This document shows, in pieces, positions 1 to 51,861 of a stretch of 51,861 nt of DNA. The translations under genes were made by a program, and so were the position numbers. Under the pieces are notes generated by a model, which did no database searches, was not told where the DNA came from, and saw nothing but the letters and a program-made list of their open reading frames with translations. The DNA comes from an uncultured Candidatus Saccharibacteria bacterium (GTDB taxonomy: Bacteria > Patescibacteriota > Minisyncoccia > Portnoybacterales > UBA2143). Positions within the stretch are counted from its first letter, which is position 1; each line of letters starts with the position of its first letter. The stretch lies in contig CAYPQZ010000009.1 of the NCBI GenBank assembly GCA_964413015.1, positions 1 to 51,861 of the forward strand. Direction: 5' to 3'.

Positions 1-91
1 TTTTGTAATGCCGGCCAAGCGCCCAGATCAACAAAGTCAGCAAAACTGGTATAGCTACGATAACAATAATTAAAACAATTTTGCTATCCAT
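1..91 (-). CDS. Partial gene (5' end only), membrane-anchored hypothetical protein
   Basis: Manual translation from ATG at 91: MDSKIVLIIVIVAIPVLLTLLIWALGRHYK, open to the window edge; hydrophobic N-terminal helix. Confidence 0.55.
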   Translation of the reverse strand, partial: MDSKIVLIIVIVAIPVLLTLLIWALGRHYK

Positions 92-193
92 GTTTTTAAT
101 TACAATCTTCACATAACATAAGTTATTGTATTCCCTCTTTGGAACTTTATCAAGCTTTTTCCGACAAAAATATGTGGATAATTCGCCAAAACC

Positions 194-254
194 AAAAACA
201 CCGCCCTATTAAAGCGGTGTTTCTGATTTATGGGTTGTAAAATTATAGCTGACA
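194..254. repeat. 61-bp intergenic element with hairpin, copy 1
   Basis: Ungapped match to 4451-4511 (47/61 identical by manual count); stem AAACACCGC...GCGGTGTTT. Confidence 0.7.
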
Positions 255-309
255 GATATGGATAAGAAGAAGATATGAACATTTTATGTTTTATTTGAGA
301 TGCCATTGT

Positions 310-1494
310 TCAAACAGCTTTGACAAAATGCCTTTTACCTTTTTGAATAATATCCCCTTTCTTAATAATTTTATCAAACGTTTCAATAATTTCTCCGTTA
401 ACTCGCACTCCTTTGTGTTGGATTAATCGACGCGCATCGCTTTTGCTTTTTGCTAAATTGCCTTTAACCAAAAAATCAACGATGATATTGGAAGACATTT
501 TTACGTTTTGCATGTCATCAGGAACATTTTTCTCCTGGATAACAGACACAAAATGATCCTTCCCTTTTTCGGCCCCTTTATTCCCCCAATAAATCTTTGT
601 AACCTCATAAGCCAATTCTATCTTTATATCGCGTGGATTAACTTTTTTTCCAGATAATTCTTTTTTGAATTCTTCAATTATTGCTATGGGAACTCGAGTG
701 CAATGTTCAAAATAAGGAATAATCATTTGATCCGTCATACTCATTACCTTACCAAACATTTCCTCCGGCGCATCTGAAAAATTAATCACATTACCCCAGC
801 TAGAACTCATTTTTCTGCCATCCAATCCGTCAATTAATATGTTAGTCATTATATCTTGTGGTTCTTGGTTATAAAAAACCTGCATTTCGCGTCCAGCCAG
901 AAGATTAAAACGCTGATCAGTGCCGCCCAATTCAACATCTGCTCTAACAGCTACAGAATCATATCCCTGCATCAACGGATACATTAATTCCCTTAATGAT
1001 ATCCTGTTTTCTTCCTTTAATCTCTGCTTAATATTCTTTCTAGCAATAAACTCAGCTAAAGAGAAAAGATCGGCCTGGCGGCAAATTTCTTTATAATCAA
1101 GTTTTTCCAGCCACTCTGAATTATATCTTACTTCGGTCTTGTCAATATCCAATATTTTGCCTACTTGATCAATGTAGGTTTTCATATTCGCCTTAACTTG
1201 TTTATCTGACAAAGCCGGTCTTTCTGAATGCTTATCGCTAGTATCGCCAATGGTGCCAGTGAAATCACCTACAATAAAAACTATTTGATGGCCTAATTCT
1301 TGAAAATCTTTTAATTTCAAAATGGGTATTGAACGCCCGATGTGCAAATGAGGACTAGTCGGATCAATACCAAGCTTAATTCGCAATTTCTTGCCTGACA
1401 ATAATTTCTTTTTTAAATGATTCAAATCAATAATTTCAAATATGCCGCGGGTCAATAATCTTTTTATTTTTTCGGGATCTTTATCGATTTTCAT
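310..1494 (-). CDS. tyrS: Tyrosine--tRNA ligase
   Basis: KLGIDPT, HIGR (HIGH-like), YPLMQGYD, GGTDQ, KMSSS and C-terminal S4-like domain. Confidence 0.97.
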   Translation of the reverse strand: MKIDKDPEKIKRLLTRGIFEIIDLNHLKKKLLSGKKLRIKLGIDPTSPHLHIGRSIPILKLKDFQELGHQIVFIVGDFTGTIGDTSDKHSERPALSDKQVKANMKTYIDQVGKILDIDKTEVRYNSEWLEKLDYKEICRQADLFSLAEFIARKNIKQRLKEENRISLRELMYPLMQGYDSVAVRADVELGGTDQRFNLLAGREMQVFYNQEPQDIMTNILIDGLDGRKMSSSWGNVINFSDAPEEMFGKVMSMTDQMIIPYFEHCTRVPIAIIEEFKKELSGKKVNPRDIKIELAYEVTKIYWGNKGAEKGKDHFVSVIQEKNVPDDMQNVKMSSNIIVDFLVKGNLAKSKSDARRLIQHKGVRVNGEIIETFDKIIKKGDIIQKGKRHFVKAV

Positions 1495-1514
1495 TTTATA
1501 ATTTCTTAAGTCAA

Positions 1515-2216
1515 TTACTTAAAATAATTTTGTTTATTAGTAATAATTTCCTTCAAAAATTTTTCAAAGTTTTTATCTTTATTCCATAATTTTTCTAATT
1601 TGCTTCGTATTTTTTCATGCGTAGGATAACCTTGGTCCTCTGTTAATAACAACTTCCCAAATTCTACATTTAGTAAAAACGTTAAAGCTTCTTTCAGCAT
1701 ATCTGTTTCTTTTTCGTTTAAATATGCTAAGCAAGTTTTTTTATAATAATATAAAAATTGCAAATGTAGTATTTCATGAGCAATTGTAGCAATACTGCTT
1801 GAAAGCGAATGCCATATTGAAATAAAGAAAGAATTATCTTTTTCACTATAAGGACACATAAAACCAGTGGTTATATAACATCTAAAATTACTAACATATA
1901 TTGGTTTTTGGGTGATTTTTTCCAATTTTTGAAAATATTTTAATTCAATATTTCCCCAGAGATCATTAATACTGTTTATTGTTTTATTTATTAAATCTTT
2001 CCGCAGTTTTTTCTTTGAATGATTTTTCAAATGTTTAATAATCAAATTAATCGCTTTTTCTTTAGAATTTTTTTGTATCAATTTTAAAAGATCATCAGGT
2101 ATAAAATCAACCTGCTTATTATAGCTAACTCCATAAAAATCGTTTCTGTCTTGAGCGATTTCAACCCAGCTTTTTGCATCTTTTTCTAAATTGTAATTAA
2201 AACTAACTTTAGCCAT
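1515..2216 (-). CDS. Hypothetical protein with HExxH zincin-like motif
   Basis: 233-aa ORF; IAHEILH followed about 20 aa later by LKEALT. Confidence 0.7.
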   Translation of the reverse strand: MAKVSFNYNLEKDAKSWVEIAQDRNDFYGVSYNKQVDFIPDDLLKLIQKNSKEKAINLIIKHLKNHSKKKLRKDLINKTINSINDLWGNIELKYFQKLEKITQKPIYVSNFRCYITTGFMCPYSEKDNSFFISIWHSLSSSIATIAHEILHLQFLYYYKKTCLAYLNEKETDMLKEALTFLLNVEFGKLLLTEDQGYPTHEKIRSKLEKLWNKDKNFEKFLKEIITNKQNYFK

Positions 2217-2237
2217 ATTTACCTAATTTCATCTATC

Positions 2238-2266
2238 AGTATATACCATTTGATTAAAAATGTTAA
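2238..2266 (-). promoter_or_regulatory. Putative sigma70 promoter for the HExxH gene (possibly also tyrS)
   Basis: Minus strand TTAACA-N17-TATACT upstream of ATG 2216. Confidence 0.5.
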
Positions 2267-2293
2267 GTGGCCCGTTTTAAATAACAGGCCACT
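2266..2293 (-). terminator. Hairpin at the 3' end of the radical SAM gene
   Basis: Minus strand AGTGGCCTGTT-atttaa-AACGGGCCACT, 11-bp stem with one G-U pair, followed by taacattttt. Confidence 0.55.
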
Positions 2294-3549
2294 CATTTTT
2301 TATAAGTTTTTTCATACAAATCCCATATCAGCCATTCTAAAGTATAAAGAGAATGAAAACAAAATGTGTCATCGATTTCGCGGATACTGCCATTTCTTAC
2401 AAAAGCATTGAATCCACAACCACCTCCACAAATTCCAATGGCTGGACACTGTTGGCATTTTTCCATATTTAAAGGAATCCTTTTATTCCATTCTTTCCAA
2501 AATGGATGTCGAAATGGATCAAAATCTGAAGTCATCTCAACAAAGTAATTCCCCGTTCCATAGAAACTGTGACAAATTCCGATTTTACCATTTGGACCAA
2601 CGGTTATTTGTCTGCCACAAGCAGAACAATCACGGTCATAGAAATACTGTTGAGTAAACGCATTAACCTTTCGCATAATACGGTCTTCCATTATTCCTTT
2701 TTCTCTACCAATTTTGAAACATTCAATCATTCCTTTCGCCACCTTAGAATAATAATCAGAATTATTAACACTAAATTTCTTACTGTCTAATAAAGGGTTG
2801 AAGCCCATTATGGTTATATCAAGATTATCAATAAACCATTGAAATATTTCAGGCATTTTATTGGCTGTTTCTTCTGTAATAGTGCAAGAAACTCCTACAT
2901 TTACGCCATAATCCTGAAGCATTTTTAGAGCTTTAACAGCTTTATCAAAAGTTCCCTCGCCAGAACAAGTTTTTCTATATTTATTGTGTAATTCACGAGG
3001 ACCATCTATTGACACGCCAACTTCTACTTCATTGTCAACTAAAACTCTGGCTATTTTAGAAGTCATTAGAGTCCCGTTAGTAACTAATGAAGTTCGTAAA
3101 GTTTCAGGGAGTTTGCCACTTGCCTTCAAGGCGTTAAGATAGTCTAACGACTGAATCAAAACATCAGAATTCAATAACGGTTCACCGCCATAGAAATTAA
3201 CCATTTTAATTTTATCCCAATTCGGATTATACTTTTCTATACAACGTACAAATAAATCAATTGCCATTTTAGCTGTTTGTAAAGACATTGGATTAACTAA
3301 AGGTCTTTTGTCAAACCCGCCTTCAAAAAAACAATAGCTACAAGACATATTACATCCCTCTGTCAAAATCAAATAAAGAATATTAATAATTTCTGTTGCA
3401 TTTAATCGGTCCCTCATTTTTTGAAGCTTAATGCTATCTTCTGTCTCGTCTGGTTGATAAGTCAAATCGTTAGTAAAAATTACTTTGTGGTCTAAAACAC
3501 TATACCATGCAAACACGCCATTTCTTTTAAATCTATGCCATGCTTTCAT
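2293..3549 (-). CDS. Radical SAM/SPASM-domain protein, putative peptide maturase (418 aa, start corrected to ATG 3549)
   Basis: CNMSCSYC (CxxxCxxC), FYGGEPLLN, SIDG..HNKYR; SPASM cysteines CSAC...ICH and CQQCPAIGICGGGC...FC; SD AAGGAGGA just before ATG 3549. Confidence 0.93.
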   Translation of the reverse strand: MKAWHRFKRNGVFAWYSVLDHKVIFTNDLTYQPDETEDSIKLQKMRDRLNATEIINILYLILTEGCNMSCSYCFFEGGFDKRPLVNPMSLQTAKMAIDLFVRCIEKYNPNWDKIKMVNFYGGEPLLNSDVLIQSLDYLNALKASGKLPETLRTSLVTNGTLMTSKIARVLVDNEVEVGVSIDGPRELHNKYRKTCSGEGTFDKAVKALKMLQDYGVNVGVSCTITEETANKMPEIFQWFIDNLDITIMGFNPLLDSKKFSVNNSDYYSKVAKGMIECFKIGREKGIMEDRIMRKVNAFTQQYFYDRDCSACGRQITVGPNGKIGICHSFYGTGNYFVEMTSDFDPFRHPFWKEWNKRIPLNMEKCQQCPAIGICGGGCGFNAFVRNGSIREIDDTFCFHSLYTLEWLIWDLYEKTYKK

Positions 3550-3577
3550 TGTTTTATCCTCCTTGTCAAAAAAATAT

Positions 3578-3600
3578 GGGGAGAATATTTTATCCTCCCC
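3578..3600 (-). terminator. Stem-loop plus U tract between the precursor peptide gene and the maturase gene
   Basis: Minus strand GGGGAGGATA-aaa-TATTCTCCCC followed by atattttttt. Confidence 0.6.
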
Positions 3601-3619
3601 AAAGATCTGGACGATTTCC

Positions 3620-3754
3620 CTATTTACACCGCGAGCCACTAGAACAGCTATCAGCACAAGGACCGCATTTACACTGCCATGACTGTTGGGCAGGGATATT
3701 CTTAAGAATTTTCTGACGAGCAACGGAAGTCGCTAAAAAAGTTTTTTTTGCCAT
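3620..3754 (-). CDS. Cys-rich putative RiPP precursor peptide, 44 aa: MAKKTFLATSVARQKILKNIPAQQSWQCKCGPCADSCSSGSRCK
   Basis: Not in the ORF track; manual translation ATG 3754 to TAG 3620; SD AGGAGGT 9 nt upstream; Cys-free basic leader and C-terminal core with 5 Cys; immediately upstream of the rSAM/SPASM gene. Confidence 0.85.
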   Translation of the reverse strand: MAKKTFLATSVARQKILKNIPAQQSWQCKCGPCADSCSSGSRCK

Positions 3755-3857
3755 TTCCTTCACACCTCCTTCCTTTCAGAATTTATTTCGCTATTTATAT
3801 TTCAAAGAGCAGTTTAGGATTTAGTCTAAAACCCCCCTAAATTTCATTTATATTTTC

Positions 3858-3885
3858 ATAATAACTATTTAATAGATTTTGTCAA
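3858..3885 (-). promoter_or_regulatory. Putative sigma70 promoter of the peptide-rSAM operon
   Basis: Minus strand TTGACA-N16-TATTAT about 100 nt upstream of ATG 3754. Confidence 0.5.
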
Positions 3886-4050
3886 TAGTGGCAGGCAATG
3901 TACATAAATATATAACGGTTTTCTAGAAACACCTGCCATGGCATAAACATAAGCACGACATCCTCTGCATACCATTTTATCTTTACAATTCATACATTTG
4001 CCATTTAGTTTATCACGGTTTCTAAAATCTATCATTTTTCTACTTTTCAT
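3865..4050 (-). pseudogene. C-terminal SPASM-domain fragment of a second radical SAM gene
   Basis: RDKLNGKCMNCKDKMVCRGCRAYVYAMAG matches the Cx2Cx5Cx2CRA pattern of NirJ/AhbD/PqqE-type SPASM tails; no rSAM core upstream. Confidence 0.6.
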
Positions 4051-4054
4051 TATA

Positions 4055-4372
4055 TTAGACAAGCTTGTTAAAAGGCCGGCTAGTAAGTTTAATAATTTCT
4101 TCAAAATTATCTTTGGGAGCAGACTTAACCCGGTGCTTAAAGCCACACTTGGCGCAACGGTAATAAACAGTATAGCCGTTGCTCTTGAATTCAGCGCCGA
4201 TTGGCTCCATCAAACCACCGCATCTAGACTTTCTATCGCCCGGATTTATATCAACGTGTTTAGACCATAGACATTCAGGGCAATGGTCAGTATAACCATT
4301 TCCCTTTACTTCATTGCCACACTTTTCACAGATAAAATCTTCTACACGTTTCTGAAATCTTTTTTCCTGCAT
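4055..4372 (-). CDS. RNHCP-domain zinc-finger protein
   Basis: FICEKCG, YTDHCPECLWSKHVD..PGDR..CGGLMEP and CAKCG, typical of the RNHCP family. Confidence 0.85.
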   Translation of the reverse strand: MQEKRFQKRVEDFICEKCGNEVKGNGYTDHCPECLWSKHVDINPGDRKSRCGGLMEPIGAEFKSNGYTVYYRCAKCGFKHRVKSAPKDNFEEIIKLTSRPFNKLV

Positions 4373-4412
4373 AAATTATCGCTTCATTATTGCCTTCGAC
4401 TTCTTTATTTAT

Positions 4413-4441
4413 ATATTAATACAAAATTATAATTTTGTCAA
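4413..4441 (-). promoter_or_regulatory. Putative promoter of the RNHCP gene with a perfect 18-bp palindrome (4421-4438)
   Basis: Minus strand TTGACA-N17-TAATAT; ACAAAATTATAATTTTGT is self-complementary. Confidence 0.55.
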
Positions 4442-4450
4442 AGAAACCTT

Positions 4451-4511
4451 AAAAACGTCGTTTTACTAAAACGGTGTTTCTGGGTTATGAGTTGTAAAAC
4501 AACAGTTGACA
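4451..4511. repeat. 61-bp intergenic element with hairpin, copy 2
   Basis: Ungapped match to 194-254. Confidence 0.7.
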
Positions 4512-4668
4512 TTAAAAATGCTTTAGGGCTTTAAATGCCGTCGGGCTTCCCGGTGTTTTAATCTTGTCCGGTTTTGTTCTCTTCCACGATATCTAGGGAA
4601 TTATTTACTTTTTTGTTTTAGGATTAATATTGATTTTTAGGGAAGAATAAGTTATATTTATTAAGCGT

Positions 4669-5403
4669 ATGAAAGAAATAGATATTTTGCCTTTAGAATT
4701 AAGGAAATTAGGCCTGACTGAAAAAGAAGTTCAGGTCTATTTATCTGCCTTGAAATTGGGCTATTCTTCGGTTCAGAAAATTGCCCAGGACGCCAAAATA
4801 AGCCGGCCAACCGCTTATGAAATAATAAAGTCCTTGAGCAAAAAGGACTTGATTATTGAATCCAAGGGGGAAAACCGCCGATATTTCACCGCCCAGTCGC
4901 CAGACGCGCTTTTGGGAATTTTAAAAAGGCAAAAAAAGGAACTGGACGAGAAAGAAAGAGAATTTATCCGAATTGTCGCCGCCTTGCGGAATAAATACCA
5001 TTTAGGCGACAAAAGGAAAATAAAGTTTTATAAAGATAAAAAAGGCCTGGAAATTTTAATGGATGATTTTCTGACAACCCAGAATAAAAAAATCCACGTT
5101 TTAATCAGTAATGAAAAAATCTGGCCCCATAAAAAAAGATTAGAGGCCTATCGTAAAATTAAAAGCCGGCTGGGGAAAATAGAAATCAAGGAAATTTGTT
5201 CAAAAAAATATTCCTCTGTTAAAGCTGACGATTATTTAGAGAAAAAAATATTCAAACAAAATTTGTTTGAATTTTCAGGAAACGTTATTATTTACAATAA
5301 GGTGGTTATTTTAGCCGAACAGTCCATCGGCATCTCCATTGAAGACAAAATTATTTACAACCTGATTAAATCATTCTTTATTTACATCTGGAAAAACTGC
5401 TAA
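4669..5403 (+). CDS. TrmB-family transcriptional regulator
   Basis: N-terminal wHTH LGLTEKEVQVYLSALKLG...IA..AKISRPTAYEIIKSL followed by a coiled coil. Confidence 0.88.
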   Translation: MKEIDILPLELRKLGLTEKEVQVYLSALKLGYSSVQKIAQDAKISRPTAYEIIKSLSKKDLIIESKGENRRYFTAQSPDALLGILKRQKKELDEKEREFIRIVAALRNKYHLGDKRKIKFYKDKKGLEILMDDFLTTQNKKIHVLISNEKIWPHKKRLEAYRKIKSRLGKIEIKEICSKKYSSVKADDYLEKKIFKQNLFEFSGNVIIYNKVVILAEQSIGISIEDKIIYNLIKSFFIYIWKNC

Positions 5404-6833
5404 ACCATCTTTAATAGCTTGGCTTGGCCGCCCTGTTGAGTGTCATCAATCACAATTCCCTTTTCAGCTAATTCCTTTCTTAGCTGGTCCGCTTTTTGGT
5501 AATCCTGATTATTTCTTGCTTCAGCCCGTTGGCTAAGCATTTTTTTTATGGCTGGACGGCTAACCAATCCAGACAGTTCCTTTTGATAACTTTTGTAAAG
5601 CGCCTCAATAAATCCCAAAACAGAATCAACTTCCAGAAGATATTTCTTAATTTCCTGCGCCTGTTTAAGATTAAGCTGAGGCATTACTTTGTTAATTTGA
5701 TTAACAAAATTGAAAAGCGAAGCCAACCCCAAACTTATATTCAAATCGTCATCCATTGATTTTTTAAAATCGTTCCGGCTTTTTAATATTTCTCCCTTAA
5801 TATCAAACTTGTTTTTACTTTTGTTTTTAATTGCTTCAAGATTGATTAAAAAGTCAAGCAGTTTTACCGCCGCTGATTCCGCTTCTTTAAAATCCTCCGG
5901 AGAAAAATTAAGAATCTTACGATAATGAGTCTTCAACAAAATAAATCTCATTAACAAAAGATTGTATCCTTTGTCTGCAAGATCCCTTAAGGTATAAAAA
6001 TTGCCCAGCGACTTGCTCATTTTTTTACCCTGAACCAAAAGATGTTCGTTATGCATCCAGTAATTAACGAATTTCTTTTTGGTGGCCGCCTCTGATTGGG
6101 CAATTTCATTGGTGTGGTGGGGAAAAATTAAATCAACTCCGCCAGTATGGATATCAAAATTTTCACCCAAATATTTCATTGACATAGCCGAACATTCTAT
6201 GTGCCAGCCAGGATGTCCTTTGCCAATTTCCGTGTCCCAAAAAACTTTACCGTGTTCCGGACGCCAAGCTTTCCATAAAGCGAAATCGTTAATTTGCTCT
6301 TTCTCATACTCATCCGAAATATTTAAACGCCCGTCGGCGTTATGTTTAAGGTCCTGTTTATCTAATTGAGCCAATTTTCCATAACCAGTAAATTTTGAAA
6401 TATCAAAATATACTGATTGGTCAGAAGTATAGCAATATCCATTTTTGTCTATTTTTTTAACAAGAGCGACTATTTCAGAAATGTGTTCGGTTGCTTTAGG
6501 CAAAATATCCGGCATCTGGATATTCAACGAATTAATATCTTCAATAAAGGCCTTTAAATAATAATTAGTGAATTCTTTCAGTGTCTGTTTAGCCTGCTGG
6601 CTATCCCTGATTGTTTTATCATCAACGTCGGTAATATTCATGACGTGCTTAACTTTAAACCCGCTGTATTTTAAATAGCGCTTTAATAAATCAGCAAAAA
6701 TATATGATCTGAAATTGCCAATATGGGCAAAATTATAAACTGTCGGCCCGCAAGTATACAGGCCAACTTGTCCTTTTTTAATAGGCTTAAACGTTTGAAC
6801 TTTTCTGGTTAAAGTATTAAAGACTTTAAGCAT
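5400..6833 (-). CDS. cysS: Cysteine--tRNA ligase
   Basis: YTCGPTVY, HIGN, NITDVDDK, DFALWK, PGWHIECSAMS, KMSKSLGN. Confidence 0.98.
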   Translation of the reverse strand: MLKVFNTLTRKVQTFKPIKKGQVGLYTCGPTVYNFAHIGNFRSYIFADLLKRYLKYSGFKVKHVMNITDVDDKTIRDSQQAKQTLKEFTNYYLKAFIEDINSLNIQMPDILPKATEHISEIVALVKKIDKNGYCYTSDQSVYFDISKFTGYGKLAQLDKQDLKHNADGRLNISDEYEKEQINDFALWKAWRPEHGKVFWDTEIGKGHPGWHIECSAMSMKYLGENFDIHTGGVDLIFPHHTNEIAQSEAATKKKFVNYWMHNEHLLVQGKKMSKSLGNFYTLRDLADKGYNLLLMRFILLKTHYRKILNFSPEDFKEAESAAVKLLDFLINLEAIKNKSKNKFDIKGEILKSRNDFKKSMDDDLNISLGLASLFNFVNQINKVMPQLNLKQAQEIKKYLLEVDSVLGFIEALYKSYQKELSGLVSRPAIKKMLSQRAEARNNQDYQKADQLRKELAEKGIVIDDTQQGGQAKLLKMV

Positions 6834-6845
6834 ATTTTTATCATA

Positions 6846-8030
6846 TCAGCTTTTTAAGGGTTTTTCAATTCTAATTCCCTGTCTGATTTTCCCCATTAAT
6901 TGATTCATAAACCGAAGATTATGAAAAGTGGCCAAACGCAAACCTAAAATTTCCTTAGTTCTGAAAAGATGATGCAAATAAGCCCGGCTGAAATTCTGAC
7001 AGACAGAGCAAGAACAATTTTTCATAATTGGCCGTTTGTCTTTCTGATAACAAGCGTTTAAAATGTTCAGTTCTTTTTTAGGAGTTAGAAAAATGCCATG
7101 GCGCGCCAACCGGGTTGGATAAACGCAGTCGAAAAGATCCACTCCTTTGGCAACTGATTTAACTAAATCGTCAGGATGGCCGATGCCTAAAAGATGGCGC
7201 GGCTTTTGCTCAGGCATTTCTGGAATAACCCAATCCAGAATCTGATACATATCTTTTTTAGTTTTACCTAAAGAACCGCCGATAGCTAGGCCTTCAAAAG
7301 GCAGTTGGCTGATGAACCGAGTGCTCTCTAAACGCAAATCTTTCCATTGCCCGCCCTGAATAATGCCAAAAAGCGCCTGCTCCGGTCGCCGAAGCTTTAG
7401 CGAAGACGGCCTTTTTTTACTATGTTCTTCTAAGCAAATTTCCGCCCAATTATGAGTCCGCTCCATTGATTCTTTGGTGTAGTTATACCCTGACAAAGGA
7501 GAGGTGCATTCATCAAAAGTGAAAATAATATCCGCTCCTAAAGCTTCTTGAATTTGGATTGATTTTTGGGGAGTTAAATAATGTTTGGAACCATCTAAAT
7601 GCGAGACAAATTCTACGCCTTTCTGATTAACCTTAAACAACTTGGTTCTGACCGGTTTATCCGGCTTATTGCTATTCCCCGGGAAAAAACCTGATAATTT
7701 GCCGACTCCATGCTCTAAGCCATATCCTAAACTAAAAACTTGGAAACCGCCGCTATCAGTAGCTATAGGGCCGGACCAATTCATAAATTTGTGCAGTCCG
7801 CCCATTTTTTCAATAACCTGATGTCCGGGCCTTAAGTAAAGATGGTAAGTATTGCTTAAAACAGCTTCAAAGCCGATTTCCTTAATTTCTTCCGGCGACA
7901 AACATTTGACGGTTGCCCGGGTAGCTACTGGATAAAAAGCCGGCGTATGGATTACTCCATGCGGCGTCTGAATAAGCCCCAAACGTGCTTTTGACTGTTT
8001 ACTTTTTTTGAGAATTTTGAAGAAAGACAT
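6846..8030 (-). CDS. tgt: tRNA-guanine transglycosylase
   Basis: NTYHL, TDSGGFQVFSL, FGIIQGG, PRHLLGIG, DLFDCV, CxCxxC zinc site. Confidence 0.97.
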   Translation of the reverse strand: MSFFKILKKSKQSKARLGLIQTPHGVIHTPAFYPVATRATVKCLSPEEIKEIGFEAVLSNTYHLYLRPGHQVIEKMGGLHKFMNWSGPIATDSGGFQVFSLGYGLEHGVGKLSGFFPGNSNKPDKPVRTKLFKVNQKGVEFVSHLDGSKHYLTPQKSIQIQEALGADIIFTFDECTSPLSGYNYTKESMERTHNWAEICLEEHSKKRPSSLKLRRPEQALFGIIQGGQWKDLRLESTRFISQLPFEGLAIGGSLGKTKKDMYQILDWVIPEMPEQKPRHLLGIGHPDDLVKSVAKGVDLFDCVYPTRLARHGIFLTPKKELNILNACYQKDKRPIMKNCSCSVCQNFSRAYLHHLFRTKEILGLRLATFHNLRFMNQLMGKIRQGIRIEKPLKS

Positions 8031-8041
8031 ATTTATTCTTC

Positions 8042-8233
8042 AAGGATAACCCTTAAAAATTTAAGGATTGTCATTGAGGATCACGTCCCTTTGCTGAAGG
8101 CAAAGGGCGTGTCCGCTTGTCCGCCTCTGGAGGGAAAGGACGACTCCTTAAATTTTAATAAGCTTCCATGATAAGAACAGTCTTTAAAATGACGCCCTTG
8201 TGCTCAAGGGACATCATTTTAAGGATTGTCCTT
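8042..8233. repeat. Composite REP/REPIN-like element (modules A+B), copy 1
   Basis: 8057-8233 matches 37068-37244 (177 nt, 9 mismatches by manual count); nested hairpins; overlaps the stop codon of the TrmH-family gene. Confidence 0.9.
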
Positions 8234-8701
8234 TAAATAGCTTCTCTCTACTTGACGTTCTTGAATGTAATAACCCGCCACACCGAAAGCGACTGAAACA
8301 TTTAAAGACTCCTTTTTGCCCAGCATTGGTAGATGAATAATCTGATCGGCCCTTTTTAAAACAGACGGAGAAATTCCCTTAATTTCATTGCCAACTACTA
8401 AAGCTAAAGGGAATTTCGGTTTAAATTTATTATATGCCAAACTATTTTTCGCCTGCTCTAAAGCGACAATAAAAACATTCTGCTTTTTTAATTTATCTAT
8501 TATCCGCCAAGTTTGCCAAGAATACTTCCAAGGAATATTTTTTTCGGCGCCTAAAGCGGTCTTGGATATTTTAGACTCAGGCGGTTGACCGCAAATGCCG
8601 CCTAAAAAAATTTTATCTACCGCTAAAGCGTCGGCGGTCCGGAAAATAGAGCCGATATTTTCCAAGCTTCGGATATTGTCACAAACCACATAAAAAGGCA
8701 T
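8219..8701 (-). CDS. TrmH/SpoU-family RNA methyltransferase
   Basis: DNIRSLENIGSIFRTAD, GNE..GIS, LPM.G.KESLNVSVA SPOUT motifs. Confidence 0.92.
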   Translation of the reverse strand: MPFYVVCDNIRSLENIGSIFRTADALAVDKIFLGGICGQPPESKISKTALGAEKNIPWKYSWQTWRIIDKLKKQNVFIVALEQAKNSLAYNKFKPKFPLALVVGNEIKGISPSVLKRADQIIHLPMLGKKESLNVSVAFGVAGYYIQERQVERSYLKDNP

Positions 8702-8719
8702 ACTTTAGTATAACACAAC

Positions 8720-8753
8720 AAGGACGACTCCTTAAATTTTTAAAGATTGTCCT
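8720..8753. repeat. Short REP-like doublet
   Basis: AAGGACGACTCCTTAAATTTTTAAAGATTGTCCTT, two inverted core variants. Confidence 0.75.
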
Positions 8754-8767
8754 TTCCCTTTTCAATA

Positions 8768-8796
8768 TTGACTAATTTACTATTATATGTTATAGT
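8768..8796 (+). promoter_or_regulatory. sigma70 promoter of the RlpA-like gene
   Basis: TTGACT-N17-TATAGT with extended -10 TG. Confidence 0.65.
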
Positions 8797-8844
8797 CAAA
8801 GACAATGGTTCTTTAAAACTCTAATTCAAAAGAAAGGAATAAGT

Positions 8845-9411
8845 ATGAAAAAGATATTGATAGGAATAGTAATGATAATATTTTTTATGGCGATAACGAC
8901 TTTTGGAGCAATAGCAACTGTTCCTTTCGCCAATAAATTGTTCAGTAGAAAAGAAAAAACTCAAAACCGTATTGTTTACTACGCCAGCGTAAGTTGGTAT
9001 GGGAAAAAGTTCCATGGAAGAAAAATGGCCAATGGAGAAATATATAACATGTATAATCCATTGGTGGTTGCTCATAAAACTTTACCTTTTAAAACTTTAG
9101 TAAAGATGACAAATCCTCTTAATGGCAAAATCACTTTTCTAGTAGTTAAGGACAGAGGTCCATATATCCCTGGTCGGCATTTTGATCTTTCGTATGCCGC
9201 GGCTAAAAAGCTTGGTATAGTTGAAAAGGGCATCGAGATGGTAAAAATAGAAATTATGACAGATAGTGAATTCTATTTTTATCGAATTAAAAAGGGAGAG
9301 ACACTATGGAGGCTGTTCGGGCATAAATGGCCTAAAATAGCCAAGATAAATAATCTAAATCACGAAAATATAAAAAGGGGACAAAAAATAATTGTCCCGT
9401 ATAAACTATAA
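8845..9411 (+). CDS. RlpA-family (DPBB) lytic transglycosylase with C-terminal LysM domain
   Basis: SWYGKKFHGRKMANGE, AHKTLPF, DRGPY, DLSYAAA; LysM-like YRIKKGETLW...IAKINNL...I..GQKIIVP; N-terminal signal or anchor. Confidence 0.9.
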   Translation: MKKILIGIVMIIFFMAITTFGAIATVPFANKLFSRKEKTQNRIVYYASVSWYGKKFHGRKMANGEIYNMYNPLVVAHKTLPFKTLVKMTNPLNGKITFLVVKDRGPYIPGRHFDLSYAAAKKLGIVEKGIEMVKIEIMTDSEFYFYRIKKGETLWRLFGHKWPKIAKINNLNHENIKRGQKIIVPYKL

Positions 9412-9430
9412 AGCAGAACCATCTATAAGA

Positions 9431-9462
9431 CCCAGTTGGATTAACCAACTGGGCCTTTTTTT
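9431..9462 (+). terminator. Intrinsic terminator of the RlpA-like gene
   Basis: CCCAGTTGG-attaa-CCAACTGGG followed by a T7 tract. Confidence 0.85.
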
Positions 9463-9470
9463 AACACGAA

Positions 9471-9572
9471 AAGAACAGTCTTTAAAAATTTAAGGATTGT
9501 CATAACTTGATAAGGACAGTCTTTAAAATGACGCTCTTGTGCTCAAGGGACATCATTTTAAGGACTGTCCTT
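9471..9572. repeat. REP-like cluster: short doublet plus module B (9512-9572)
   Basis: AAGGACAGTCTTTAAAATGACGCTCTTGTGCTCAAGGGACATCATTTTAAGGACTGTCCTT. Confidence 0.88.
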
Positions 9573-9588
9573 TGACTAATTTATCAAC

Positions 9589-9628
9589 AAAAAAAAGGCT
9601 GTTAGTCGTTATTTCTGACTAACAGCCT
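9589..9628 (-). terminator. Intrinsic terminator of the 9633-9983 gene
   Basis: Minus strand AGGCTGTTAGTC-N9-GACTAACAGCCT followed by a T tract. Confidence 0.85.
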
Positions 9629-9632
9629 AATT

Positions 9633-9983
9633 CTATTGATATGCATCTGGAGGCTGACGTTTCTCATGCCCCCAAGCACCTCTTCTAAGTTTATCGGTTA
9701 TCCAGCCACTTCTGTCCTTTTTCAATATGCCCTTCCCTGAAAAATAATCCCTGGCTTTCCGAGAAATAGAAATTTCTCTTTCGTCTAAAACAGATAAAAA
9801 TTCCCTGTTTAGCAAAAAGATATCTCCATTCGTTAAGTATGAACCCCTTTTTAACATATGAATGGCATTGGCACAAAGTGCCCTAGGCGCTAATAATTTA
9901 AGAGGCACATCTTCGTCAATTTCTATATTAATTAAATCATTAATAATCTTCCTAAAGGCTTCTATTTCTTCGTATATGGCCAT
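9633..9983 (-). CDS. Hypothetical protein (orphan-like)
   Basis: 116-aa ORF with SD GGAGG, own promoter TTGACT-N17-TATTAT (10040-10068) and own terminator. Confidence 0.7.
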   Translation of the reverse strand: MAIYEEIEAFRKIINDLINIEIDEDVPLKLLAPRALCANAIHMLKRGSYLTNGDIFLLNREFLSVLDEREISISRKARDYFSGKGILKKDRSGWITDKLRRGAWGHEKRQPPDAYQ

Positions 9984-10090
9984 CTTAACCCTCCATTTTA
10001 AGAGTTAAAAAATGTTAAAAAACTAATTCAATATATTGCATAATACCATATTTTAATTTTTAAGTCAACAGCTAGATTGTAGATACCCAT

Positions 10091-10195
10091 AAGGACAGCG
10101 ATAATAAGGACGGTCCTTAAAATAATGTCCCTTGAGCACAAGGGCGTCATTTTAAAGACCGTCCTTATCTGTTTATGACAATCCTTAAATTTTTA
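10091..10195. repeat. REP-like cluster with module B (10106-10166), reverse orientation
   Basis: AAGGACGGTCCTTAAAATAATGTCCCTTGAGCACAAGGGCGTCATTTTAAAGACCGTCCTT, with a paired A:T to G:C change in the two arms. Confidence 0.88.
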
Positions 10196-11227
10196 AATCT
10201 CGCCTTCTATCGTTTCTACTAACCACAGTTTTTTGGCCTCTTGCCAAAGGGAGTTGTCATTATGTTTTTCCTTTAGCCAGTACCACCATTCGGCTCCCCA
10301 TAAATAGGCCTCATCAAATCCAGTTTGCCGGGTATATTCAATAATCCTCTTGAATTTCTCCAAATCCATAGATTTAGATTGTTCTTCAGGGCTTGTTTCG
10401 TAAATCATCCGATGGCTCCAAGGCTCTGCTTGAAGCTCAATAATAATCACCCTATCAATTCCAGTCAGCAACTTGGTTAGCTGAGCTCTTTTGTAATAAA
10501 AAACCGGAGGAATCGGATATCGAAAATGCTTCTCCAATAAATCACTCCAGACAATCCGGTAAAGGGTAGTCCCTAAAATATTCGCCCGGGAAGCTGGCTG
10601 GACCCAGCTGCTTAATTCTCCGCTGGCAGTCAAAATAATCGGGCGTTTGCCTAAATCAGATTCTCTGACTAAAGCAATTTCTTCATCTAAAAAATCTTTA
10701 TTTAGTTTCGGACACTCGCCAAAACTTTTTAAAAACGGCTCATTTTCAACCTGCCAGGCCCAAATCGTTTCGTTGCCTTGGTAACGGTTGATTACTTCGG
10801 AAAGCATTAATAGAATTTCCTGTTGCTTTTTTTCTTGGCTTAATTCTGTTGCCCATTTAGGAATATGACATTCGGGCCAACGAGGAACTTTTTGCCCGAC
10901 AACTAGAATCACCTGAACATTCCTTTTCCCGGCCTCTAAGATCTGCCAATCTAAATCTTCAAAAGAATATTCGCCTAATTCCGGCTCAATATTCGGCCAG
11001 TAAGCTACTAGCCGAATTTTCTCAACTTTTAAATCGTCGAGAATGGCTAAATACATTTTCTGCCAGTCAATCTCCATTTTCTCGGCAAAATATTGGCTAA
11101 AACTAACGCCAAAATCAATTCGGTCAGCCGGCTCTGCTTGGCCAGTGAACATATAAACAAGAGAAACGGCCAAACAAAGAATCGCTAAAATAATAATTAT
11201 CAAAATAGTCCGGATAATAAATTTCAT
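10193..11227 (-). CDS. Membrane-anchored clan GH-A glycoside hydrolase (GH5/GH42-like)
   Basis: N-terminal TM helix; YWPNIEP..G.YSF, WQVENEP acid/base motif, ELQAEPW, LWG.EWW. Confidence 0.75.
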   Translation of the reverse strand: MKFIIRTILIIIILAILCLAVSLVYMFTGQAEPADRIDFGVSFSQYFAEKMEIDWQKMYLAILDDLKVEKIRLVAYWPNIEPELGEYSFEDLDWQILEAGKRNVQVILVVGQKVPRWPECHIPKWATELSQEKKQQEILLMLSEVINRYQGNETIWAWQVENEPFLKSFGECPKLNKDFLDEEIALVRESDLGKRPIILTASGELSSWVQPASRANILGTTLYRIVWSDLLEKHFRYPIPPVFYYKRAQLTKLLTGIDRVIIIELQAEPWSHRMIYETSPEEQSKSMDLEKFKRIIEYTRQTGFDEAYLWGAEWWYWLKEKHNDNSLWQEAKKLWLVETIEGEI

Positions 11228-11229
11228 AA

Positions 11230-12147
11230 CTAAAAAGCTAAAATTCCTAAACCGAAACAGATGAATAAAATGGCAACGGCCCTTTTAAGAATAATCCCCT
11301 GACCAATTTGCTCTCTAAGGATATAAGGAAATTTTTTGGATAATACCAAAGCAATTACTAAAAGAAATAAATATTGGACTCCTTGTAAAGAATTAACCAA
11401 GGTAACGCTGCCTAAGTAAATTGCGTAATTCAGAATTAAAAAAGCCGAAGCCGATAAAAGTTTGTTAAAAACAATCAAGCCGCCTGTTTTCAGTTTGATT
11501 GACCTAGAGGTTTTAAAAATCGCTTGCCTGACGCTGGGAACAATCAACAGTAAAAAAGCCCCCAAAATTCCTCCTAAACGAATCCAGATAAATCCATTAA
11601 TAAAGGACTGTTCCGTAAAAACAAATTTGGTTAAAACATAAGAGGCGGCAAACAAAAAAGCGGCTAATAAAGCTTTGGGAAGCCTTTTTGCTAAAGACGG
11701 CTTTCTCTCTCCAGGCAAAAGTTTGATATATTTTCTTGGCCAAGTAATAATTATTCCTCCTAAAATAAGCAGAGAGAAAGCAATTAACTGATTGAAGTTT
11801 AAACGTTCGCCCAGAAAAAAATAGGTTAAGGCAAAAGTAAAAATAGGCATCGCTCCGCCTACAATTGGTACAATCCTAGAAACTTCGCCCATTCGGACCG
11901 ATTCGTAAAAGAATAGAATCGCCAAAACAAAAGAAATTCCGGCGACAAAACTAAAAAGAATCTGACCAAAGGGAATGCTTGAAAAACCGAAAGGGATTAA
12001 GAATAAGCTTAACAATCCGCTCAAAATTCCAACGTAAAAAGCATACGGGCTGGAACGGAGAGCCGTCCGAGAAAGAAGAAACTTATCAGTAACAAAAACC
12101 AAAGCGGTAATAAAATGGGCAAAAATAGCAATTAAAAGCCAGTTCAT
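11230..12147 (-). CDS. EamA/DMT-family transporter (start corrected to ATG 12147)
   Basis: About 10 TM helices in two repeats, FLGERL motif; the ORF-track N-terminal 18 aa are partly repeat-derived. Confidence 0.85.
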   Translation of the reverse strand: MNWLLIAIFAHFITALVFVTDKFLLSRTALRSSPYAFYVGILSGLLSLFLIPFGFSSIPFGQILFSFVAGISFVLAILFFYESVRMGEVSRIVPIVGGAMPIFTFALTYFFLGERLNFNQLIAFSLLILGGIIITWPRKYIKLLPGERKPSLAKRLPKALLAAFLFAASYVLTKFVFTEQSFINGFIWIRLGGILGAFLLLIVPSVRQAIFKTSRSIKLKTGGLIVFNKLLSASAFLILNYAIYLGSVTLVNSLQGVQYLFLLVIALVLSKKFPYILREQIGQGIILKRAVAILFICFGLGILAF

Positions 12148-12167
12148 ACGCGTAAAACTTTTACAAT

Positions 12168-12315
12168 AAGGACAGTCCTTTAAATGATGTCCCTTGAGCA
12201 CAAGGGCGTCATTTTAAAGACTGTTCTTATCAGTTTCCCCTTGTCAAAATTTAAGGAGTTGTCCTTTCCCTCCGAAGGCGGAAAGTCGCTACTCTTAATG
12301 ACAATCCTTAAATTT
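12168..12315. repeat. Composite REP-like element, reverse orientation (module B 12168-12228; module A with a different interior 12247-12315)
   Basis: Same termini as the 8057 and 37068 copies, but the internal GC hairpin is replaced. Confidence 0.88.
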
Positions 12316-12317
12316 CC

Positions 12318-13541
12318 TTAAAAATCAGCCTTATGGTTAGGCATTCCATTCTTTTTGCAAATCTGAGCGTATTCAAAAGCGCTCGGCCTAATTCTACGCT
12401 CCATTGTTTTATAGTCTACTTCAACTAAACCAAAGCGCGGCCAAAATCCCTTGTCCCATTCAAAATTATCAAGCAGGGACCAATAAAAATACCCACGAAC
12501 ATCCACGCCATTTTGAATCGCCTGATGGACATATTTAAGATGATCTTTAATAAATCTAATTCTTTTAGCATCTTTAATATCAGCTAAACCGTTTTCAGTT
12601 ATGTATATTGGCTTTTTGTATTTTTTCAAATCTTTAAGCAAATAATAAATTCCTTGAGGATAAAAATCCCAACCTAAATCAGAAACTAATAGTTTTTTCT
12701 TTTTGGGAAATTGACAATGTTTATAATAATTTAAACCAATGAAATCCTGCTGGTTTTTTATTTTATTCATGAACCAATTATTTCGAAAATATTTAACCAA
12801 AGGAACATTTTTAAAATACCAGTTATTCTTAGAAATCCCTACCTGGCAATCTAAATCAATCAAATGAAGCGACTTATACGCTAATCGATGAGCTTTAGCT
12901 AAATTATTAAGTACTTTGAGATATTTAAAGACGCTCTTTTTTTGAGGAGGGAAAAGTCCCCTTAAATAAGCATCGCCGGTATAAACCATTGGTTCGTTAA
13001 TAGTAATCCAAAAATTTACTTCATCAAATAAATTCTGGCTGATTATTTTTACATAACGGTCAAAGTAATAAGGAGCTTTTGGATTAAGCCAGCCGCCTTT
13101 TTTGGACAGCCAGACAGGCAAAGTCCAATGGTAAAAGGTGACGAACGGTTCCAATCCCCGTTTTTTTAAAGCCAAAAGCACTTGTCGGTAATGTTCAATT
13201 TCTTTTGGTTTAATTTTGCCTTCTTTTGGCTCTATTTGCGACCATTCAATAGAAAAGCGATGGGCGTTGTGATTTAATGATTTGGCAATTTCAAAATCTT
13301 CCTTAAAGCGATGATAGTGATCGCAAGCCAGGCCCGAAATATAGTTCTCCGATTTAAACATTTCGGGGAATTTTTTCTGTTGCCAGCTTTCCCAATGCTT
13401 TTTAGCTTCTTCGGCTAAACGGGCAGCGTTTTCCTTTTCCCACTCGGTCCAATCATTAAAATTCCCGCCTTCTACCTGGTGGGCTGAAGTACTCGTTCCC
13501 CAATAAAACCCTTTTGGGAAATTAAGATCTTTTTTCAACAT
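12318..13541 (-). CDS. Glycoside hydrolase family 1 (beta-glucosidase-like)
   Basis: FYWGTSTSAHQVEG, RFSIEWS, TINEP, ITENG, WSLLDNFEW..G..RFGL. Confidence 0.93.
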   Translation of the reverse strand: MLKKDLNFPKGFYWGTSTSAHQVEGGNFNDWTEWEKENAARLAEEAKKHWESWQQKKFPEMFKSENYISGLACDHYHRFKEDFEIAKSLNHNAHRFSIEWSQIEPKEGKIKPKEIEHYRQVLLALKKRGLEPFVTFYHWTLPVWLSKKGGWLNPKAPYYFDRYVKIISQNLFDEVNFWITINEPMVYTGDAYLRGLFPPQKKSVFKYLKVLNNLAKAHRLAYKSLHLIDLDCQVGISKNNWYFKNVPLVKYFRNNWFMNKIKNQQDFIGLNYYKHCQFPKKKKLLVSDLGWDFYPQGIYYLLKDLKKYKKPIYITENGLADIKDAKRIRFIKDHLKYVHQAIQNGVDVRGYFYWSLLDNFEWDKGFWPRFGLVEVDYKTMERRIRPSAFEYAQICKKNGMPNHKADF

Positions 13542-13579
13542 ATACGAACTCCTCTATAAAATTTGAGAAATTCAGTTTC

Positions 13580-14395
13580 TCAAATCTGGCATTTAGGGCA
13601 AAAATGCGCTGAACGTTGGCCAATTTTAATTTTTTCAATTTTTGCTCCGCATTTTTTACAGGGCTGACCAGTCCGTTGGTAAACTTGAATTAAAGGCACA
13701 AAATTTCCTTCTCGGCCATCCGCATCCAGATAGTCCTCAGCAGAACTGCCCTTTTTCTTTATCCCCAGTTTTAAAACTCTTTTAATCTGTTTAAAAACTT
13801 TTTTAATTTCTTCTAACTTTAAGCTTTGCGCCCGGCGAGCCGGACGGACTCCTGCATAAAACAAAATTTCATCGGCATAAAGGTTGCCAATTCCGGCAAT
13901 AATCTGCTGATTCATTAAAAAGGGCTTGATCCTTAATTTTTTCCTTTTCTTCAACAAGCTCTTAAAAACCTCCAAAGTAAATTCCTTGCTTAATGGTTCG
14001 GGACCATAGGATTCTTTGCTAAGATAAGCGCTTAAATCCTTGCCTTTAATCAATTTAACAAAACCAAACTGCCTTAAATCATTATACGAAAGCCATGTTT
14101 TATCTTTGAAATAAAAAATTAAATGGGTGTACTTATTGGGCTGGCCGTTAAAAATCAATTGGCCGGTCATTTTAAGATGAATTAGCAAATTGTAATTGTT
14201 TGATAACTTAATAATCAGCAATTTAGCTCGTCGCTTAACTTGTTCAATTCGGCTGTTAATAACCGTTCTCTTAAAACCCCTAATCGGATACTTAATTATT
14301 TTAGACAAATTTACCTTAACGCCTTCAATTGTCCTGTTTTTGATTCTGGTGCTTAACTGCCGTTTAATTGTTTCTACTTCAGGTAACTCCGGCAT
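13580..14395 (-). CDS. mutM: Formamidopyrimidine-DNA glycosylase
   Basis: MPELPEVE, HLKMTG, GIGNLYADE, C-terminal zinc finger. Confidence 0.97.
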   Translation of the reverse strand: MPELPEVETIKRQLSTRIKNRTIEGVKVNLSKIIKYPIRGFKRTVINSRIEQVKRRAKLLIIKLSNNYNLLIHLKMTGQLIFNGQPNKYTHLIFYFKDKTWLSYNDLRQFGFVKLIKGKDLSAYLSKESYGPEPLSKEFTLEVFKSLLKKRKKLRIKPFLMNQQIIAGIGNLYADEILFYAGVRPARRAQSLKLEEIKKVFKQIKRVLKLGIKKKGSSAEDYLDADGREGNFVPLIQVYQRTGQPCKKCGAKIEKIKIGQRSAHFCPKCQI

Positions 14396-14404
14396 AATTA
14401 AAAG

Positions 14405-14465
14405 CTTACTTACCGACTACTGACTATCGCCAGCTACAACCCGTAGTCTGTAGTCTGTAAGCAAG
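14405..14465. repeat. Inverted 7-nt-periodic repeat (GACTAC / GTAGTCT units)
   Basis: CTTAC.GACTAC.GACTAT ... GTAGTCT GTAGTCT GTAAG. Confidence 0.55.
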
Positions 14466-14466
14466 T

Positions 14467-15519
14467 TCATTTTGGAGATTCCTTATATTGTGTGTTAACT
14501 AAAACTTCTTTTAAGGAATCAATATCTTCCAGAACCATGCCAGCGCCCCGGGCAACCGCTGTTAAGGGGTCTTCCACTAATTTCACTGGCATCTCCGTCC
14601 GTTCAGCCACCAATTGTTCCAGGCCGCGCAACAGGCCGCCGCCGCCGACCAGAAAAATTCCCCGATGCATAATGTCAGCCACTAATTCTGGAGGAGTTTC
14701 TTCAATGGTTCCCTTAATGGCATTAGTCAGAACCCTAACCGAACGGCTTAAGGCCTTTCGGATTTGAGAATCGTCAATAGCGACTTCCTTGGGCAAGCCG
14801 GTAACAATATCCCGACCACGCATAGTCGTTTCCATTTTTCCATTCAAAGGATAAGCCGAGCCAACCGACAGTTTGATGTCTTCGGCTGTTTTTTCTCCCA
14901 AAAGCAAATTGAATTCCTCGCGGGCGTATTGGATAATGTCTTCGTTAAGTTTATCTCCGGCTACTCGCAAGCTTTTGCTCACAACAATCCCGCCTAAAGA
15001 AATGACTGCTACTTCAGTAGTTCCTCCGCCAATATCTACAATCATATTGCCGGCCGCTTCCTGAACAGGCAGGCGGATACCGATAGCTGCCGACATCGGT
15101 TCCTCTATTAGATAAACTTCTCTGGCGCCGGCGCTTCGAGTGGCGTCCTCAACCGCTTTTTTTTCAACCTCGGTAACTCCTGAAGGAACTCCGACCACCA
15201 CCCGGGGACGGGGCAAAAGATAAAAACTCTCCCGATGGACTTTGTCAATAAAAAACTTGAGCATTTGCTCAGTCACTTCAAAATCAGAAACCACCCCGGC
15301 TACTAAAGGACGGGAGGCAATGATATGAGCTGGAGTCCGGCCAACCATTTTTTTGGCTTCCTGGCCGATGGATAAAATCTGGCCTGTTTTCTGATTAACT
15401 GCCACTACCGAAGGTTCATTAATAACAATCCCCTTTCCTTTTACATAGACTAGGGTATTAGCTGTCCCCAAATCAATGCCAATATCTTTAGAAAAAGCGC
15501 CAAAAAATTTGTTTAACAT
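14467..15519 (-). CDS. mreB: Rod shape-determining protein MreB
   Basis: GIDLGTANT, EPSVVA, VDIGGGTTE, TPPEL, L.GGG. Confidence 0.96.
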   Translation of the reverse strand: MLNKFFGAFSKDIGIDLGTANTLVYVKGKGIVINEPSVVAVNQKTGQILSIGQEAKKMVGRTPAHIIASRPLVAGVVSDFEVTEQMLKFFIDKVHRESFYLLPRPRVVVGVPSGVTEVEKKAVEDATRSAGAREVYLIEEPMSAAIGIRLPVQEAAGNMIVDIGGGTTEVAVISLGGIVVSKSLRVAGDKLNEDIIQYAREEFNLLLGEKTAEDIKLSVGSAYPLNGKMETTMRGRDIVTGLPKEVAIDDSQIRKALSRSVRVLTNAIKGTIEETPPELVADIMHRGIFLVGGGGLLRGLEQLVAERTEMPVKLVEDPLTAVARGAGMVLEDIDSLKEVLVNTQYKESPK

Positions 15520-15531
15520 AGAAAAGAATTT

Positions 15532-16764
15532 TTAATTTTTAATTTTTAAAAATTTTATCAAATCTTTTATTTTTACTGATTCTGTCTTTTGGCTATCGCG
15601 TTTTTTAATTTCAACTGAATTCTTAGCTAAGGTTTTCTCGCTAGTAACTATCCGCCAAGGAATGCCGATTAAATCAGCTTCAGCGAACTTTTCTCCGGGA
15701 TTTTTCTCGCGGTCGTCATAAAGCACTTCAAGATTATTCTTTCGTAACTCTTTGTAAAGCTGCTCCGACTTTTTCTTCTCGTTTAAATCCAACAAATGGG
15801 CCTGGTAAGGGGCGACCCCCTCCGGCCAAATGATTCCCTGTTCGTCATGAGATGTTTCAACAATTGCCGCCATCAACCTTCCTAATCCAATACCGTAACA
15901 TCCCATAATAATTGGCTTTTTCTTTCCGTTCTGGTCGGTAAATTCAGCTTTCATGGCTTGGCTATATTTTGTTCCTAAATAGAAAGCATGGCCGATTTCA
16001 ATACCGCTTTTTTCTTCAAGCTTTGCCCGGCATTGCGGACACTCTTTAATGTTGCCGGCCTTTTCTAAATTAGCCCCGTAATCACACTTCGGACAGATAA
16101 CTATTTTATCTTCTCCAGTTTCAGAAATTAACATAAATTCATGAGACAAGCTACCGCCAATAGTCCCCGAATCGGCCTCTACGACGATTGCCTTTAACCC
16201 ACAGCGCCTAAATATCCTGCTGTAAGCATCTTTAGCTTTCTGGTAAAAATCCAGAGCCTCTTTTCCAAAGGCATTGAAACTATAAAGGTCTTTCATTATA
16301 AATTCGCGTACCCGCAAAAGTCCGTTGACAGACCGCATCTCATTGCGGAATTTGTTCTGAATCTGGTAAAGATATACTGGCAAATCCTGATAAGATTCAA
16401 CTCTTTTCCTGACTAAATCAGTAATTACCTCTTCATGAGTCGGGCCTAAGCCGAACTGTTTTTGATGACGGTCTTTAATTTTGAAAAGAGGCGGGTCAAT
16501 CGTTTGCCAACGGCCGGTTTCCCGCCATAAATTCTTAGGAATTAAACTCGGCAAATTTAATTCCTGGCCATTTAAAGCATCCATTTCTTCCTGAATAATC
16601 CTTCTTATTTTCTCGTGAACCCGCCAACCCAAAGGCAAAAAACTGTAAATTCCAGACGCCAACTGGTCAATAAAATCGCCTCTGACTAAATACTTATGGC
16701 TGATTGTTTCAGCGCCTTTGGGCGCTTGTTTTTTAGTTTTACTAAAAAGTTGTGATTGACGCAT
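15532..16764 (-). CDS. proS: Proline--tRNA ligase, short form without INS editing domain
   Basis: LGPTHEE, KFRNE.R..GLLRVREF.MKD.YSF, MGCYGIG..R, anticodon-binding domain. Confidence 0.96.
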   Translation of the reverse strand: MRQSQLFSKTKKQAPKGAETISHKYLVRGDFIDQLASGIYSFLPLGWRVHEKIRRIIQEEMDALNGQELNLPSLIPKNLWRETGRWQTIDPPLFKIKDRHQKQFGLGPTHEEVITDLVRKRVESYQDLPVYLYQIQNKFRNEMRSVNGLLRVREFIMKDLYSFNAFGKEALDFYQKAKDAYSRIFRRCGLKAIVVEADSGTIGGSLSHEFMLISETGEDKIVICPKCDYGANLEKAGNIKECPQCRAKLEEKSGIEIGHAFYLGTKYSQAMKAEFTDQNGKKKPIIMGCYGIGLGRLMAAIVETSHDEQGIIWPEGVAPYQAHLLDLNEKKKSEQLYKELRKNNLEVLYDDREKNPGEKFAEADLIGIPWRIVTSEKTLAKNSVEIKKRDSQKTESVKIKDLIKFLKIKN

Positions 16765-16768
16765 ATGT

Positions 16769-17866
16769 TTAAAATAATCTGATTATATCCCGCCAAGTTA
16801 CGGCAAGCATTAAGAGAATCAAAAGTACAAATCCAACCGTATGAGTAAACCCTTCTATTCTTTGACTGACCGGCGAACCCTTAATTTTCTCGATAGCCAG
16901 AAACAATAAACGGCCGCCATCCAAAGCTGGAAAAGGCAGGATATTAATAATAGCCAGGTTAATGCTCAATAAAGCGGTTAACTGTAAAAGATAAATAAAG
17001 CCAAGCTGGGTCGCCTGGGCGGTAAAATCAAAAATGCCTACTGGACCGGCTATTTCGGCGGTTAAATGGCCGGTTGTAATTAATTGCCATAACAAATTGC
17101 CGAAAGCGATTGTAATCATCCAAGTTAAACTAACCGTACTCACGATGCCTTTTATTAAGGCCTGATGCCAGGGATAAGAAACAATGGCCGTCTTGGCTAA
17201 AGCCACGCCTAATGGACCTTGGTTAGCCGGCGGATTGATTCTGGGAATTAAAGTTTTTTCCAAAATTTCATCCCCTCTTTCAATAACTAAAGTAATTTCC
17301 TCCCCCTTGTGTTCACTAATTAACCCCTGCATCTGACTAACTGTATCAATTCGAAATTCTGAATTCGAAATTCTAAATTCTTTAATACTGTCCCCTATGC
17401 TAATCCCCGCCCGGCTAGCTGGTGAATCAGAAGCCACCTGGACAAACTGGACTTTAGCGTCTTTTAAATTAGCGCCCATCTCGTCGTCAACAATGCTGGG
17501 CAGACCAATCCAATGGCCAATCCCTAAAAGTAGACAGGCTAGTAGGAAATTCATAGCTACTCCGGCCGTTAAAATTATCGCCCGTTTACCGACCGACTGG
17601 TTATAGAAAACTCTTTTGTTTTCGGTTTTCCGCTTGTCTGATTCGGGACCGTTTTCTCCGGCTATTTTGACAAAACCGCCAATCGGGAAAAGATTCAGCG
17701 AATAAATTGTTTCTCCTTTTTTAATACCAAAAATCCTCGGCGGATAGCCGAGACCGAATTCCTCCACTTTAACGCCGGCTCGCTTAGCCGTAACAAAATG
17801 ACCTATTTCATGTACTAAAATAAGCAGGCCGAGAATTATAGCAAAAACAATGATGGTTAAAAGCAT
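16769..17866 (-). CDS. rseP: RIP metalloprotease RseP (M50 with PDZ domain)
   Basis: HEIGH, GGFVKI, NILPFPALDGG. Confidence 0.93.
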   Translation of the reverse strand: MLLTIIVFAIILGLLILVHEIGHFVTAKRAGVKVEEFGLGYPPRIFGIKKGETIYSLNLFPIGGFVKIAGENGPESDKRKTENKRVFYNQSVGKRAIILTAGVAMNFLLACLLLGIGHWIGLPSIVDDEMGANLKDAKVQFVQVASDSPASRAGISIGDSIKEFRISNSEFRIDTVSQMQGLISEHKGEEITLVIERGDEILEKTLIPRINPPANQGPLGVALAKTAIVSYPWHQALIKGIVSTVSLTWMITIAFGNLLWQLITTGHLTAEIAGPVGIFDFTAQATQLGFIYLLQLTALLSINLAIINILPFPALDGGRLLFLAIEKIKGSPVSQRIEGFTHTVGFVLLILLMLAVTWRDIIRLF

Positions 17867-17871
17867 TATTT

Positions 17872-18429
17872 CTATACTTTCATTATTTCTCCTTTTTTCT
17901 TGTCGCTGATTTCTTCAATCTTTTTGTTATACTCATCAATCAATTTCTGAAGCTCGTCCTTGGCCTTAAATTTGTCATCCTCGCTGATTCCCTTACTTTG
18001 CTCCATATCCTGAATATCTTTCCAAACATCCTCTCGATACCGACGGACACTAATACGGCACTCCTCAACTTTTTCCTGAAGAATCTTGACTATTTCTTTA
18101 CGCCGCTCCTCGTTTAAAGGAGGAACATTTAAACGGATAAAGTCTTCTTCAGCTACCGGGTTTATCCCTAATTTTGACCGGCTAATCGCCTTTTCAATGT
18201 CCGGAAGAATGCTTTTGTCCCAAGGCCGAACAATTATTAAGCGCGGTTCCGGCATCTGAATAGCGGCCAATTGTTTTAAAGGCATTTTTTGATTATAGCA
18301 TTCCACTTCCAAATTTTCCAGCAAGCTGGGCGTTGCCCGGCCGGTCTGCAAACCAGCCAATTCTTGTTTCAAATAATCAACGGTTTTATCTAAACCGGGT
18401 TTAATTTTGTTTATAATTTCCTTATACAT
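17872..18429 (-). CDS. frr: Ribosome recycling factor
   Basis: TGRATPSLL, PPLNEERRKE, ISEDD. Confidence 0.96.
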   Translation of the reverse strand: MYKEIINKIKPGLDKTVDYLKQELAGLQTGRATPSLLENLEVECYNQKMPLKQLAAIQMPEPRLIIVRPWDKSILPDIEKAISRSKLGINPVAEEDFIRLNVPPLNEERRKEIVKILQEKVEECRISVRRYREDVWKDIQDMEQSKGISEDDKFKAKDELQKLIDEYNKKIEEISDKKKGEIMKV

Positions 18430-18447
18430 GTTAAATTATTCTTAGAG

Positions 18448-19500
18448 CTACTCATGCATTCCAACATAGACCAGATTAGAGTTCCTCGGGTCAACAACAA
18501 TGGTTTTAATATTTTTATCGCTTGAAAAATCATAAACAGTCCAATTCAAACCCCTGTCTAAACTACGATACAAAACAGAACCGGAGCCGTAGTATAAATG
18601 TTCGGGATTTTGTGGATTAACCGCCAGGCTTAAAATCGGCATCGATTTGGATGGCATAATTATCTTGATTTCATTCCAAGTCTGCCCGCCATTTTCAGAT
18701 CTCAAAAGTCCGTATTCGGAACCCGAATAAATGATGCTTGGATTACGAGGATCAATTACTAATTTTTCTACTTTCTCCGACTGTCTAAAATCCTTCAGGG
18801 ATTCTTCAAAAGACTGCCAGGTAAGCCCTTTGTTTGAAGTTTTGTAAACGCCCTTCTTAAAAGTGCTTACATAAATCTGGCGGGTATCTTGTGGATTAAT
18901 TACAATATCAGAGATAACATCGTCAAACCATTTCATTATCTGCCAGGATTTTCCATAATCAACGCTTTTCAAAAACCCGCCCTGGGCAGTTCCCGCATAA
19001 ACAATTGAAGGGTCATAAATATCAACCGCCACTGCAAAAACAGCATATCCTTCTTTGGAAACCAGATAAACTTCTTCCCAAGATTGACCGGCATCTTGAC
19101 TCCGGAAAACTCTTCCTTTTTTATTTTGGTAAGTGCCGATATAGATGCGTTTGGGATCTTTCGGGTCAATGGCAATATCATGGACGTTGGCCCGGCTATC
19201 CAAAATCCTATTCTTATCTTCTAGTTTATACCAATGCTCGCCCCGAGAACAGCTTCGGTGGATTCCATTGGCTCCGGTTCCTAAATAAAGTATTTCCGAA
19301 TCATTCGGGTCAACGACCATGCTTAAAATATCTAAATGGGTTATTGAATTCTCTTCACTCTGTGAAGTTAATTGTTCCCAAGATTCGCCCATATCAGCAG
19401 ACTTGTAAAGACCGCCGTCTTCATCCGATTTATGGCAGGTCATCGGCGAAAAAGCTAAAAAGGTGAATACCGGAATAATGACTAATAGAGATTTCCCCAT
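18448..19500 (-). CDS. Secreted BNR/Asp-box beta-propeller protein (YCF48/VPS10-like)
   Basis: Signal peptide; six SxDxGxS/TW-like boxes (SADMGESW, SQDAGQSW, SVDYGKSW, TSNKGLTW, SENGGQTW, SLDRGLNW). Confidence 0.82.
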   Translation of the reverse strand: MGKSLLVIIPVFTFLAFSPMTCHKSDEDGGLYKSADMGESWEQLTSQSEENSITHLDILSMVVDPNDSEILYLGTGANGIHRSCSRGEHWYKLEDKNRILDSRANVHDIAIDPKDPKRIYIGTYQNKKGRVFRSQDAGQSWEEVYLVSKEGYAVFAVAVDIYDPSIVYAGTAQGGFLKSVDYGKSWQIMKWFDDVISDIVINPQDTRQIYVSTFKKGVYKTSNKGLTWQSFEESLKDFRQSEKVEKLVIDPRNPSIIYSGSEYGLLRSENGGQTWNEIKIIMPSKSMPILSLAVNPQNPEHLYYGSGSVLYRSLDRGLNWTVYDFSSDKNIKTIVVDPRNSNLVYVGMHE

Positions 19501-19510
19501 AATAAAATTA

Positions 19511-20416
19511 TTAAAACTCTAACATTAAAACTTCTAAAGATAGACGGGCGTTAATGCTTGGATTCGACAAAAGCCAGTCCGTTTCCCGAATGGCCTTTAG
19601 AATACTTCTTAGTTTGGGCAAAGAATAACAATTGTGATATTCCTGCGTATTTTGATAAAGAGTCAACTTAGGACAGTTGACAGAAAGCAAAAGAAGGTCT
19701 CTGAACCAGAACAGCCAATCATTAAGAGTTTGGCGCGCTTGAGAAACATCTTTAGACATTTCCTCAACATATTGATACCGCTTATTTAAATCTGATCTTA
19801 ATAATTCTTCCAACTGGCTGATAATCCTGTTATGGTTCTCCAACAACTCCGGGTTTTCTGAATAATTAATTGCCAGCCCCGGTCGGCCATTAGCTAAACG
19901 AGCCAGTTTGGGATTTTTAACGCTTTTCTCTATTTCCCCCTGCGCTACTGGAAGAAACTTGATTATCTGACAGCGGGAAACAATGGTTGGTAAAAGCATT
20001 TGCGGCCGGGCGGTAATTAAGATTAAAACAGAATTACCAGCTGGTTCTTCCAAAGTTTTTAAAAGACAATTGCTTGCCTGAAAAGTCATCTTTTCAGCCT
20101 GGTCAATAATGATTATCTTATAAGAGGACTGATAAGGCGATAAGCTTATCTGACGTTGGATTTTTCTGGCTTGGTCAATACCGATTTCCAATTCTTTTTT
20201 AGTCCCGTTTTTTTCAACGGCCTCCGGCTCAATAATCAAAATATCCGGATTAAAGTTTTTAGCTGGCGCCAAGCCGTTTAAAATTTCCACGAATTTCAAA
20301 GCAACCCTTTTTTTGCCTAAATGGCTTGGCCCGCTAAACAGATAAGCGTGAGCCAAATGATTCTTCTCAACGCTTTTCTTCAATAAATTTAAAATCCTTT
20401 GATGCCCGATAATCAT
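19511..20416 (-). CDS. holB: DNA polymerase III subunit delta-prime
   Basis: HAYLFSGP..LGK, ASNCLLKTLEEP, LLPTIVSRC. Confidence 0.9.
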   Translation of the reverse strand: MIIGHQRILNLLKKSVEKNHLAHAYLFSGPSHLGKKRVALKFVEILNGLAPAKNFNPDILIIEPEAVEKNGTKKELEIGIDQARKIQRQISLSPYQSSYKIIIIDQAEKMTFQASNCLLKTLEEPAGNSVLILITARPQMLLPTIVSRCQIIKFLPVAQGEIEKSVKNPKLARLANGRPGLAINYSENPELLENHNRIISQLEELLRSDLNKRYQYVEEMSKDVSQARQTLNDWLFWFRDLLLLSVNCPKLTLYQNTQEYHNCYSLPKLRSILKAIRETDWLLSNPSINARLSLEVLMLEF

Positions 20417-20484
20417 GATTTCTCTACGAATTACGAATTTCTTACGAATACACGGATAATTTAATTGATCTTAATTTAATTTTA

Positions 20485-21582
20485 TCACATCTCCCGGTTC
20501 TGCTCAACTGATTCGACAATAAACTCTTTAATCTCTCTTTCAAACCTCTCATGGGAAAACTTTTCCGCCCTTTTTCTGATAACCAAAGGGCTGTAATTCT
20601 TAAGATTAATCAGCAAACGGCGAACCCCGTCAGCCAGCGACTCAACAGCCAAATCATCAAAAAATTCGCCGGTTATTCCCTCCAGAATCGTTTCCAACGC
20701 TCCACCACGGCGGTAGGCTAGTACCGGTTTGCCAAAACTCATCGCCTCAACCGGAGCAATACCAAAATCGTCCTCACCCGGGAAAATAAAGGCGGTACAC
20801 TTCCGAAGATATTCTTCAACTAACTCATCCGGCTGCCAGCCAAGGAATTTTACATTCGGATAAGCCATCTTTTCCAGCCTTTTTCTGTCCCGGCCCTGAC
20901 CGATAACTATCAGAGACATTTCTAATTTGTTAAAAGCTTCAACCGCCAAATCAATCCGCTTGTAAGGAGTAAGCTGAGAAACTATTAAAAAATATTCCGA
21001 CATGGAGACTGTTTCTGAAATTTTAGGAACAGGCCCCATAACTACTGGCGGATAAATAACTTTTGACTCTCGACCGTAGAATTTTTTAATCCGACTAGCG
21101 GTAATTTTAGAATTGGCAACAAAATAATCAACCCGGTTAGCGGCTAACCGGTCCCAAATTCGGAAATAATGGCAAAGCAGCTTTCTTAAAAAAGAAGCGT
21201 TCCCGTCATAATGCGACTTGTAATCCCAGATAAACCGAGCCGGATTATGACAATAACAGATATGAATTGCCTTAGGACGAAGGACTAGCCCTTTGATAAA
21301 AGCGCTGGAGGAAGAAATGACTAAATCAAAATCCCTCAAATCAAGTGATTCTGCCGCCGAAGGCATTAAAGGAGCCAAAAGACGATAGTGTTTTTTGGAA
21401 AAAGGCAGGCCCTGTAAAAAAGAAGTGTGGATTTTAGCGCTTGGAAAATACTGCCCCATTTTTTTCTCATCGTAAAGCAGAGTAAAAATTTCCGCCTGTG
21501 GGAAAATCTTCCACAAATTTAAAAAGACCTTCTCGGCCCCTCCAAAACGAATTAAATAATCGTGAACCAAAGCTAATTTCAT
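20485..21582 (-). CDS. Glycosyltransferase family 4 (start corrected to ATG 21582)
   Basis: ALVHDYL..GGAEKV, YKRIDLA, EDFGI-like DDFGIAPVEAM; TAATG coupling to the upstream gene. Confidence 0.92.
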   Translation of the reverse strand: MKLALVHDYLIRFGGAEKVFLNLWKIFPQAEIFTLLYDEKKMGQYFPSAKIHTSFLQGLPFSKKHYRLLAPLMPSAAESLDLRDFDLVISSSSAFIKGLVLRPKAIHICYCHNPARFIWDYKSHYDGNASFLRKLLCHYFRIWDRLAANRVDYFVANSKITASRIKKFYGRESKVIYPPVVMGPVPKISETVSMSEYFLIVSQLTPYKRIDLAVEAFNKLEMSLIVIGQGRDRKRLEKMAYPNVKFLGWQPDELVEEYLRKCTAFIFPGEDDFGIAPVEAMSFGKPVLAYRRGGALETILEGITGEFFDDLAVESLADGVRRLLINLKNYSPLVIRKRAEKFSHERFEREIKEFIVESVEQNREM

Positions 21583-22703
21583 TATTCTGTTAAAACATTC
21601 AGCGTTTCCCGGGCACATTTATCCCAGGAAAATCTTTTAACATTTTCGTAACCTTTATTGATTAAATCTCTTTTAACCTCCCGGTTGCTAATTATTTTAT
21701 ACATCGCTTGGGCAATTTCTTCAATATTTTTTGGATTAACCAGTAAAGCCCCTGAACCGGCCACTTCAGGCATTGACGAAACATTGGAAGTAATTACCGA
21801 ACAACCCGCGGCCTGAGCTTCTAGAATGGGGATGCCAAAGCCTTCATAGAAAGAGGGGAAAATAAACGTTTCAGCGTTTTTAAACAATTCTTGCTTTTTT
21901 TGCTCCGAAACATAATTGGTCTCAATAATTTCTGATTTTAAATTTTTAATTTTTAAATAATTTTTAATCTTTAATTTCAAAACATCATAACCAAAGCCAG
22001 GCGAACCGGCTAAAACGAGTTTATGTGGAATCTGATATTTTTCCTTTAAAATTTTATATGCTTCCAAAATTCCTATTAAATTCTTTTTCGTTTCTATTCG
22101 GCCAATGAACAGGATGAAGGGCGAGTTCAAGGACAATCCTTTAAGGACAGTCCTGTTCTCAGGACTGTCCTTAAAGGACTGTCCTTGTTTGGTAAAACCG
22201 TGGTGGATAACTTTTATCTTATCCGGCTGGCCGCCGTACAATTTTACCAAATCTTTCTTGGTGTTTTCGGAAACGGCAATAATTTTACGGGCTTTTTTTA
22301 GGGCAGATTGCGTGCTCCAACGTAGATATTTAAGGTGCCTCCATGGATACATTCCAGGATAATACTCATATTCCAGTCCGTGAATAGCAACAATTGAATT
22401 TTTCGGATGGATTAACGGCAGGACGTGAACCGGAATAAAAAGAACTTCCGGTTGGTTAAAAGACATTTCAGCAGACAGTCGTAGCTGCGTCCACATCGGC
22501 AAAGGCCATCGTAAATGTCTGACTTTAAAATTATCCGGCAATTCCAAATCGTTGGCAGGCGGAATCCGATAGCTGTATAAAACAAAGCGATGCCTCTTGT
22601 TCTCATCCAGCATCGTTAAGTGCTTAATCAAATGATAGGCATATTCTTCTACGCCGGTCCGCGGCTGTTTAAAAACGGCCACAGCGTGAATCCCAATCTC
22701 CAT
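21582..22703 (-). CDS. Glycosyltransferase family 4 (group 1, mannosyltransferase-like)
   Basis: TGVEEY, IAVSENTKKD, KKN, PSFYEGFGIPILEA. Confidence 0.92.
   Translation of the reverse strand: MEIGIHAVAVFKQPRTGVEEYAYHLIKHLTMLDENKRHRFVLYSYRIPPANDLELPDNFKVRHLRWPLPMWTQLRLSAEMSFNQPEVLFIPVHVLPLIHPKNSIVAIHGLEYEYYPGMYPWRHLKYLRWSTQSALKKARKIIAVSENTKKDLVKLYGGQPDKIKVIHHGFTKQGQSFKDSPENRTVLKGLSLNSPFILFIGRIETKKNLIGILEAYKILKEKYQIPHKLVLAGSPGFGYDVLKLKIKNYLKIKNLKSEIIETNYVSEQKKQELFKNAETFIFPSFYEGFGIPILEAQAAGCSVITSNVSSMPEVAGSGALLVNPKNIEEIAQAMYKIISNREVKRDLINKGYENVKRFSWDKCARETLNVLTE
22128..22187. repeat. 60-bp REP-like palindrome (4 core units) inside the glycosyltransferase CDS
   Basis: CAAGGACAATCCTTTAAGGACAGTCCTG-TTCT-CAGGACTGTCCTTAAAGGACTGTCCTTG encodes QGQSFKDSPENRTVLKGLSL in frame. 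Confidence 0.85.
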
Positions 22704-22704
22704 A

Positions 22705-23712
22705 CTATTTCTTACTCATTATACTTCTTTTGTAAATATCCAAACTTCCCAAGGCCAAACCGGCCCCCTTGGCCACGCAAAGCATCGGTTCTTTAGCTAA
22801 GCGACAGGCAACCCCGGTCGTTTCAGCTATTAGTTTGTCTAAATTACGAAGCAGAGCGCCACCTCCGCTCAAAACCATACCGCTGTCCATAATATCAGCA
22901 ATCAGTTCGGGAGGCGTATCCCGAAGAACGTCTTTGACTGTTTTAATTATTTCTCTAAGCTGTTCGGAAATCGCATTCGTTATTTCGTTATCCTTAATTT
23001 CAATTGTCTTAGGAAGTCCATTAACTAAATCACGTCCGCGTATTTTTAAAGAGGTCTCTTCTTTTTGGAGAAGAGCATTTCCTATTTTTATCTTAATCAT
23101 TTCAGCAGTCCTTTCGCCAACAGCCAAATTGTGATTTTTCCTTATATATTCGCTAATGGCCTGATCAATTTTATCCCCGCCAACCCTGACTGAAGCGCAA
23201 GAAACAATTCCGCCTAAGGATATTACCGCCATTTCAGAAGTGCCGCCTCCAATATCAATTATCATCTGTCCAACCGGCTCATTAATTGTAATACCGGCTC
23301 CAATAGCCGCTAGTACCGGCTCTTTAACAATGTAGGCATTTTTAGCACCCGCCTTGATAGAGGCTTCGATGACCGCACGGCGTTCAGTAGAGGTAATCCC
23401 GGCCGGGACAGCTACCATTACATTAGGTCGGAAAAAATGCATTTTTTTCAAAACTTTCCCGATAAAATATCGAAGCATCGCTTCGGTAATTCGATAGTCA
23501 GCAATCACTCCGTCTTTCATTGGACGGGAAACAGCAATTATTTCTGGCGCCCGCCCCAGCATTTCCTTTGCCTCATTGCCCACGGCCAAAATACGATTGT
23601 CTTCAATAGAAACTGCTACCACAGTCGGTTCATTAATTACCACGCCTTTCTTAGGAAGATAAATAAGAGTATTGGCCGTTCCTAAATCAATGCCTATCTT
23701 TTTTATAAACAT
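22705..23712 (-). CDS. mreB: MreB/Mbl paralog (second copy)
   Basis: GIDLGTANT, PMKDGVIADY, IDIGGGTSE, TPPEL, SGGGALL. Confidence 0.93.
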   Translation of the reverse strand: MFIKKIGIDLGTANTLIYLPKKGVVINEPTVVAVSIEDNRILAVGNEAKEMLGRAPEIIAVSRPMKDGVIADYRITEAMLRYFIGKVLKKMHFFRPNVMVAVPAGITSTERRAVIEASIKAGAKNAYIVKEPVLAAIGAGITINEPVGQMIIDIGGGTSEMAVISLGGIVSCASVRVGGDKIDQAISEYIRKNHNLAVGERTAEMIKIKIGNALLQKEETSLKIRGRDLVNGLPKTIEIKDNEITNAISEQLREIIKTVKDVLRDTPPELIADIMDSGMVLSGGGALLRNLDKLIAETTGVACRLAKEPMLCVAKGAGLALGSLDIYKRSIMSKK

Positions 23713-23714
23713 GA

Positions 23715-23822
23715 ATAAAATTTCTAATTTTTAATTTCTAAACAATTTTCAATGATTAAATTTTAGAATTAATAAATTAAAACATTATTCAAAAATTAAA
23801 AATTCGGCAAATTCAAAAAATT
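23715..23822. repeat. AT-rich, roughly 7-nt-periodic intergenic element with inverted halves
   Basis: TTTCTAA/TTTTTAA/TTTTCAA units followed by complementary A-rich units; similar to 28414-28520 and 29147-29265. Confidence 0.55.
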
Positions 23823-25083
23823 AATTATTTAATCTTCTGATATCCGCTCCTATGCCTGATAATCTCTCTTCTACACGCTCGTATCCCCGATCTATTTGGT
23901 AAATATTCTCAATAATTGATTCTCCTTTGGCGATTAAAGAGGCTATAACTAAAGCGATGCCAGCCCGAAGATCAGGGCTAAGTAAGTTTCGACCATAAAG
24001 TTTAGTCGGTCCCTGAACAACAACTCGGTGAGGATCGCACATAATAATTTTTGCTCCCATCTGGTTAAGAATGTCCGTATAGAATAACCGGCCTTCAAAA
24101 ATTGTCTCGTGTATCAAAGAGATTCCCTTAGCTTGAGTCATTAAAACAGTGAACGGAGCCTGTAAATCGGTGGCAAAACCGGGATATTCATGAGTTTTTA
24201 AATTAACCGACTTTAATCTTCTGCCCGGCTTAATAATAACAGAATCTTTCCCTATTTCCAGATTCACCCCAGCTTTCCTTAAAAGAAACCAAAGAACATC
24301 CAAATGTTCGGGAATTAAATTAGTTATCTTAATCGGGCTGTTGGAAGCTGCTCCTAAAAGGATAAAACTACCGGCCTCAATTCTATCAGGAATAACTTGA
24401 GCTTCCCCTCCTTTTAAAGAATTAACTCCTTCAATTTCTATCAAAGGAGTTCCGGCTCCTTTAATCTTAGCACCACAGCTATTTAAAAAATCAGCTAAGG
24501 CAGCAATTTCCGGTTCGCAGGCAGAATTTTTTAAGAAAGTTTTTCCTTTAGCTAAGACAGCGGCCAGCATCATCGTTTCGGTAGCCGTCACGCTGACAAC
24601 TGGAAAAACAAACTTAGCTCCTTTTAAATTATTGACTGACAGAAAATATCCTTTTGGGCTTTCTTTAACTTTGACGCCAAACGCCTTAAAGCCATCTAAA
24701 AATATATCGCGTGGCCGCTGGCCGATAACACATCCGCCTGGCTGGGAAAAAACCGCTCGACCGCAACGAGCTAGCAAAGGCCCGGACATTAAAATTGAAC
24801 CTTTTAATTTTTTAGCAACATCCAGATCCAGGCTGTCTGCTTTTATCTTTTCGGATTTTATCCGATAAACGCCTTTGCGATTATTCTGGACTTCCGCGCC
24901 AACGCTCTTAAGTAACTCCAGTAAACGGAAAATGTCTTCAATTTGCGGCACGTTGGAAATAGTCCATTCTTTATCAGTCAGAAGAGAGGCCGCTAAAAGT
25001 TTTAAAGCAGCGTTCTTAGCTCCGTTCACTCTGATTTCTCCTTTTAACGGCTTACCGCCTTTAATTACAAACCTTTCCATCAT
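23821..25083 (-). CDS. murA: UDP-N-acetylglucosamine 1-carboxyvinyltransferase
   Basis: GAKNAAL, PGGCVIG.RP, SVTATE, PDRIEAG, YPGF.TDLQ, DLRAG, IDRGYE. Confidence 0.97.
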   Translation of the reverse strand: MMERFVIKGGKPLKGEIRVNGAKNAALKLLAASLLTDKEWTISNVPQIEDIFRLLELLKSVGAEVQNNRKGVYRIKSEKIKADSLDLDVAKKLKGSILMSGPLLARCGRAVFSQPGGCVIGQRPRDIFLDGFKAFGVKVKESPKGYFLSVNNLKGAKFVFPVVSVTATETMMLAAVLAKGKTFLKNSACEPEIAALADFLNSCGAKIKGAGTPLIEIEGVNSLKGGEAQVIPDRIEAGSFILLGAASNSPIKITNLIPEHLDVLWFLLRKAGVNLEIGKDSVIIKPGRRLKSVNLKTHEYPGFATDLQAPFTVLMTQAKGISLIHETIFEGRLFYTDILNQMGAKIIMCDPHRVVVQGPTKLYGRNLLSPDLRAGIALVIASLIAKGESIIENIYQIDRGYERVEERLSGIGADIRRLNN

Positions 25084-25089
25084 GCCTTA

Positions 25090-25156
25090 ATGCTACTCTA
25101 TTATCTAAAAATAGACAAGCCCGTTTCTTGACCAATAATTCTTAACTATGTATCCT
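25090..25156. promoter_or_regulatory. Divergent leaderless-type promoters for murA and the PEGA gene
   Basis: Minus: TTGTCT-N17-TAGCAT-N6-ATG(25083); plus: TTGACC-N17-TATCCT-N6-ATG(25163). Confidence 0.6.
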
Positions 25157-25162
25157 GATAGT

Positions 25163-26164
25163 ATGACTAGACGGATGCGTAGAACTTTTCTTTATTCAAT
25201 CACCTTTTTTTTTATTATAGCCGCTCCAGCAGCTCTTTTTTACGCTTGGGGATACAGTTTTGATTGGCAAAACAAAAAGCCAGTCTTGACTGGCGGATTT
25301 TATCTGCAATCAATTCCTAAAAAAGCAGAAATTTACATCGATGGGAAAAAGAAAAGCGCTACCCCAGCCTTTATTAAACGCCTAATTCCCCGAGAATATG
25401 AAATTAAAATCTCCAAGCAAGGATACCATTTTTGGAAAAAAACATTGAAAATAGAATCAAAATTAGTAACCGAAGCCAAAAATATTATTTTGATTCCCCT
25501 AGTTCCTAAGGTTGAAATTATCCAAAAAAAACTAGAAAATAATTTTTCTCTAAAAAAATATCTTGGACTCGAAGAATTCAACGATGCTTTTTACATCCAA
25601 AAACCAAGCTATATTCTCTATGAAAATGACCTCTTTAATATGGAGAAAAAACAAATGAGTTTGGCTCCTTTGCCAGCTGACGATAACTATGAAATCTTTA
25701 GTTCAACAAATAAAAAAGTTGCTGTTTTGAACAGCAAGCAGGATCTTTATTTACTCAACCCCGACACGAAGACGTTTGAATTAATCGGCCAAAATGTTAA
25801 AGGGCTTCAATTCTCCAATGATAATCGAAAATTGCTATATTTCACCCCTTCTGAAATTTGGGTTTATTATCTAGAAGACATTTTCTCTCAACCAAATAAA
25901 AAAGCCGGCAACCAAGAATTAATCACCCGGCTAAGTCAGGAAATAAAACAGGCTGTCTGGTATGGCCAAACCAATGAACACATTATCTTCACAGTCGGCC
26001 AAAATATCAAGTTTGTTGAATTAGACGGACGCAACGAGCGAAATACGATTGATGTAATAAAAACAAATATCGAAAAAATCGCCTATTCGCTGAAAGACAA
26101 AAAACTCTATTTTATCAAAAAAATAAAAGGGCAATCTCCAGAACTCTGGAGGATATCCCTCTAG
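25163..26164 (+). CDS. Membrane-anchored PEGA-domain protein with C-terminal propeller-like region
   Basis: TM helix then TGG...SIP..A.IYIDG...TP..I..L.P.EY.I.ISK.GY..W; start at 25163 preferred from promoter spacing. Confidence 0.8.
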   Translation: MTRRMRRTFLYSITFFFIIAAPAALFYAWGYSFDWQNKKPVLTGGFYLQSIPKKAEIYIDGKKKSATPAFIKRLIPREYEIKISKQGYHFWKKTLKIESKLVTEAKNIILIPLVPKVEIIQKKLENNFSLKKYLGLEEFNDAFYIQKPSYILYENDLFNMEKKQMSLAPLPADDNYEIFSSTNKKVAVLNSKQDLYLLNPDTKTFELIGQNVKGLQFSNDNRKLLYFTPSEIWVYYLEDIFSQPNKKAGNQELITRLSQEIKQAVWYGQTNEHIIFTVGQNIKFVELDGRNERNTIDVIKTNIEKIAYSLKDKKLYFIKKIKGQSPELWRISL

Positions 26165-26169
26165 CAAGT

Positions 26170-26658
26170 CTACCTTTTGCTCCATTGCGGCCCGCGACGG
26201 GCTTTTTTTAATCCTGGCTTTTTCCGTTCTTTTTTTCTAGGATCGCGGCGGAGAAAACCGGCTTTTTTGAGCTTTTTTGAAAAATCCGGATTAAACTTAA
26301 CCAAAGTCCTGGATAATCCATGGCGAATTGCTTCAGCTTGTCCAAGAATACCGCCGCCGGTAACTTTAACAGTCGCCTCAAACCGATTAAGCGACTTCAT
26401 TTTTTTAAGCGGACTAAGAACTTTTTCTTGTAAATCAAAGGTTGTAAAAAAATCATCATATGATTTCTTGTTGATTACAACCCTGCCTTTGCTTTCCTCA
26501 AAAGGCTGACAAGTAAAAAGCCTAACACGAGCAATTGCCTTTTTGCGCCTGCCCACCGCTTCAAAATATTTCTTCTCCGTTTTTATCTCTTCTTTCGCTG
26601 AAGGCTTTTTAACTGGAGTTTTTTTCTTTAAAGTTTTTTTCTTTTTTTCGGCAACCAT
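26170..26658 (-). CDS. rpsI: 30S ribosomal protein S9
   Basis: GRRKKAIARV, GGG..GQAEAIRHG, ERKKPGLKKARR.PQWSKR. Confidence 0.97.
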   Translation of the reverse strand: MVAEKKKKTLKKKTPVKKPSAKEEIKTEKKYFEAVGRRKKAIARVRLFTCQPFEESKGRVVINKKSYDDFFTTFDLQEKVLSPLKKMKSLNRFEATVKVTGGGILGQAEAIRHGLSRTLVKFNPDFSKKLKKAGFLRRDPRKKERKKPGLKKARRGPQWSKR

Positions 26659-26659
26659 A

Positions 26660-27013
26660 TTATTCCTTGTTCCCTTTATACAATTTTAATTTATTAATAA
26701 AATTATCCCTTAATTTATTCTTAGGCAACATCCCATAGACAGCTTTTCTGACTACTTCACGCGAGTCTTTTTTTAAGGCCCTTTCCAGCTCAACTGTTTT
26801 AATCCCTCCCGGATAACCGGAATGGCTGTAATAAATCTTTTGTTTTAATTTCTGACCGGTTGTTTTAAACTTGTCTGTGTTGATTATAACAACCTGGTCT
26901 CCCTTGTTTAAATAAGGCACAAAATCCGGCTTGTTTTTCCCACGCAATAAATTAGCCGCTTCAACGGCTAAACGCCCCAGTATTTTGTTTTTTGCGTCAA
27001 TTGTGTGTGTCAT
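26660..27013 (-). CDS. rplM: 50S ribosomal protein L13 (short form)
   Basis: IDA...LGRLA, LRGKNKP.F.P, YYSHSGYPGG, AVYGMLPKN. Confidence 0.96.
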   Translation of the reverse strand: MTHTIDAKNKILGRLAVEAANLLRGKNKPDFVPYLNKGDQVVIINTDKFKTTGQKLKQKIYYSHSGYPGGIKTVELERALKKDSREVVRKAVYGMLPKNKLRDNFINKLKLYKGNKE

Positions 27014-27024
27014 ATAACTAATTG

Positions 27025-27088
27025 CATAAGGACAGTCCTTAAAATTACGTTCTTTGCAAAGGACGTAATTTTAAGGACTGTCCTTATG
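27025..27088. repeat. Near-perfect 64-bp REP-like palindrome overlapping the rplQ stop codon
   Basis: CATAAGGACAGTCCTTAAAATTACGTTCTTTG/CAAAGGACGTAATTTTAAGGACTGTCCTTATG, one mismatched pair. Confidence 0.88.
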
Positions 27089-27451
27089 AGACACGTCTTT
27101 GTGTTCTACTAATTCTATTATTGCCATCTTAGCATTATCTGTTTTGCGAGGAAACAATTTAACGATTCTAGTATATCCACCGGGCCTTTCTTTGTAGCGC
27201 GGACCGATTTTATCAACTATCTTTTTTCTCGCTTTTTCAGAAAGATATCTGGATAAATATCTAACAGATGATAAATTATTACTCTTGCTTTTGGTGATTA
27301 GTCTTTCAATAAAAGGTCTAAGTTCTTTTGCTTTAGCTTCGGTGGTTTTAATTTTCTCGGCCAAAATTAAATTAGCGGCCAATATTTTTAAAAGCGCTTT
27401 CCTTTGCCCTAATTTACGGCCTAATTTTCTATTTCTGCTACCATGCTTCAT
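27071..27451 (-). CDS. rplQ: 50S ribosomal protein L17
   Basis: RKLGR, IKTTEAKAKELR, RPGGYTRI, D.A.MAIIELV. Confidence 0.97.
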   Translation of the reverse strand: MKHGSRNRKLGRKLGQRKALLKILAANLILAEKIKTTEAKAKELRPFIERLITKSKSNNLSSVRYLSRYLSEKARKKIVDKIGPRYKERPGGYTRIVKLFPRKTDNAKMAIIELVEHKDVSHKDSP

Positions 27452-28407
27452 AATTTTAAGGTTAAACCTGTCTTGCCTAAAGCTCTTTTTATCTCAATAA
27501 TGCCTTTTGATCCAATCCCTTCAATTTTCTCTAAATCTTCTCTTTTTTTTCTGACCAAACCGGCTACCGTTTTTATCCCGGCATTGCTTAAAACGCTGAT
27601 AATCCGGGAGGAAATTTTGAGACTTTCTATTTTCGTCTTGATGACCTCGGCTTTTTTGGTAGCCGGCTCTTTTTTTTCTTTTTTCTTGCTGACTACGGTT
27701 TTCTTCTTATTAACATCTGGCTTGCTTTTTAAAAGAGTAAAAACGTTAAATGTGTTAACTAAGATTTGAGCCGCTTTGAGAAACGCTTCTTTAGGAGTAA
27801 TTGTCCCGTCAGTCTCTATGTTTATCTTCAAGCGGTCATAGTTGGTTTTTTCTCCTACTCGCATATTTTCTATAGAAGAATTAACTTTACGAACTGGACT
27901 GAAAATAGCGTCAACGGCGATTTTACTTACTTCCAATTTCCCTTTTTTTTGCTGTTCAGTAGGCAAATAGCCCAGACCAGACTCCACTTCAATTTCCATT
28001 TCTAGTTCCGCCTTATTGTTAGTCAAAGTAGCAATGTGAATATCTTTATTAACTATCTCTACACCCGAGACTTCTTTAATATCTTTGGATTTAACTTCTT
28101 TTTCGCCTTTTGCTTTAAGAGTCAACCTAACTGGCTTATCAGTAGCATGCATCTTAAACCTTATTTGCTTAAGATTTAGGATAATCTGAACAACATCTTC
28201 AATAACATAAGGGATAGTTGAGAACTCATGTTGAACGCCTTTTATCTTAACGCCGGTCACCGCTGTTCCGGGCAGAGATGACAGAAGAACCCGACGAAAA
28301 GCATTGCCCAAAGTTGTTCCGTATCCTGGATAACAAGCTTCAATTTCAAAAACCGCCTCGTTTCCTTTTTGCTCAATTATTTTTGGTTTATTTGGTAAAG
28401 TAAGCAT
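27448..28407 (-). CDS. rpoA: RNA polymerase subunit alpha
   Basis: GYGTTLGNAFRRVLLSSLPG, HEFSTI, DAIFSPV, alpha-CTD. Confidence 0.97.
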   Translation of the reverse strand: MLTLPNKPKIIEQKGNEAVFEIEACYPGYGTTLGNAFRRVLLSSLPGTAVTGVKIKGVQHEFSTIPYVIEDVVQIILNLKQIRFKMHATDKPVRLTLKAKGEKEVKSKDIKEVSGVEIVNKDIHIATLTNNKAELEMEIEVESGLGYLPTEQQKKGKLEVSKIAVDAIFSPVRKVNSSIENMRVGEKTNYDRLKINIETDGTITPKEAFLKAAQILVNTFNVFTLLKSKPDVNKKKTVVSKKKEKKEPATKKAEVIKTKIESLKISSRIISVLSNAGIKTVAGLVRKKREDLEKIEGIGSKGIIEIKRALGKTGLTLKL

Positions 28408-28413
28408 AGAATG

Positions 28414-28520
28414 TAATTTTTAATTTTTAATTTTACCTGCCCGCAATGCAAAGCGTAGCTTTGACAGATGGGTAAATAAATCTTAATTTTTAATTTTTAA
28501 ATATCGAAACATTAGAAATT
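28414..28520. repeat. AT-rich periodic element carrying a nested 37-bp GC-richer insert (28436-28472)
   Basis: Shares an identical 29-mer with 29180-29208; the insert is absent from that sister copy. Confidence 0.65.
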
Positions 28521-29144
28521 TTATCTTGAATAATATTCAATAATCATACTTATTTCACCGACTTCTCTTAAGTTTTCTACTTGAGGCTCATTTTTTACCT
28601 CGCCCTGGAATTTCTTTTTGTCTAAAGCAAGCCATACCGGAACTTTATGCTTTTTAAGCTGCGCTTCGATATCTTTAAAAAGAGAAAGTTTTTCGTTTCC
28701 TTTTTTAATTCCAATGAGGTCGCCTTTTTTGACCTGGTAAGAAGGAATATTCACTTTGCGTTGATTAACTAGAAGATGTCCGTGACTGACCATCTGCCTG
28801 GCTAATCTTCTTGATTTAGCCCAGCCTAAACGGAAAACAACATTGTCTAAACGGGCTTCCAATTTTTTAATAAACAACTCCTCTTTATCTCCTCTCTGCC
28901 TAATTATTTCTTTGAAATACTTCTTAAATTGGTGATCGGAAACTCCATAAGTATAACGGACTTTTTGCTTCTCAGCCAATTGATGTCCATATTCCGATAT
29001 TCTTTTTTTAAAAGATTTCCCGTGAGCGCCAGGCGCGTAAGGTCGACGCGTTAAAGCACATTTCTGACTAAAACAACGTTCTCCTTTAAGGAAAAGCTTT
29101 TGTCCGGCCCTTCTGCATTTTTTACATTTAGAATCAAGCAACAT
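28521..29144 (-). CDS. rpsD: 30S ribosomal protein S4
   Basis: CKKCRR...LFLKGERC, SEYG.QL.EKQK, LE.RLDNVVFRLG, ARQMVSHGH. Confidence 0.97.
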   Translation of the reverse strand: MLLDSKCKKCRRAGQKLFLKGERCFSQKCALTRRPYAPGAHGKSFKKRISEYGHQLAEKQKVRYTYGVSDHQFKKYFKEIIRQRGDKEELFIKKLEARLDNVVFRLGWAKSRRLARQMVSHGHLLVNQRKVNIPSYQVKKGDLIGIKKGNEKLSLFKDIEAQLKKHKVPVWLALDKKKFQGEVKNEPQVENLREVGEISMIIEYYSR

Positions 29145-29146
29145 GA

Positions 29147-29265
29147 ATTAAAATTTTTAATTTCCAATTTTTAATTTTATAAATAAATCTTAATTTTTAA
29201 TTTTTAAACATTAAGACATTAGAAATTATTTAAAAATTATAAAATTATAAAATTAGAAATTAAAT
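29147..29265. repeat. AT-rich, roughly 7-nt-periodic intergenic element
   Basis: TTTTTAA/TTTCCAA units followed by AAATTAT/AAATTAG units; sister of 28414-28520. Confidence 0.6.
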
Positions 29266-29736
29266 CTACACTCTTCTTGGTTTACGCGGGCGGCAGCCAT
29301 TATGAGGCACGGGAGTAATATCTTTAATTCGGCTAATTTCTATGCCGTGATTGACAAAAGCACGAATTGCCGGGTCTCGGCCACTGCCGACTCCTTTAAC
29401 AAAAATTGAAATTTCTCTAATATTCGCGCCTTTAACTTTTTCCAGCAAGGATTCAACTACTTTAGAAGCAGCAAAAGGAGTGGCTTTTTTAGGACCCTTA
29501 AAACCAACCGCCCCTGAACTGGACCAGGCAATAACTTGTCCCTGTACGTCAGTCAAGGTGACAATTGTATTGTTATAGGTTGACTGGATATAGGCCTTAG
29601 AGCCCTGGATCTGACCAAGCTTATTCTTGTTTTTTAGCTCCCCAGGTTTAACAGACTGAGCAATTTTTTTCTCAGTCGCTTCGGTCTCTTTCAAAATCTC
29701 ATCTTCGGTTTTTTTGATAATTCTTTTTTTCCCCAT
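29266..29736 (-). CDS. rpsK: 30S ribosomal protein S11 (start corrected to ATG 29736)
   Basis: STYNNTIVT.TD, GFKG.KK.TPFAA, DITPVPHNGCRP.K.RRV. Confidence 0.96.
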   Translation of the reverse strand: MGKKRIIKKTEDEILKETEATEKKIAQSVKPGELKNKNKLGQIQGSKAYIQSTYNNTIVTLTDVQGQVIAWSSSGAVGFKGPKKATPFAASKVVESLLEKVKGANIREISIFVKGVGSGRDPAIRAFVNHGIEISRIKDITPVPHNGCRPRKPRRV

Positions 29737-29782
29737 GTAAAATTTATTTAAATTACGGCTTTCAAAATTCAGACAAAGCCCT

Positions 29783-30172
29783 TTAAGTTTTTTCAGCGGC
29801 TTTCTTGCGCCCGCTGCCAATAGTCTTTCTAACATTGCCGCGGACCGTCCTGGTGTTTGTTTTAGTTCGCTGCCCTCTGACTGGCAAACCCTTGCTATGT
29901 CTTATCCCTCGATAACAGCCAATGTCCTTTAAACGTTTAATGCCAAGCATTTTTTCCCGTCTTAATTCTCCTTCTGCTTTATAGTTCTTTTCTATAATTT
30001 CACGCAATAAATTAATCTCTTTTTCCGTTAATTTGTTTGTCTTGGTATCAGCATTTATTTTGGCTTGGGATAAGATTTTTTTACTCAAAGAATGCCCTAT
30101 GCCGTAAACATAAGTTAAAGCAATTTCTATTCTTTTGTTTTCGGGAATATTAACCCCGGCTATTCTTGGCAT
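29783..30172 (-). CDS. rpsM: 30S ribosomal protein S13
   Basis: [30 protein letters not shown]. Confidence 0.98.
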
Positions 30173-30190
30173 AAGAATTAAAAATTTTAT

Positions 30191-30307
30191 TCAGCCTTGT
30201 CTTTGTTTATGCTTAGGGTTTTTCTTACATATAACATAAACCCGACCTTTCCGTCGGACAATTTTACAATTAGCGCAAATTTTTTTAACCGAAGCGCGCA
30301 CTTTCAT
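30191..30307 (-). CDS. rpmJ: 50S ribosomal protein L36 (38 aa, below the ORF-track cutoff)
   Basis: Manual translation [38 protein letters not shown], located between infA and rpsM. Confidence 0.97.
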
Positions 30308-30310
30308 AAT

Positions 30311-30532
30311 TTACTTCTCTCGGTAAACAATCCTTCCTTTAGTTTCGTCGTAAGGACTCATTTCCATTTTTACTTTATCGCCTACAATCACTCTGATACG
30401 ATACAAACGCATCTTCCCTGAAAGATGAGCTAAAATCTCATTCCCATCGTTCAATCTGACCTTAAAATTAAGATTAGGCAAACTTTCAATTACAACTCCT
30501 TCTTGACTGATTGTTTTTTTCGATTGAGGCAC
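30311..30532 (-). CDS. infA: Translation initiation factor IF-1
   Basis: [22 protein letters not shown]...GD.V..E.SPYD..KGRI.YR; GTG start. Confidence 0.97.
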
Positions 30533-30538
30533 TTTTAT

Positions 30539-30567
30539 ATCTTAAACTATAGAAAAAAATTAGTCAA
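30539..30567 (-). promoter_or_regulatory. Leaderless-type promoter of the infA-rpsI operon
   Basis: TTGACT-N17-TAAGAT-N6-GTG(30532). Confidence 0.65.
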
Positions 30568-30607
30568 CACTACGTCTTTCTAAGTGGCAAAAGACGAATC
30601 AAGCATT

Positions 30608-32422
30608 TTATTCTGGGAAAGGCGCGGAGTCAATAATTATTTTAATCTTCTCTTCCTGAAACGGCACCCGCTTTACCCAGAATGGCCAAAAACTAACTTT
30701 AGCTTCTTGAATTTTATCCAAGCTGCCCAAATAACCTCTTACATCTAGCTCATTCAATCCAGCCAAATCTTTCTTTAACGACTGAACATCTATTTTCCAA
30801 GAGACCTTCTCTTTAATAGACAAAGAGAAAAATGCTTCTTGTTTGTCCCAATCAATAGTCAAATCGTCTATTTCTATCTGCTGTGTTTCTGAAATAACAA
30901 CTTTATCATCGGGAATTTGTGAAGCAATATTCAGATCGACTAAATTTTTCAAATCTTCTTCTTTGTAAAGAAAAGCGCTAATGGTTACCTTTATTTCTAA
31001 GGTGAAGCTTTCTGCCTCATCTCCTTCGTTCTTGCTGGCAGAACTTTTTTCCGCTTTTTCTTTTAGATCCTCTTCAATTACTTTTAAATCAGTCGGGATT
31101 TGTTCTTGAAAGGCCTGCTTGGCCTCATTTTTAGCTTCTTGAGTTAATCTCTTTTCTGCTTCTTCAAGATCTTCAGCAGAGACCACTTTAATCTTGCCTA
31201 CGTAACCGCCTTCCATACTATTTTCCGATTTGCCGTAGAAACTGGCAAATTTAGGAGACCCCTTAAAACCCGGAATGGTAAAATCAGTCGGTCCGATATT
31301 ATAACTATCTCCCGGCTGATCGGCAACAACTTCTACTTTTATACTGCTGGAAACAATTTTACCTTCCTGAATTTTGGCTCCCGGGACCGTAATCGCTTTG
31401 ATTGTTCTGAAAATCTTCCCTTCCGGCGACTCAAAACGAGTTCCAACTAACAAAGGCTGAGGATCAGAACTGTACTCGTTATAGATAGTGATATATCCTT
31501 TTGCCTTTTCGCTAATTTGTTTTTCGCCAGTAGTTTGAAATTCTCTTTCCTTTATTTTTTCCACCTCTATTTCCTGCAACGGAATCTTATTTAAGCTTTC
31601 ATTAATCTGAGAAATTTCCCGAGAACCAACAATTGACAAATCCAAATTTACCTCTTCCGTTTTTGGAGAAATAACTATCTCAGTAGTCGGCAAAATCAAA
31701 TAGCTTACTAAACCAGCAATTAGAAAAGTTATGATAATAAAAGCAGCTAAAAATTTAGGCCATTTCGAATGAGTCGAAGTTTGCCTGGCTAAAAGATTTT
31801 CATCTTCCGAAGACAAGGATTCATTTAAAATTTCTGTTTTGCCTCCCAAAGGCATTTTTTCAACCGGAATTTCTTTTTCAACTGGCTCTCGATAAGGAGA
31901 ACTAATTTTAACTCGCTTAGACGGATTAACAATGTCAACCATTTTTCTTTTCTTAATTCGAGACGTAAAATCGGGCATTGAAGATTCCTGTTTTTTCTTT
32001 TTTGACTTAAAGAAAGAAAACGGCCGGCTTAATTTTTCTCCAGGCTTCAATTCTTTAACCAAATATTCAATCATATCTCTCTTGCTCTTTTTAGCTTCCC
32101 TAAATTCTTCTTCAATCTCAACTTCCTCTTCAAATTCAGGATTTTGTTCTTCACGGATTGTTTCTACTGGAATATCCTTTTCTTTTTTAACTTCAAATCC
32201 TATTTTCTCAGCTATTTCAACATCCAAGCCATTCGGGACAACCAAAGTTATTTTTTTATTCAAATTATCTGCTTCTCTTTTAAGCAGTCGCAAATTAATC
32301 GAACTCTGCCAAATCTGGGCATTGGCAGGAATAATTAAATTAATCTCTTTCTCTTCAGCGCTAATCAGCCGATCAATAAGAGAGACTATTTCTTCGTTAG
32401 GTTCAATATATATGTTTTCCAT
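30608..32422 (-). CDS. Bitopic membrane protein with baseplate-J-like extracytoplasmic region
   Basis: Globular N-domain, charged linker, one TM (KWPKFLAAFIIITFLIAGLVSYLIL), then A.G.ITIYN...GTRF...G..F, V.A...G..YNI pattern recalled from baseplate-J-like proteins. Confidence 0.65.
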   Translation of the reverse strand: MENIYIEPNEEIVSLIDRLISAEEKEINLIIPANAQIWQSSINLRLLKREADNLNKKITLVVPNGLDVEIAEKIGFEVKKEKDIPVETIREEQNPEFEEEVEIEEEFREAKKSKRDMIEYLVKELKPGEKLSRPFSFFKSKKKKQESSMPDFTSRIKKRKMVDIVNPSKRVKISSPYREPVEKEIPVEKMPLGGKTEILNESLSSEDENLLARQTSTHSKWPKFLAAFIIITFLIAGLVSYLILPTTEIVISPKTEEVNLDLSIVGSREISQINESLNKIPLQEIEVEKIKEREFQTTGEKQISEKAKGYITIYNEYSSDPQPLLVGTRFESPEGKIFRTIKAITVPGAKIQEGKIVSSSIKVEVVADQPGDSYNIGPTDFTIPGFKGSPKFASFYGKSENSMEGGYVGKIKVVSAEDLEEAEKRLTQEAKNEAKQAFQEQIPTDLKVIEEDLKEKAEKSSASKNEGDEAESFTLEIKVTISAFLYKEEDLKNLVDLNIASQIPDDKVVISETQQIEIDDLTIDWDKQEAFFSLSIKEKVSWKIDVQSLKKDLAGLNELDVRGYLGSLDKIQEAKVSFWPFWVKRVPFQEEKIKIIIDSAPFPE

Positions 32423-32423
32423 G

Positions 32424-33743
32424 CTATCTCATCATCCTAATTACTCGACGCAAGATAGGAGACATAACGCCTTCTTTTTCAACGGCCAGCTCTAAAGCTA
32501 AGTTGGCCAGCGCCAAAGGAGTAATATTCTCCGGACCTTTTAGTAGGCCGGTCCGGTCAAGGATATTCCCTATCTGATTGGAACGGATAAACTTTATTTG
32601 CAAAGGATTAACAAACGGAAATTTTTTCATCCATTCCTGCTGAACAATTTCTTTCTTTAAAATATTTTTAATTCCGGGTAACAGGCTTCCTCCGCCGCAA
32701 AGCAAAATTGTGGAAGGGAAGAAATGAACATATTCCTCTTGAGATTCTTTGTCGGGCTGGATTTGATTAAATTCTTCTAAAACTAAATCAACTCCGTCCA
32801 GCCAAATGGCAATATCTTTTCTAAGAATATCTCCAATCTTGCGATGAACGCTTGTGCTAAATTGACGATTAGAATATTTTATTTTCATTTCCTCGGCCTC
32901 GTTTACTCCAAGGCCGAATTCACGGCAAAGCCGTTTAGTAAAAGTCCGACCTGCTAGGGCAAAGCTTTTGATTCCTTCCACCCTACCCTGACGAACCAGA
33001 GCAATATCAGTTGTCCCTCCGCCAATATCAATAAAGACGGCTCCGCTTCCGGGATTAAAGCTTGATGTTTTTGTTAAGGCATACGGCTCAGCGGCAATAG
33101 AAATCAATTTTATTCCTAATTTCTCAGCGATATTTTCCAGAGCGCTTAAATGGACTAATGGCGCGTAAATATTAAATATGCTCAAAAAAACCTCTTTGCC
33201 CTGAAAATCCAACGGATTGGTCACTTCGTAATTATCAATGCGGATTTCCGGAATCAGAGCATTAACCAATCTAATTTCAATTTCCGGCTGACCGGTTTCT
33301 AAAGATAACTGGGAACGAATTTTATCAAAGGCACGCCACTGAATTTTCTGAATGATATTCTTCATTTCGGCCAAATCAATCCTTTCTTCCGGATTACCCC
33401 TTTGGTAGACAAAGTTAGTAGTCGCTCCTTTAATAAATTCCCCGGCAATACCAATGACCGCTTTATCAGGTTTTGTCCGTGACATTCTAGCAGCTTTCTC
33501 AAAGGCCTTTTTGCAGATAAAAGAAACTCCGTCAATATTAGCAACCGCTCCGGCCCGCATATTGTTAACCGACTGCCTTTCACGACCAACGCCAATTACC
33601 AAGCCCTGTTCCTTTATTTTATCATCCTCAACGAAATTCTTGTCTATTTCCAGAATCAGCGCCTTGATGAACTCAGTACCAATGTCTAATACTAATAAAT
33701 GCTCTTTTTTTGGCCGAGACCTTTTTCTAAAAAACAATCCCAT
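32424..33743 (-). CDS. FtsA-like actin-fold ATPase
   Basis: LDIGTEFIKA, GIAGE, AEPYA, IDIGGGTTDIA, AEEMK, LCGGGS.LPG; no ftsZ adjacent. Confidence 0.8.
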   Translation of the reverse strand: MGLFFRKRSRPKKEHLLVLDIGTEFIKALILEIDKNFVEDDKIKEQGLVIGVGRERQSVNNMRAGAVANIDGVSFICKKAFEKAARMSRTKPDKAVIGIAGEFIKGATTNFVYQRGNPEERIDLAEMKNIIQKIQWRAFDKIRSQLSLETGQPEIEIRLVNALIPEIRIDNYEVTNPLDFQGKEVFLSIFNIYAPLVHLSALENIAEKLGIKLISIAAEPYALTKTSSFNPGSGAVFIDIGGGTTDIALVRQGRVEGIKSFALAGRTFTKRLCREFGLGVNEAEEMKIKYSNRQFSTSVHRKIGDILRKDIAIWLDGVDLVLEEFNQIQPDKESQEEYVHFFPSTILLCGGGSLLPGIKNILKKEIVQQEWMKKFPFVNPLQIKFIRSNQIGNILDRTGLLKGPENITPLALANLALELAVEKEGVMSPILRRVIRMMR

Positions 33744-33749
33744 ATTGAT

Positions 33750-33778
33750 ATTTTACAACAAATCTGGATTAACAACAA
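33750..33778 (-). promoter_or_regulatory. Leaderless-type promoter of the FtsA-like gene
   Basis: TTGTTG-N17-TAAAAT-N6-ATG(33743). Confidence 0.5.
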
Positions 33779-33797
33779 CCGAAACTGTGAATAATAA

Positions 33798-35552
33798 CTA
33801 TTTCAAAACCGCTTTAATCCGGCGCACCCCTGCCGAACTGGATTGTTCTTTAGTAATTTTGAAATGGCCCAGTTGGCCGGTTCGTTCAACATGCGGCCCG
33901 GCGCAAATTTCTTTAGAAACCCCTTCTACAGAATAGACTTTAACACGCTGGCCGTACTTAGACTCAAAAACACCCATGGCGCCTTGTTTTTTGGCTTCGT
34001 CCAAGCTCATTTCCTCGCATTTGACCGGCAAATCTTTGGCAATCGCTTCATTAACCAACTTTTCAATTTCTTGTTTTTGCTCATTGGCCAGTTTCTCCGG
34101 ATGGGAAAAATCAAAACGCAATCGTTCCGGAGTAATGTTGCTCCCTTTCTGAGTAACGTGCCCGCCTAAAACTTTGCGCAAAGCCGCTAAGAGCAAATGG
34201 GCCGCGGTATGCAGTTTCTTGGTTTCCTCACTACTGTCAGCTAAGCCGCTTTTGAACTTGCCGGCGGCGGCTGTCCGGGAAAGTTCCTGGTGTTTTTTAA
34301 GCTCTTCTTTAAACTCTGCTTCATTAACTTCCATTTTCCTTTCTTTGGCTAATTCCTTAATCATCTCTATAGGAAAACCATAGGTCTGATAAAGGTTAAA
34401 CGCGTTTTTACCGTTAATTTCTCTAAGCTTATTAAATTCTCTTTCACCTTTTTCCAAAGTCCGTTTGAATTTAGTTTCTTCTTCACCCAAATTATTCAAG
34501 ATAAATTCTTTGTTTTTCTCCAATTCCGGATAAATTTCATGATAATCTTCAATAGTCACTTTGGATAGCTCCTTGGTCCATAGGTCATCCTTAATCTCAA
34601 GCTGGCGTCCGTAACGAACCGCCCGTCTGATAAGCCGCCGGACCACATACCCCTGATCAAGATTTGAGGGGGTAATTCCTTTATCGTCGCCCATAATGAA
34701 GACAGCCGCTTTAATATGGTCAGCGATAATCCTGATTACTCTAGTTATTTCATCTGATTCTCCACATCTCTTATCTGACAAATCTTCTATTTTTTTAACT
34801 TGGTTAATAAACAATTCTGTTTGATAATCGTCGTCCAGTCCGTTTAAAACCGCTAAAGTCCTTTCTAATCCCATGCCAGTATCTACATTCTTCTGCTTTA
34901 GCGGTTCAAATTTGCCTTCGCCCGTCTTATTATATTCCATAAAAACATCATTCCAGATTTCTACCCAGCGGGTATCTTGAGGGTTAAAATCCTGCGGAGC
35001 CGGCTGATTATTATCATTCCAGTAAAACATTTCGGTATCTGGGCCGCAAGGGCCGGTCTGCCCGGCTGGACCCCACCAGTTGTCGTCTTCCCCCAATTTT
35101 ACAATCCGCTGCTCCGAAATTCCTAATGATTTCCAGATATCCATGGACTCCTTATCCAAAGGCGCATTTTCGTCGCCCTGAAAAACAGAAACCGCCAAAC
35201 GTTCAATTGGAATCTTTAAATGCTGGGTCAAAAATTCAAGACTCAAGGCAATCGCTTCTTTTTTAAAATAGTCGCCCAAAGACCAATTACCTAACATTTC
35301 AAAAAAGGTGTGATGGTAAGCATCGCCAATTTCATTAATATCTATGGTTCGGATGCATTTCTGAACACTTACTAGTTTTCTGCCTTGAGGATGCGGCTCG
35401 CCCATTAAATACGGAACCAGAGGATGCATACCGGCGGAAATAAAAAGGGTGGTCGGATCATTCTCCGGAATTAAAGAAGCGCTGGGAATAACAGCGTGGC
35501 TCTTGGATTTAAAAAAGTCCAAATATTTATTTCTTAATTCTTGAGCAGTCAT
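33798..35552 (-). CDS. alaS: Alanine--tRNA ligase, short form lacking the C-Ala domain
   Basis: DPTTLF.SAGM, HHTFFEMLGNWS.GDYFK, GPCGP, DTGMGLER, editing HTAAH and CAGPH; ends at GVRRIKAVLK. Confidence 0.97.
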   Translation of the reverse strand: MTAQELRNKYLDFFKSKSHAVIPSASLIPENDPTTLFISAGMHPLVPYLMGEPHPQGRKLVSVQKCIRTIDINEIGDAYHHTFFEMLGNWSLGDYFKKEAIALSLEFLTQHLKIPIERLAVSVFQGDENAPLDKESMDIWKSLGISEQRIVKLGEDDNWWGPAGQTGPCGPDTEMFYWNDNNQPAPQDFNPQDTRWVEIWNDVFMEYNKTGEGKFEPLKQKNVDTGMGLERTLAVLNGLDDDYQTELFINQVKKIEDLSDKRCGESDEITRVIRIIADHIKAAVFIMGDDKGITPSNLDQGYVVRRLIRRAVRYGRQLEIKDDLWTKELSKVTIEDYHEIYPELEKNKEFILNNLGEEETKFKRTLEKGEREFNKLREINGKNAFNLYQTYGFPIEMIKELAKERKMEVNEAEFKEELKKHQELSRTAAAGKFKSGLADSSEETKKLHTAAHLLLAALRKVLGGHVTQKGSNITPERLRFDFSHPEKLANEQKQEIEKLVNEAIAKDLPVKCEEMSLDEAKKQGAMGVFESKYGQRVKVYSVEGVSKEICAGPHVERTGQLGHFKITKEQSSSAGVRRIKAVLK

Positions 35553-35557
35553 AATTT

Positions 35558-36997
35558 TTAGACTAATGGTTCTGGTTCTTTGTTATCTTCCCTGTCTTGT
35601 TTAGAACGGCCGATAGCTTCTGTTGTTTCAGTTTCCTCCTTTATTCTTTCCTCTTTTTCCAATTTACTTCTTACTTCCTCTAAAGAGAGAGCATATTTAT
35701 TTCTGCTTTGTTCTATTATCTTCTCCCGAAAGGAACTATGAGCCGCTGATAAGACCTTAAGCGTCTCCGCGGAAAAAGGATCAAAGGTTTCGCCATCAAT
35801 AGTCATTTTAATGTAAAACTCCCGGATACCTAAATTAATCATATCCTCCGTTTCGAAAACCGGTTTCATTTCTGCAGCTAATTTTGACGCGTCATCTCCA
35901 CCGACACGGAAAACCGCAATCGTTCCAATATTTCCCAAAACTGTGGCCAAAACCTTTTCTAGTAACTGAGCCATATACTGATGAGCTACGGTTATACAAA
36001 GCCCGTATTTTCTCGACTCGGTAAACAAATTTTCAAAAGTTGTTGTAACCAAGTTATGGAACTCGTCCACGTAAAGATAAAAATCATTCCGCTCTTCTTC
36101 TTTCATAGACGCCCGAGCCATACCGGCCTGATAGAGTTTAGTAATAAACATTGAACCGAAAAAACTGCTGTTTTCCTCGCCTAATTTTCCCTTGGCTAAA
36201 TTTATCAACAGGATCTTCTTGCTGTTCATAATTTCCTCCAGATTAACCTTGTTCTCTTTCTGCCCAAAAATATTACGTAGTAAAGGATTGGAAAGAAATT
36301 GGCTTAGCTTATTAACCAGAGGAATTATCGCTTCAGTATCAAACTTTTCCGACCAATCGGCAAATTCAACCGCCCAGAACCTTTTAACCATATCGTCTTC
36401 AATATAATCAACCACTTTTTGGCGGTAATTTCGGTCAGTCAACATAGAAATCATGCCTCGCATAGTTGCTTCCGGATAATCTAGCAATGCCAAACAGGTA
36501 AATCTAAAAACATGCTCTAAACGGGGCGTCCAGTTGGAGCCAAACTGTTTTTCCAAAACTTCTAAAAGGCCTTGGGTCACTTGATGCTTTAGCTCCGGCC
36601 CGACATTCAAAAGCGGATTAAAAGAAACCGGGAAATCAGTATCTGATGGATCAATTAAAACCACATCATCAACTCTTTCCTGAGGGATAAAATCCAAAAT
36701 TGCCTCAATCAAATCACCATGAGGATCGATTAAACAAACTCCATACCCATAGGCAATATCCTGCCGAATTAAAAGTTCCAAAAACTTGCTTTTCCCCACG
36801 CCGCTTTTGCCAACCACGTAGATGTGCCTTCTTCTGTCTCCTCTTTTGATGCCGAAAATAAACTTTTTTTCTTCCAAAGCCGCTTCATAATTTGTCCGGC
36901 CAAAAAAAGAGCATTTTTTTGAATCCAATTTACCATAAACCGGTAATTCCGGCGGCGGCGGCGCGTATTTAATTTTACGAATTTTATCTCTAGACAT
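35558..36997 (-). CDS. VirD4/TraG/HerA-like P-loop ATPase (copy 2)
   Basis: RRHIYVVGKSGVGKS, IDPHGD, LYVDEF, ESRKY.L....AHQY. Confidence 0.85.
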   Translation of the reverse strand: MSRDKIRKIKYAPPPPELPVYGKLDSKKCSFFGRTNYEAALEEKKFIFGIKRGDRRRHIYVVGKSGVGKSKFLELLIRQDIAYGYGVCLIDPHGDLIEAILDFIPQERVDDVVLIDPSDTDFPVSFNPLLNVGPELKHQVTQGLLEVLEKQFGSNWTPRLEHVFRFTCLALLDYPEATMRGMISMLTDRNYRQKVVDYIEDDMVKRFWAVEFADWSEKFDTEAIIPLVNKLSQFLSNPLLRNIFGQKENKVNLEEIMNSKKILLINLAKGKLGEENSSFFGSMFITKLYQAGMARASMKEEERNDFYLYVDEFHNLVTTTFENLFTESRKYGLCITVAHQYMAQLLEKVLATVLGNIGTIAVFRVGGDDASKLAAEMKPVFETEDMINLGIREFYIKMTIDGETFDPFSAETLKVLSAAHSSFREKIIEQSRNKYALSLEEVRSKLEKEERIKEETETTEAIGRSKQDREDNKEPEPLV

Positions 36998-37050
36998 GCT
37001 ATTTTAATTATACCTTAAGATGGAGGGTAATTCCAGAAAAATTTTATGAT

Positions 37051-37244
37051 AATGACAGTCCTTAAGGAAATTTAAGGATTGTCATTGAGGATCACGTTCC
37101 TTTGCCGAAAGCAAGGGGCGTGTCCGCCTGTCCGCCTCTGGAGGAAAAGGACGACTCCTTAAATTTTAACAAGCTTCCATGATAAGAACAGTCTTTAAAA
37201 TGACGCCCTTGTGCTCAAGGGACATCATTTTAAGGACTGTACTT
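37051..37244. repeat. Composite REP/REPIN-like element (modules A+B), copy 2
   Basis: 37068-37244 is about 95 percent identical to 8057-8233. Confidence 0.9.
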
Positions 37245-37251
37245 TCTACTG

Positions 37252-38997
37252 TTATCCCACCACCTTATTGTAACACTTCTCACAATAAACTATCTCTGGT
37301 CTGTCTGGAGCATAGGTTGTTTGAAAGGTATTGGTACATCCTTTATGCATACATTCTCTGGTATAGAGCTCCATGGGGTTTCTTTGTTTAATTCTTTCTC
37401 TATGACGGCAATCAGGGCAGAGTCGGGGTAAGGGCAAGTTCATCTTTTTATAGAATTCATATTCTTGAGGGATTATTCTGAAAACACCCGAACCAGCACA
37501 AGTGTTAGACCCTGGGGGATTAACATTGGCGCATTCTATTACTTCCTCTAAGATAGATTCGTTTACATCTTCTATGTTATCTGGGAGCTCTTTGGCTTTA
37601 AGAGTGGGTTGATACTCTGGTTTAGGTCTGTCATACCATTGATATCCTTGCTCAAGGGCTTGTTCCTTGGTTAAGGGAAAGTATTCGTTAGCGACGGTCT
37701 CATTGTAGGCAAAGGGAGATAATTCAACCGGGAAGAATTCACCATATTTATACACCCTGCCTTTTTTGTCTGTATAAGGCATCTCATTCATATGCTTCTT
37801 GATTTTAGGAATCAGGGCTTCATATTCTTCTTTAGCGTATTGCTTGTTAAGAATGCAATAGGATTTGTTCCTTAGGCCAACGCAACCAAAAAGGTTATGC
37901 GAGTTAAACGAAACTGCGCTGTATTCCACATCATAGAGACCAGCATCGAGATTTTTCAAATCTTTAGGCAAATTGAACCAGCAAAAATTACTTTTATAAC
38001 CTCCGCTTTCTTCAATTTCATAACACAGTTCTCCTCCGGCCACAGTAATATCATAACACTCCTTGCTTGGAAAAAAGAGAATCTTTTGACAATAAGACGA
38101 ATCTTCTAAATTTCTACAAATAAAGCAATTTTTGATATTCTTGCAATTTCTGAGATAATCGCCAGATACATTAACATTTTTGCTGCCATGGATATATTTA
38201 TTCGGGAATTTCAAATAGAACTTATTTAACTTTTTCTTCAAAGCAACAACTTTTCGATAAGAACCAACATCAAATTCTTTTAATCTCTTTTCATATCCTT
38301 CTTTGGTGTATGGCTGATTGAAAATATGGTACTTTTTGTGACGAAGATTAACACAGGCAAAACAATTCTGGCAATTAACCAAATTTTTAGAAAACCAAAC
38401 ATTGGAACATTCTCTGCATTCAGACGAAAAAAACGTTTGATAGCATTCCCCGCAAGAGATAAGGTCGTAACAAAGTTCTGAATCGTTTACTGCGATCAAA
38501 TCATAACTATCCCGGCATTTATTAACATCTAGTCCATAAGCGCAATCCTCAGAAAATCCTGTGTTAAACATAAGGTAACAGTTACTTATATAAGACGCAT
38601 TATTTGAATAAGGACTATTCACCGCATTCAGAACCGCAATATGACCCAGCCCAACTTGATGCATAAGCTCCTCAAACTGTTTAAAAAATGGTTTTTTAAA
38701 ATCATAATCTTTTCCATGCTTTATCGCGTCAATTTCAGAATTTCTCCGCCCTTCAGCTTTGTAAACTCTAAACGGCGAGTCAGGTCTAATTGAAGAAAAA
38801 ACTTCGCCTTTAATCCCTTCTACTTTTCTTTTGTATAGAACGCGGCCAACCCGAAACGTTAATCTCCTTTGTGCACGGCAGACAGGACAAAAAGTAGGAG
38901 CCGGAACTCCTACTTTTTTATAGAACTCAAGGTCTTTTGGTTCTATGATGAACTTGCTTTTACAATTTTGACAAACTTTAGTATTTGATTCGGGCAT
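37252..38997 (-). CDS. Large Cys-rich protein with zinc-ribbon termini and Cys-repeat core
   Basis: CQNC/CPVC at the N-terminus, many x-x-C repeats (SCGECYQTFFSSECRECSNVWFSKNLVNCQNCFACVNL), CPDC and YCEKCY at the C-terminus. Confidence 0.85.
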   Translation of the reverse strand: MPESNTKVCQNCKSKFIIEPKDLEFYKKVGVPAPTFCPVCRAQRRLTFRVGRVLYKRKVEGIKGEVFSSIRPDSPFRVYKAEGRRNSEIDAIKHGKDYDFKKPFFKQFEELMHQVGLGHIAVLNAVNSPYSNNASYISNCYLMFNTGFSEDCAYGLDVNKCRDSYDLIAVNDSELCYDLISCGECYQTFFSSECRECSNVWFSKNLVNCQNCFACVNLRHKKYHIFNQPYTKEGYEKRLKEFDVGSYRKVVALKKKLNKFYLKFPNKYIHGSKNVNVSGDYLRNCKNIKNCFICRNLEDSSYCQKILFFPSKECYDITVAGGELCYEIEESGGYKSNFCWFNLPKDLKNLDAGLYDVEYSAVSFNSHNLFGCVGLRNKSYCILNKQYAKEEYEALIPKIKKHMNEMPYTDKKGRVYKYGEFFPVELSPFAYNETVANEYFPLTKEQALEQGYQWYDRPKPEYQPTLKAKELPDNIEDVNESILEEVIECANVNPPGSNTCAGSGVFRIIPQEYEFYKKMNLPLPRLCPDCRHRERIKQRNPMELYTRECMHKGCTNTFQTTYAPDRPEIVYCEKCYNKVVG

Positions 38998-39005
38998 AAT
39001 TCGAC

Positions 39006-39018
39006 AAGGACAGTTCTT
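39006..39018. repeat. Single REP-like core
   Basis: AAGGACAGTTCTT followed by AAATT. Confidence 0.6.
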
Positions 39019-39021
39019 AAA

Positions 39022-40752
39022 TTAATTTTTACCAATCGCTTCGTCTAGGGTTTTTCTTAAACCCTTAAGATCAACTTCTTTTCTTTGTCTTCTAAATGGG
39101 ACAGGTTCTTTTTTTACAGCATCTTTCAAAGAGACCGAAGACTGAGGGACAGCTTTTTTAGTTTTAACAACTTTCCTTGGCCTCCCTTTATTTGAATCAA
39201 ACTCTATTCCCAAAGCCCCTAATTCAGCTTGCTGTTCTGGTTTTTCTTTTGGCTGTTCTAAAAACTGCTCAGTTTTTGGTTTAAAATCCAAAGACAAGCT
39301 TTCGCCCTTTCTAGCTTTTTCAAAACATTCCTTGCAATAAACCGGACGGCGGCCGTCCGGCTCAAAACTAACCTCGGTTTCTTTGCCGCAGCTCCAGCAA
39401 ATCGTTTTGTTCTTTTTCAAGGATATCTGGTCACTTCTTTGAATGTTTGCTTTCTCTTCATTTTCGTTCAAGCCTACTCCGCTCCATTTAGATATTCTCT
39501 CTTCAACCTGTTCCCGCGAACTGGCATATCTTTCTCTAGAAACATTAATAATTTTCTCTCTTTGGTCAGTGGACCCAATATCCATGGGAGGTAAAGTAAC
39601 GGCTGAAAAAGGACGCGAACTGACTCCGTCAATCATCATTTTTAAATAAACATTGTAATTGTCCAAATTAACCAGATCACGAATCGTAAACTCCGGAAAG
39701 AACTCTTTTTCTAAAAACTCCGCATCAGCCGCGCCCACTCTGAAAGAAATCAAAGTGCCAACATTGCCAAAGACTGAGTCTCTAACCACAGTGCTGACAT
39801 CGGTAACTAACTGGCCAACATATTGATGGGCAATAATTAAGTTGAGGCGGTATTTTCTGGCTTCGGATAAAACGCTAGCAAAAGAATCCGTAGCAAAGTT
39901 TTGGAACTCGTCAACGTAAAGATAGAAATCTCTTCGCTCGCTTTCCGGGATCCTGACTCTTTCCATAGCTGCCAACTGAATTTTAGTAATTAACATAGCC
40001 CCTAAAAGGTTTGCGTTATCCTCGCCCACTCTACCCTTAGATACGTTAACCAGCAAAATCTTATTAGTATTCATTATTTCCGAGATATTAATGGTGCTTT
40101 TGGACTGACCAACAATATTCCGGATTAAAGAAGTTGAGAGGAACTGGCCGACTTTGTTCTGAATCGGCGCGATGGCTTCGTTCCTGAACTGTTCCCGCCA
40201 ACTAGCATATTCATTAATCCAAAAAGACCTGATCACCGGATCTTTAACATTATCCACAATCTTCTGCCGGTAATCTTTATCAACTAAAATCCGGTTAACT
40301 CCTAAAAGAGTCGTCCCGGGAGTATCCAATAGGGCTAAAATACAATTATTCAAAATATACTCCATCCGCGCTGACCAGACATTGGCCCACATTTTGGTAA
40401 AAATACCCATTAAATCTGAAGCAACTAGATGCTTATATTTATCATCAGCAACCTGCAGGACATTAAAACCAATCGGATATTCGGTATCAGCCGGATTAAA
40501 ATAGACCACGTCGTTAACTCGACTTGAAGGAATTTTATCAACTACTTCCTCAACAAATTCGCCATGTGGGTCAACAATACATACCCCTTGGCCATTGTTG
40601 ATGTCCTGCAAAGCCATGTTTTTCAAAAGGACAGTCTTACCGGTTCCGCTTTTTCCAATAACATAAGTGTGTTGGCGTCGGTCAAGCCGCTTAATGCCAA
40701 AAGTTTTTTCCTGGCCTCTGAAATTAGTTTTCGCAAAAATAGTAATGTCCAT
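39022..40752 (-). CDS. VirD4/TraG/HerA-like P-loop ATPase with CxxC-x17-CxxC zinc ribbon (copy 1)
   Basis: GKSGTGKT, VDPHGE, LYVDEFQNF, SEARKYRL; CWSCG...PVYCKEC. Confidence 0.87.
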   Translation of the reverse strand: MDITIFAKTNFRGQEKTFGIKRLDRRQHTYVIGKSGTGKTVLLKNMALQDINNGQGVCIVDPHGEFVEEVVDKIPSSRVNDVVYFNPADTEYPIGFNVLQVADDKYKHLVASDLMGIFTKMWANVWSARMEYILNNCILALLDTPGTTLLGVNRILVDKDYRQKIVDNVKDPVIRSFWINEYASWREQFRNEAIAPIQNKVGQFLSTSLIRNIVGQSKSTINISEIMNTNKILLVNVSKGRVGEDNANLLGAMLITKIQLAAMERVRIPESERRDFYLYVDEFQNFATDSFASVLSEARKYRLNLIIAHQYVGQLVTDVSTVVRDSVFGNVGTLISFRVGAADAEFLEKEFFPEFTIRDLVNLDNYNVYLKMMIDGVSSRPFSAVTLPPMDIGSTDQREKIINVSRERYASSREQVEERISKWSGVGLNENEEKANIQRSDQISLKKNKTICWSCGKETEVSFEPDGRRPVYCKECFEKARKGESLSLDFKPKTEQFLEQPKEKPEQQAELGALGIEFDSNKGRPRKVVKTKKAVPQSSVSLKDAVKKEPVPFRRQRKEVDLKGLRKTLDEAIGKN

Positions 40753-40756
40753 GAAC

Positions 40757-40783
40757 TAGTATTTAGTATTTAGTATTTAGTAT
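40757..40783. repeat. Heptamer tandem repeat (TAGTATT)x3.9
   Basis: tagtatttagtatttagtatttagtat. Confidence 0.8.
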
Positions 40784-40786
40784 CAC

Positions 40787-40870
40787 AATGACGTTCCTTA
40801 AAATCATGCTCCTTGGGACAAGGACAAAATTTTGAAGACTATCCTTGTCAAAATTTAAGGAACGCCCTTT
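40787..40870. repeat. Degenerate REP-like cluster
   Basis: AATGACGTTCCTTAAAAT...ATTTTGAAGACTATCCTT-GTCAAAATTTAAGGAACGCCCTT. Confidence 0.65.
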
Positions 40871-42249
40871 TATTTAAGAGGCAAGTCGGCGGGAGGCTCG
40901 CCTTTTCTGGCTTCTACTTTAGGCGTCAAGGGAGATTTCACGGTAATAGTCGGGAAGTGATAAATCGTGGCTAATTCTTCTACATTAAAGATAAAAGGTT
41001 TGCTCTTTGCAAAAAACCATCTAAAAACCGGTAAACGCTCGTAAATAAGGTTTTTGAGGTAATCATTGGCTTTCGAATGCTGGGTAAAAATTCTTTTCCG
41101 GTAATTGGCAAAAACCTTTTTCTTACGATACTGTTCTCTTAATTCTTTAAACTCAATCCGATAATCAATTCCCGGTTCCACATCACCATTGCGTTTAAAA
41201 CCATTCAGTCCTTGAGTATTCAACTGTTTATAAGCTCCGTAAACCGCTCTTTTGACATAGCCAGAACGAAAAATATCTTTTTTAGCTATGTAGATAAATC
41301 GAATGATAGTCTCATAGCCAACCTTGGAAACATTTCTTTCAATGGCGTAAACTGCCTCTTGCTCTGATTTAGTGGTGGTCCATAAAAAAGGTTGGTCTGT
41401 TTTTCTACCCTCTTCACCAGTGTCTATCCCAGACACCTTGCCGGTAATCGCGCTTTGAAACACATCCTGACCGGCGTCTTTCCAGCCAACAGCCTCTTTT
41501 TCTATCAATCCTTTTTTTCTTTCCTTTATCCGGCCAATCAGTTTGTTCTTTAATTCCTCGACTTCTTTTTTCCAACTGTCAAAAACCGGCCGAATTAATA
41601 TTTGAATCCAGACCTGCTCGCCTTGTTGAAGTTTGCTCATCACTTCCAGCAAAGAAGCTACCGGGTCAATTCGCTGTTCGTCAACAGCAGCGTCTTTTTC
41701 AAATTCAACATAAGTCCGAATCGGATAAGCGTCGTCTTCCATTAGCATAAGTTCTGTGCCAAAAACATCATATTCTTTATTAGGAATATCCAAAGGGAAA
41801 GAATCAACATAGTCGTCTACCTGGGTAATTTCCGATTCTGGATACTGAGCGTAAATATTAGATTCAATCAAATCGCGATATTTCGACGGCGTTCTAATAA
41901 GGAAATGAATTACTCCATTTTGACTTATCGTCTCCATGCTAAATAATTCCGGAGTAACCCCCTCTATATGGTTATCCCACCAGTTAGGTAATCCGTGAAC
42001 GCCATGCAAACTGGCAAAAAACTGTTCCATAGCTTTGGGAGTTTTTTGGATATCGCGCGGCGGAATCACTTCTAAAAGAATCCATTCGGCTTTTTGAACG
42101 TTTTTATTCCTAACATATTTTAACCATAAATCCCTGGCCAGAATATAAAGGAACCAGGGAATCCAAATCCACCAGAGAGACAATAAAATCCCCCCTATGT
42201 AATAAAGGCCAGTCAGAATAACAAAAATAATGTCTAAAAAAAGAGACAT
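40870..42249 (-). CDS. Membrane-anchored conserved hypothetical protein, likely partner of the downstream ATPases
   Basis: N-terminal TM; LLE..PP...K.P.AMEQ, IYAQYP..EI, YPIRTY, WIQILIRP, EELATIYHFP. Confidence 0.78.
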   Translation of the reverse strand: MSLFLDIIFVILTGLYYIGGILLSLWWIWIPWFLYILARDLWLKYVRNKNVQKAEWILLEVIPPRDIQKTPKAMEQFFASLHGVHGLPNWWDNHIEGVTPELFSMETISQNGVIHFLIRTPSKYRDLIESNIYAQYPESEITQVDDYVDSFPLDIPNKEYDVFGTELMLMEDDAYPIRTYVEFEKDAAVDEQRIDPVASLLEVMSKLQQGEQVWIQILIRPVFDSWKKEVEELKNKLIGRIKERKKGLIEKEAVGWKDAGQDVFQSAITGKVSGIDTGEEGRKTDQPFLWTTTKSEQEAVYAIERNVSKVGYETIIRFIYIAKKDIFRSGYVKRAVYGAYKQLNTQGLNGFKRNGDVEPGIDYRIEFKELREQYRKKKVFANYRKRIFTQHSKANDYLKNLIYERLPVFRWFFAKSKPFIFNVEELATIYHFPTITVKSPLTPKVEARKGEPPADLPLK

Positions 42250-42266
42250 CTGACCTGATAATTAAT

Positions 42267-43292
42267 TTAAACAGCTAAGATATATTTTCCTTGTTTGTCT
42301 CTGTTAAAGTATTTGCGATTTTGAAGATTTATTAAAATAGTGCTTTTTTTGACTAAACGGTCCTTCAAAACCTTCTCTAGGATATCTTCTTTGGTTAAGG
42401 GGCCGCTTTCTTTTAACAGCTGGGTGATAACTTGGCGAACCGTACCTGCCTGATACCCCCAGTCCTTTAAAGCGTAAGTGCCCCGTCCGACTAAAACAAA
42501 ACGGTCGTCTTTAATAAGTTCATTATGAACTGTCTGTGCTTGAGCCAAAATAGAACTCAAATTGCTCTGATTGATTAAATCGGTAATTTCCCTGAAATGC
42601 AAAGGGCGATTTTGTCCTTTAAGAATGATATAGGCCTTGTCTCTAGCGCCCCGAGGATTTATTTCCGGCCATTTACTTAGACCGAAATATCCGGAAAAAT
42701 TTCGGTCAACTTGCTTAGTCACGTCTAAATAAGAAAACAGAGCTTTTCTAGATAAATTAATATTTTCTTTTTTAAGCAAATCGGAAAGACATTTAAAAGG
42801 AACCAAAGATTCTTCACCTTCCAACAAATTAACCAAACGGTTAATTGCCTGGTCAGCTTGTTTTAAAGCGTCCAGCGAATTGGTCCAGAGTGAATAAAAT
42901 TTATCCGATTCAACAAAATGCTGGTAGGGCTTGCCCAAAGTTAAGATTAAAAAAAGCGCCCCCCGAGACGGATGAGAATCTTCGAACCCCGTCAAAACGG
43001 AAAGCATCCTGTTTTCTCTAACTAACCGCCCTTCGGAATTTAAAAAATTATCAACTAAGCAAAAAGCCGGTTTGAACAGTTTAAAAGATTCAGGACTTCT
43101 GAAATCAGAAAAAGCGGCCTCCTCTATCTGACGAACCCGCTCTCTGGTAATTCCGTATTTCTGGCCAATCGCTTCTAAAGTTTGACGCTGGCCGTCTGCT
43201 AATCCAAAACGAGAACTAATAATATCCTTAGTTCTTTGATTAGAGACTTTTTTAAGAATCTCCGAAGCTAATTTGGCATAATCCAATTTCAT
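42267..43292 (-). CDS. Sigma-70 region-4 HTH plus HARE-HTH-like winged-helix protein
   Basis: RFGL....QTLEAIGQKYGITRERVRQIE; PLHFREI...TVHNELIKDDRFVLVGRGTYAL..W; no sigma region 2. Confidence 0.75.
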   Translation of the reverse strand: MKLDYAKLASEILKKVSNQRTKDIISSRFGLADGQRQTLEAIGQKYGITRERVRQIEEAAFSDFRSPESFKLFKPAFCLVDNFLNSEGRLVRENRMLSVLTGFEDSHPSRGALFLILTLGKPYQHFVESDKFYSLWTNSLDALKQADQAINRLVNLLEGEESLVPFKCLSDLLKKENINLSRKALFSYLDVTKQVDRNFSGYFGLSKWPEINPRGARDKAYIILKGQNRPLHFREITDLINQSNLSSILAQAQTVHNELIKDDRFVLVGRGTYALKDWGYQAGTVRQVITQLLKESGPLTKEDILEKVLKDRLVKKSTILINLQNRKYFNRDKQGKYILAV

Positions 43293-43298
43293 ATTAAG

Positions 43299-43327
43299 AA
43301 TTTAACATATTATTTTATAAACGTCAA
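43299..43327 (-). promoter_or_regulatory. Leaderless-type promoter
   Basis: TTGACG-N17-TAAATT (extended TG)-N6-ATG(43292). Confidence 0.6.
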
Positions 43328-43351
43328 CCCCGTAAAAATTTTCCCTACGGA

Positions 43352-44227
43352 TTAACCTTTTCCCCGCCAAATAGTCACTAAAGAAACAGTAAGAAATATA
43401 GAAGAATATGTCCCGATAATTATACCGACCCCCAAAGCCAGAGAAAAATACTTAATGCTTTGGCCTCCCATAAAAAATATCGCCGAAAGAACAAACAAAG
43501 TTGTCAAGGCGGTATTTAAACAACGGGTAATGCTTTGTCTGACGCTTAAGTCGATAACTTCTTTGAAATCAGTCCAGCTCGTTTTCAAAATATTCTCGCG
43601 GACCCGGTCAAAAATAACGATGCTGTTGTTAACCGAATAGCCTAAAATAGTTAGGAAAGCGGCCACAAAAGGTAGACCGATTTCTATTTGTCTAAAGTGG
43701 CAGAAAAAAGAAAAGAATCCCAAGGTGATGAAAATGTCATGGAATAAGGCAATAATAGCAACTAAACCATACTGCCAAGAAGCTACCGGACGGGAAATTT
43801 TTCGAAAGGTCCAGGCAATATATAGAATAATAGCTGCTAAAGCCAGTAGAATTGCCCAAAGAGCTTTGGCTTTCAATTCTTTGCCAATTAAAGGACCGAT
43901 TGATTCAAATCTGTTTTCGGTAATTTTATCCAAACCGATTTTCTCTAAAATCATCTGGTGAGTTTCTTCGCCGATATCCTTTAATCGCAGAATCATTCCC
44001 CGCTCGCCGGTCGACTGAAGACTAATCTGACCTAATTCTAGTTCAGCCAGCCGGTCTTGTATTTCCTGGTTACTAAGCCGTTCTTCCAAGAATTCTATTT
44101 CCATTAAAGTTCCGCCGGTGAAATCAATCCCCAACGGCAATCCATAAAATAGCAAGCTAAACAAGCTTCCTAAAAACAGAATAATTGAAATAGAAAAATA
44201 AATTTTACGGTATTTTATAATCTGCAT
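43352..44227 (-). CDS. secF: Protein translocase subunit SecF (start corrected to ATG 44227)
   Basis: LGIDFTGGT, IGP..G.EL, ALFHD, LTILGYSVN..IVIFDRVRE, GTYSSIF. Confidence 0.96.
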   Translation of the reverse strand: MQIIKYRKIYFSISIILFLGSLFSLLFYGLPLGIDFTGGTLMEIEFLEERLSNQEIQDRLAELELGQISLQSTGERGMILRLKDIGEETHQMILEKIGLDKITENRFESIGPLIGKELKAKALWAILLALAAIILYIAWTFRKISRPVASWQYGLVAIIALFHDIFITLGFFSFFCHFRQIEIGLPFVAAFLTILGYSVNNSIVIFDRVRENILKTSWTDFKEVIDLSVRQSITRCLNTALTTLFVLSAIFFMGGQSIKYFSLALGVGIIIGTYSSIFLTVSLVTIWRGKG

Positions 44228-44228
44228 T

Positions 44229-45668
44229 TTAGTACCATAATCTTTTCCAGTTTTCTGTCCGGCCATTAACGAACCACCTCAAAAAGCTTCTGGTGATAAT
44301 AATGGCGCTGAACATGCTAATTAACACGCCAATTCCCAAAGTTAAAGCGAATCCTTTTACTAGCCCGGTAGCAAAGATAAATAAAATCAGACAAGTAACA
44401 ATGGTTGAAATGTTGCCGTCGCGAATGGCCGGCCAGGCTCTTTGAAAGCCCTCCTCAACGCTTCCCCCCAAACTCTTGCCTGATTTAAATTCTTCTTTAA
44501 ACCTTTCAAAAATAAGCACGTTGGCGTCAATCGCCATGCCGATTGACAGAATGAACCCAGCGATTCCTGATAAAGTTAAGGTAACCGGAATTAGTTTAAA
44601 AATGGCTAAAACTAAGGCAATATAAATAATTAAGGCCAAGCTGGCCAACAGTCCCGGTAATCGGTAATAAACAATTATGAATAGTAAAACGGCAATTAGT
44701 CCCCAAAAACCGGCTTTCAATGACTTATTCAGAGAATCCTGTCCCAAACTGGCTCCGATTGTCTGCTGGTTAATCAGATTTATCGGCACCGGCAAGGCTC
44801 CGGCATTAAGGCGCTGAACTAATTCCCTGGCTTCTTCCACACTAAAGTCTCCGGTGATTTGAGCCTTGCCTCCGGTAATCGCTTCCTGGACCACCGGCGC
44901 GCTAATAGCCATGCCATCCAAATAAATGGCGATTCTTTTATTGACATTCTTTTTGGTTAAATCTTCAAAAATCTTACTGCCCTCGTCGTCAAATTCCAAA
45001 CTTACCTGCGACTGGTAAGTCTGTTGGTCAAACTGCAATTCGGCGCCTTTCAGATAACGACCGGTCAAAGAAGTCGGAGTGAAAAAAGGGTCTTCAAGAA
45101 GCTCGATTTCTTCTTCAGAAGTAATTGGTAATCCTTGATTTATTTTATCTTTAATTTCGTTCTGTTTTATCAGAATGCTGTCCGTTTCACCCTCGCTTTT
45201 CTCTTCGCGAAAATCCAATGAAGGAGTCTGTCCAATCATTTGGATTGCCTGACTTACATTTTTAACTCCGGCTAATTCAACAATTAGCCGATAGTGAGAG
45301 CCGACTTTATTAACCTGGACCACTGGCTCGGATACGCCAAAAAGGTTAATTCTTCTTTCAATAACATCACGAACCCCCTGAATTGAATCAGCGTAATCGC
45401 CGGGATCAATATTTGATAAATCCGCTTCGTAAACTAAATGGGTTCCCCCCTGTAAATCAAGCCCCAATCTGAAAGGCAATTTATAGAAATGAGGCAACAG
45501 TTCGGTTCCGGTTTTTCGGTTAATCCAATCGGCCGGCTTATCCCAAATAGCCGAATAATCCAAAAAACCGGCGCCTAAACCGATTATGAAAATAAGCAGA
45601 ATAGTCCAGCAGACCTTTCTGCTTTTAGCCCTGTTCTGTTCAACGGTTCCTCTATTGAAAATGCTCAT
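44229..45668 (-). CDS. secD: Protein translocase subunit SecD
   Basis: LGLDLQGG, GVSEP, AGALPVP, GMAIDANVLIFER.KEE, VKGFA.TL. Confidence 0.97.
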   Translation of the reverse strand: MSIFNRGTVEQNRAKSRKVCWTILLIFIIGLGAGFLDYSAIWDKPADWINRKTGTELLPHFYKLPFRLGLDLQGGTHLVYEADLSNIDPGDYADSIQGVRDVIERRINLFGVSEPVVQVNKVGSHYRLIVELAGVKNVSQAIQMIGQTPSLDFREEKSEGETDSILIKQNEIKDKINQGLPITSEEEIELLEDPFFTPTSLTGRYLKGAELQFDQQTYQSQVSLEFDDEGSKIFEDLTKKNVNKRIAIYLDGMAISAPVVQEAITGGKAQITGDFSVEEARELVQRLNAGALPVPINLINQQTIGASLGQDSLNKSLKAGFWGLIAVLLFIIVYYRLPGLLASLALIIYIALVLAIFKLIPVTLTLSGIAGFILSIGMAIDANVLIFERFKEEFKSGKSLGGSVEEGFQRAWPAIRDGNISTIVTCLILFIFATGLVKGFALTLGIGVLISMFSAIIITRSFLRWFVNGRTENWKRLWY

Positions 45669-45744
45669 TAATTTTAATTTAACTTATTTTTGTTTGTAAG
45701 TAAAGACCATATCCTAGAAAGATGAACAAGCATTAAATTAATAA

Positions 45745-45805
45745 AAGGACAGTCCTTAAAATGATGTCCCTTGAGCACAAGGGCGTCATTTTAAAGACTG
45801 TTCTT
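45745..45805. repeat. REP-like module B overlapping the stop codon of 45791-46162
   Basis: AAGGACAGTCCTTAAAATGATGTCCCTTGAGCACAAGGGCGTCATTTTAAAGACTGTTCTT. Confidence 0.9.
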
Positions 45806-46162
45806 ATCAAATGTCAAAATATGCTCTGTTTTCAATTCTTCCAAAATATCTTCGGGAATAGGAACCGGCTTGCCCTTAGGACTGATGCCGGGATAGCGCC
45901 AAGCCGAAATCATTATTTTCTTTTTTGTTTTTTGTTTATCTGCTGAAGAAGGCTGATACATTAACCAGATTTCGCTCGGTTTCTTTGTCCCGGCCGGTTT
46001 CATCAGAGCAATCGTTTTTGGAGCAACCCCGTATTCCTGACGCTGCGAGCTTTTCAGGATTCTGCGCAAAAGTCCTTCGCTCAATCCGTAATAGCGCATT
46101 TTTTCTTTAATATGACGCGTCCAATAAATTTCTTTGGTATTTTCCGGCTCTTTAAAAAACAT
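45791..46162 (-). CDS. Conserved hypothetical protein (weakly DUF4258/RelE-like)
   Basis: WTRH...KM..YGLSE, EIWLMY, ISAWRYPG. Confidence 0.7.
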   Translation of the reverse strand: MFFKEPENTKEIYWTRHIKEKMRYYGLSEGLLRRILKSSQRQEYGVAPKTIALMKPAGTKKPSEIWLMYQPSSADKQKTKKKIMISAWRYPGISPKGKPVPIPEDILEELKTEHILTFDKNSL

Positions 46163-46171
46163 GTTTTTTTC

Positions 46172-46260
46172 AAAGGCCGTGCCTTAAAATATACAACCTT
46201 CCTGTCTTGGCAGACGGTAAGGAGAGTTAAAAAGGTTGTGCATTTTAAGGCACGGCCTTT
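46172..46260. repeat. REP-like doublet variant (core AAGGCCGTGCCTT)
   Basis: AAAGGCCGTGCCTTAAAAT...ACAACCTT ... AAGGTTGT...ATTTTAAGGCACGGCCTTT; overlaps the stop codon at 46245. Confidence 0.8.
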
Positions 46261-47153
46261 ATGACTTTGTGCGCCCAAATTTGGATAATTTTTCTTTTGT
46301 TACCATAAGTATAATGGTGAATGACCGGTCTTTTTTTTTCGGAACGATGACTAATCGCTCTGTCTCCACCCAAATAAAAACCAAGGTGTAAATGATTTTC
46401 TTTTTCTTCCCAAACCAAGACATTACCCGGTTTTAATTTTTTAGTTGTCCGCCAACCGTTGCCAATCATATTCCTTAGAGTCCCGTCAACTGTGGCATGT
46501 GGAGAAATATACGGAGAAATTAAATTAAAAATTTTCAAAATAGAACTTACGTAATAAGCGCAGGAATACTCGCCATTTTTAAGGATATCTTTTTCCTTAC
46601 TATTTTCTTTAATATAGATATGACGAAACATCTGACTGCCCTGACTGGCTTGAATCATCGCCAGATAATTTTGATAAATTAAGACGTTTAGTTTTGACCG
46701 TTTAATTTCTTTCCCTTGATATCTTTCGATTAATTGCGAGCTTGACTGGATTTTGCCGCCCCAGCCAACGTTAAAAACCACTCGACAGCCAATTTTCTGA
46801 CAAACGGCAACTTCAGGAACGTTTTTTCTCACCCTATCTCCGCCATTGGCGAAAATGTCCGGCTTGAGTTCTTCTAATTCCCGACAAACGCTTATATCTT
46901 TGGTATTTTTCTGATGCCGGCTGATAATAACTTCGTCTACGTTGGATAAGGATTCAATAATTTCTTTTCGCTGTTTTTCCGGCATAAAGCCGCGGCCTCT
47001 TTTTAATTTCAACCAATTGTCATTATTAAGAATCACGACTAACTTATCGCCTAATTTCTTAGCCGCTTTGAATAAACGGACATGGCCTATATGAAGCGGG
47101 TCAAAAGGCCCGCTCACCGCCACCACTACTTTTTTTTTCTTTTTACCGGCCAT
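46245..47153 (-). CDS. HxGH cytidylyl/adenylyltransferase fused to a putative papain-like (NlpC/P60-type) Cys-His domain
   Basis: N-domain SGPFDPLHIGH, FANGGDR, KIQSSS; C-domain SCAYYVSSIL...PGNVLVWE...HLHLGFYLG..AISH. Confidence 0.75.
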   Translation of the reverse strand: MAGKKKKKVVVAVSGPFDPLHIGHVRLFKAAKKLGDKLVVILNNDNWLKLKRGRGFMPEKQRKEIIESLSNVDEVIISRHQKNTKDISVCRELEELKPDIFANGGDRVRKNVPEVAVCQKIGCRVVFNVGWGGKIQSSSQLIERYQGKEIKRSKLNVLIYQNYLAMIQASQGSQMFRHIYIKENSKEKDILKNGEYSCAYYVSSILKIFNLISPYISPHATVDGTLRNMIGNGWRTTKKLKPGNVLVWEEKENHLHLGFYLGGDRAISHRSEKKRPVIHHYTYGNKRKIIQIWAHKVIKAVP

Positions 47154-47217
47154 ATTTATTAAAGTCGGCTATGCGATAGCCGACCGTAGCATAGCCGACC
47201 GTTAGCGGCCATATTTA
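47147..47217. repeat. 47-bp palindromic/tandem insert flanked by a 12-bp direct repeat
   Basis: CGGCCATATTTA at 47147-47158 and 47206-47217 flanks GTCGGCTAT-gcg-ATAGCCGAC and a second ATAGCCGACCGT. Confidence 0.65.
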
Positions 47218-47259
47218 AGATAACAGCATTTCTTGAACTTCAATAACCTGCCGCGGGAG

Positions 47260-47778
47260 TTATTTGAATCTTTGCCATTCGGTTCTCTTACCTTTTCGCT
47301 TATTTTCAACCATCACCAATTCATCATAAATTCCGTCAAGAAGCTGGTAATTTTTTGCTTCTTCTAAATTAACCCAGGCGAATTGATCATTTTCTTCCAC
47401 TCGAAGTTTAATTTCTCCTGAAATATAATCTGCCATACAGGAAATGACCAATGACGGACTGCCATCTTTATGAATCGTTGCCAAACTTGTTATGTATTCA
47501 ATATTATTTATCTCAATTCCAACTTCTTCTTTTATCTCTCTTCGCAATGTTCTTTCAAGAACGTTATACCAATAAAATTCCGTATCTTTCGGCAATTTCA
47601 AATAATCGCTTGTTTCCATTTTCCCGCCCGGCACCGTCCACATTCCCGGGAATCGTTTCTTATTCAGCGATCGCCTCGTAATCAAATATTTAGCTTGTCC
47701 TGAACCTGTTGAAGGGCCATCCTTTACTATGATGGCCGTAATTGCCACCTCGTGAAGATATCGGTTATTCGTGTCCAT
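47260..47778 (-). CDS. NUDIX hydrolase
   Basis: PG.WTVPGGK...L.REIKEEVG Nudix box. Confidence 0.88.
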   Translation of the reverse strand: MDTNNRYLHEVAITAIIVKDGPSTGSGQAKYLITRRSLNKKRFPGMWTVPGGKMETSDYLKLPKDTEFYWYNVLERTLRREIKEEVGIEINNIEYITSLATIHKDGSPSLVISCMADYISGEIKLRVEENDQFAWVNLEEAKNYQLLDGIYDELVMVENKRKGKRTEWQRFK

Positions 47779-47799
47779 ATATATTTATTTTATCAATTC

Positions 47800-50424
47800 T
47801 CATTTCCCATGACACTTTTTATATTTCTTTCCGCTACCGCACGGGCAGGGGTCGTTGCGTCCCGGCTTTTTGTTTTGAGAAGTGTTAGACGCTAAGGGTC
47901 TAACATTCTCACTAGTTGGCGCCAAAGCGACTTTGTAAATCATATTAACTACGGTTGACTGAACAGACGCCAATAATCTTTGGAATAAACGCATCCCCTC
48001 ATTTTTGTACTCAACTAAAGGATCTTTCTGGCCGTAAGCCCGCAAACGGACGCTGTCCCGCAAATGGTCCATATTGTCCAGATGGTCCATCCAAAGAGTG
48101 TCCATACTGCGCAAAAAAACGTGCTTTTCCACCTGGCGCATATTCTTTTTTCCTATTTCTTCTTCTTTCTTTTGATAGGCCTGTTTAGCTAATTTAATCA
48201 AATGTTCTTCTATTTTTTCTGGAGTTTTTAAATCTTTTAACACTTGCTCGTTCAAAGGTTCGACCTTTCGAGCGTGACCTTCCGCCTCCGGCGTAATGTC
48301 ACTACTCTCAATGTCAAACCTTTTATCAGCCGGGAAAATGCTTTTGGCTATTTGAACGATTTCTTTATAATTCCAGTTGTCTATTTGGCCTTGAGTGTGA
48401 AATTTTACAAATTTATGAATTTCATCCTTAATCATATCCATAATTTCCGGCTTAACATTTTTCTTTTTCAAAATTTTTCTTCTCCGGCTGTAAATCGCCT
48501 CCCGCTGTTTGTTAAAAACATCGTCATATTCCAAAACATGTTTCCGGGCATCAAAATGATAACCTTCAATTTTAGCCTGAGCGGATTCAATAGCCCTGGA
48601 AATAAGTTTGTTTTCAATCGGCTGGTCTTCCGGAACCTTCAGCATTTCCATCATTGATTTAATCCGGTCCCCGCCAAAAATTCTCATTAAATCATCTTCC
48701 AGAGAAACAAAGAATTGGCTGGAACCGGGATCTCCTTGCCGGCCGGCCCGTCCACGCAGCTGATCATCTATCCTTCTGGCTTCATGACGCTCGGTGCCAA
48801 TAACGTGAAGGCCCCCCAATTTAACTACCTCATCATGCCCTAGTTTGTTTTCTACTTCTTCTAAACGGCCACCCAGAATAATATCTACGCCTCGGCCAGC
48901 CATGTTAGTAGCCACCGTGACAGCGCCTTTTTTGCCCGCCTGGGAAATAATTCTTGCCTCTTGCTCATGGTTTTTAGCATTCAACAGTTGGTGGGAAATA
49001 CCCGCTTTTTTTAAATAGGCGGAAAGTTTTTCGTTTTTTTCAATTGAAACGGTTCCTATTAGAACCGGCTGACCCTTTTGATTTCTCTCTTTCACGTCCT
49101 TGACAATTGCCTGAATTTTCCCATTTTCCGTCTTGTAAACACTATCCGAGAAATCTTCCCTAATCATTGGCTGGTTAGTCGGGATAACAGCCACTTCTAA
49201 CTTATAAACCTTATGGAATTCTTCGGCAGAAGTCACGGCAGTACCGGTCATCCCGGAAAGTTTTTCATACATTCGGAAATAGTTCTGGAAGGTTATCGAA
49301 GCCAGAGTCCGGCTTTCCTGCTGGACTTGAACTTTTTCTTTAGCTTCTAAGGCCTGGTGAAGCCCTTCGGAATAACGACGGCCGGGCATCAGCCGTCCGG
49401 TAAAATCGTCAACAATAATCACCTGTCCGTCCTTGACCACATAATTCCTGTCTTTTTTAAATAAAACTTGAGCCCGTAAGGCTTGCTCTAAATGGTGAAC
49501 ATAGCGGATACCTCCTTGCTCGTAAATATTATCCATGCCTAATATCTTTTCAACCTTAGCAATTCCTTCCTCGGTCAAAGTGGCGGTTCGCATTTTCTCG
49601 TCAATATTGTAATCAGCATTTTCTTTTAGCTGAAGTATAATCTGGCTGAATTGTTCATACATTTTAGTGGACTCAGCGTCAGGCATAGAAATGATTAAAG
49701 GTGTCCTGGCTTCGTCTATTAAAATACTGTCCACCTCGTCAACAATGGCAAAATAAGGAGAACGCTGAACCATCATTTCCAATGAAGGGGCCATATTGTC
49801 TCGTAAATAATCAAAGCCGAATTCGTTGTTGGTCCCGTAGGTAATATCTGCCTGATAAGCTTCTTTTCTGGGAATTTCTTTTAAGTTTTCCATTTCTACG
49901 GTAATTTCATTTTTATCAGGAGCCGTTTCCGGTTCAAATAAATAAGCTTTCTCGTGGTTGAGGCAAGCAACCGACAACCCTAACAAATGATAAATCGGCC
50001 CCATCCAATTAACATCTCTTCGGGATAAATAATCATTCACGGTTACTACATGAACGCCTTTGCCAGTTAAGGCGTTCAAATAGACTGCTAAAACTGCCGC
50101 CAGAGTTTTTCCCTCTCCAGTTTTCATTTCAGCTATTTGGCCTTGGTGTAAGATAATACCGCCAATCAGTTGGGAATCAAAATGGCGCTGATCCAGGGTC
50201 CGTTTAGCTGATTCCCGAACCAAAGCGAACGCTTCAACAAGTAAATCATCAGAGGTCTCCTTGTTTTCCAATCTCTTTTTGAACTCGTCCGTCTTAGCTT
50301 TTAATTGCTCATTAGAAAAAGACTCGAACTGCGGCTCGAGCTGATTAATCTTTTCAACCAATAATCTGGCATTCTTCAATTTTTTTTCGTTGGCGTCGCC
50401 CAAGAATCTTTCTAAAAAAGACAT
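47800..50424 (-). CDS. secA: Preprotein translocase ATPase SecA
   Basis: MKTGEGKT, VDEVDSILIDEARTPLIIS, ATNMAGRG, QLRGRAGRQGDPG, SEC-C motif. Confidence 0.98.
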   Translation of the reverse strand: MSFLERFLGDANEKKLKNARLLVEKINQLEPQFESFSNEQLKAKTDEFKKRLENKETSDDLLVEAFALVRESAKRTLDQRHFDSQLIGGIILHQGQIAEMKTGEGKTLAAVLAVYLNALTGKGVHVVTVNDYLSRRDVNWMGPIYHLLGLSVACLNHEKAYLFEPETAPDKNEITVEMENLKEIPRKEAYQADITYGTNNEFGFDYLRDNMAPSLEMMVQRSPYFAIVDEVDSILIDEARTPLIISMPDAESTKMYEQFSQIILQLKENADYNIDEKMRTATLTEEGIAKVEKILGMDNIYEQGGIRYVHHLEQALRAQVLFKKDRNYVVKDGQVIIVDDFTGRLMPGRRYSEGLHQALEAKEKVQVQQESRTLASITFQNYFRMYEKLSGMTGTAVTSAEEFHKVYKLEVAVIPTNQPMIREDFSDSVYKTENGKIQAIVKDVKERNQKGQPVLIGTVSIEKNEKLSAYLKKAGISHQLLNAKNHEQEARIISQAGKKGAVTVATNMAGRGVDIILGGRLEEVENKLGHDEVVKLGGLHVIGTERHEARRIDDQLRGRAGRQGDPGSSQFFVSLEDDLMRIFGGDRIKSMMEMLKVPEDQPIENKLISRAIESAQAKIEGYHFDARKHVLEYDDVFNKQREAIYSRRRKILKKKNVKPEIMDMIKDEIHKFVKFHTQGQIDNWNYKEIVQIAKSIFPADKRFDIESSDITPEAEGHARKVEPLNEQVLKDLKTPEKIEEHLIKLAKQAYQKKEEEIGKKNMRQVEKHVFLRSMDTLWMDHLDNMDHLRDSVRLRAYGQKDPLVEYKNEGMRLFQRLLASVQSTVVNMIYKVALAPTSENVRPLASNTSQNKKPGRNDPCPCGSGKKYKKCHGK

Positions 50425-50428
50425 ATTT

Positions 50429-50839
50429 CTATTTCTTAAGAATTCTGTTTGATTTGGAAGCGCGAAAACGGGCTAAGGGATTAAGCTGCCAGAATTTTTT
50501 CCAAGAGCGAGCGCCTCTGATAAATTTAGTCCCCTGTTTATCTTTGTATTCCCTGATTTTTCTCTGCAGTTCGTCTTTAACTAAATCAATGGCTGCCGAC
50601 AAAGATTCCTCTGTTTCCTCCACTCGGATAAGATATCCGCCAATTCTCAAATTAACCTCGGCTCTAAAAATATCGCCTTGACGCTGGCCACGGGTAATTT
50701 TACCCACTTCTACACGCGTTTCAACTATTTCCGAATCAAACTTTTCAAGAAATTTATCCAGTCCGCCAATTTTTTCATCAACATATTTACTGATACTTGG
50801 CGAAATATCCAGATTGGTTGCTTTAAGAATAATCTTCAT
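50429..50839 (-). CDS. hpf: Ribosome hibernation promoting factor (HPF/RaiA family)
   Basis: MKI......D.S.SI..YV.EKI..L.K, F.AEVN, SL.AAID...D.L.R.IR.YK.K; upstream of secA. Confidence 0.85.
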   Translation of the reverse strand: MKIILKATNLDISPSISKYVDEKIGGLDKFLEKFDSEIVETRVEVGKITRGQRQGDIFRAEVNLRIGGYLIRVEETEESLSAAIDLVKDELQRKIREYKDKQGTKFIRGARSWKKFWQLNPLARFRASKSNRILKK

Positions 50840-50845
50840 AATTAT

Positions 50846-50874
50846 ATTTTAACATTCCTTCTTAATGTAATCAA
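50846..50874 (-). promoter_or_regulatory. Leaderless-type promoter of hpf-secA
   Basis: TTGATT-N17-TAAAAT (extended TG)-N6-ATG(50839). Confidence 0.6.
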
Positions 50875-51677
50875 GGACAGTCCTTGTATCCCCCGCACCC
50901 CAAATACTGAATTTCCTCTTTTAGCTCCAGATTAAATTTTCTCTTTACTTGTCTTTTTATTAAGTTTATCAATTTAATAACATCTTCGGATTTAGCACCG
51001 CCTAGGTTAATAATGAAGTTAGCGTGTTTTTCAGAAACCATGGCTTGGCCAATTTGTTTCCCCTTAAGCCCGGCCTGATTAATTAATTGGCCGGCGAGTT
51101 TACCTTTGGGGTTTTTAAAAATACATCCTGCCGAAGCATATTCCAAGGGCTGGCTGTTTTTTCTCTTTTGAATATATTTCTTAATTAATTCCTCGCTTAT
51201 TTTCTTATCCCCTTTCTTCAGTTTCAAAACCACTGAAAGAATAATACCTTCGGTCTTTTCTATTCCAACAACCGACTCTGAAATACTTTGGCCAAAAGCG
51301 CTAGTCCCAACTTTAACCGCTCCGCCAATTGTCCCCGGAATGCCAATCGCCCATTCTAGACCAGTTAACCCGTTATTAATAGAAAAATTAACCAAATCAC
51401 TTAATCCTACTCCTGCATCAGCATTAATTCTAGTATTTTGTATTTCGTATTTTGTATTTTGAGTCTTTATAATTAATCCCTTGAATCCCTCATCTTTAAC
51501 CAGTAAATTGCTGCCACCCCCTAGAATAAAATAAGGCAGTTTTTTTTTAGCAAAGCCAACTGCCTTAAGAATATCCTTTTTTGTCCTAGCGGCAAAAAAA
51601 TACTTAGCTGGCCCGCCGATTCTAAAAGTCGTCTGCCGAGACAAAGGAATATTTTGCTGAATTTTAATCTCAGACAT
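50871..51677 (-). CDS. murB: UDP-N-acetylmuramate dehydrogenase, internally shortened
   Basis: TTFRIGGPA, LGGGSNLL, GLEWA.GIPGTIGGA, SAGCIFKNP, KHANFIIN. Confidence 0.92.
   Translation of the reverse strand: MSEIKIQQNIPLSRQTTFRIGGPAKYFFAARTKKDILKAVGFAKKKLPYFILGGGSNLLVKDEGFKGLIIKTQNTKYEIQNTRINADAGVGLSDLVNFSINNGLTGLEWAIGIPGTIGGAVKVGTSAFGQSISESVVGIEKTEGIILSVVLKLKKGDKKISEELIKKYIQKRKNSQPLEYASAGCIFKNPKGKLAGQLINQAGLKGKQIGQAMVSEKHANFIINLGGAKSEDVIKLINLIKRQVKRKFNLELKEEIQYLGCGGYKDCP
50872..50886. repeat. Single REP-like core overlapping the murB stop codon
   Basis: CAAGGACAGTCCTTG encodes the C-terminal KDCP*. Confidence 0.7.
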
Positions 51678-51861
51678 CTATTTAAACATAACATCTGCTC
51701 CGGTTTGATAGGCGTCCCTTTCGTGAGGATTGATAATATAGACCATATTCCAGAGATGGCCGCTGATAGTAAATTCTTCAGCAGTCATATTCAGCCAGTG
51801 CTTGGTGCCATCGGCGTTAACCTCGTAAACCCGAGGGTCCCCGTCGGCCCGAATCAGCCAG
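51678..51861 (-). CDS. Partial gene (3' end), hypothetical protein
   Basis: Manual translation ...WLIRADGDPRVYEVNADGTKHWLNMTAEEFTISGHLWNMVYIINPHERDAYQTGADVMFK*, stop abutting the murB ATG. Confidence 0.7.
   Translation of the reverse strand, partial: WLIRADGDPRVYEVNADGTKHWLNMTAEEFTISGHLWNMVYIINPHERDAYQTGADVMFK

What the first reader, a model, noticed from the sequence alone, without database searches (positions are those of the whole stretch)
2266..3885. Unannotated Cys-rich precursor peptide plus radical SAM/SPASM maturase: candidate new RiPP system in a CPR-like genome
Seen: a 44-aa ORF missed by the track (3754-3620, MAKKTFLATSVARQKILKNIPAQQSWQCKCGPCADSCSSGSRCK) with SD AGGAGGT and an upstream TTGACA-N16-TATTAT promoter. 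It has a basic Cys-free leader and a C-x-C-x2-C-x3-C-x5-C core. About 70 nt downstream, a 418-aa rSAM/SPASM gene starts with its own SD and ends in a hairpin. Established: SCIFF/ranthipeptide and sactipeptide loci pair such peptides with rSAM/SPASM enzymes that make Cys-carbon thioether crosslinks, and CGPCADSCSS resembles the SCIFF CxxCxxSCxS spacing. Inference: a ranthipeptide-like product distinct from SCIFF (5 Cys, preceding W-Q-C that could allow an aromatic crosslink), unexpected in a biosynthetically reduced lineage.
Basis: partly seen in the sequence, partly recalled or inferred. Interest (0 to 1): 0.85.

Follow-up and report, generated by a model that had tools for sequence, protein, structure and literature searches.

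The report
Three-gene cysteine-rich RiPP cassette
A tiny-genome bacterium carries a real, conserved kit of a 44-residue cysteine-rich peptide, a radical-SAM enzyme that probably cross-links it and a zinc-protease-like partner; the kit is a divergent member of a catalogued but chemically unstudied peptide family that is common in such bacteria.

Summary
The 44-aa ORF (3620-3754, -), its SD and promoter-like site, the 418-aa rSAM/SPASM gene 70 nt downstream and the terminal hairpin are all present. The peptide is a real gene: it recurs upstream of the closest rSAM relatives, and its core shows 8 synonymous against 3 non-synonymous codon changes versus the 78%-identical locus.

The system is not categorically new. 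The enzyme's best family is NCBIfam TIGR04136 'FibroRumin system radical SAM peptide maturase' (291 bits, cut-off 400). The peptide clade matches FibroRumin-type precursors profile-to-profile (90%, E 1.6e-6). It is neither SCIFF nor PapB.

- A 233-aa HExxH...E zincin-fold protein (1515-2216) is a conserved third gene. It lies in 26 of 29 CPR loci and 0 of 18 Bacillota loci, and is probably the leader peptidase.
- A terminator-like hairpin sits between the peptide and enzyme genes in 12 of 13 clade loci.
- The enzyme's N-terminal recognition domain has lost its helices. A predicted complex places the leader's Ile16-Leu17 on family-invariant residues elsewhere.

The cassette is patchy: 2 of 40 relatives and 7 of 400 phylum genomes have it. 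The chemistry, presumably thioether cross-links, is inferred and not shown.

The parts
3858..3885 (-). sigma-70-like promoter candidate for the precursor (TTGACA-16-TATTAT)
   Evidence: 11 of 12 matches, the best of 21 sites in 1400-4500 (shuffles give a mean of 14, sd 4). This is a consensus match only; no transcript data exist.
3764..3770 (-). Shine-Dalgarno AGGAGGT of the precursor
   Evidence: read directly: 10 nt before the ATG. L091 has AAGGAGGT 8 nt before its ATG.
3620..3754 (-). 44-aa Cys-rich RiPP precursor. The leader is roughly residues 1-26 or 27 and carries the R-Q-K-I-L-K-N-I recognition motif. The core is roughly QCKCGPCADSCSSGSRCK.
   Evidence: It is conserved in the 13-row clade, with K29, C30, G31, C33 and C43 invariant. 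hhalign to FibroRumin-type peptides gives 90%. The core is under purifying selection. It is single-copy in the genome.
3577..3601 (-). terminator-like stem-loop (11 pairs plus a T-run) between the precursor and maturase genes; a probable attenuator or mRNA-stabilising 3' end that sets the peptide-to-enzyme ratio
   Evidence: scan. MFE -21.5 kcal/mol, z -3.8. A stem-loop stands at the same place, with a different sequence, in 12 of 13 clade loci.
3557..3564 (-). Shine-Dalgarno AAGGAGGA of the maturase
   Evidence: read directly: 7 nt before the ATG at 3549. The same start (MK[AV]WHRF) is used in L091, where no longer frame is open.
2293..3549 (-). 418-aa radical SAM/SPASM peptide maturase, FibroRumin-like, with an N-terminal domain truncated to a sheet only
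2264..2295 (-). terminator-like hairpin (13 pairs) after the maturase gene
2238..2266 (-). promoter-like site (TTAACA-17-TATACT) ahead of the HExxH gene
   Evidence: 10 of 12 matches. Consensus match only.
1515..2216 (-). 233-aa HExxH...E zincin-fold protein; conserved third gene of the cassette and candidate leader peptidase
3865..4050 (-). 61-aa ORF resembling the C-terminal tail of a SPASM domain (C-x2-C-x5-C-x2-C); membership of the cassette is uncertain
   Evidence: AhbD tail 36 bits, SPASM domain model 20.9 bits; one counterpart, L081:4720-4890, in 2 of 168 loci.

Best explanation
Window 1515-3885 (- strand) is a compact three-gene RiPP cassette.

(1) A promoter drives a 44-aa precursor. 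A leaky terminator or stabiliser hairpin follows it, so the peptide transcript should exceed the enzyme transcript.

(2) The 418-aa radical SAM/SPASM enzyme binds the leader in two ways. Leader residues 3-9 add as a strand onto the enzyme's vestigial N-terminal sheet. The conserved Ile16-Leu17 motif docks on family-invariant residues of the helix after the barrel (R282, R293, V295, F298) and of the C-terminal helix (L407, L411). This threads the Cys-rich core (about residues 27-37) into the barrel next to the first auxiliary cluster. There, 5'-deoxyadenosyl-radical H-abstraction most likely makes intramolecular Cys-S-to-carbon thioether rings, sacti- or ranthipeptide-like.

(3) The downstream 233-aa gluzincin-like HExxH...E protein most likely removes the leader.

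The cassette is a divergent CPR-type variant of the NCBIfam 'FibroRumin' Cys-rich RiPP family.

Shown: gene anatomy, conservation, family relations and folds. Inferred: leader docking (model only), thioether chemistry, peptidase role, attenuation, and that a product is made at all.
For: Pairing:
- 110 of 145 homologous loci have an upstream Cys-rich sense ORF, against 4 of 102 in a control region.
- 73 of 113 such loci carry a hydrophobic-hydrophobic-G-x-hydrophobic leader motif, against 36 of 363 other small ORFs.

Enzyme family:
- TIGR04136 scores 291 bits, far above the next family, PapB, at 160 bits.
- C66/C70/C73 and the seven SPASM Cys (308, 326, 365, 368, 374, 378, 397) are invariant in 27 sequences.
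- The AF2 model has pLDDT 92.2. Its best fold match is CteB 5wgg at E 7.9e-21, TM 0.77. The next matches are anSME, TigE and ChlB.

Peptide:
- The clade alignment A2 against FibroRumin-type A3 gives hhalign 90%, E 1.6e-6, over 42 columns that include the leader motif.
- The core has 8 synonymous and 3 non-synonymous changes.

Leader docking:
- The predicted complex scores 0.88 against a best control of 0.00 (3 controls).
- That mark was reached by 58 of 80 solved complexes and 2 of 110 mismatched pairs.
- The three runs agree in at least 70% of contacts, and the partner's pLDDT is 60-71. My own alignments were used, so these counts hold only roughly.
- The contacts with the least expected error are Ile16 with residues 295, 298, 299, 407, 410 and 411, and Leu7/Ala8 with residues 23-25.

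Third gene:
- The HMM finds it in 76 of 140 loci that have at least 800 nt after the rSAM. In 58 it is directly downstream on the same strand.
- H147, E148, H151 and E176 are invariant in 30 sequences.
- The model has pLDDT 95.7.
- VIA gives Z 9.0, rmsd 3.0-3.1, 155 aligned residues to M1 aminopeptidase catalytic domains.
- The family profile hits the ACE active-site region at E 7.9e-6.

Hairpin: present in 12 of 13 clade loci.

No sulfatase was found in a 97%-complete genome.
Against: - The rSAM is below TIGR04136's curated cut-off (291 against 400 bits), and the peptide does not hit TIGR04135 at all.
- No member of this family was found chemically characterised, so the cross-link type is pure inference.
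- The complex pass may be memory of solved rSAM-peptide complexes. 5wgg, 5v1t, 9gm3 and 4k38 all appear among the fold matches.
- Foldseek matches of the HExxH model are weak, best E 0.18. Z 9 is only just above the tool's stated background of 7-8.
- HExxH proteins in RiPP clusters can be alpha-KG/Fe hydroxylases rather than proteases (PMC12636437, passages).
- The HExxH gene has its own promoter-like site behind a terminator-like hairpin, so co-transcription is doubtful.
- No exporter lies within about 5 kb. The neighbours are TyrRS, CysRS, Tgt and SpoU.
- 35 of 145 homologous loci show no upstream Cys-rich ORF by my criterion.
Confidence: 0.65

Rival explanations
1. The pair is a RiPP precursor and maturase, but the radical SAM enzyme makes something other than thioethers. 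Candidates are C-C cyclophane links (for example using W26), epimerisation, or another Cys-directed change.
For: - rSAM/SPASM enzymes with similar folds make C-C and C-O links and other changes (review PMC10114670, passages).
- Cyclophane-forming families score about 100 bits: GrrM 104, YhhB 102. SuiB and ChlB are among the fold matches.
- W26 precedes the core in the window and in L091.
Against: - The only invariant core residues besides K29 and G31 are Cys (C30, C33, C43). W26 is absent from the other 10 clade peptides.
- The best-scoring families with a named chemistry are thioether formers: PapB 160 bits, QhpD-type 139 bits. The best fold match is CteB.
Confidence: 0.17
2. The cassette makes an intracellular peptide-derived cofactor or metal- or redox-active small molecule, on the PQQ or mycofactocin logic of peptide plus rSAM/SPASM plus peptidase. 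It would not be a secreted bioactive peptide.
For: - The gene set is peptide, rSAM/SPASM and metallopeptidase only.
- There is no transporter or immunity gene within about 5 kb, and the neighbours are housekeeping genes.
- The cassette is widespread in tiny genomes.
- The likeness to the PQQ and mycofactocin pathways is recalled knowledge.
Against: - Cores differ greatly in length and Cys pattern between clades, even within one genus. G402 has a CDCTACGSCRCTPCK core and a 41%-identical enzyme.
- The cassette is patchy: 2 of 40 relatives and 7 of 400 in the phylum. That fits an accessory, diversifying trait better than a cofactor.
Confidence: 0.1
3. The HExxH protein is not a leader peptidase but an alpha-ketoglutarate/Fe(II) HExxH-type oxidase, a hydroxylase or oxidative backbone cleaver, that tailors the peptide.
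For: PMC12636437 (abstract and passages) reports that HExxH proteins long annotated as metallopeptidases act as alpha-KG-dependent hydroxylases in RiPP pathways. Some are fused to rSAM domains, and their fold is reminiscent of zincins.
Against: - 0 of 30 family members hit any NCBIfam HExxH-hydroxylase model at E<=1.
- The invariant fourth residue is a Glu 25 residues after the motif, as in gluzincins.
- The profile matches the ACE active-site region, and the best fold matches are M1 peptidases.
- These small-genome bacteria are generally regarded as anaerobic fermenters (recalled), which would disfavour an O2-dependent step.
Confidence: 0.15
4. The enzyme is an anaerobic sulfatase-maturase-like protein modifier and the small ORF is incidental.
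For: anSME is the best PDB sequence hit, 4k37 at E 2.2e-23, and TIGR03942 scores 131 bits.
Against: - 131 bits is far below the 349-bit cut-off.
- No sulfatase domain was found in the 97%-complete genome.
- The peptide co-varies with the enzyme clade.
Confidence: 0.02

Closest known systems
FibroRumin system (NCBIfam TIGR04135 precursor and TIGR04136 radical SAM maturase)
   Same: - It is the enzyme's best-scoring family by a wide margin: 291 bits against 160 for the next.
- The layout is the same, with a Cys-rich precursor directly upstream.
- The precursors share a leader motif and a Cys core by profile-profile comparison: 90%, E 1.6e-6.
   Different: - The enzyme is below the 400-bit cut-off, while Lachnospiraceae, Ruminococcus and Selenomonas members score 794-955 bits.
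- The peptide does not hit TIGR04135.
- There is one precursor instead of the usual two seen in those loci.
- The core is shorter, with 4-5 Cys.
- The N-terminal domain is about 35-40 residues shorter.
- An HExxH companion gene is present here but in 0 of 18 Bacillota loci.
SCIFF / thermocellin with CteB (ranthipeptide)
   Same: - CteB is the best structural match: 5wgg, E 7.9e-21, TM 0.77.
- Both have a Cys-rich C-terminal core and a single maturase.
   Different: - TIGR03974 scores only 107 bits against a cut-off of 425.
- No SCIFF precursor model hits the peptide at E<=10.
- The leader motif is different.
- The companion HExxH gene is not a feature I know of SCIFF loci (recalled).
PapB / freyrasin (ranthipeptide, Cys-Asp links)
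   Same: It is the second-best NCBIfam family, 160 bits over residues 57-391. Both are rSAM/SPASM thioether formers.
   Different: - The score is below the 340-bit cut-off.
- The core has a single Asp (D35), which is not conserved in the clade. The repeated C-x3-D motif of freyrasin (recalled) is absent.
M1/M2-type gluzincin metallopeptidases (for the third gene)
   Same: - HExxH plus a downstream Glu is invariant.
- The fold aligns to M1 catalytic domains at Z 9.0.
- The family profile hits the ACE active-site region at E 7.9e-6.
   Different: - It is a stand-alone protein of about 235 aa with no Pfam or NCBIfam family over cut-off.
- It forms its own family of 1072 representative clusters at E<=1e-10.
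- No activity is known.

Membership tests
Radical SAM / SPASM superfamily | CxxxCxxC radical SAM cluster motif and Radical_SAM domain | tested here: met
   PF04055 at E 1.4e-21. C66, C70 and C73 are invariant in 27 sequences.
Radical SAM / SPASM superfamily | Seven-Cys SPASM motif (C...G-x4-C, C-x2-C-x5-C-x3-C, C) for two auxiliary clusters. The motif is recalled from memory. | tested here: met
   C308, C326 (with G321-x4), C365, C368, C374, C378 and C397 are invariant. Pfam's SPASM model itself did not hit at E<=0.1. The fold matches CteB and anSME over the C-terminal part.
FibroRumin maturase, TIGR04136 (equivalog) | Score at or above the curated cut-off of 400 bits | tested here: not met
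   291.4 bits. This is the best of 84 families but below the cut-off. Controls: L126, L139 and L141 score 794-955 bits and L108 scores 401 bits.
FibroRumin precursor, TIGR04135 | Score at or above 45 bits | tested here: not met
   No hit at E<=10 for the window peptide. The clade relative L013 scores 21.7 bits and the L126 peptides 68 and 52 bits. Profile-profile homology of the clade gives 90%.
FibroRumin system | Cys-rich precursor encoded directly upstream of the maturase on the same strand | tested here: met
   110 of 145 loci.
SCIFF / CteB-type ranthipeptide | Maturase at or above 425 bits to TIGR03974, and a SCIFF-type precursor | tested here: not met
   107.4 bits. The peptide has no NCBIfam hit at E<=10. 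That the library holds the SCIFF precursor model is recalled, not checked.
PapB-type ranthipeptide | Maturase at or above 340 bits to NF047865, and repeated Cys-x3-Asp/Glu motifs in the core (the motif is recalled) | tested here: not met
   160.2 bits. The core has one Asp, which is not conserved in the clade.
Sacti- or ranthipeptide (by chemistry) | Cys sulfur linked to an alpha (sacti) or beta/gamma (ranthi) carbon | not testable with these tools
   Needs MS/MS and NMR of the product.
RiPP recognition element (PqqD-like RRE) at the N-terminus | Three-stranded sheet followed by a three-helix winged-helix bundle (recalled definition) | tested here: not met
   - The model has strands 4-9, 12-17 and 23-26, then a single helix 38-51.
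- There are 65 residues before CxxxCxxC. 143 of 163 relatives have 90-129.
- The gap is visible in alignment A1.
Anaerobic sulfatase maturase | At or above 349 bits to TIGR03942, and a sulfatase substrate in the genome | tested here: not met
   130.9 bits. PF00884 was not found in the 97%-complete genome.
Gluzincin metallopeptidase (third gene) | HExxH plus a downstream Glu as third ligand, on a zincin fold | tested here: met
   - H147, E148, H151 and E176 are invariant in 30 sequences.
- Z 9.0 to M1 catalytic domains.
- The ACE active-site region is hit at E 7.9e-6.
- Proteolytic activity was not tested.
alpha-KG-dependent HExxH hydroxylase (IPR026337 type) | Sequence membership of that family | tested here: inconclusive
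   0 of 30 members hit such a model in NCBIfam at E<=1. I could not confirm which model in the library stands for that family.

The most novel reading that the evidence does not exclude
The CPR-type cassette (Cys-rich precursor, FibroRumin-like maturase and a previously unnamed stand-alone gluzincin family) is a distinct, minimal RiPP pathway. Three things would set it apart. Its cross-link chemistry has not yet been described. Its leader is read by the enzyme's bridging and C-terminal helices rather than by an RRE, which this clade has shed. Its hypervariable products serve episymbiotic CPR and DPANN cells in dealing with hosts or competitors.
Probability: 0.25. Interest if true: 0.7.

Novelty: new variant of a known kind. 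Interest (0 to 1): 0.5.

Why it matters
Bacteria with tiny genomes of this kind are thought to have almost no secondary metabolism. Yet this three-gene kit recurs across many of their lineages and in small archaea. It is swapped between close relatives, and its peptide cores vary widely. That pattern fits molecules used against or towards other cells.

My searches found no paper on the family: 0 papers for 'FibroRumin', TIGR04135 or TIGR04136. A single co-expression experiment could therefore define a new cross-link pattern and the first function for an unnamed zincin family of at least 1072 clusters. It would also test RRE-independent leader recognition.

Tried and rejected
- Word-based search for the peptide in the 5.8-billion-protein collection: no candidate. 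This was expected for an uncalled small ORF and is no evidence of novelty.
- NCBIfam and Pfam on the peptide: nothing, even at E<=10.
- Rfam over 1400-4700: only two chance-level rows, E 0.043 and 0.87, both far below gathering scores.
- Sequencing runs: no RNA holder listed. The four DNA holders may be the source samples.
- Antisense strand as a control for upstream Cys-rich ORFs: rejected. Cys and Ala codons are reverse complements (TGC/GCA), so it is not independent, and it gave 30 of 145. I used a downstream region instead.
- Foldseek of the HExxH model: no match at E<=0.001. I followed with VIA wide.
- Protein Atlas on the HExxH protein: only unnamed clusters.
- Peptidase_C39 in the genome: one 24-bit hit on another contig in a 428-aa frame, not linked to the cassette.
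- GC profile of 1-10000: no clear foreign island. GC is 0.26-0.29 over the HExxH gene and 0.33-0.37 around it.
- Same-locus cassette replacement: not supported. The same-genus cassette locus L174 holds none of the window's flanking genes.
- Literature on ranthipeptides in Patescibacteria: only genome-mining mentions. One paper states its Patescibacteria MAGs had no BGCs (PMC11613949, one passage; PMC12016038, passages). The listings were seen as titles and abstract starts only.
The supplemental dataset of PMC10288494 (3421 sacti- and ranthipeptide precursors, named in the passages) may already list relatives of this peptide, and I could not see it.
Full report
**What is there**

On the minus strand of window 1515-3885 there are three genes in a row.

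- The first is a 44-aa ORF (3620-3754). AGGAGGT stands 10 nt before its ATG. Further upstream is the best promoter-like site of the region, TTGACA-16-TATTAT at 3885..3858, with 11 of 12 matches.
- Seventy nucleotides downstream, behind its own AAGGAGGA, starts a 418-aa radical SAM gene (2293-3549). It ends in a 13-pair hairpin at 2295..2264.
- The genome holding the window has 699 kb in 15 contigs and is 97% complete. The closest enzyme relatives are named Patescibacteria.

**Is the small ORF real?**

Yes.

- tblastn finds it upstream of the two nearest enzyme relatives: L091 (enzyme 78% identical) at E 5.7e-15 and L011 at E 1.5e-6.
- Between the window and L091 the 18 core codons are 7 identical, 8 synonymous and 3 non-synonymous. 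The 26 leader codons are 8, 4 and 14. That is the pattern of a translated gene with a constrained core.
- A 12-sequence alignment of the clade's peptides (A2) has K29, C30, G31, C33 and C43 invariant and L17 nearly so.
- The peptide is single-copy in the genome.
- It is absent from the large protein collection. The window's own enzyme entry there is a 454-aa form whose start would run into the peptide ORF in another frame, which would explain why gene callers miss the peptide. In L091 no longer frame is open, and the start MK[AV]WHRF is shared.

I collected 80 metagenome loci and 80 genome loci around enzyme relatives, plus loci from whole-genome searches.

- Of 163 loci with a tblastn score of at least 200 bits, 135 have an ORF ending within 900 nt upstream with at least 3 Cys in its last 45 residues. 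28 do not, and at least six of those have under 120 nt of upstream sequence.
- With a stricter rule (at least 4 Cys in the last 40 residues, within 500 nt), 110 of 145 loci qualify. A control region downstream gives 4 of 102.
- The antisense strand gave 30 of 145. It is not an independent control, because Cys and Ala codons are reverse complements.
- 73 of 113 loci with such ORFs carry a hydrophobic-hydrophobic-G-x-hydrophobic leader motif, against 36 of 363 other small ORFs in the same regions.
- The window peptide has K in place of G (K-I-L-K-N-I), as does L091.

**What family is it?**

- The enzyme's best NCBIfam hit is TIGR04136, 'FibroRumin system radical SAM peptide maturase', at 291 bits. 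This is below the curated 400-bit cut-off.
- Other NCBIfam scores are all below their cut-offs too:

| Family | Bits | Cut-off |
|---|---|---|
| PapB | 160 | 340 |
| QhpD type | 139 | 453 |
| anSME | 131 | 349 |
| SCIFF maturase | 107 | 425 |

- As controls, enzymes from Lachnospiraceae, Ruminococcus and Selenomonas loci score 794-955 bits and one Paceibacterota enzyme scores 401. The window's clade scores 282-314.
- The paired precursor model TIGR04135 hits the Lachnospiraceae peptides at 68 and 52 bits (cut-off 45). It hits a clade relative (L013) at 21.7 bits and the window peptide not at all.
- Profile against profile, the window's peptide clade and 14 FibroRumin-type peptides match at 90% probability, E 1.6e-6, over 42 columns that include the leader motif and the Cys core.
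- So this is a divergent relative of a family that curators have already defined. It is neither SCIFF nor PapB.
- I found no paper on the family: 0 papers hold 'FibroRumin', TIGR04135 or TIGR04136.

**The enzyme**

- C66/C70/C73 and seven C-terminal Cys (308, 326, 365, 368, 374, 378, 397) are invariant in 27 sequences. They fit the SPASM pattern, which I recall from memory.
- The AF2 model is confident: pLDDT 92.2, pTM 0.91.
- Its best fold matches are CteB (5wgg, E 7.9e-21, TM 0.77), anSME, TigE and ChlB.
- By sequence the best solved relatives are anSME, 8vpo and CteB.
- The N-terminal domain is unusual. Only three strands (4-9, 12-17, 23-26) and one helix (38-51) precede the barrel.
- There are 65 residues before CxxxCxxC. 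143 of 163 relatives have 90-129.
- The alignment shows a gap of about 35-40 residues shared with P0002 and P0003, and partly with P0004.

**How the leader may be read**

A complex prediction of enzyme plus peptide, each with its alignment, scored 0.88 against a best control of 0.00 (3 controls).

- That mark was reached by 58 of 80 solved complexes and 2 of 110 mismatched pairs.
- The three runs agree in at least 70% of contacts, and the peptide's pLDDT is 60-71. The counts hold only roughly, because my own alignments were used.
- Leader residues 3-9 lie along strand 22-28.
- Ile16 and Leu17-Asn19 touch residues 282-299 and 407-417.
- Residues 27-37 reach the barrel and 306-310, which includes C308.
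- Several contact residues (R282, R293, V295, F298, L407, L411) are family-invariant.
- Like complexes have been solved: CteB, SuiB-SuiA, ChlB-leader and anSME-peptide all appear. The pass may therefore reflect that likeness. It supports binding but does not show it.

**The third gene**

- tblastn and an HMM of 30 homologues find the 233-aa protein's family in 88 of 168 loci.
- It is in 76 of the 140 loci that have at least 800 nt after the enzyme gene. In 58 it is directly downstream on the same strand.
- H147, E148, H151 and E176 are invariant.
- No Pfam or NCBIfam family passes its cut-off. Weak member hits go to zincin families: DUF3267 in 7 of 30, Peptidase_M78 in 4 of 30, and also DUF5700, SprT-like and DUF2268.
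- The model is confident, pLDDT 95.7.
- Foldseek gives only weak rows, best E 0.18, nearly all M1-type peptidases.
- VIA gives Z 9.0, rmsd 3.0-3.1, 155 aligned residues to M1 catalytic domains. This is just above the tool's stated background.
- The family profile hits the ACE active-site region at E 7.9e-6.
- The family has 1072 representative clusters at E<=1e-10, almost all stand-alone proteins of 220-250 aa. The Atlas knows them only as hypothetical proteins of CPR and small archaea.
- I read it as a gluzincin-like leader peptidase. The main rival is an alpha-KG/Fe HExxH oxidase, as recently found in other RiPP pathways (PMC12636437, abstract and passages). 0 of 30 members hit such a model, which I count as inconclusive.

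**Distribution**

- On a FastTree of 163 enzymes, the window groups with L091 (support 100) and L011 (99). They sit inside a 13-row clade (96) whose members all have the HExxH gene and K-C-G-[AP]-C peptides.
- Of the 80 genome loci, 29 are CPR by title, and 26 of them have the HExxH gene. Of the 51 others, 5 have it. Bacillota have 0 of 18.
- The cassette is patchy. 7 of 400 other genomes of the phylum have a match at E<=1e-40, and 2 of 40 relatives at E<=1e-30.
- One same-genus genome (98% complete) showed no match with this query. The other carries a different variant elsewhere in its genome, with a 41%-identical enzyme and a CDCTACGSCRCTPCK core.

**The hairpin between the genes**

- A terminator-like stem (3601..3577, 11 pairs, then a T-run) stands between the peptide and enzyme genes.
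- A stem-loop of different sequence stands at the same place in 12 of 13 clade loci. In the thirteenth, L092, my enzyme start was probably set too early.
- I infer partial termination or transcript stabilisation that favours the peptide, as is known for other bacteriocin operons (recalled).

**Verdict**

It is wrong in claiming a new system and in the aromatic-link idea.
- The chemistry is unknown. Thioether rings are the best guess from the enzyme's relatives.
- No transcript evidence exists, and no exporter is nearby.
- I rate it a new variant of a known kind, with interest 0.5.

Noticed in passing
window 3865-4050 (-); L081:4720-4890: A 61-aa ORF just upstream of the precursor promoter looks like the free-standing tail of a SPASM domain (C-x2-C-x5-C-x2-C). 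It scores 36 bits to the AhbD tail and 20.9 bits to the SPASM domain model. One counterpart of 56 aa lies downstream of the cassette in L081. None was seen in the other 166 loci. It could be a remnant or a small Fe-S or Cys-rich protein; this is undecided.
   Followed up: partly
window 4055-4372 (-); L097:3804-4016: An RNHCP-domain zinc-ribbon protein (PF12647, E 7e-27) sits next to the cassette. A 45%-identical one lies near the maturase in L097. That is 2 of 168 loci, so the link may be chance.
   Followed up: partly
window 4669-5403 (+); L081:1179-1892; L034:155-571: A TrmB-family HTH regulator is transcribed divergently from the cassette side. A 60%-identical copy sits in the same divergent position beside a different cassette variant in L081 (enzyme 35% identical), and a 30% copy lies in L034. 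It is a possible cassette regulator.
   Followed up: partly
window 3550-3657 (-): The protein collection holds the window's enzyme as a 454-aa form (P0001). That form would start inside the peptide ORF in another frame. It is probably an over-extended gene call that hides the precursor.
   Followed up: partly
L174 (G402:C14), - strand 1020-1181: A same-genus genome carries a different cassette variant at another locus. Its peptide ends in CDCTACGSCRCTPCK, its enzyme is 41% identical, and its HExxH protein is 24% identical.
   Followed up: partly
L175/L176 (G409:C3:11912-14442): A same-family genome has two tandem rSAM/SPASM genes, 28-31% identical to the window's enzyme. No Cys-rich ORF was found by my scan of L176.
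   Followed up: no
L126, L076, L082, L088, L133, L144, L146 and others: Firmicutes-type FibroRumin loci usually encode two different precursors side by side: an MSAN...CACVACNSCTCACSC type and an MI.Y...SQCTGCMCNCRCSCSG type. Both end in an acidic ...EW tail.
   Followed up: partly
window 3755-3857 (-): The roughly 100-nt leader between the promoter-like site and the precursor start codon contains an inverted repeat (TTTAGG...CCTAAA). It was not folded or compared, and Rfam found nothing there.
   Followed up: no
G000:C8:173429-173872 (L002): The genome has a second radical SAM gene (493-aa frame) with only a weak match to TIGR04136 (40 bits). It was not examined.
   Followed up: no
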